Shown here: one piece after another, positions 1 through 20,000 of the stretch
Layout: each line of letters starts with the position of its first letter
Numbering within the stretch: position 1 is the first letter of the stretch
Origin: an uncultured virus (IMG/VR IMGVR_UViG_3300030430_003815)
Lineage: Duplodnaviria > Heunggongvirae > Uroviricota > Caudoviricetes
Direction: 5' to 3' (one strand)
IMG/VR virus record: IMGVR_UViG_3300030430_003815
Length of the DNA: 20,000 nucleotides
Translations under genes and position numbers: made by a program
The notes under the pieces: generated by a model
Databases searched by the model: none
Told to the model about the DNA's origin: nothing
What the model saw: the letters and a program-made list of their open reading frames with translations, nothing else

Positions 1-4
1 AAAC

Positions 5-1075
5 ATGTACAACTATGATTGGTGGTCTTATGATAAAGACATAATGAAAGATTTTAATCATTTCTTAAAAAAGATTAATACTCGAGCATGCATCAATTAT
101 GGTTTTATTGATGAGGAATATGAAAACTTGAATAGGCATGGCGAGTTAGATCATGGCCTAGGACGCAACGTAGAATATTTCCACCCTACAATTACTTTAG
201 ATGATAGAATGAGATATATTGGTACAGTCATTGCGCAACACGATATGTCAGATTTTAGTATCTTAGGTAATGGTATCATATCTCACTTTTATGGAGCACG
301 AGGTTGTCATATGGCAGTTACAGGATCTAATGATCCAAACGACTGTTTTGTTGATTTTGATAGACTGGCTGAAAATGATAAAGATTATTTGCAACATCTT
401 AGAAATAATATAGATAATGCTAAGAGATTAAAAAAACCAATATGGGGTACAACAGAACTTCATACATCAATACAAGCAGCGTCAAGAAATTATTGTAGAG
501 AAAAATATGATGATGCAAATAGATTATTTCATCCAGTTGATGTAGTTGATTGGGTAGCATCATTTAGAGATAATGGAACATATGAAGAACTTTTTGCTGC
601 AGATCATATTGGTCAAGCTTATAAGATATTAAGAAAGTTGCCAGGTATTGGAGAATATTATGGATTTCACGGCGCGGCATCAACTAGTGTTTTGCCTCAA
701 ATGAAATATTATCATGATGATAAATTTGTAGCACCAGGGCCAGGCGCCGTATATACAATAGGACTCATGTGGCCAAAAGCTCCAAAAAAATATTATGCAG
801 AAGCTATTTACTTCTTGAGAGAAAATAGTGATGAAATCGGTCTTACAGAAGATGTTAGTTTCCATCCAGGCGCATATAATATTGACATGCCAGGTGGAAA
901 AAAACTTTTTAGAGAAGATCAAAAAACTCTTAAATATTATGGTACTGAAGTTTTATCTTGTCAGTTCGGTATATACTTGCAGATTAGAGAAGATGCTAAC
1001 ATGTGCGCAAAACGTCAGGTATCAAGAGCTACAGTACTTGAAGATCAAAATACATTAGAAAGTTTTATGCAATGA
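5..1075 (+). CDS. aGPT-PPlase/amino acid:DNA transferase-like protein (helical HhH/glycosylase-like fold), putative DNA base hypermodification enzyme
   Basis: HhH-like LPGIGEYYG, then FVAPGPGA and C-terminal EVLSCQFGIY, matching my recall of the aGPT-PPlase clade 1 pattern (GxGxF...GPGA...E..LC...Y). Starts at the window edge, so the start is unverified. ATGA overlap with the next gene. Confidence 0.6.
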   Translation: MYNYDWWSYDKDIMKDFNHFLKKINTRACINYGFIDEEYENLNRHGELDHGLGRNVEYFHPTITLDDRMRYIGTVIAQHDMSDFSILGNGIISHFYGARGCHMAVTGSNDPNDCFVDFDRLAENDKDYLQHLRNNIDNAKRLKKPIWGTTELHTSIQAASRNYCREKYDDANRLFHPVDVVDWVASFRDNGTYEELFAADHIGQAYKILRKLPGIGEYYGFHGAASTSVLPQMKYYHDDKFVAPGPGAVYTIGLMWPKAPKKYYAEAIYFLRENSDEIGLTEDVSFHPGAYNIDMPGGKKLFREDQKTLKYYGTEVLSCQFGIYLQIREDANMCAKRQVSRATVLEDQNTLESFMQ

Positions 1076-2058
1076 AAGCAATACTAAACTGTCCATTTAT
1101 TCCAGTGGCAAAAAGAATAGCTTCTCATAGAGGAGCTCAAGGTGTCATGTATGGCGATATGATAAAACAAAAATATGGACATTGTGATGTCAACTTTGGT
1201 GGAGAGATTGTAGATCACAATCAGTATGATACGATGTGGGTATATCATGGAAATGATTTTAGTGGTGGATTAAATATGTTTGGCGGTGTTTATGGATTTC
1301 CTTATGTAGAAAATACAGTAAACTTTTCTAAGTTTAAAGGAAAGATAAAATCAATAGCCATTGACTTCCCGCCATATCATGAATGGATAAAAGATAAATT
1401 AGATAAGGCTAAAAAAGATGTACAGCCTGAATGGGCCAATGTAGATTTAAATAATCTTGAAAGAATGTATAATGAAGCTGAAACCGTTGATTATCCAAAT
1501 ATGACTGATAAACTAGTCATAGGTGATTCACATTCAATATGCATGTATAGACCAGGTTGGACCGTCAATAGTATACCATTTAAAACTTTAAATGGAGCAT
1601 TAAAAGAAGGTATCAAAACATTCATACCAAAAGGAAGTTTCAATCAAATAGAATTATATTTTGGCAATATTGATATAAGACATCATGTATGTAGGCTAAA
1701 TGCCGATATAGAAGAATTAGCTGATAGGTATATCGAACAAGCAAAAGAATTAAATGCTAAAATATATGAACTACTGCCGATAGAAAACGAATCACGTAAG
1801 TTACCACAATCTGGATATTACAAAGGCGAACCTTTCTGGGGAACATGGCAAGAAAGAACAGATGCAAGAAATAAGTTTAATGATTATATTGAAAGCAAAT
1901 ATGGAATCATACGATGGACAGATAAATTATTAAATAAAGCCGGTGAACTTGATTTTGCATGTATGGAAAAACCAAAGTCAATACATTTAAGTAGAGAATT
2001 CTATCCTCATTGGAATGGTGAAGAAGAAGTAAATACATTAGAGGAGTTTTTCGGATGA
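1072..2058 (+). CDS. SGNH/GDSL-fold hydrolase or acyltransferase-like protein
   Basis: Block I LVIGDSHS, block III FGNIDIRHH, block V-like SIHLS near the C-terminus. ATGA overlaps at both ends. Confidence 0.65.
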   Translation: MKAILNCPFIPVAKRIASHRGAQGVMYGDMIKQKYGHCDVNFGGEIVDHNQYDTMWVYHGNDFSGGLNMFGGVYGFPYVENTVNFSKFKGKIKSIAIDFPPYHEWIKDKLDKAKKDVQPEWANVDLNNLERMYNEAETVDYPNMTDKLVIGDSHSICMYRPGWTVNSIPFKTLNGALKEGIKTFIPKGSFNQIELYFGNIDIRHHVCRLNADIEELADRYIEQAKELNAKIYELLPIENESRKLPQSGYYKGEPFWGTWQERTDARNKFNDYIESKYGIIRWTDKLLNKAGELDFACMEKPKSIHLSREFYPHWNGEEEVNTLEEFFG

Positions 2059-3251
2059 GCTTTGCAAGTATAGTACCACTTATAGGTGGTGAAACAATAG
2101 CAATGCAGAATGTATCAGGTAAAAAACCAGAATATATATTGAGCTATTCAGCGTTTGAAGCAAACGATAATCAATTAGTTGAGTACTATGATAACAAAGT
2201 CCCATACTATCATTTAGATGGTAACATGCCAAATAGTTTACCAACTGTAGAATCAGTTAATACTGTGTGTCCATGCGCAGGATTAAGCAGTCTTTCTCCA
2301 GTTGCCGGTACAAATAACAGTAATAATGATTGGATGATTTCAACAGCTAAACATGTTTTAGAACATATTAATCCTAAAGTATTTTGGGGAGAAAACGCTC
2401 CAAGACTTGCAAGTAAAATGGGAGAACCTATTGTTAAGAATCTTAGAAAAATTGGTAGAGACAATGGTTATACATTTTCTATTTACAAGACTAAATCTAT
2501 ATTACATGGGCTAAGTCAAGTCAGAGACAGAACATTTTATTTCTTTTGGAAAGGAAACAAAACTCCACAACTACCTTACTTTCGCAGAGATTATGAACGT
2601 ATTGAAGATACTATTAGAAATACTAAACTTGAAAAAGATGATCCTATGAATACTCCTGCTAATAGTAAGGTTCCTACAGATAATCCTTTTTATAAGTATG
2701 TACTAGAAGAGATTGAAGGAGGAATAACACATTCAGAGTTTCAAGAAAAAATAGAACGTAGTACTAATCCTTTAGAAGAAATAGAAAGAGCTGGTATAAA
2801 ATATCGTACTGTGGGTGAGTGGATGACTAAAAATGGTCATGATAGAGAAGCAGAAAAGTGTAAAAGAATGCACGATAAATTAGCATCAGGCGGTAATATA
2901 ATGCGTAAAACTACTGAAATACCAAAAGATTATATTGGAGCTTTTGTTGGTCATATGCCAACTTCATTAACACATCCTGATGAAGATAGGTATCTTACAG
3001 TAAGAGAATGTTTATCAATAATGAAACTACCAAATGATTTTATGTTGCAGGGAGGATTAAAAAATCTTAATCACATTTGTCAAAATGTTCCAGTAACTAC
3101 AGCAGAAGATATGGCTACAAGTGTTCATGCTTTTGTTGAAGGAAGACTTGATAACCAATTGATAGATACTGAATTTTTAGTGCAAGACAATAAAAGTAAA
3201 TCATTAGATTATGAAAGAGATGTTTTGAAATTAGATCAATTTATGGTATAA
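2055..3251 (+). CDS. C5-cytosine DNA methyltransferase-like protein with atypical motif I
   Basis: Motifs in canonical order: IV PCAGLS, VI ENAPRL, VIII SQVRDRTF, IX HPDEDRYLTVRE, X QNVPV. Motif I reads SIVPLIGG instead of FxGxGG. Confidence 0.8.
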   Translation: MSFASIVPLIGGETIAMQNVSGKKPEYILSYSAFEANDNQLVEYYDNKVPYYHLDGNMPNSLPTVESVNTVCPCAGLSSLSPVAGTNNSNNDWMISTAKHVLEHINPKVFWGENAPRLASKMGEPIVKNLRKIGRDNGYTFSIYKTKSILHGLSQVRDRTFYFFWKGNKTPQLPYFRRDYERIEDTIRNTKLEKDDPMNTPANSKVPTDNPFYKYVLEEIEGGITHSEFQEKIERSTNPLEEIERAGIKYRTVGEWMTKNGHDREAEKCKRMHDKLASGGNIMRKTTEIPKDYIGAFVGHMPTSLTHPDEDRYLTVRECLSIMKLPNDFMLQGGLKNLNHICQNVPVTTAEDMATSVHAFVEGRLDNQLIDTEFLVQDNKSKSLDYERDVLKLDQFMV

Positions 3252-3261
3252 AGGAGAAAAA

Positions 3262-4014
3262 ATGAAAATAATGATAACTGGTTCAAGTGGTTTTGTTGGA
3301 AGCCATTTGAAAGAAAGATGGAAAGCTAAAGGTCATCAAATTGTAGAATGGGATAGAAAAGAAGGAAAAGAACTAAAAGACATAGTTATTGATAGCGATA
3401 CAAATTACGTTATTCATCTTGCAGCCTGGGCTGATGTAAGAGCATCAATAGAAAGACCAAATGACTATTGGGAAAATAATGTTGTTACTACAACTAATAT
3501 ACAAAGAATATGTCATGAAAAAGGAATACAATTATTTTATGCATCATCTTCTTGTGTACATGCATGGTCTAAATCACCATACGGTATAAGTAAGAAAGTA
3601 AATGAAGAAACAGCTTTTCCTGGTCAAGTAGGTTTACGATTTACGACAGTTTATGGTGAAGGCGCTAGAGACACGATGATGATTGGAAAACTGGTACGAA
3701 ACGAAGCAAATTATGCCACGAATCATGTAAGAGATTTTATTCATGTTAGCGATGTTATGGATGTCATAGAAATGCTTATGAATAAACCTGTTCATATGCT
3801 TGAACCAGCTTATGATGTAGGAACTGGTATTGGAAATAGAGTTGATTACTTAGCTAATGATATTTGTGGTTATGATCTTCCAGTCAAAGAAGGTCAATCT
3901 TGTGAGGCTTTAGATAATACCGCTGACATAACTTTACTAAGAGATATGAAATGGGAACCAAAAGTAAATATCGTAGATTACTTGAGAGAAAAAACTACAG
4001 TACTCCACCAGTGA
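3262..4014 (+). CDS. NAD-dependent nucleotide-sugar epimerase/dehydratase (extended SDR)
   Basis: ITGSSGFVG Rossmann motif, HLAA, ASSS, YGISK (YxxxK), LRFTTVYG, RDFIHVSD. AGGAG Shine-Dalgarno upstream. Confidence 0.92.
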   Translation: MKIMITGSSGFVGSHLKERWKAKGHQIVEWDRKEGKELKDIVIDSDTNYVIHLAAWADVRASIERPNDYWENNVVTTTNIQRICHEKGIQLFYASSSCVHAWSKSPYGISKKVNEETAFPGQVGLRFTTVYGEGARDTMMIGKLVRNEANYATNHVRDFIHVSDVMDVIEMLMNKPVHMLEPAYDVGTGIGNRVDYLANDICGYDLPVKEGQSCEALDNTADITLLRDMKWEPKVNIVDYLREKTTVLHQ

Positions 4015-4184
4015 TTGAACTTTTATTAGGTATAATAGTAATTTTTTTAATATTGACTTTAGCATGGGTTGTATTGCTAATGATAGTATGGATTTTTTCA
4101 ATAACCTTTACCATTGCAAGTTACATCTTTTTACCATTGTTAGGAATACTTTTGGTAATAGCTTTAATTTCATCATTTTTTTAA
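4011..4184 (+). CDS. small hydrophobic membrane protein (57 aa)
   Basis: GTG at 4011 overlaps the epimerase stop (GTGA); product almost wholly hydrophobic. The track ORF 3951..4184 is probably over-extended. Confidence 0.5.
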   Translation: MIELLLGIIVIFLILTLAWVVLLMIVWIFSITFTIASYIFLPLLGILLVIALISSFF

Positions 4185-4213
4185 TTTACATTTTAGTGAA
4201 AATATTATATAAT
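4185..4213 (+). promoter_or_regulatory. sigma70-type/T4 early-like promoter for uvsX
   Basis: TTTACA (4185-4190), 17-nt spacer, TATAAT (4208-4213). Same architecture recurs at 8536, 10626 and 18355. Confidence 0.75.
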
Positions 4214-4241
4214 ATAATATATGACAAAATAGGAGAACTGC

Positions 4242-5279
4242 ATGTCAATAATGGATAAACTCAAAAAGAACTCAAAGCTAAGTCATACCGAAGTTCTTTC
4301 AGAGTCTAAATTTTTTACAGAAAAAGATATGGTAACAACTGATGTACCTATGTTAAACGTTGCTCTATCTGGTTCTGTTGAAGGTGGCTTAGCACCAGGA
4401 CTTACTGTATTAGCAGGTCCGTCTAAACATTTTAAAACTTCATTTGCATTAATGATTGCTTCGGCTTATTTAAAAAAATATTCTGAAGCTGTAATGCTAT
4501 TCTATGATTCAGAGTTTGGTTCACCACAATCTTACTTTCAACAATTTGAAATTGATACGTCAAGAGTTTTACATACGCCTATTACAAATGTAGAAGAACT
4601 TAAATTTGATCTTATAGGTCAACTTGAAAATCTTGATCGTAATGATAAAGTTATTGTAGTTATAGATTCGATAGGCAACCTAGCATCTAAAAAAGAAATG
4701 GAAGATGCACTTAATGAAAAGTCTGTTGCGGATATGTCTAGGGCAAAAGCACTTAAAGGTTTATTTAGAATGACCACACCATATCTTGCAATGAAGAATA
4801 TTCCTTTACTAGCTGTCAATCATACTTATATGGAAATTGGTTTATTTCCTAAAGCTGTTGTTGGTGGTGGTACGGGTATTTACTATTCTGCAGATAATAT
4901 ATGGATCATTGGCCGTCAACAAGATAAGAAAGGTACCGAGATAAAAGGTTATCATTTTGTTATTAATGTAGAAAAATCAAGGTACGTAAAAGAAAAATCT
5001 AAAATTCCAATATCAGTTACTTGGGAAGGCGGTGTATCCAAATTCTCTGGATTATTAGATGTTGCTCTTGCAGGTGGTCATGTTACTAAACCATCAAATG
5101 GTTGGTACCAAAGAAAAGGAGAAGAGAGCAAAGTAAGAGAAGCTGGAACTCTTGAAGAAAACTTTTGGGAGCCAATATTTGCAAATACAGACTTCAAAGA
5201 TTTTATTAAGAGGCAATATTCAATAGGACATACCGCTCCTGTTGAGATGGAAGAGATTGCAGATGAACTCTCCGCTTAA
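4242..5279 (+). CDS. uvsX: UvsX RecA-like recombinase
   Basis: UvsX-type Walker A AGPSKHFKT, FYDSEFG, Walker B VIDSIGNLASKKE, DMSRAK, GGTGIYYSAD. AGGAG SD. T4 gene order uvsX-40-41. Confidence 0.97.
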   Translation: MSIMDKLKKNSKLSHTEVLSESKFFTEKDMVTTDVPMLNVALSGSVEGGLAPGLTVLAGPSKHFKTSFALMIASAYLKKYSEAVMLFYDSEFGSPQSYFQQFEIDTSRVLHTPITNVEELKFDLIGQLENLDRNDKVIVVIDSIGNLASKKEMEDALNEKSVADMSRAKALKGLFRMTTPYLAMKNIPLLAVNHTYMEIGLFPKAVVGGGTGIYYSADNIWIIGRQQDKKGTEIKGYHFVINVEKSRYVKEKSKIPISVTWEGGVSKFSGLLDVALAGGHVTKPSNGWYQRKGEESKVREAGTLEENFWEPIFANTDFKDFIKRQYSIGHTAPVEMEEIADELSA

Positions 5280-5580
5280 AGAAAATGTCGATTATGAATT
5301 CATAGCTGTAGGTGGGGAAGAAAATTCTTGGAGAGTTAGATTCCTCACAGGTCCATATCCTGAAACAATTATATCATTTGGAAAGGTAACAGCTTTCGAA
5401 AATGAACATAGTGATGATGCAACTCTTAAGTTTGATTTTGATATACATTATAGCCCAGACGAAATGCTTACCGATAAAGATGCAGGTCTTCAAGATGCTG
5501 CGGGTAACGTATTAGTTGCTATACTTGAGAGTTCAATAATAGGAAAAGAAATTTTTACAACATCGAGCGAGGATAAATGA
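5263..5580 (+). CDS. acidic hypothetical protein at the T4 gp40 position
   Basis: About 105 aa between uvsX and gene 41, overlapping both. ATG 5263 preferred to 5242. The gp40 identity rests on synteny only. Confidence 0.6.
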   Translation: MNSPLKENVDYEFIAVGGEENSWRVRFLTGPYPETIISFGKVTAFENEHSDDATLKFDFDIHYSPDEMLTDKDAGLQDAAGNVLVAILESSIIGKEIFTTSSEDK

Positions 5581-6962
5581 ATACAAATATAGAACAAGTA
5601 GTTCTAAAGAATATTCTCACGAATGAGAAATATATGCGAAAGGTTCTACCTTTTGTAAAACCAGATTACTTTGAAGGAACATATAAGATTCTCTTCAAAG
5701 AAGCGGGTAAGTTTGTTGGAAAGTATAATAAACTTCCAACGGCTGAAGCCTTCAAGATTGAGATTGATAATGCTGATTCTTTTAACGAAGAGCAATATAG
5801 ACATGCAGTCGAGATTATTCCTAACCTTTTCGAAGAAGAAAAAGCCGATGAAACTTGGCTCTATGATAGTACTGAAAAGTGGTGTCAAGATAGAGCACTA
5901 TATAATGCAGTCATGGAATCAATCTCAATCATTGATGGTAAACATGGAACTCTAACTAAGAATGCTCTACCAGAAATATTAACAAAAGCTTTAGGAGTTT
6001 CTTTTGATACAAACGTAGGTCATGACTATATTGAAAATGCAGATGAACGATATGAGTTCTATCATAGAGATGAAGAACGTATTCCTTTTGATCTAGAATA
6101 TTTTAATCTTATAACAAAAGGTGGTCTTCCTAACAAAACTCTTAATATTTGTCTTGCAGGTACGGGCGTTGGTAAGTCTTTGTTTATGTGCCACTGTGCT
6201 GCATCATCAATGAGTCAAGGCCGTAATGTTCTTTATATTACAATGGAAATGGCTGAAGAACGTATTGCTGAGAGAATAGATGCTAACTTACTTGATTGTC
6301 CTATAGATCAACTACCAAACTTATCAAAAGAAATGTTTGCTGACAGAGTTTATAAATTATCTACAAGAACAAGTGGTAAGTTAATCATAAAAGAATATCC
6401 TACTGGTCAAGCGAGCACTTCTCACTTTAGAGCATTATTAAATGAATTAAAACTTAAGAAGTCTTTTGAACCAGAAATGATCTTTATAGATTATTTAAAC
6501 ATATGTGCTTCATCTAGAATGAAAGGAATGGGCGGTGCAATCAATTCATACAACTACATTAAAGCAATTGCTGAAGAGATACGTGGCCTTGCGGTCGAGT
6601 TTGACGTACCGATCGTATCTGCAACGCAAACGACTCGTTCAGGTTATAGTAACTCGGATATTGGGTTGGAAGATACGTCCGAGTCTTTTGGATTACCCGC
6701 AACTGCCGATTTGATGTTTGCTATTATATCTACTGAAGAACTTGAAAGCATGGGTCAACTTGCTGTAAAACAGTTGAAGAATAGATATAATGATCCAACC
6801 TACAAGAAAAGATTTGTTATTGGCGTTGATAGATCTAAGATGAGATTATATGATGTCAACGAATCAGAACAAACACTGATAGATGACACGCCTGTGTTTG
6901 ATAAAACTCCAACAGGCAAAGCAATAATTGATGAAAAAGCATTTGAAGGATTTAAACTTTAA
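5577..6962 (+). CDS. 41: T4 gp41-like replicative DNA helicase (DnaB family)
   Basis: Walker A AGTGVGKS, YITMEMAEE, IIKEYPT, IFIDYLNICAS, SATQTTRSG, SESFGLPATAD, QLKNRYND. Confidence 0.97.
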   Translation: MNTNIEQVVLKNILTNEKYMRKVLPFVKPDYFEGTYKILFKEAGKFVGKYNKLPTAEAFKIEIDNADSFNEEQYRHAVEIIPNLFEEEKADETWLYDSTEKWCQDRALYNAVMESISIIDGKHGTLTKNALPEILTKALGVSFDTNVGHDYIENADERYEFYHRDEERIPFDLEYFNLITKGGLPNKTLNICLAGTGVGKSLFMCHCAASSMSQGRNVLYITMEMAEERIAERIDANLLDCPIDQLPNLSKEMFADRVYKLSTRTSGKLIIKEYPTGQASTSHFRALLNELKLKKSFEPEMIFIDYLNICASSRMKGMGGAINSYNYIKAIAEEIRGLAVEFDVPIVSATQTTRSGYSNSDIGLEDTSESFGLPATADLMFAIISTEELESMGQLAVKQLKNRYNDPTYKKRFVIGVDRSKMRLYDVNESEQTLIDDTPVFDKTPTGKAIIDEKAFEGFKL

Positions 6963-6970
6963 GGAGAAAT

Positions 6971-7159
6971 ATGATGATAAGCGATATAACTAGATTTCAA
7001 GTATTGATGGAAGAAATAGCATACTTAAAAACAAAAATTCAACCTCATGATACTGGACACATCTATACAACTATAAGTACATTAGAGAGTAGAGTTGAAG
7101 AACTTAAAGAAAGAATGGAACCACAACTGGATAATAAACAGGGAACTTTGTTTGGATAA
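6971..7159 (+). CDS. small hypothetical protein, helical, with C-terminal QGTLF
   Basis: AGGAG SD upstream; 62-aa ORF in a tightly packed operon. Confidence 0.75.
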   Translation: MMISDITRFQVLMEEIAYLKTKIQPHDTGHIYTTISTLESRVEELKERMEPQLDNKQGTLFG

Positions 7160-7360
7160 ATGGCTAATAATTATGGAATGCTTACAGTCTTAGGACTAAA
7201 AAGGCCACCGCAAGGTGATGAAGAGGTAGATACAAGAGTTAATATACATACTCTATATAAACATCGATGGGTTTGGTATCACTTGATTCTTTGTATTCAG
7301 ATGATTTTAACAAATATACTTTTGGTTGGAATACTAATTGTATTAGCAATAAAACTATAA
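7160..7360 (+). CDS. small membrane protein (C-terminal TM helix)
   Basis: Abuts the previous stop; hydrophobic C-terminus LILCIQMILTNILLVGILIVLAI. Confidence 0.7.
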   Translation: MANNYGMLTVLGLKRPPQGDEEVDTRVNIHTLYKHRWVWYHLILCIQMILTNILLVGILIVLAIKL

Positions 7361-7370
7361 AGGAAATAAT

Positions 7371-7577
7371 ATGCCTGGACAAAATTTTATAAATGGTCCA
7401 CCCAATCCACGTGGAAAAGAATCATACACACTAGATGGTAAGATACCAATAGATCAACAATCAGAATCTTTAATACTAAAAGTTACTGGATTAAAGTTTT
7501 TAGTAGAAAATCCTAAGGCACCATTTGTCTGGTTTGCTATTGCTATGTCTATAATTTTTTATATAGAGGGATTTTAA
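7371..7577 (+). CDS. small membrane protein (C-terminal TM helix)
   Basis: AAGGA SD; C-terminal PFVWFAIAMSIIFYI. Confidence 0.7.
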   Translation: MPGQNFINGPPNPRGKESYTLDGKIPIDQQSESLILKVTGLKFLVENPKAPFVWFAIAMSIIFYIEGF

Positions 7578-7841
7578 ATGTTAGATGACGATCAATTTAA
7601 AGAAGTGTACAATCGGCTCATGGAAACTGTAAATAATATATTAGAAGAGTTTGAGGACGTAGATGAAAACATTCATTTAGTTGCGGCTGGAGTGCTCACT
7701 ACAATGGGACTGAGCATGTATAAGACAATCATGTCAGAAAAAGACTTTGATAAGATGGTTAGCATGATGCATGATATGAAAGATGAAATAAGGCGTATGG
7801 AACCACCTGATGAAATAATCGACTCGGAGACATTTCATTGA
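7578..7841 (+). CDS. hypothetical protein (acidic, helical)
   Basis: GAGGG SD; packed between neighbours; TTGA overlap with thyX. Confidence 0.75.
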   Translation: MLDDDQFKEVYNRLMETVNNILEEFEDVDENIHLVAAGVLTTMGLSMYKTIMSEKDFDKMVSMMHDMKDEIRRMEPPDEIIDSETFH

Positions 7842-8497
7842 GAGTTAATATAGTAGGATATACACAACCAAACGAGGAGTTCGAATATGATTTCACCGAT
7901 ACCCAAGACTTCATTGCATTCTGTGCGCGCGTCTCAAACCCAGCAAACCAGAACAACAAAGAAACTAGCGAAAAGCTCATCAAATACCTCATCAAACATA
8001 AACATTGGAGTCCCTTCGAAATGGCGTCAGCAACGCTCGAAGTTGAGACAACAAGAGACATCGCGAGACAACTCCTCCGTCATAGAAGCTTTAGCTTTCA
8101 AGAGTTTAGTCAGCGCTACGCTGATCCTAATAGTCTTGGTGATATTTTCGTACTAAGAGAAGCCAGACTACAAGACGAAAAGAACCGACAAAATAGCATC
8201 GATGTAGAAGATCCTTTGCTAGAGGGTAAATGGATTTCACTACAAAAGAGAGTATGGGAAGAAGCTATGATTGCTTATAACTTTGCTATTAAGAATGGTA
8301 TCGCAAAAGAGCAGGCAAGGTGTGTTCTTCCAGAAGGAAATACTCTTTCGAGACTATATGTAAATGGAACAATCCGTTCTTGGATTCATTATATCGAACT
8401 CAGATCAGCACATGGTACTCAAAAAGAACACATAGAAGTGGCCAAAGCGTGTGCGGAAGTTATATCTAAAATCTTTCCAATAATAGGAAAAGTGTAA
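7838..8497 (+). CDS. thyX: flavin-dependent thymidylate synthase
   Basis: ThyX signature RHRSFSFQEFSQRY (RHRx7S), HWSPFE, AKEQARCVLP, RSWIHYIELR, TQKEH. TTG start with GGAG SD. Confidence 0.97.
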   Translation: MRVNIVGYTQPNEEFEYDFTDTQDFIAFCARVSNPANQNNKETSEKLIKYLIKHKHWSPFEMASATLEVETTRDIARQLLRHRSFSFQEFSQRYADPNSLGDIFVLREARLQDEKNRQNSIDVEDPLLEGKWISLQKRVWEEAMIAYNFAIKNGIAKEQARCVLPEGNTLSRLYVNGTIRSWIHYIELRSAHGTQKEHIEVAKACAEVISKIFPIIGKV

Positions 8498-8535
8498 CAT
8501 TTTTATCACAGTATCAAAAATAATTAAATTAGCTG

Positions 8536-8564
8536 TTTACAATTCTAGAAATCTATGTTATATT
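8536..8564 (+). promoter_or_regulatory. sigma70-type/T4 early-like promoter
   Basis: (G)TTTACA 8536-8541, 17-nt spacer, TG-n-TATATT (8559-8564), in the intergenic gap. Confidence 0.7.
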
Positions 8565-8593
8565 AAATATAGAATAAAAGGAATGAGGGCAGT

Positions 8594-9106
8594 ATGATAA
8601 AAAAGATAATAGCAGCAGTATTGATTAATGCATTAGCATTTGGTGGGATAATACATCATGCACATGCAGAATTTCATGAGATTGAAAAAAGAAAAAGTTT
8701 AGAATGTTTAGCTATGAATATATACTTTGAAACTAGAGCATCATCTCTTGCAGATGCTATGGCAGTTTCTGACGTAGTTATGAATAGAGTTTATAGCAGA
8801 CATTTTCCAAATAATATTTGTGATGTTATATACCAAGCGGTAAAATACCAAGATGGTAGTCCAAAAAGAAACCAATGCCAGTTTAGTTGGTATTGCGATG
8901 GAAAGAAAGATATTCCAACAGATGATACAGCATGGGAAAAATCACGAAAGTACGCAAGTGACTTCTACATATATAGCAAATATATAGGTATAACTGAAGG
9001 TGCGACACACTACCATGCGACATACGTAAAACCATATTGGGCTCCAACTCTAGATAGAATAACTAGAATAGGATCTCATATTTTTTATAGACAAAAAGGT
9101 GGCTAG
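8594..9106 (+). CDS. SleB/CwlJ-like cell wall hydrolase (Hydrolase_2, lytic transglycosylase) with signal peptide
   Basis: CLAMNIYFETR (catalytic E), VVMNRV, FPNNICDVIYQ, CQFSWYCDG, GATHYHA, IGSHIFY. N-terminal signal peptide ending AHA. Confidence 0.93.
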   Translation: MIKKIIAAVLINALAFGGIIHHAHAEFHEIEKRKSLECLAMNIYFETRASSLADAMAVSDVVMNRVYSRHFPNNICDVIYQAVKYQDGSPKRNQCQFSWYCDGKKDIPTDDTAWEKSRKYASDFYIYSKYIGITEGATHYHATYVKPYWAPTLDRITRIGSHIFYRQKGG

Positions 9107-9275
9107 TAAACTAACTCCTTGTAAAAATGTTTGTACATTGGAAGATGATATATGTATAGGCTGTGGAAGAACAAAAGAAGAAATAAGTGACTGGACCAAA
9201 TACAATAGAAAAAAAAGATTAATGATTATGAGGAGAATAAAGAATGATGACAGATTACGAACTAAAGCTCGATAG
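9099..9275 (+). CDS. DUF1289-like small Cys-rich (putative Fe-S/Zn) protein, absent from the ORF track
   Basis: Manual translation from GTG 9099 to TAG 9273-9275: MASKLTPCKNVCTLEDDICIGCGRTKEEISDW...; fits the PCxxxC..CxGCxRTxxEIxxW pattern. Confidence 0.85.
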   Translation: MASKLTPCKNVCTLEDDICIGCGRTKEEISDWTKYNRKKRLMIMRRIKNDDRLRTKAR

Positions 9276-9612
9276 AAAAGTCCGCGATCTTTCTAGTAAA
9301 GAAAGAGATATTTTAGTAGCTGACTTACAAAAAACTATCGATATCGATTATAAATTTAATGAAAAAAATTCTATAAAAGAACTGCAAAAACATATAGATA
9401 AAACGTATGACAGTCATTATTCAAAGGAAAAATTTCAAGCAGCAGAGTTTATTATAGACGGCGGTCATGGAACTGGTTTCTGTATCGGCAACATACTTAA
9501 GTATGCTCAAAGATATGGAAAGAAAGGTTCTAGAGAAGATGCTCGAAAAGATCTTTTGAAAGTGTTACATTATGCAATAATACAACTACACGTTCATGAT
9601 CAAGAATTATAG
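9244..9612 (+). CDS. DUF3310 family protein (T7 gp1.7-like nucleotide kinase family)
   Basis: SHY...GFCIGNILKYAQRYGKKG...DLLKVLHY pattern. AGGAG SD. Confidence 0.8.
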   Translation: MMTDYELKLDRKVRDLSSKERDILVADLQKTIDIDYKFNEKNSIKELQKHIDKTYDSHYSKEKFQAAEFIIDGGHGTGFCIGNILKYAQRYGKKGSREDARKDLLKVLHYAIIQLHVHDQEL

Positions 9613-9620
9613 GAGATAAC

Positions 9621-9977
9621 ATGACACAATTAAAAAACGGTGCAAAGAAATACGTATCCCCAATGTATACACCAGTTATTGGCCCAATAAAAACTGGTTA
9701 CGATGCTTATTCAACTCTACTTTCAGTAGAAAAATCACCACTTCGTAAAATGCCACCAATGGTTGGACATCTTGTATTCACGGTTTTAGCGTGGATGTGG
9801 AGTGGAATATTTGGACTTTACATGGGAAGTTACATGATATGGGGAGTAAGTGCGGTAGGTCATATGCTTCTAATATCAGGAGCTTTTATAACCTGGCTTA
9901 TATGGCAACAAGCTGATAAAGGAAACAGTGAAAGAGGATTCTACAACGGTAGAGGACCTGGCGGAGAACATGAATAA
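9621..9977 (+). CDS. hypothetical membrane protein (2 TM)
   Basis: AGGAG SD; two hydrophobic segments, each beginning with His (GHLVFTVLAWMWSGIFG; GHMLLISGAFITWLIW). Confidence 0.8.
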   Translation: MTQLKNGAKKYVSPMYTPVIGPIKTGYDAYSTLLSVEKSPLRKMPPMVGHLVFTVLAWMWSGIFGLYMGSYMIWGVSAVGHMLLISGAFITWLIWQQADKGNSERGFYNGRGPGGEHE

Positions 9978-9991
9978 AAAAAGGATACTAA

Positions 9992-10618
9992 ATGAGTGGT
10001 GACGATGAGCTGAGAAAAAGCTTACCTTATATAAAAAATTTTCGTAATGCTTTAGATATTGGTTCTTGTGTTGGAGATACAGTAAAAGATTTTTCAACTA
10101 AGTTCAAACATGTGTATGGATTTGAACCTTTAAAAGAAACATACGGCAAGTTGGTAGAAAATACTAAACATTTGAATAATGTCACATGCTACAACTATGC
10201 AGTAGGAGAAAAATCTGATGAGTTAGAAATCTCTAATCTTAAGTTATCTCCTACAAGAAATAAGATTCTTGATAAAGAAGGTGAAAAATTTTTAGACGGT
10301 TATGTAAAAAGTCGAAATCTAGGTTTTCACCTTTGGTCAAGAGAAAAAGTAAAAGCTATTGATATTGATAGCTTTAAATTTACTGATATAGATTTTATTA
10401 AAATAGATACTGAAGGTTATGTTCTTCCAGTTCTAAAAGGAATGAAAAACACTCTTTTAGAAAATAATTATCCACCTCTTTTTGTAGAAATAGATAATAG
10501 TTTTGGTGGATTACAAGATGTGTTAAAATGGTTTAAAGATTTAGGTTACAGTAAAGAATCAGTTGATAGATTAAATTATATTTTTTATTTTGAAGTAAAA
10601 AATGGATACTTTTTATAA
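9992..10618 (+). CDS. FkbM-family SAM-dependent methyltransferase
   Basis: ALDIGSCVG, VYGFEP, NYAVG, IDFIKIDTEG, LFVEI. Confidence 0.9.
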   Translation: MSGDDELRKSLPYIKNFRNALDIGSCVGDTVKDFSTKFKHVYGFEPLKETYGKLVENTKHLNNVTCYNYAVGEKSDELEISNLKLSPTRNKILDKEGEKFLDGYVKSRNLGFHLWSREKVKAIDIDSFKFTDIDFIKIDTEGYVLPVLKGMKNTLLENNYPPLFVEIDNSFGGLQDVLKWFKDLGYSKESVDRLNYIFYFEVKNGYFL

Positions 10619-10625
10619 AAAAACG

Positions 10626-10654
10626 TTTACATTGTTTAAAAAATATGGTATAAT
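10626..10654 (+). promoter_or_regulatory. strong sigma70-type/T4 early-like promoter driving the ncRNA island
   Basis: (G)TTTACA 10626-10631, 17-nt spacer, extended TGG-TATAAT 10649-10654, A-tract upstream. Overlapping AATAAATA (10652-10659) is one mismatch from the T4 late promoter. Confidence 0.8.
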
Positions 10655-10664
10655 AAATATATTA

Positions 10665-11030
10665 TTCGGACGGTGAAGCTGAGTTAAAGTAGACTGGACT
10701 CGGGGGCGGTACCCGACGGCTCCACCAAGAATACTGGCCCATAAGTAGCCTTCGTAGCGTCATCCGGATGCCACCATTAAGTAGGTGGTTAGCAGTCAGA
10801 CGATAAAGACAGTAAGATGTCTTAGGGTTTTAGAACGTGGCTTGGTTCTCCAGTATTCTTGATGGGGCCGAAATAGGATCGACAGATATGGAGATAACGT
10901 GGAGTTCGACGGTTAATCGCGTCAAAGATTAAACAAACTAAACGCAAACGATGATTTTGCACCTGTGGATTACGCCCTAGCGGCCTAATCGCACCGAGCC
11001 AGGAGGAGCTTGGGAACAGAATCCTCCACG
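10665..11030 (+). ncRNA. ssrA: circularly permuted (two-piece) tmRNA, alphaproteobacterial type; tag ANDDFAPVDYALAA
   Basis: Acceptor piece comes first: T-stem TCGGG/CCCGA with loop GGCGGTA, then CGGCTCC-ACCA ending at 10727. Coding piece starts GGGGCCGAAATAGGATCGAC at 10864, giving a 7-bp acceptor stem with G3.U70. Tag frame 10944-10988. GGAGGA..GGGAACAGAA..TCCTCC element at the 3' end. Outer ends approximate. Confidence 0.95.
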
Positions 11031-11053
11031 GAATTTGGTCGACGGACTGAATA

Positions 11054-11237
11054 GTGTAGTGCAAGGAAACGCGTCTTACCAAGAGGCGTAACTTGATTGC
11101 TCAGGCGTGGTAGCCAGGTTTAAGGCCTAGCGGCTAAGAATCACATCACCATACCAGGTGGGAGTAAGTTCTGGGAGTTATGAGAGATGGTATCTTGAGC
11201 GACCCAGTTGGAGGTATACCCATAGTCCTCCCTACAC
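11054..11237 (+). ncRNA. structured ncRNA of about 185 nt, resembling the manA RNA motif
   Basis: Closing helix GTGTAG/CTACAC; CAAG/CTTG enclosing ACGCGTCTT/AAGAGGCGT; CACC/GGTG hairpin whose loop ATACCA (11151-11156) is complementary to TGGTAT (11188-11193); CTGGG/CCCAG; GGAGG/CCTCC. The family name is from recall only. Confidence 0.6.
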
Positions 11238-11246
11238 ACATTACAA

Positions 11247-11390
11247 CCGAGATAACTGCCGAGTATTGCTTAGAACAATTCGTCATAGCAAAAATGGTTG
11301 GTCAATCTCTCATCGAGGCGGAGGATGAGCGGTAAGTTATCGGGGGTGATGCCCTAATACATCCGCGGGAAGCCTATGGTTAGCTTCCCA
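11247..11390 (+). ncRNA. unassigned structured RNA of about 145 nt
   Basis: GATAACT/AGTTATC plus GCCG/CGGT closing helix; inner hairpins TTGCT/AGCAA and CTCATC/GATGAG; terminal GGGAAGC/GCTTCCC hairpin. GC-rich, with no ORF in the track. Confidence 0.55.
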
Positions 11391-11395
11391 TCTTT
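11367..11395 (+). terminator. possible terminator or 3' hairpin of the ncRNA island
   Basis: 7-bp GGGAAGC/GCTTCCC stem followed by ATCTTT; the U-tract is weak. Confidence 0.35.
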
Positions 11396-11441
11396 ATATA
11401 AGTGATATATATTATTATTATTAATTTACTGGGAGATTATA

Positions 11442-11654
11442 ATGGCAAAGATTGGTGACGATATTAAAGAAGCAATGATAGCGCATGCAAAAGGACACAT
11501 TGAAAAACATAAAATGAACGTGATGATTTATTTTCGAAATGCCGCTGGTATCGGTGGAGAAAAACATCCAGATGTACTTGAAGCCATAGAACAAGAGTTA
11601 GATATAGTTGCAAAGTATGATGATCAGATTGAGATGTTAAAAAAGTATTTTTAA
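11442..11654 (+). CDS. small hypothetical protein of a type I recall from marine T4-like phages
   Basis: GGGAG SD; motif AHAKGHIEKH...AGIG..HPD..EAIEQEL. Confidence 0.8.
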   Translation: MAKIGDDIKEAMIAHAKGHIEKHKMNVMIYFRNAAGIGGEKHPDVLEAIEQELDIVAKYDDQIEMLKKYF

Positions 11655-12892
11655 TGCAAACAGCTATCTGGACAATTGAAAAGCACAATAATTTTGATCA
11701 GCTCTATCCAGCTATTTTATCTTTATATTGGCATGTCTTCGAAGATTGGAAAGAAGGATTAGGTGTAATAAAAAAACATATATTTGAAGATAACGTTGAT
11801 CATTCGTGTAATAATATAGCAATTATAAGAGTGGCTCGTACCGAGTTATTTCGTTATAATCCAGGTTTTCAAGTTGCGTCGCATTTTAAAAATAACTGCC
11901 TACCGATAATACAATGGTGTTTAGATAGAAAAATAAAAGTTTTATTAGATGATGCTTGGGAAATAGGCGCGATGTTTACTGATGAGTTTGGTGATATATT
12001 AAAAGGATATTGGCCTTTCATAGTTGAGAATAATATTAAAATATTAGCTAATAGGCCACAAATAGAAGATAATTATGTATGCGAAGATACTGTTTATAAA
12101 TCACGAAGAGACGTTTATATAGATTCAAATTTTTTTATCTTTCAAACAAGACAACAGCATTTAAAAGATAACTTTCGCTTCAGAATGAATACTCATCCCA
12201 CATTACATAAAGATAAGAAATATTTGTATACTTGCTTGTTTGGCAATATAGCTAAAAGAAATAATGCATTTTTATATGCTAGTCTTTTAAAAAATAATCT
12301 TATTGGTGGTGATAGTTTTACTTCTACTGTTTTACGAAAAGGCGATCCTGAGTATCCTAAAAAGAGTGAGCATGCTATAGATTATCATGAAACTATAGAT
12401 TGGATATACAAGCATAAAGATGTTGTTTATAGAGATCGACCTTTTGATGAAAAAGATTTTGAGTCAGGCGCCGTACCAGAAAGAAGAATTCCACAAGAGT
12501 TGTATGACTCACATTTTGCAATAAATGTAGAAACCTCTCTGAACCCTTGGTTTTACACCGAAAAAACCTTCAAATACATAATTGCAAAGATTCCTTTTTT
12601 ATCTTATGGCGGGTATTATTTTAGTTCTGGTCTTAGGAGAAATTATGGCTTCGAAAGATTTGAAGAGATATTTGATTATTCGTATGAAGAAACTGCAATT
12701 CCAGGCAATAGATATTGTCTCATAGAAGGTATTCTTGAAAATGTTAAACGTTTAAAAAAAGAACCGGTTTCAATATTTAATCAACCTTCAGTAAGAGAGA
12801 AATTAGATTACAATGAATCTTTATTTTATAAACTCACCACAATTGATAAACTAAAAGAACACTTTAATAATATTATACAGGCAGTAAAATGA
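11654..12892 (+). CDS. putative glycosyltransferase-like protein, paralog 1
   Basis: C-terminal domain ERRIPQELYDSHFAINVET...YTEKTFK..I..KIPF...FDYSYE, reminiscent of the GT10-type TEK motif. Shared with two nearby paralogs. Confidence 0.55.
   Translation: MQTAIWTIEKHNNFDQLYPAILSLYWHVFEDWKEGLGVIKKHIFEDNVDHSCNNIAIIRVARTELFRYNPGFQVASHFKNNCLPIIQWCLDRKIKVLLDDAWEIGAMFTDEFGDILKGYWPFIVENNIKILANRPQIEDNYVCEDTVYKSRRDVYIDSNFFIFQTRQQHLKDNFRFRMNTHPTLHKDKKYLYTCLFGNIAKRNNAFLYASLLKNNLIGGDSFTSTVLRKGDPEYPKKSEHAIDYHETIDWIYKHKDVVYRDRPFDEKDFESGAVPERRIPQELYDSHFAINVETSLNPWFYTEKTFKYIIAKIPFLSYGGYYFSSGLRRNYGFERFEEIFDYSYEETAIPGNRYCLIEGILENVKRLKKEPVSIFNQPSVREKLDYNESLFYKLTTIDKLKEHFNNIIQAVK
12653..12692 (+). repeat. 40-nt exact direct repeat, copy 1 (copy 2 at 14017-14056)
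   Basis: GAAAGATTTGAAGAGATATTTGATTATTCGTATGAAGAAA is identical in paralogs 1 and 2. Confidence 0.9.
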
Positions 12893-14262
12893 TTTCGTTA
12901 TGGGTTACTGCTGAAAATATACATCACCAATTTTATGGTACAACAGCAAGACACCAAATGGTCGGTAATACTACCTCAATCGGATCAATATTTCAAATCG
13001 TGCCAAGAATTTATGATGGTTTTAAAATCAAAAAAATATTTGAAGATAAAGTTAAAAAAGAAGAGACTAATCTGGCAATAATACGTGCTGATTGTAGATA
13101 TATGTGGCACTACGATAACAATCATACGAACTGGAAATATATCAAAAAACAATGTGACTGGTGTCTTGACAATCATATTCAACCAGTTATAGACGATTGT
13201 TGGGAAGCCGGAGAACCTTTTGCCAGATCATATACTGGCTGGCAGGAACAAAAAGACTACTTAATAAAAAATAAAATTAAGATCATAGCATGCACACCAA
13301 AAATTCATCACAAGTTTAAATGGGATAATGAAAAGGATGGATGTTTTAAGTTCGACACTGACGACGTATTTATTAATTTTGACAATTTTTTCTATCTTAC
13401 TCGATATCAGCATCAAATGTTCAATAATAACTTTAAGATGAGGACCTATCCGACTTTTCATGAAAATAAAAAATATCTCTTTACAGCACTGACTGGAGAT
13501 ATTCTAAAAAAGAGAAATGGAGTTCTTTTAGGTAGTCTATTTTATAACAATCTTATAGATGAAAATTGTTTTTATACATCAATCGTTGGGTCAGATATTC
13601 CTGAAAAATGGATAGCTGAAGATCATATGGTTGATATTGTAGATAAAGAAACTCTGCATGAATTGGAAGAATACGTAAACGAAAATAAAGAAAAAATACT
13701 TAAACATAAACCCTTTGATGATAATTATAAAAATATAGATCCAGACGTACCTGTTCTACCTTGTCAAGGCGAGAAAGGAAATGATCCTTTATTTCCTTTG
13801 GAAGGAGATGTATCAGAGCCACCTGGAAGTAGTATGATTTATGAAAGAAGAATTCCACAAGAGTTATACGACTCGCATTTCTCTATAAATGTAGAAACCA
13901 TGGATCACCCTTTCTTCTTTACAGAAAAAACTTTTAAAAATGTAATTGCAAAGATTCCTTTTATAACATACGGTGGTTCTTACTTTTCTGCAGGACTAAA
14001 AGAACACCATGGTTTAGAAAGATTTGAAGAGATATTTGATTATTCGTATGAAGAAATTCCACCAAAAAATACAAGATCTGGTAAATATGCCAAAGGAATA
14101 GTCGATAACATTAAACGTTTGAAAAAAGAACCTGTCTCAATATTTAGCCAGCCTTCAGTAAGAGAAAAACTAGATTATAACGAGTATATATACCTCAAAA
14201 TGACAACAGATATTGAAGTACAAAAGGCTGTAGAAAAATTATTTTATGAGGTTTTAAAATGA
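12889..14262 (+). CDS. putative glycosyltransferase-like protein, paralog 2
   Basis: ERRIPQELYDSHFSINVET...FTEKTFK..IAKIPF...FDYSYE...QPSVREKLDYN. ATGA overlaps at both ends. Confidence 0.55.
   Translation: MISLWVTAENIHHQFYGTTARHQMVGNTTSIGSIFQIVPRIYDGFKIKKIFEDKVKKEETNLAIIRADCRYMWHYDNNHTNWKYIKKQCDWCLDNHIQPVIDDCWEAGEPFARSYTGWQEQKDYLIKNKIKIIACTPKIHHKFKWDNEKDGCFKFDTDDVFINFDNFFYLTRYQHQMFNNNFKMRTYPTFHENKKYLFTALTGDILKKRNGVLLGSLFYNNLIDENCFYTSIVGSDIPEKWIAEDHMVDIVDKETLHELEEYVNENKEKILKHKPFDDNYKNIDPDVPVLPCQGEKGNDPLFPLEGDVSEPPGSSMIYERRIPQELYDSHFSINVETMDHPFFFTEKTFKNVIAKIPFITYGGSYFSAGLKEHHGLERFEEIFDYSYEEIPPKNTRSGKYAKGIVDNIKRLKKEPVSIFSQPSVREKLDYNEYIYLKMTTDIEVQKAVEKLFYEVLK
14017..14056 (+). repeat. 40-nt exact direct repeat, copy 2
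   Basis: Identical to 12653-12692. Confidence 0.9.
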
Positions 14263-15386
14263 ACATAGGATTTATAGGACTTGGAAAATTAGGAGGACCG
14301 GTAGTAGAAGCTATCAGAGAAGCTGGTCATAGTGTCGTTGGATATGATGTAAATGGATCTGGTACTGATTCAATAGAAAACTGTGTAAAAGATTCTGAGA
14401 TTGTATTTGTTGCGGTTCCAACACCTCATGATCCGGCTTACGATGGAAAGTATGTATGCAGTAATCTAGAACCAAAAGATTTCGATTACACTATTGCTAG
14501 AGATGTCTTAACAGAAGCTGATAAGTACATGATTAAAGATCAGTTACTAGTCTTAATATCTACAGTTCTTCCAGGAACCACAAGAGAACACTTTGAACCA
14601 AATGTTAAAAATGCTACCTTTATATACAATCCATATTTAATTGCAATGGGAACTGTTAAGAGAGATTTCTTAAATCCTGAAATGATTATGATGGGATCTA
14701 AAGACGAGTATGCGATGTTTCGATTGGAAGAATTCTACAAACAAATATGTAATTGCGATAGATACATCAGAGGAACATATGAAGAGTGTGAAGCAATTAA
14801 AATATTTTATAATACATTTATTACTACAAAGATCACTCTTGTTAATATGATTCAAGACGTAGCAATGAGACTCGGAAATATGAACGTTGATGTAGTTACA
14901 GATGCACTTGCTCATTCTACTGAAAGAATTATGTCACCGAGATATATGACAGCAGGAATGGGAGACGGTGGTTCTTGTCATCCAAGAGATAACATAGCTT
15001 TAAGATATATGGCTCAAGAACTTAGACTTGGATATGACATATTTGATACTATCATAAAAGCTCGAGAAGAGCAAGCAAGAAACATGGCAAACTTCTTAAA
15101 AGATCTATCTTTAGAAAACAATCTTCCAATTGTTATAATTGGAAAAGGATTTAAGCCAGATGTACCGTATGAAGATGGATCATCATCTATATTAGTATCG
15201 CAGTTTTGCGATTGTACTTTCGATGATTTTTCTAAACCTGCAGTATTTCTACTAGCGCATTCGCGTAAGATAACTTACGGCGGTATCAATGATGATTATA
15301 ACTTTCCGAAAGGATCAGTAATTGTGGATCCTTGGAGAGAAAGAAAAGACGCTATTTGGTATGGTAACACAAGAAATGAAACTTGA
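14259..15386 (+). CDS. ugd: UDP-glucose/GDP-mannose 6-dehydrogenase family protein
   Basis: IGFIGLGKLG, FVAVPTP, STVLPGTT, IKIFYNTF, catalytic GGSCHPRD, GFKPD, IVDPW. Confidence 0.92.
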   Translation: MNIGFIGLGKLGGPVVEAIREAGHSVVGYDVNGSGTDSIENCVKDSEIVFVAVPTPHDPAYDGKYVCSNLEPKDFDYTIARDVLTEADKYMIKDQLLVLISTVLPGTTREHFEPNVKNATFIYNPYLIAMGTVKRDFLNPEMIMMGSKDEYAMFRLEEFYKQICNCDRYIRGTYEECEAIKIFYNTFITTKITLVNMIQDVAMRLGNMNVDVVTDALAHSTERIMSPRYMTAGMGDGGSCHPRDNIALRYMAQELRLGYDIFDTIIKAREEQARNMANFLKDLSLENNLPIVIIGKGFKPDVPYEDGSSSILVSQFCDCTFDDFSKPAVFLLAHSRKITYGGINDDYNFPKGSVIVDPWRERKDAIWYGNTRNET

Positions 15387-16683
15387 AATATGGACTGATC
15401 TAGATTATAAAGAACGACCTGGTATATGGAATCTCTGCGCGATGAGAGGAATAACCGATTATTTTACTGGAGATCTAAAAAGAGTCGAACAAGATAAATT
15501 TGAAGAAAATAAAAATGTTAAAATTTATTTTGCTGATCGAACTATTATGGACAACTGGGATATCGCAAGTAAAGTATTACTACTTGAAGACTATTCCAAT
15601 CATTCTAGTATAAAATATGAATTTGCCTCCTGGAGAAAAAATTTTAATATATTTTTACCAGTCTTTCAGAGAAATATAAATTGGTGTAAAGAACATGATG
15701 TACAACCTTACATTGATATGGTTTGGGAATCTATTGATGATCACTACTTTCGTGAATTTAAAGAGTGCAGATTATGGAAGTATATTGTAGATAATGATAT
15801 TAAAATTATATGTCACACGCCTATTAATCACCCCAATCTCATAGATGTAAACAGATTTTTTGAATTTGAATTTATATCTACTTTGTATGGGGATGTTAGA
15901 AATCATTCTTCTTTATTTTTAAAGCCTAAGTGGAACGAGAAGAAAAAATATTTTTATTGTAGTCATATGGGATGTATTTCAACTAAATATGAAATTCAAA
16001 GATTTTTAGTTCACGCTATGGAAGAGAAAGAATTATGGAATGATGAGTTCTTTTGGTCAGTCTTGAACAAGAGACCGACTTTAGCGAAAGAATCTCCATA
16101 TTATACTTCAAAATATAAACATCTTTTTGAAGCAAATACTTGGGAATCAAAAACTGTAAATTATTACGATAGTACTACAGAATCGTGGGATCCCAGCAGT
16201 TACAAAAGTAACGTCAATCCAGAAAGAAGAATATCGCCACAAATGATAGACAGCGAATGTTACATCGTTTTTGAAAATAATTATGCTTATCATACAGAAA
16301 AAACTATAAAACCTATATATGCTCAACTTCCTTTCATAATATTTGCGCCGCCAGCTGATTCAAATAAAACAGATATACCTAATCTCTTGAACGCTAATAG
16401 AAGACTAAAGAAACACGGATACGAAATATTTGATGAAGTATTCGACTATTCTTTTGAAGACAAAGGATTAAATACAGAAGATATGATGGATGAATTCATA
16501 AAGGAATTAGTTCGAGTCAAGAAAGAAGGTAGAAATATTTGGGAGCAGCCGTCAGTAAAAGAAAAAGTAAGATATAATCATTATTTACTTTTAAAAAGAG
16601 CAAGCACCGAAGAAATGATAAAATATTTTATAAAAATATTTACTGAAAAAACAACTCCACTATTATTGTCAAATGATAAATAA
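15376..16683 (+). CDS. putative glycosyltransferase-like protein, paralog 3 (more diverged)
   Basis: PERRISPQMIDS...HTEKTIKPI...LPF...GYEIFDEVFDYSFE...QPSVKEK. ATG 15376, overlapping the ugd stop, is more plausible than 15322. Confidence 0.5.
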   Translation: MKLEIWTDLDYKERPGIWNLCAMRGITDYFTGDLKRVEQDKFEENKNVKIYFADRTIMDNWDIASKVLLLEDYSNHSSIKYEFASWRKNFNIFLPVFQRNINWCKEHDVQPYIDMVWESIDDHYFREFKECRLWKYIVDNDIKIICHTPINHPNLIDVNRFFEFEFISTLYGDVRNHSSLFLKPKWNEKKKYFYCSHMGCISTKYEIQRFLVHAMEEKELWNDEFFWSVLNKRPTLAKESPYYTSKYKHLFEANTWESKTVNYYDSTTESWDPSSYKSNVNPERRISPQMIDSECYIVFENNYAYHTEKTIKPIYAQLPFIIFAPPADSNKTDIPNLLNANRRLKKHGYEIFDEVFDYSFEDKGLNTEDMMDEFIKELVRVKKEGRNIWEQPSVKEKVRYNHYLLLKRASTEEMIKYFIKIFTEKTTPLLLSNDK

Positions 16684-16981
16684 TAATATGTTTAAATTAC
16701 CGATACAGCTCACTGAAGCTGCAGAAGAATATTTAAAAGGTATTGGAGATCCAAACGTTTCTCTAACTGTAAAAGGTGGAGGGTGTGCAGGATTTCAATA
16801 TGTCTGGGGTACAACAGACAAAGAACCCAAAGTAGGAAACTTATGGGTTGATCCAATGGCAGAGATGTTTGTCTTTGGTTGTACGGTTGATTATGTAAAA
16901 GAAATAGGAGGATCTTACTTGAAAATTATTAATCCAAATGCTAAGGCATCATGTGGTTGTGGAGAGAGTTTTGGCGTTTGA
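16673..16981 (+). CDS. A-type Fe-S cluster carrier (HesB/IscA/ErpA family)
   Basis: LTEAA, VKGGGCAGFQY, C-terminal NPNAKASCGCGESF with the three conserved Cys. The start may be 16688. Confidence 0.95.
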   Translation: MINNNMFKLPIQLTEAAEEYLKGIGDPNVSLTVKGGGCAGFQYVWGTTDKEPKVGNLWVDPMAEMFVFGCTVDYVKEIGGSYLKIINPNAKASCGCGESFGV

Positions 16982-17165
16982 TTTTAAATTTAAAGCAGAA
17001 ATGTTTTACAGAACTAAAGGCCACTTAAACGCAACTAGAGATACCATTGAAGGAATGTTTGATAGCTATTTTAAAAGAGCTTGGGGAAACCATGAATGGG
17101 TAACACATTCAAAAGGCTTTGAAAAAGCTTGGAAAAAATATCAATCACACTTAATGATAAAGTAA
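16971..17165 (+). CDS. hypothetical protein
   Basis: In-frame TTG at 16971 with GGAG SD; fills the gap to the convergent gene. Confidence 0.6.
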   Translation: MAFDFKFKAEMFYRTKGHLNATRDTIEGMFDSYFKRAWGNHEWVTHSKGFEKAWKKYQSHLMIK

Positions 17166-17531
17166 TTATTTCATAGCGTCATTTAAAGAATCTACAACAC
17201 TATCGATATTTGGTTCTTGTCCATTAGGATCATATTTACATTGATATGTCACGGGACACTGTCCCTCAACCACTAATTGATATGTATCATTAGCACCTTT
17301 ATATAAACAAACTTGTTGTCCATTTTTTGCTTGTACCCTTTTATATCTTCGACAAGTTATGTACTTAGGATCTTCTCTTATACCTAAACGTTTTTCTTGC
17401 TCCCAAGTCCAGTCACTAAACTTCTTGAGAAAACAAGTAAAACATTGCTTGATATTATCTGGTTGTTTTCTTTCTTCTGTTGATGTTGGTGTCGCTATTA
17501 ATATCAAAAAGAAAACTAATAAGATTCTCAA
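17166..17531 (-). CDS. secreted Cys-rich hypothetical protein (about 121 aa)
   Basis: TTG at 17531 overlaps the upstream TGA and follows a GAGGT SD, giving signal peptide MRILLVFFLILIATPTS. Six Cys in the mature part. Confidence 0.7.
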   Translation of the reverse strand: MRILLVFFLILIATPTSTEERKQPDNIKQCFTCFLKKFSDWTWEQEKRLGIREDPKYITCRRYKRVQAKNGQQVCLYKGANDTYQLVVEGQCPVTYQCKYDPNGQEPNIDSVVDSLNDAMK

Positions 17532-18010
17532 ATATAACCTCTCGTCAAAAGGTAAAGATAAAACATCCAGAAGACGAATCCTGTGACAACTGTTATTAAA
17601 AAACCAATTGCTATCCACTCAAATAATTTTCTTCTTCTTTCTTCTTGATCGTATATTGCTTTCTGTCTTTTCTTACGAATCTCTCCTTCAGTCCTTAAAA
17701 GTTCTTCCCAAGCACCCACACCTCTTGTAAACATAATCATCTTCTTAAGTTCTTCACGCATGTCTTCAGCTTTCTTTTTAGCCATAAGCGTTTGCAAAGC
17801 CTCCTCTTCTACAGATCCTGCAGCAAAAAGTTTTTTAAATAATGGTGGTTTCTGACTTAGTTCTTCTGCTTTTTTAATGTCGCTCACCGCTCCCATCCAT
17901 CTACCAAGGTCACCAGCCATGGCCTCAACATCACGGCCTAACTGGAATCCTTTTTTGATAGTTGTAAATGCAGCTGAAGCAGTGGCTAATGCTGTTACTG
18001 GATCTATCAT
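17528..18010 (-). CDS. phage coiled-coil protein with C-terminal TM helix
   Basis: AGGAG SD on the minus strand; MIDPVTALATASAAF N-terminus, charged coiled coil, TM WIAIGFLITVVTGFVFWMFYL. Confidence 0.85.
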   Translation of the reverse strand: MIDPVTALATASAAFTTIKKGFQLGRDVEAMAGDLGRWMGAVSDIKKAEELSQKPPLFKKLFAAGSVEEEALQTLMAKKKAEDMREELKKMIMFTRGVGAWEELLRTEGEIRKKRQKAIYDQEERRRKLFEWIAIGFLITVVTGFVFWMFYLYLLTRGYI

Positions 18011-18063
18011 GTTTACTCCTACTTTATCTTCCCATAATGCAACTCAAAGGAGTAATAATATAT

Positions 18064-18092
18064 TTCACTAAACTATTTATATGATATATAAT
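18064..18092 (+). promoter_or_regulatory. possible sigma70-type promoter, divergent from and overlapping the late promoter
   Basis: TTCACT (18064-18069), 17-nt spacer, TATAAT (18087-18092), upstream of the AGGAGG SD of ORF 18110. Confidence 0.5.
18074..18081 (-). promoter_or_regulatory. T4-type late promoter (gp55) TATAAATA
   Basis: Plus-strand TATTTATA is an exact TATAAATA on the minus strand, about 63 nt upstream of the only credible minus-strand operon. Confidence 0.75.
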
Positions 18093-18109
18093 ATCAGGAG
18101 GTAATTAAA

Positions 18110-18331
18110 ATGAATACAGGACCGTTAACAAATGCTTTTGATGAAGACAATGAAGGCGTAGTACTAAAAGAGTTTATAGTTTATAGAGTTAAAGATGGTA
18201 ATCTTACAAGAGAAAAATTTGTTAGGCAATATCATAGTAATGGAGACTATATTGATCACAGTGAATCTACGCCACTATCACCAATAGGATTTACTCTTGA
18301 AGGAAAGATTCCTGGTGCCACAGGAAAATAA
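18110..18331 (+). CDS. hypothetical protein
   Basis: Strong AGGAGGT SD; 73 aa. Confidence 0.8.
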   Translation: MNTGPLTNAFDEDNEGVVLKEFIVYRVKDGNLTREKFVRQYHSNGDYIDHSESTPLSPIGFTLEGKIPGATGK

Positions 18332-18354
18332 TTCACTTTTTTAAAAAATAATCG

Positions 18355-18383
18355 TTTACATTTGAAAAGAATTATGGTATTAT
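18355..18383 (+). promoter_or_regulatory. sigma70-type/T4 early-like promoter
   Basis: (G)TTTACA 18355-18360, 17-nt spacer, TGG-TATTAT 18378-18383, AT-rich tract upstream. Confidence 0.75.
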
Positions 18384-18414
18384 TATACTATCAAATGAAA
18401 AGGAAGGAGCCAAA

Positions 18415-19377
18415 ATGGCACATCAAGTAGAAACAATGGCGTATGCAGGGGATCTCCCTTGGCATGGTCTAGGTGTAAAAGTTAGTAACGAGTTAACTCC
18501 AGCAATGATGATGGAGAAAGCAGGTCTTGATTGGTCTGTAGAAAAGAAAGATATGAAAGTTATAGATGGCATGAAGTCTATAACTATTCCAGGAAGAAAA
18601 GCTTTAATCAGATCTTCCGACAATAAATTTCTTGACGTTGTAGGAGATGATTGGCATCCAATACAAAACGCAGAAGTTTTTGATTTCTTTACAGAATTCG
18701 TAATGGCAGGTGATATGGAAATGCATACTGCTGGTTCACTAAGAGGTGGACAAATTATCTGGGCTCTTGCAAAAGTAAAAGAGTCTTTTGATGTATTTGG
18801 TGACGATAGAGTTGATGCATACATGCTTCTTTCATCTCCTCATCAATATGGTAAATCTATGGATGTTAGATTTACTCCAATCCGAGTTGTTTGCAATAAC
18901 ACTTTAACAATGTCTCTTCAACAAGATTCTAAAAGATCAGTAAAAGTTCGACATAGAACTGCATTTGATCCTGATAGTGTTAAAGAAACACTTGGTATCG
19001 CTCATGAAAAATTTGCGAAGTACAAGGATATGGCTCAGTTTCTTGGAAGCAAAAAGTTTTCAGTTGATAATCTCATTCAGTATTACAACGAGCTTTTCCC
19101 AACAACTTCAAGAAGAGAAGAGCAAAAGGTCAAACCAGTTTCTGGTTATAAAGATCTTTCAAGAGCAGCTCAAATGTGCTATGACGCACTTGAAGTTCAA
19201 CCAGGAGCTCAATACGCTCCAGGTACTTGGTGGCAGGCCTTAAATTCAGTAACTTATTTTACTGATCATCAACAAGGTCGTAATGCTGAAAACAGACTAC
19301 ATAGCCAGTGGTTTGGTTATAATCAAGGTCGAAAAGTAAAAGCTGCTGAAAAAGCAGTTGAATATGCTCGAGCCTAA
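18415..19377 (+). CDS. DUF932 (phage/plasmid-like protein) family
   Basis: MAHQVETMAY..PWHGLG, AGLDWSV, PIQNAE.F, TAGSLRGG, TPIRVVCNNTL, GTWWQALNSVT..DH. AAGGAG SD. Confidence 0.9.
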   Translation: MAHQVETMAYAGDLPWHGLGVKVSNELTPAMMMEKAGLDWSVEKKDMKVIDGMKSITIPGRKALIRSSDNKFLDVVGDDWHPIQNAEVFDFFTEFVMAGDMEMHTAGSLRGGQIIWALAKVKESFDVFGDDRVDAYMLLSSPHQYGKSMDVRFTPIRVVCNNTLTMSLQQDSKRSVKVRHRTAFDPDSVKETLGIAHEKFAKYKDMAQFLGSKKFSVDNLIQYYNELFPTTSRREEQKVKPVSGYKDLSRAAQMCYDALEVQPGAQYAPGTWWQALNSVTYFTDHQQGRNAENRLHSQWFGYNQGRKVKAAEKAVEYARA

Positions 19378-19435
19378 AGTCAAAAGCCTCCTTTTAATAA
19401 ATAATCTCAACGATAATTACATTAGAAGGAGGCGT

Positions 19436-19594
19436 ATGCATGAGTCAGACAAGGACGATCCTTGTGATGATGTTTCTGGCAAAGACGCACTAGAAGGCTG
19501 GATAAAAGCCGCTGAAAACACCACCCCAAAAAAGAAAAAGAATGAAAAGGATTTTCCCCTTTATCCAGGTATTGAACCCGAAGACAATGAATAG
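19436..19594 (+). CDS. small hypothetical protein (52 aa)
   Basis: ATG 19436 follows an AGGAGG SD; the track start at 19358 overlaps DUF932. Confidence 0.55.
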   Translation: MHESDKDDPCDDVSGKDALEGWIKAAENTTPKKKKNEKDFPLYPGIEPEDNE

Positions 19595-19656
19595 TTTGTA
19601 ATAAAATTCAATACAAAATCGATATATAGAGTTATAACAATTAGGGAGAAATTACT

Positions 19657-20000
19657 ATGGAACTAGTAACTCTATGGATGCTCGTCGGATTCTTATTCGC
19701 CGCGTACTCTGTTATTGCCAACGATTCGGTACAAACTCTCGGTACCTGGATCGCATCGAATAATGAGAGAGTAAATTGGAGAATCATGTGGGCTGCTGCT
19801 TCAGTAGTGCTGCTATGGGCTTTATGGTATGGGTGGTATATGTACGGTGGAGATATATCATACGGTAGATTAAATCATATCCCATTTCAAGAAATTCAGT
19901 GGTATCATGCATGTGCACCTGGATTATTATTAGTTTTAACAAGAGTAGGCGTACCAGTGAGTACGTCTTTTTTAGTTTTATCGGCCTTCGCTTCTACTTT
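19657..20000 (+). CDS. PiT/PHO4-family inorganic phosphate transporter-like membrane protein (runs off the window)
   Basis: Manual translation MELVTLWMLVGFLFAAYSVIANDSVQTLGTWIAS...LTRVGVPVSTSFLVLS contains PiT-like AND....GT and GxPVSTS signatures. GGGAG SD. Not in the ORF track. Confidence 0.75.
   Translation, partial: MELVTLWMLVGFLFAAYSVIANDSVQTLGTWIASNNERVNWRIMWAAASVVLLWALWYGWYMYGGDISYGRLNHIPFQEIQWYHACAPGLLLVLTRVGVPVSTSFLVLSAFAST

Follow-up and report, generated by a model that had tools for sequence, protein, structure and literature searches.

In T4 and RB69, the DNA polymerase (gp43) uses its C-terminal peptide as the handle for docking on gp45, the trimeric sliding clamp; the structure of the RB69 clamp with this peptide is presumably entry 1B8H, and 1b8h is listed among the PDB entries with the clamp sequence. 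The initial annotation of the locus described here had noted that gp43, gp55, and gp33 dock on the clamp in this way, and this agrees both with the T4 record, in which gp43 ends in ...ASLDFLFG and gp55 in ...SLDFLYEAND, and with a review according to which gp55 and gp33 bind gp45 via a C-terminal LDFL motif (PMC9690074). The peptides of all three proteins are short, hydrophobic/acidic, and located at the extreme C-terminus, with the form [ST]-L-[DE]-x-hydrophobic-F-x. The tails that we analyze here, encoded by three genes of the window (the whole 20,000-nucleotide stretch of DNA under study), share these properties, and that of ORF2, NTLEEFFG, equals the tail of the marine gp43 (...[ST]LEDFFG) in length and register down to the final glycine. 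However, while the T4 and RB69 carriers are a polymerase and late-transcription factors, the carriers in the window are putative base-modifying enzymes, whose binding to gp45 is suggested by their sequences.

To our knowledge, T4 alpha-glucosyltransferase is the one phage DNA modifier for which clamp binding has been published: its interaction with gp45 is attributed to Sommer et al. 2004 (cited in PMC6024577), but pull-downs with the C-terminally His-tagged enzyme did not reproduce it (10.64898/2025.12.06.692756 = PMC13216743). The idea of a phage DNA-modifying enzyme brought to the fork via the sliding clamp is common to that system and ours, but alpha-glucosyltransferase ends in ...KEQFDIITK, without a gp43-like tail, whereas here a conserved polymerase-mimicking peptide is present on several enzyme families. 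In another kingdom, the animals, the DNA methyltransferase DNMT1 is recruited to new DNA by a PCNA-binding PIP-box of the L-x-x-aromatic-aromatic type, which ties maintenance methylation to replication, and its clamp motif is N-terminal and internal. Clamp and motif position differ as well, and here the motif appears to be carried by a whole multi-enzyme hypermodification pathway. We found no paper describing such gp43-like tails on DNA-modifying enzymes.

Thymidine hypermodification, which employs a 5-HMUDK kinase and AADT (aGPT-Pplase) enzymes (PMC5889632, PMC8989533; PaMx11 gp46 structure 8z2m), is comparable in that the helical domain of the 5-hmdU DNA kinases (HMUDK_hel) is matched by ORF1 and the ORF1 model can be aligned with gp46, and in that ORF1, too, would act post-replicatively on a 5-hydroxymethyl pyrimidine. 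It differs in that our locus has no aGPT-Pplase match, no P-loop kinase was seen, and a gp42-like hydroxymethylase lies upstream in relatives. A text search of PMC8989533 found neither 'clamp' nor 'SGNH'.

Three C-terminal tails and their conservation

ORF1 (5-1075; 356 aa), ORF2 (1072-2058; 328 aa), and ORF3 (2055-3251; 398 aa) are consecutive plus-strand genes, the products of which end in ...EDQNTLESFMQ, ...EEVNTLEEFFG, and ...RDVLKLDQFMV, respectively. The ATG at position 5 is the true start of ORF1, since in a 9.4-kb record of identical sequence (G001/L001) a stop codon and another gene lie just 5' of it. In each case the final eight codons plus the stop codon encode the tail: NTLESFMQ (tail 1, 1049-1075, plus strand), a putative gp45-clamp docking peptide of ORF1; NTLEEFFG (tail 2, 2032-2058, plus strand), of the three the nearest copy of the gp43 tail; and LKLDQFMV (tail 3, 3225-3251, plus strand), which is more divergent (L-[DET]-x-F-[MF]-hydrophobic) and is the weakest copy because the Ser/Thr before the leucine is missing and the ending is F-M-V. 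ORF4 (3262-4014, plus strand), an NAD-dependent nucleotide-sugar epimerase (Pfam PF01370, E 1.5e-28), ends in ...EKTTVLHQ and serves as an internal control without the motif. The translations therefore bear out the initial annotation, which had placed LxxF-type tails on these three proteins and none on the epimerase.

Among the 47 window ORFs of at least 50 aa in six frames, the pattern [LI][DE]x[FW][FLMIV]x?$ is matched by three, exactly ORF1-3. For the wider pattern [LI][DETSN]x[FW][FLMIV]x{0,3}$, the window's own amino-acid composition yields p = 0.0035 per protein, the expectation for any three consecutive genes among 26 is ~1e-6, and as many as three matches did not arise in any of 5000 residue shuffles.

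When the C-termini of homologs were aligned, as the initial annotation had proposed, the tail pattern proved to be kept by the ORF1 orthologues in 50 of 55 contigs, by the ORF2 orthologues in 48 of 60, and by the ORF3 orthologues in 37 of 38 (some ending in TSLEEFFG or PSLEEFFA), although the protein bodies diverge down to 24–30% identity. Pooled, 135 of 153 ORF1-3 orthologue instances carry the pattern, compared with none of 244 controls (InoS 0/88, p134 0/78, epimerase 0/9, UvsX 0/36, gp41 0/33). A likeness arising by chance, or from the compositional bias of an AT-rich genome, would draw on the shortness of the motif, with its four defined positions, and on the per-protein probability given above; the expectation for three consecutive genes, the shuffles, and the conservation among orthologues relative to controls rule it out, leaving it a negligible probability. 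The tails are thus present and non-random.

The alignment columns just N-terminal of the tails are gap-rich and variable, and pLDDT falls below 50 at residues 342-356 of ORF1 and 325-328 of ORF2 in the AlphaFold2 (AF2) models, which fits flexible ends. The tail is not obligatory: one ORF2 clade (10 contigs) ends in ...REFYPHWNQ, and a phage of this clade (G006) still has gp45 and a gp43 ending in SNLEEFFT, while Pseudoalteromonas phage XG4 has an ORF3 homologue without the tail and nonetheless a gp45 homologue.

Likeness to the polymerase tail and other carriers

For the window's phage, gp43 and gp45 were deduced from relatives; in the nearest gp43-bearing contigs, ORF1 is 90–91% identical to that of the window, and ORF2 and ORF3 only 59–66%. 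A comparison with gp43 tails, also suggested by the initial annotation, revealed matching ends: on the contigs of relatives that carry the module, gp43 terminates in [ST]LEDFF[GVTA]. Eighteen contigs contain gp43 together with at least one of ORF1-3. In 14 of these, which carry tail-bearing module members, gp43 ends in ATLEDFF[VT], [AS]SLEDFFG, ANLEDFFG, or ATLNDFFA alongside module tails such as NTLEEFFV, NTLEDFFV, and LQLDEFML; the remaining four (L027-L030) have a tail-less ORF2. In a single contig (L127), for example, gp43 ends in ATLEDFFV, ORF1 in NTLEEFFV, and ORF2 in NTLEDFFV. In 80 further loci, an L-E-[DE]-F-F-x end was found on 73 of 74 gp43-size ORFs, and in the closest complete genome found, that of phage C48C1 (gp41 68% identical), gp43 ends in AATLEDFFG.

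Two other lineages have different tails that likewise occur on both proteins. The ORF2 homologue of Aeromonas phage 25 ends in KTLELFDI and an ORF2+ORF1 fusion of Aeromonas phage 44RR in SLDGLFAI, while gp43 of both ends in NNLFDMFDI; over the 63 kb and 30 kb covered for these phages, a hydrophobic-F-[DAE]-[IFLV] end is restricted to those two proteins per phage. In the third lineage, 74 of 78 ORFs for the ORF2 homologue terminate in ...ALF or ...SLF, and at the same loci the C-terminal piece of a split PolB ends in NLIYASALF or a near variant (10 loci), with such an end on only one other of 1652 ORFs. The tails of the ORF2 family therefore follow the local polymerase tail in three lineages: the marine group, Aeromonas 25/44RR, and the split-PolB ALF group.

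This covariation bears on whether the tails have any function as peptides, as they could be a by-product of DNA-level constraints (start/stop overlaps, ribosome-binding sites) or of a short 3' cassette spread by recombination. Such constraints do exist in the window: ATGA overlaps are found at both the ORF1/ORF2 and the ORF2/ORF3 junction, the tail 2 codons TTA GAG GAG contain the GAGGAG ribosome-binding site of ORF3, 8 nt before its start, and the first 11 nt are common to the codons of tails 1 and 2. However, the ORF3 tail is followed by an intergenic spacer with its own AGGAG, the need for a ribosome-binding site would not account for the conservation of a leucine and an aromatic pair, and the same peptide is found at the ends of gp43, Dam, Mom, TAGT, and TET/JBP, whose genes have differing downstream neighbors. 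As the tails of three lineages also co-vary with that of the polymerase, including cases without relatedness at the DNA level, we regard an origin at the DNA level as very improbable.

The additional carriers, encoded near gp43 in relatives, are D12 Dam methyltransferases, Mom, a TAGT glycosyltransferase, Asn-synthase/QueC-like and SinI-like proteins, and TET/JBP proteins. In C48C1 (150 of 156 kb, 522 ORFs), the pattern is matched by gp43, gp55, Dam, TET/JBP, and three others, namely a stretch with an internal start within an annotated hypothetical protein, a baseplate hub protein, and an ORF antisense to annotated genes. Furthermore, a related element, L-[SD]-x-[WF]-[MY], lies close to the gp55 C-terminus in C48C1 and in the Aeromonas phages. 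Separately, gp41 orthologues were seen to have a different conserved aromatic tail, [ST]F[AE][DG]FK[LVTI], and other C-terminal handles therefore exist in this replisome.

Since a trimeric clamp offers three sites and its tailed clients would be many (gp43, the three enzymes, and Dam or TET elsewhere), the tails might bind the clamp chiefly to compete with gp43, gp55, and gp33 and so to regulate replication or late transcription, rather than to target the enzymes to DNA. However, the carriers are almost all DNA-acting enzymes of unrelated folds, and the metabolic enzymes of the modules (InoS, the HAD-like p134, and the epimerase) lack the tail (0/175); this distribution therefore fits targeting, and we consider a chiefly regulatory role quite unlikely.

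Predicted folds, module context, and probable substrate

The initial annotation had read ORF1 as AADT-like, ORF2 as an SGNH protein, and ORF3 as methyltransferase-like, and the structural and family comparisons are in line with these readings. The sole Pfam match of ORF1 is HMUDK_hel (PF18723, E 4.5e-9, residues 181-277); aGPT-Pplase was not matched in Pfam even at E up to 5. The protein contains the hairpin motif LPGIGEYYGFH, and its AF2 model (pLDDT 87) gave VIA-align Z scores of 9.3 with a queuine-salvage enzyme (7ugk), 8.9 with an OGG (3n0u), and 8.7 with the PaMx11 5-PmdU glycinyltransferase gp46 (8z2m; rmsd 4.1, 214 residues), which is effectively a tie. Ranks 1-23 are all entries of the helix-hairpin-helix (HhH) glycosylase superfamily, while Foldseek E values were all >0.1. 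From its model, ORF1 thus resembles HhH DNA-glycosylase-fold proteins of the AADT (amino-acid:DNA transferase) kind.

The AF2 model of the plus-strand ORF2 (pLDDT 87.7) and its structural matches delimit an alpha/beta domain (residues ~1-135) and an SGNH/GDSL domain (~140-315). Foldseek returned 14 matches at E 0.001 or better, among them 2hsj (E 2.2e-6), and the best VIA-align matches were 9kqz (Z 11.5, rmsd 3.0, 159 residues) and 2hsj (Z 11.2, rmsd 3.1, 159 residues). By title, nearly all of the 50 VIA-align rows (Z 11.5-7.2) are SGNH/GDSL-type esterases or acyltransferases, including the O-acetyltransferases OatA and PatB, while the title of at least one (3slr) names a phosphatase domain. 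ORF2 has no match to a GDSL family of Pfam. An alignment of 28 sequences shows GDSH (151-154), the candidate block I with its GDS nucleophile, and FGNIDxRHH (197-205) to be invariant, with block III being GNID (G198-N199-I200-D201) rather than GxND. Acylation or deacylation of a DNA adduct is a plausible chemistry for this putative enzyme.

ORF3 matches Pfam PF00145 over residues 3-356 (E 9.7e-17, 61.8 bits against a cut-off of 22), and NCBIfam dcm with 34 bits, under the cut-off of 100.65. Invariant in 24 sequences are P73-C74, E113-N114-A115, QxRxR (155-159; Q155/R157/R159), and Q343-N344-V345, which we take to be the catalytic Pro-Cys, ENV, QxRxR, and motif X of C5-methyltransferases; at the site of the SAM-binding motif I (FxGxG) the variant P-L-I-G-G-E is found, with P8, L9, I10, G11, and G12 invariant. 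By these sequence features, ORF3 is a DNA C5-methyltransferase (C5-MTase)-like protein.

The replication context is provided by UvsX (4242-5279), a small ORF (5242-5580), and the gp41 helicase (5577-6962), all on the plus strand, this region matching PHROG 97 (E 1e-89) and PHROG 19 (E 1.4e-127). The module occupies the gp43-to-UvsX slot in relatives. In relatives with the module, including one with a 99% identical InoS, the genes just upstream code for a dCMP hydroxymethylase resembling gp42, a MazG-like pyrophosphatase, and a dCMP deaminase; in contig L135, the ThyA-like protein encoded there shares 52% identity with T4 gp42 and retains the ND of RNDYAW. A P-loop kinase (5-HMUDK partner) was found neither among the window genes scanned nor among the 11 ORFs that separate gp43 from InoS in L135. 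As the upstream hydroxymethylase is of the gp42-like dCMP type, the modified base is more likely to be 5hmC than 5hmdU, and the substrate of the module is probably 5hmC DNA. InoS (inositol-phosphate-synthase-like) and the small HAD-like phosphatase probably supply the attached group. According to PMC2993671, genes 42 and 56 are present in phages 44RR, 31, and 25, whereas glucosyltransferase genes are absent.

Proposed docking on the gp45 clamp

Four of five records of module-bearing relatives encode gp45, a homologue of the solved RB69 and T4 clamps (PDB match, E 4e-36). The initial annotation had also called for structure prediction with gp45, and on this point the outcome for the ORF3 tail was weakly positive: three copies of gp45 from the nearest relative with one (G009) and ORF3 residues 355-398 scored 0.59, 0.59, and 0.58, while no control exceeded 0.00, whether the partner was unrelated or gp45 had been exchanged for an unrelated protein. 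The mark is reached by 116 of 157 solved complexes and by two of 215 mismatched pairs, and scores at or below 0.60 by only 18 of the 157 solved complexes and by both passing mismatches. At least 39% of the contacts are shared between runs, and partner pLDDT is at least 39. As the RB69 clamp with a polymerase peptide has already been solved, the pass may reflect memorization of that structure by the predictor, and the predicted complex lends weak support to clamp docking.

Because the tail-gp45 link draws on sequence likeness and this modest prediction, and because the gp41 tail is another type of C-terminal handle, the tails could instead dock the enzymes and gp43 to a shared partner other than gp45, such as gp32, a helicase loader, or a modification-complex scaffold. 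We deem this improbable, as the tail corresponds to the T4/RB69-type gp43 C-terminus in position and composition, gp55 of C48C1 and the Aeromonas phages has its related element near the end, like the T4 clamp client gp55, and the complex predictions failed once gp45 was replaced or the partner was unrelated.

The initial annotation had posited a clamp-tethered, replication-coupled pathway; the tails, their conservation, and their match to gp43 stand, and from these we infer gp45 binding. We consider it likely that the tails of ORF1-3 copy the gp43 tail, dock on gp45, and couple DNA modification to replication. An uncultured marine T4-like myovirus, the source of the window, encodes putative DNA-acting enzymes in three adjacent, translationally coupled genes, each enzyme having a variable, probably flexible linker followed by [ST/x]-L-[DE]-x-F-[FM]-x-COOH. 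This peptide copies the gp43 C-terminus of the lineage (...[ST]LEDFFG; T4 ...SLDFLFG). In the proposed mechanism, it would allow all three enzymes to dock on gp45 rings that remain on newly replicated DNA, and would thereby couple modification to replication in time and place. If this is true, ORF1-3 would modify new DNA during its synthesis, riding the replication sliding clamp.

Three consecutive modification genes with a common C-terminal tail

The initial annotation had claimed that three consecutive putative DNA-modification enzymes, an AADT-like protein (amino-acid:DNA transferase; ORF1, 5–1075), an SGNH-domain protein (ORF2, 1072–2058) and an MTase-like protein (ORF3, 2055–3251), all on the plus strand, end in a short peptide resembling those that dock on the gp45 sliding clamp. 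The ORF translations of the window, which end in ...EDQNTLESFMQ, ...EEVNTLEEFFG and ...RDVLKLDQFMV, respectively, agree exactly with the coordinates it had assigned to these tails. Downstream on the same strand lie the genes for an epimerase (3262–4014), which ends in ...EKTTVLHQ, for UvsX (4242–5279) and for the gp41 helicase (5577–6962). Among the 47 six-frame ORFs of at least 50 aa in the window, ORF1–3 alone match the strict tail pattern, [LI][DE]x[FW][FLMIV]x?$. A wider pattern, [LI][DETSN]x[FW][FLMIV]x{0,3}$, has a probability of 0.0035 per protein at the residue frequencies of the window; chance matches to it in three consecutive genes among 26 are expected at about 1e-6, and none of 5000 shuffles contained three matches.

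The start of ORF1 is the ATG at position 5, according to an identical 9.4-kb virus record (G001) in which genes for p134 (134 aa) and InoS, an inositol-phosphate-synthase-like protein (355 aa), lie directly upstream. InoS matches Pfam PF01658 (E 1.4e-8) and, under the family cut-off, TIGR03450 (E 7e-39); p134 has no Pfam or NCBIfam match, and its placement in HAD-phosphatase clusters of the Atlas (0.90–0.91) is a lead only. The nearest record, G001, contains neither gp43 (the DNA polymerase) nor gp45, and no PolB match was found in a 55-kb relative (G002). Comparison contigs with gp43 were found via the upstream InoS gene, and the gp43 and gp45 comparisons draw on relatives. Megablast detected no near-identical cultured phage, the best match being to P-HM2 (70.7% identity, gp41 only).

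Profile and model matches, together with conserved motifs, bear out the three enzyme labels at the level of fold or family. ORF1 matches PF18723 (helical domain of 5-hmdU DNA kinases; E 4.5e-9). Its AlphaFold model (pLDDT 87) gave no Foldseek match at E 0.001 or better; the fold came from a wide VIA-align search, in which ranks 1–23 all belong to the superfamily of helix-hairpin-helix (HhH) DNA glycosylases and their relatives (Z 9.3 for 7ugk, 8.9 for 3n0u and 8.7 for 8z2m, the last being the structure of an AADT, the PaMx11 phage 5-PmdU glycinyltransferase). For ORF2, Pfam gave no match at E 0.01 or better; its model (pLDDT 87.7) contains an SGNH domain at about residues 140–315 (Foldseek 2hsj, E 2.2e-6; VIA-align Z up to 11.5, with matches that include the peptidoglycan O-acetyltransferases OatA and PatB), and GDSH and FGNIDxRHH are invariant in its orthologues. 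This domain fills the structure match lists; the N-terminal residues 1–135 resemble T4 beta-glucosyltransferase only weakly (Pfam E 0.06; Foldseek 1qkj, E 5.9e-3, TM 0.28). ORF3 is a C5-methyltransferase (C5-MTase)-like protein by its match to PF00145 (E 9.7e-17), and its orthologues have invariant Pro-Cys, ENA, QxRxR and QNV motifs and a variant motif I.

Elsewhere on the plus strand of the window, Rfam identified an alphaproteobacterial-type permuted two-piece tmRNA (10622–11030; RF01849, 115 bits; RF04321, 102 bits), with a manA RNA motif immediately behind it (11033–11241; RF01745, 68.6 bits); ARAGORN reported no tRNA or tmRNA in the window. The presence of an alpha-type tmRNA in a phage hints at a host among the alphaproteobacteria, perhaps a SAR11-like one. 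Three paralogous proteins of 412–457 aa (11654–12892, 12889–14262 and 15322–16683, plus strand), which lack matches in Pfam and PHROG, lie on either side of a UDP-glucose dehydrogenase (around 14259–15386). None of the three has the tail, so that a clamp-mediated action on DNA is improbable for them.

Conservation of the tails in orthologues

In IMG/VR scans that retrieved 29 loci with ORF2 and 80 loci with InoS as the query, counting distinct contigs, we determined that the tail pattern is kept in 50 of 55 ORF1, 48 of 60 ORF2 and 37 of 38 ORF3 orthologue contigs. On the same contigs, it is absent from all InoS (0/88), p134 (0/78), epimerase (0/9), UvsX (0/36) and gp41 (0/33) controls. The tails are thus conserved among homologues, and the lack of one in the epimerase, also part of the initial annotation, holds for the window copy and its orthologues. 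Of the five ORF1 misses, three come close to the pattern (NTLANFLT), one is a variant (LEALMG) and one lacks a tail altogether; those of ORF2 are ten proteins from a single tail-less clade, a variant (LEEIFG) and one further protein; and the single ORF3 miss is a variant (LEHVFA). One contig lacking gp43 (L126, 5432–8973) has all three tails altered alike (ORF1 ...PLEALMG, ORF2 ...NLEEIFG, ORF3 ...NLEHVFA), with the aromatic residue shifted by one position, a parallel change in sequence that suggests a common partner.

Where the body of the ORF1 family has diverged down to 24–26% identity, the C-termini still read PTLEAFV or GTLEQWI. The alignment columns preceding the tails are gap-rich and the tails themselves have low model confidence; as judged from these alignments and models, the tails behave as a short linear motif at a flexible end. 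The ribosome-binding site of ORF3 lies within the tail 2 codons, and we considered whether the tails are a by-product of such a site or of a short 3' cassette spread by recombination; this explanation was rejected on account of the conserved Leu and aromatic positions and because genes with other surroundings carry the tail as well.

The tail-less ORF2 clade (L025–L034, e.g., L028 6001–6993) consists of 46–49% identical homologues that stop right behind the last conserved block, ...REFYPHWNQ, on contigs without ORF1, ORF3 or InoS. At least one phage of this clade (record G006) has gp45 and a gp43 ending in SNLEEFFT. The ORF3 homologues of cyanophage S-TIM5 and Pseudoalteromonas phage XG4 are likewise tail-less: no gp45 was found in the S-TIM5 genome, which fits docking of the tails on the clamp, and XG4 has a gp45 homologue, which does not fit it in any simple way. 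The ORF3 tail is, by its sequence, the weakest copy of the three. The ORF2 family comprises 559 clusters at 50% identity, almost all unannotated; among 149 representatives, taken without genomic context, only 11 fit the strict marine pattern, 124 fit none of three patterns, and many distant members are plainly tail-less.

Likeness to the polymerase tail and proposed docking on the clamp

That gp43, gp55 and gp33 carry clamp-binding tails is textbook knowledge, and in RB69 and T4 the polymerase tail binds the sliding clamp. Across 80 loci with relatives of the gp43 of phage C48C1, 73 of 74 polymerase-size ORFs end in L-E-[DE]-F-F-x. Eighteen contigs carry gp43 and at least one of ORF1–3; the enzyme tails match that of the cognate polymerase in the 14 with tail-bearing module members, as the initial annotation would have it, and the remaining four (L027–L030) carry the tail-less ORF2. 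On L127, for example, gp43 ends in ATLEDFFV, ORF1 in NTLEEFFV, ORF2 in NTLEDFFV and ORF3 in LRLDQFMI; on L135, whose ORF1 is 91% identical to that of the window, the corresponding ends are ATLEDFFT, STLEEFMQ, NTLEEFFV and LQLDEFML. In C48C1, whose genome is the nearest complete one found (68% identity in gp41), gp43 ends in ...AATLEDFFG, the adjoining Dam methyltransferase in ...STLDAFFG and gp55 in ...DLSEWMED, while the T4 proteins end in ...ASLDFLFG (gp43) and ...SLDFLYEAND (gp55). C48C1 gp33 ends in ...QQNTLDV, outside the pattern. A review (PMC9690074) describes gp55 and gp33 as binding gp45 via a C-terminal LDFL motif.

Unlike the gp43-type tail, the conserved, aromatic gp41 tail (window 6930–6962, ...KAFEGFKL) reads [ST]F[AE][DG]FK[LVTI] in orthologues on L013–L197 and may serve to contact a different partner in the replisome. 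A 62-aa ORF (6971–7159, plus strand) ends in ...DNKQGTLFG, loosely like clamp-binding ends and outside the patterns counted.

ORF2 homologues are also present in Aeromonas T4-like phages, fused in 44RR and 31 to an ORF1 homologue. The ORF2 homologue of phage 25 ends in ...KTLELFDI and the ORF2+ORF1 fusion of 44RR in ...CSLDGLFAI, as compared with ...NNLFDMFDI for gp43 of either phage; in the 63 kb and 30 kb read of these two genomes, only these two proteins per phage have hydrophobic-F-[DAE]-[IFLV] ends. In a third lineage, found via an ORF2-family representative, 74 of 78 homologous ORFs end in ...ALF or ...SLF, and in ten of the same loci the C-terminal piece of a split PolB ends in ...NLIYASALF or a near variant; only one other ORF among 1652 has an [ASTG][LM]F end. 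This "...xLF" group of the ORF2 family was examined in one lineage only. Its PolB is split into ORFs of about 468 and 400 aa, as in phages 25 and 44RR, and the ...ASALF tail is confined to the C-terminal piece (L223, L243, L251, L253, L254, L266–L268, L283 and L288). Across the three lineages, the ORF2-family tail thus changes along with the polymerase tail, as expected if one pocket fits both.

The clamp gene was found in four of five module-carrying records, and gp45 of the relatives is a homologue of the RB69 and T4 clamps, whose structures are solved. For complex prediction, we used gp45 from G009 (the contig of L138; ORF1 90% identical to that of the window). Three gp45 copies with the last 44 residues of ORF3 scored 0.59, 0.59 and 0.58 (best control 0.00), above a mark that 116 of 157 solved complexes pass, as do 2 of 215 mismatched pairs, although at 0.60 or under these passes amount to only 18 of the 157 solved complexes plus both mismatches. 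Contact agreement between the runs was at least 39% and partner pLDDT at least 39. The AlphaFold-type check proposed with the initial annotation thus lends weak support to a complex of the ORF3 tail with a relative's gp45 and adds little to the comparative evidence; since a clamp-peptide complex of the same family has already been solved, the predicted pass may reflect memory. A published interaction of T4 alpha-glucosyltransferase with gp45 was not reproduced with C-terminally tagged enzyme (10.64898/2025.12.06.692756).

Near gp43 of the relatives, the tail is also carried by D12 Dam methyltransferases, a Mom-family protein, a TET-associated glycosyltransferase, Asn-synthase/QueC-like proteins, a SinI-like fragment, TET/JBP dioxygenases and unknowns of 106 and 381 aa, and by none of the metabolic enzymes of the modules. 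In C48C1 (150/156 kb, 522 ORFs), the matches are gp43, gp55, Dam and a TET/JBP protein, and three more: a baseplate hub protein, an ORF antisense to annotated genes and part of an annotated hypothetical protein, read from an internal start. The tail marks DNA enzymes generally.

One phage group (L155–L158, L166, L168, L175 and L177) has InoS and p134 without ORF1–3, and encodes a tailed TET/JBP dioxygenase (...ASSLE[GS]FF) just downstream of gp41; L156–L158 also encode the tailed 381-aa protein (...GLDAFL). As TET/JBP replaces ORF1–3 here, InoS and p134 accompany two different 5hmC routes. In C48C1 (L210 84–3531) and Aeromonas phage 25 (L003 3776–7047), UDP-galactopyranose mutase occurs with an unannotated protein of about 350 aa (29% identical between the two, E 2e-42), next to a tail-bearing DNA enzyme, which is TET/JBP in the former phage and the ORF2 homologue in the latter; the pair may be a DNA galactofuranosylation module.

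Putative substrate and significance of the tailed enzymes

Between gp43 and InoS, the relatives encode a MazG-like pyrophosphatase, a DUF1599 protein, a ThyA-like enzyme, a dCMP deaminase and a UDG-like fragment; L124, whose InoS is 99% identical to that of the window phage, has the same gene set. The ThyA-like protein is 52% identical to T4 gp42 dCMP hydroxymethylase and retains the ...RSNDVVFG..NDYAWQ motif, which holds the cytosine-specifying Asp179. With gp42-like hydroxymethylase genes beside the module, the DNA of the window phage therefore probably contains 5hmC. InoS and the HAD-like p134 may supply a cyclitol; their position is occupied by a Na+/solute symporter in 44RR and by UDP-galactopyranose mutase in phage 25. 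For 44RR, 31 and 25, the cultured phages with a tailed ORF2 homologue, Petrov et al. (PMC2993671) give genes 42 and 56 and no glucosyltransferase genes.

A speculative and, in our estimation, rather improbable reading is that the three enzymes with tails work as an assembly line riding on the clamp and convert replicated 5hmC into an undescribed hypermodified cytosine. The gp42-like hydroxymethylase would supply 5hmC, and the InoS-like enzyme and HAD-like phosphatase a cyclitol- or sugar-derived group; the SGNH domain, as the first known DNA-acting SGNH enzyme, would acylate or deacylate the 5-CH2-OH or its adduct. ORF2 and ORF1, fused in 44RR, would correspond to a 5-hmdU DNA kinase with an acyl-transfer domain in place of the kinase domain, and ORF3 would apply its Cys-C6 covalent chemistry to 5hmC instead of methylating cytosine. 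More generally, the gp43-like tail would serve as a sequence tag for unknown DNA-acting enzymes of T4-like phages.

Full-text searches, with subscription journals outside their scope, retrieved no literature on such tails on modification enzymes; PMC8989533 does not mention "clamp", and in 10.1101/2023.12.21.572611 the word appears solely in gene-neighbourhood mentions. What the window adds is a complete three-enzyme pathway with the tail, including SGNH-domain and HhH-fold proteins, as well as tail co-variation across three lineages and a connection to Aeromonas phages in culture, where the idea is testable. It also offers a cheap predictor, in that a protein of unknown function ending like the local polymerase probably works on DNA; this would give a DNA role to the SGNH-domain family, with its 559 clusters, and directs attention to the 5hmC-tailoring enzymes still missing for the Aeromonas phages. 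Should the tails dock on gp45, hypermodification would be physically coupled to the fork in many T4-like phages of marine origin, as well as in the cultured Aeromonas phages 25, 31 and 44RR; new DNA would then be shielded from host nucleases at once, in a phage counterpart of the animal DNMT1-PCNA coupling.

Follow-up and report, generated by a model that had tools for sequence, protein, structure and literature searches.

The window, a stretch of 20,000 nucleotides from an uncultured virus of the Caudoviricetes (IMG/VR record IMGVR_UViG_3300030430_003815), carries a circularly permuted two-piece tmRNA gene at positions 10666–10988, which is matched by the Rfam models RF01849 (alpha_tmRNA, 115.4 bits) and RF04321 (tmRNA_permuted, 102.2 bits). 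All features described below lie on the plus strand unless stated otherwise. From the Rfam alignments and the letters themselves, the parts of the gene stand in the order of permuted tmRNAs: an acceptor piece with the T-arm and the 3′ acceptor strand (10666–10727), ending in the CCA at 10725–10727; an intervening segment (10728–10863); and a coding piece (10864–11030) that starts at G1 (10864) with the 5′ acceptor strand and holds the tag frame ANDDFAPVDYALAA, with its stop codon, at 10944–10988. Both Rfam models align the intervening segment as an insertion in a model loop. The locus exposes a gap in annotation, as ARAGORN called no gene anywhere in the window, the tmRNA at 10666–10988 included, and Rfam has no model for the insert. 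In a relative (L363), ARAGORN reported the same tag as that of the window.

Upstream of the gene lies a sigma-70-like promoter, TTTACA-17-TATAAT with TG before the −10 box (10626–10654), which is recognized by consensus match only, at 11 of 12 positions, and from which transcription of the tmRNA precursor would begin a few bases upstream of 10666. Relatives likewise have the TGGTATAAT box in their upstream sequence. Directly 3′ of the tmRNA is a manA RNA motif (RF01745; 11033–11241; 68.6 bits), a neighbor that lies outside the finding reported here; the same order of tmRNA and manA recurs in 6 of 17 loci scanned from relatives (L474, L418, L420, L461, L450, and L395). Neighboring genes in the window are phage-like, encoding ThyX, a cell-wall hydrolase, a DUF3310 protein, an FkbM-type methyltransferase, and UDP-glucose dehydrogenase. 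Among isolates, the OM43 phage Melnitz and its kin, of the Kyanoviridae, come nearest in DNA similarity.

Fold and covariation of the intervening segment

A preliminary description of this DNA had placed a 136-nt spacer between CCA and G1 and closed it with a perfect 12-bp helix, and it was right in both coordinates and letters: CAAGAATACTGG (10726–10737), which includes the CA of CCA, pairs with CCAGTATTCTTG (10850–10861), leaving A10862 and T10863 before G1. Within this closing helix (P1), P2 joins CCC (10738–10740) to GGG (10825–10827). A conserved single strand, TTCGTAG (10751–10757; family consensus TTcnTAG), is followed by P3 (10758–10802), which consists of a covarying base, CGTC (10758–10761) with GACG (10799–10802), and a variable apical part containing the palindrome CATCCGGATG (10761–10770) and the hairpin CCACC (10771–10775)/GGTGG (10784–10788). 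P4 (10807–10822) is a hairpin of AGACA (10807–10811) and TGTCT (10818–10822) around the conserved loop GTAAGA (10812–10817), and P5 (10832–10849) one of AGAAC (10832–10836) and GTTCT (10845–10849), whose loop GTGGCTTG provides the 3′ strand, GGCT (10839–10842), of a pseudoknot with AGCC (10747–10750).

The pseudoknot is an addition to the helices listed in the preliminary description. Among those, the CCC/GGG, CGTC/GACG, and AGAAC/GTTCT pairings are backed by relatives as P2, the P3 base, and P5, as is AGACA/TGTCT, which had been offered as an alternative and is P4. From the proposed GCCACC/GGTGGT helix, CCACC/GGTGG is kept, or swapped for another hairpin, inside the window's subfamily, and the proposed TAAG/CTTA helix competes with P4 and, in our reading of the alignments, is absent from other members. 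For the 138-nt stretch, the folding energy is −43.9 kcal/mol, against −31.56 ± 4.04 in 200 shuffles (z = −3.05; 0 of 200 as stable), and folding the whole 325-nt tmRNA gives a z of only −1.64.

Two other identities considered for the segment were set aside. Coding on the plus strand would be limited to a longest frame of ~12 codons that has no ribosome-binding site and lies, by eye, in a part of P3 absent from relatives; an 86-aa minus-strand ORF (10822–11082) was rejected for its overlap with the tmRNA. A likeness of part of P3 to the sarcin–ricin loop concerned one subfamily only and was inconsistent with the pairing.

To collect relatives, viral contigs were scanned for the conserved start of the coding piece, giving at least 120 loci; among the matches listed, two had intervening segments resembling that of the window. 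Core patterns then found 28 viral and 25 metagenome loci, 72 further viral loci, and 11 loci with a long P3; a covariance model, R1, matched 53 of the 72 at 60.9 bits or more. The final R1 run over 78 sources gave 78 matches of at least 60.9 bits, comprising 51 distinct sequences of 100–154 nt. The window contains a single copy, matched at 10725–10860 over the full model with 98.1 bits (second-best match, 10 bits), and all traits of the family were located in it: helices P1–P5, the pseudoknot, the GCCUU..UAG box, the GUAAGA loop, and the GGC in the P5 loop.

Conservation and covariation among relatives, whose absence the preliminary description had named as one part of the refutation of its reading, are both present across the 51 distinct sequences. 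In an alignment of these sequences that was fitted to the R1 helices, with the pseudoknot outside the fitted model and G-U pairs read on the strand shown, 97.4% of pair cells were paired, compared with 75.1% in shuffles and 31–38% when partners were slid by 1–3 columns. Changes on both sides occurred in 23 of 27 pairs (17.7 in shuffles), and the covariation score of 0.649, against 0.214, was reached by 0 of 500 shuffles. An unfitted analysis of 15 diverse members with MAFFT and RNAalifold recovered P1–P5, with compensatory changes in 22 of 24 predicted pairs.

Each helix contributes to this signal. Both-sided changes were found in 5 of 5 modeled pairs of P1, 3 of 3 of P2 (CCC/GGG, CTC/GAG, TCC/GGA, and CCG/CGG), 4 of 4 of the P3 base, 4 of 5 of P4, and 6 of 6 modeled pairs of P5. 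The outer part of P1 has compensated changes in two members (L089 and L554), and the outer pair of the pseudoknot is C-G in 38, A-U in 7, and G-C in 6 of the distinct sequences. Variation in length is found in the apical part of P3. Among the unpaired core columns, 19 of 47 are at least 95% conserved, and the GTAAGA loop of P4 is conserved to the same degree. The conserved unpaired nucleotides, the GUAAGA loop, and the pseudoknot together imply that a specific three-dimensional fold is under selection. The P1 clamp, 5–13 bp long, is present in every member, whatever the flanks. A miniature inverted-repeat DNA element was rejected as an identity of the module, as P1 differs between sites yet stays paired, with both-sided changes in all five of its modeled pairs. 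In the seven tmRNA genes nearest to that of the window, whose flanks are 85–100% identical, the core is kept in all seven; the apical part of P3 differs among them, with segment lengths of 100, 136, 139, or 154 nt.

On this comparative evidence, the window's segment is a member of a new and strongly supported conserved RNA family with five helices and a pseudoknot.

Genomic settings and distribution of the module

The settings of the module are diverse, although members were gathered with patterns from the window and its relatives, so that the shares given here are biased and divergent members are missed. Nineteen of the 51 distinct members are intervening segments of permuted tmRNAs; in three of these 19, a ribosome-binding site and a membrane-type ORF of 38 aa stand between the module and G1. 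Another 18 lie just 3′ of an upstream stop codon and 8–15 nt before the ribosome-binding site of an acidic ORF of an 81-aa type, which has no Pfam or PHROG match. Six members are within ~30 nt of a tRNA, two of them beside tRNA-Trp and also before the 81-aa-type ORF and four not before that ORF; the tRNA neighbors of the module include tRNA-Trp, tRNA-Leu, and tRNA-Lys. In one such locus (L435), the module takes up the whole 100-nt gap separating a one-piece tmRNA (RF00023, 65 bits) from tRNA-Lys, and P1 ends 2 nt before position +1 of that tRNA, just as it ends 2 nt before G1 in the window.

Three of the 51 precede hsp20, right after a TATAAATA box, and one precedes a PD-(D/E)XK nuclease gene. 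In L430, one of the hsp20 loci, the box before the module is what we take to be a T4-type late promoter. Phage Mosig has the same region upstream of hsp20 with only a hairpin where L430 has the module, a clean difference of presence and absence. Six members remain, in other settings; in one of these, the module is flanked by a stop codon on one side and a terminator-like hairpin on the other. Each of the four contigs searched whole holds one copy. Among the carriers is a 56-kb phage record (G004) rated 100% complete by CheckV, whose genes include a family-A DNA polymerase (PolA), a gp2.5-like ssDNA-binding protein, and a terminase, and in which neither the tRNA model nor either tmRNA model found a match.

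Because the same fold occurs outside tmRNA genes, and in a record without tRNA or tmRNA matches, the module is not tied to phage tmRNA; the G004 copy also indicates that it is not confined to T4-like phages. In all contexts examined, the motif is oriented like the adjacent tmRNA or tRNA or the ORF downstream of it, which points to function as RNA. Judged by this distribution, the module is an independent, portable unit and not a part of tmRNA or a mere spacer.

Every copy was found on a contig of uncultured marine viral or metagenome origin. The preliminary description had proposed a comparison with Rfam, which assigned the segment to no known family: in Rfam 15, with E up to 10, the stretch 10700–10890 gave no matches besides the two tmRNA models and nothing for the segment itself, and eight free-standing loci gave nothing over the motif at E up to 1. 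BLAST of five queries (the window locus, L430, L447, L435, and L448) against isolate phages yielded no match across the motif. R1 found no copy in the records of Melnitz, Mosig, and HTVC008M (0 of 3), a weak blank in which the prefilter raised no candidates. One pattern scan of prokaryote genomes, covering only sequences that fit the pattern, gave 58 loci, none of them credible (best, 20.4 bits under R1). As far as the accessible text of the literature on tmRNA, permuted tmRNA, and phage structured RNA goes, we found no description of the module.

The tmRNA slot and possible roles of the module

We surveyed the slot between CCA and G1 in the viral contigs with the conserved coding-piece start, which number at least 120 loci; the acceptor end and G1 were both located in 109 of those listed. 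Among the matches listed, the 101 distinct intervening segments have a median length of 86 nt and extremes of 8 and 499 nt. The preliminary description held that this segment is normally short and poorly conserved, which agrees with the Rfam alpha_tmRNA consensus, where the loop is unstructured and ~45 nt long; for the phage genes surveyed, the lengths among the matches listed contradict the claim of shortness. The contents of the slot are heterogeneous: among the matches listed, the 70 distinct segments of at least 50 nt form 55 unrelated clusters, of which 46 have a single member, and 19 of the 46 segments of at least 95 nt have a ribosome-binding site and an ORF of at least 15 codons. Whatever their contents, 67 of those 70 are closed by at least 8 bp, again among the matches listed, the helix beginning at CCA or immediately 3′ of it and stopping 2–4 nt short of G1. 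The closing helix is thus a general property of the tmRNA slot, and it may clamp CCA and G1 so that the tRNA-like domain folds whatever is inserted. It follows that a gating of tmRNA maturation by the closing helix, which the preliminary description considered for this segment, is not specific to the module.

The preliminary description also suggested that the phage uses tmRNA processing to release a cargo RNA. This idea gains partial support, of a comparative kind, from the occurrence of the same fold outside tmRNA genes, for example in G004. That the module is an autonomous structured-RNA cargo that acts after release from the tmRNA slot is the reading we prefer, and we give it about an even chance of being correct. 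Under this reading, a single precursor would be transcribed from the promoter-like site at 10626–10654, the tRNA-like domain would fold around the slot with the closing helix joining CCA and G1, RNase P would cleave 5′ of G1, two bases past P1, and ordinary 3′-end maturation would remove what follows CCA on the acceptor piece, cutting at the base of P1. The module would then be released as an RNA of ~135 nt with both ends in the 12-bp helix, from which resistance to exonucleases would be expected. The freed module would act alone and outside tmRNA, its most likely form being a stable RNA with a protein or ligand as binding partner; its action in trans is purely something that we infer.

Metatranscriptomes contain pieces nearly identical to the locus. 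In four runs, which were compared as assembled contigs from which RNA ends cannot be read, near-identical pieces cross CCA into the segment (10641–10740) and pass from the segment into the coding piece (10837–10904), one 190-nt contig starts exactly at G1, and the middle of the segment has no cover. Most matches in these contigs came from other, short-spacer tmRNAs, through their conserved T-arm, and these account for the apparent joints skipping 129–135 nt. In none of 24 sequencing runs were as many as half of the sampled sequence words present.

The 18 ORF-leader copies and G004, which have no tRNA-like neighbor to attract RNase P and CCA processing, weaken a reading based on tRNA-type excision and keep three rivals alive: the module as a ribozyme, as a cis-acting regulator, and as a passive element. 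If the module must be cut out in these settings, another nuclease or self-cleavage would be needed there, and if it acts in cis, its release from tmRNA would be incidental. Self-cleavage is the basis of a possible but doubtful reading, in which the module is a putative new class of small self-cleaving ribozyme, a portable cassette that cuts the transcript at or within itself and helps to separate tmRNA halves, tRNAs, and cistrons without host nucleases. Its settings are independent of context (the tmRNA slot, tRNA arrays, between ORFs, and after a stop codon), with G004 lacking any tRNA-like neighbor to recruit RNase P, and a catalyst would be well served by its compact core of several helices and a pseudoknot, in which 19 unpaired positions are highly conserved. 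The module is present at some loci and absent from related ones. Known small ribozymes behave in a like manner in genomes; in the accessible text, HDV-like theta ribozymes occur beside viral tRNAs (10.1101/2023.06.13.544163, PMC10879173). However, no Rfam ribozyme matched the segment (E up to 10) or the eight free-standing loci (E up to 1), and ORFs or plain hairpins occupy the slot in other phage tmRNAs, so that host enzymes are evidently enough for tmRNA maturation. The strand order is also presumably unlike that of the published HDV-like, twister, hammerhead, pistol, and hatchet folds, for which the computed comparison was that with Rfam, and a 2′,3′-cyclic phosphate left at CCA would hinder the charging of tmRNA. 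We hold tentatively, and with little confidence, a broader version of this proposal, in which the module is a putative new class of catalytic or self-assembling RNA, a plug-in moved between ocean phage genomes: it would either be a self-cleaving ribozyme that defines RNA ends by tmRNAs, tRNAs, and mRNAs, or pair with itself via CCGG-centered palindromes, which are seen in the apical P3 of long variants, into a larger particle.

A module that does nothing but fold is an unlikely explanation. Such a passive element would insulate or stabilize a neighboring RNA without activity of its own, blocking exonucleases or preventing misfolding of the flanking RNAs, or, in a variant of the idea, be a tolerated selfish insertion. 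The constant P1 clamp, irrespective of flanks, would serve it well, as would the L430 copy, which directly follows the TATAAATA box and would form the 5′ end of the hsp20 transcript; the clean presence/absence differences and the single copy in each of the four records searched likewise speak for it. A simple hairpin would do for this purpose, however, and Mosig has just a hairpin at that place, whereas the conserved unpaired bases, the GUAAGA loop, and the pseudoknot imply a selected three-dimensional fold. For a selfish insertion, the pattern of a P1 sequence that varies by site around a core that is kept is the opposite of that in a terminal-inverted-repeat DNA element. We consider it quite improbable that the module is a cis-acting regulatory aptamer, a riboswitch or protein-binding leader for the downstream gene, whose copy in tmRNA was displaced or co-opted. 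In its favor are the 18 copies that precede a single conserved acidic ORF of 81 aa, at 8–15 nt from its ribosome-binding site and ATG, and those before hsp20, the nuclease gene, and the small membrane ORF. The conserved junction nucleotides and pseudoknot are aptamer-like; riboswitch-like manA and glnA RNAs also adjoin phage tmRNAs (for glnA, the accessible text of PMC9004378). Against it, the module is not placed constantly in leaders of functionally related genes, its downstream partners sharing no common function: the tmRNA coding piece, tRNAs, the 81-aa ORF, hsp20, the nuclease gene, and once only a terminator-like hairpin. The 81-aa ORF itself lacks a Pfam or PHROG match, and by eye there is no expression platform: the ribosome-binding site is not within P1, and it shows no evident alternative pairing. 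That the segment is a chance structure or plain spacer, with nothing beyond a generic closing stem, is hardly credible: a closing stem is present in nearly all long intervening segments among the matches listed, and the z of the whole tmRNA is small, but the family has 78 matches at or above 60.9 bits and 51 distinct sequences, with compensatory changes in every helix, and it also occurs outside tmRNA genes.

Whichever role applies, a well-supported orphan RNA class is added, with five helices, a pseudoknot, and many invariant unpaired bases, a profile that has earlier yielded ribozymes and riboswitches. Its carriers are abundant ocean phages, namely T4-like relatives of SAR11 and OM43 phages and the 56-kb PolA-type phage. 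In our preferred reading, one cargo of the tmRNA slot would be a bona fide independent RNA, which supports a view of the excised segment as a platform for expression and processing and not as waste.

Comparison with known structured RNAs

The closest analogues in placement are the stable RNAs of T4 known as species 1 and species 2 (rnaC and rnaD), which by record annotation are 139 and 119 nt long and directly follow tRNA-Arg in the tRNA cluster. They resemble the module in standing beside tRNA-type genes, with which the module would likewise be co-transcribed. We found no homology: with filters off, the best R1 score in the 5-kb T4 tRNA region was 9.1 bits, elsewhere than at rnaC or rnaD. By eye, rnaC has a T-arm-like stretch and rnaD a terminal CCA, whereas the module has no tRNA-like ends. 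We know of no function for either T4 RNA.

The manA motif (RF01745) and the glnA RNA of Melnitz are, like the module, structured RNAs attached to phage tmRNA loci. PMC9004378 describes two-piece tmRNAs in phages of the Melnitz type and reports that the ssrA gene of Melnitz has a glnA motif in its 3′ domain; the word "intervening" does not occur in its accessible text. Both RNAs have other folds, neither model matches the segment, and they are placed after the tmRNA and not in the excised slot. The HDV-like theta ribozymes are small structured RNAs by viral tRNAs with a proposed role in tRNA processing, as far as the available part of PMC10879173 describes them; the module has no sequence or model similarity to them, and cleavage is only a candidate activity of the module.

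A catalog of 8,495 candidate structured RNAs from IMG/VR (PMC10690425) shares with this study its data source and type of object, and the module may be one of its unnamed DNAVirus_X entries. In the accessible text of that paper, "tmRNA" appears only in the reference list; its readable supplements contain neither "tmRNA" nor "ssrA", and file 4 contains none of six module contig numbers.

The slot that carries the family is of a kind already known; the family itself is new. The intervening sequence (IVS) of permuted tmRNAs (RF04321 and RF01849; PMC11915505) occupies the same site between CCA and G1 and is absent from the mature tmRNA. The accessible part of PMC11915505 lists 79 phage sequences and reports one IVS with an intact tRNA-Ala gene and one with a repetitive element, calling such cargo a "unique feature". 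Compared with the intervening sequences in that part of the source, the phage slot in our survey of at least 120 loci is routinely long and stem-closed, and the module in it has a conserved non-tRNA fold that is also found away from tmRNA genes.

Structured RNAs at the phage tmRNA locus

A manA RNA (RF01745) lies directly 3' of the permuted tmRNA in the window, at 11033-11241. Of 17 loci scanned in relatives, 6 have the same arrangement, with manA immediately after the permuted tmRNA (the viral and metagenomic contig loci L474, L418, L420, L461, L450 and L395). This recurrent adjacency indicates that the phage tmRNA locus is a hub of structured RNAs. Among the other non-coding intervening segments, which separate the CCA of the acceptor piece from G1 of the coding piece, we observed small families (L063/L088, L042/L060, L108/L109, L011/L115 and the L021 group) that may represent further structured-RNA cargos.

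Standard annotation may overlook phage tmRNAs with long intervening segments. ARAGORN called no tmRNA in the window despite strong matches of two Rfam models to 10666-10988; in the relatives L372 and L363, with segments of 121 or 128 nt, it calls a tmRNA gene.

Variation and possible exchange of the RNA module

Variants of the RNA module with a long P3 hairpin carry CCGG-centred palindromes in its apical part (window 10761-10770, L178, L192 and L548). These palindromes, CATCCGGATG, GCCCGGGC and TCCGGA, could permit loop-loop pairing between two molecules; the known examples amount to just three or four sequence types. In L442, L454 and L416, an additional hairpin occupies the junction between helix P2 and the pseudoknot strand, and because of it the covariance model mis-assigns both P2 and the closing helix P1, which probably explains why the pair counts over the 51 distinct sequences include 'not paired' cells in these two helices.

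One copy of the module, L557 (G004 26000-44000), resides in a 56-kb phage record rated complete that encodes a PolA/gp2.5 replication module. The 5' flank of this copy, AGAATACTCG, is shared with the tmRNA-borne copies (AGAATACTGG or AGAATACTTG), and this sequence likeness hints that the RNA module has been exchanged between unrelated phage types.

Open reading frames within intervening segments

A small membrane-type ORF bearing the motif ...W[ST]ICAD... recurs within tmRNA intervening segments (L069, L085, L096, L038, L104/L418 and L432), measuring 38-44 aa in L069, L096, L418 and L432. Its stop codon in L069, L085 and L096 is the TGA of a conserved TGAT, one base 5' of G1; in L104 a TAG lies immediately next to G1. 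Cleavage by RNase P would thus yield an mRNA with the stop codon at its 3' end. A longer ORF of ~120 aa, with the C-terminal end ...GGEHE, lies within the 499-nt intervening segment of L030. An ORF similar to it, as compared by eye, is found in L474 (826-1185), where it is located 3' of the tmRNA and manA and is directly followed on its 3' side by the RNA module.
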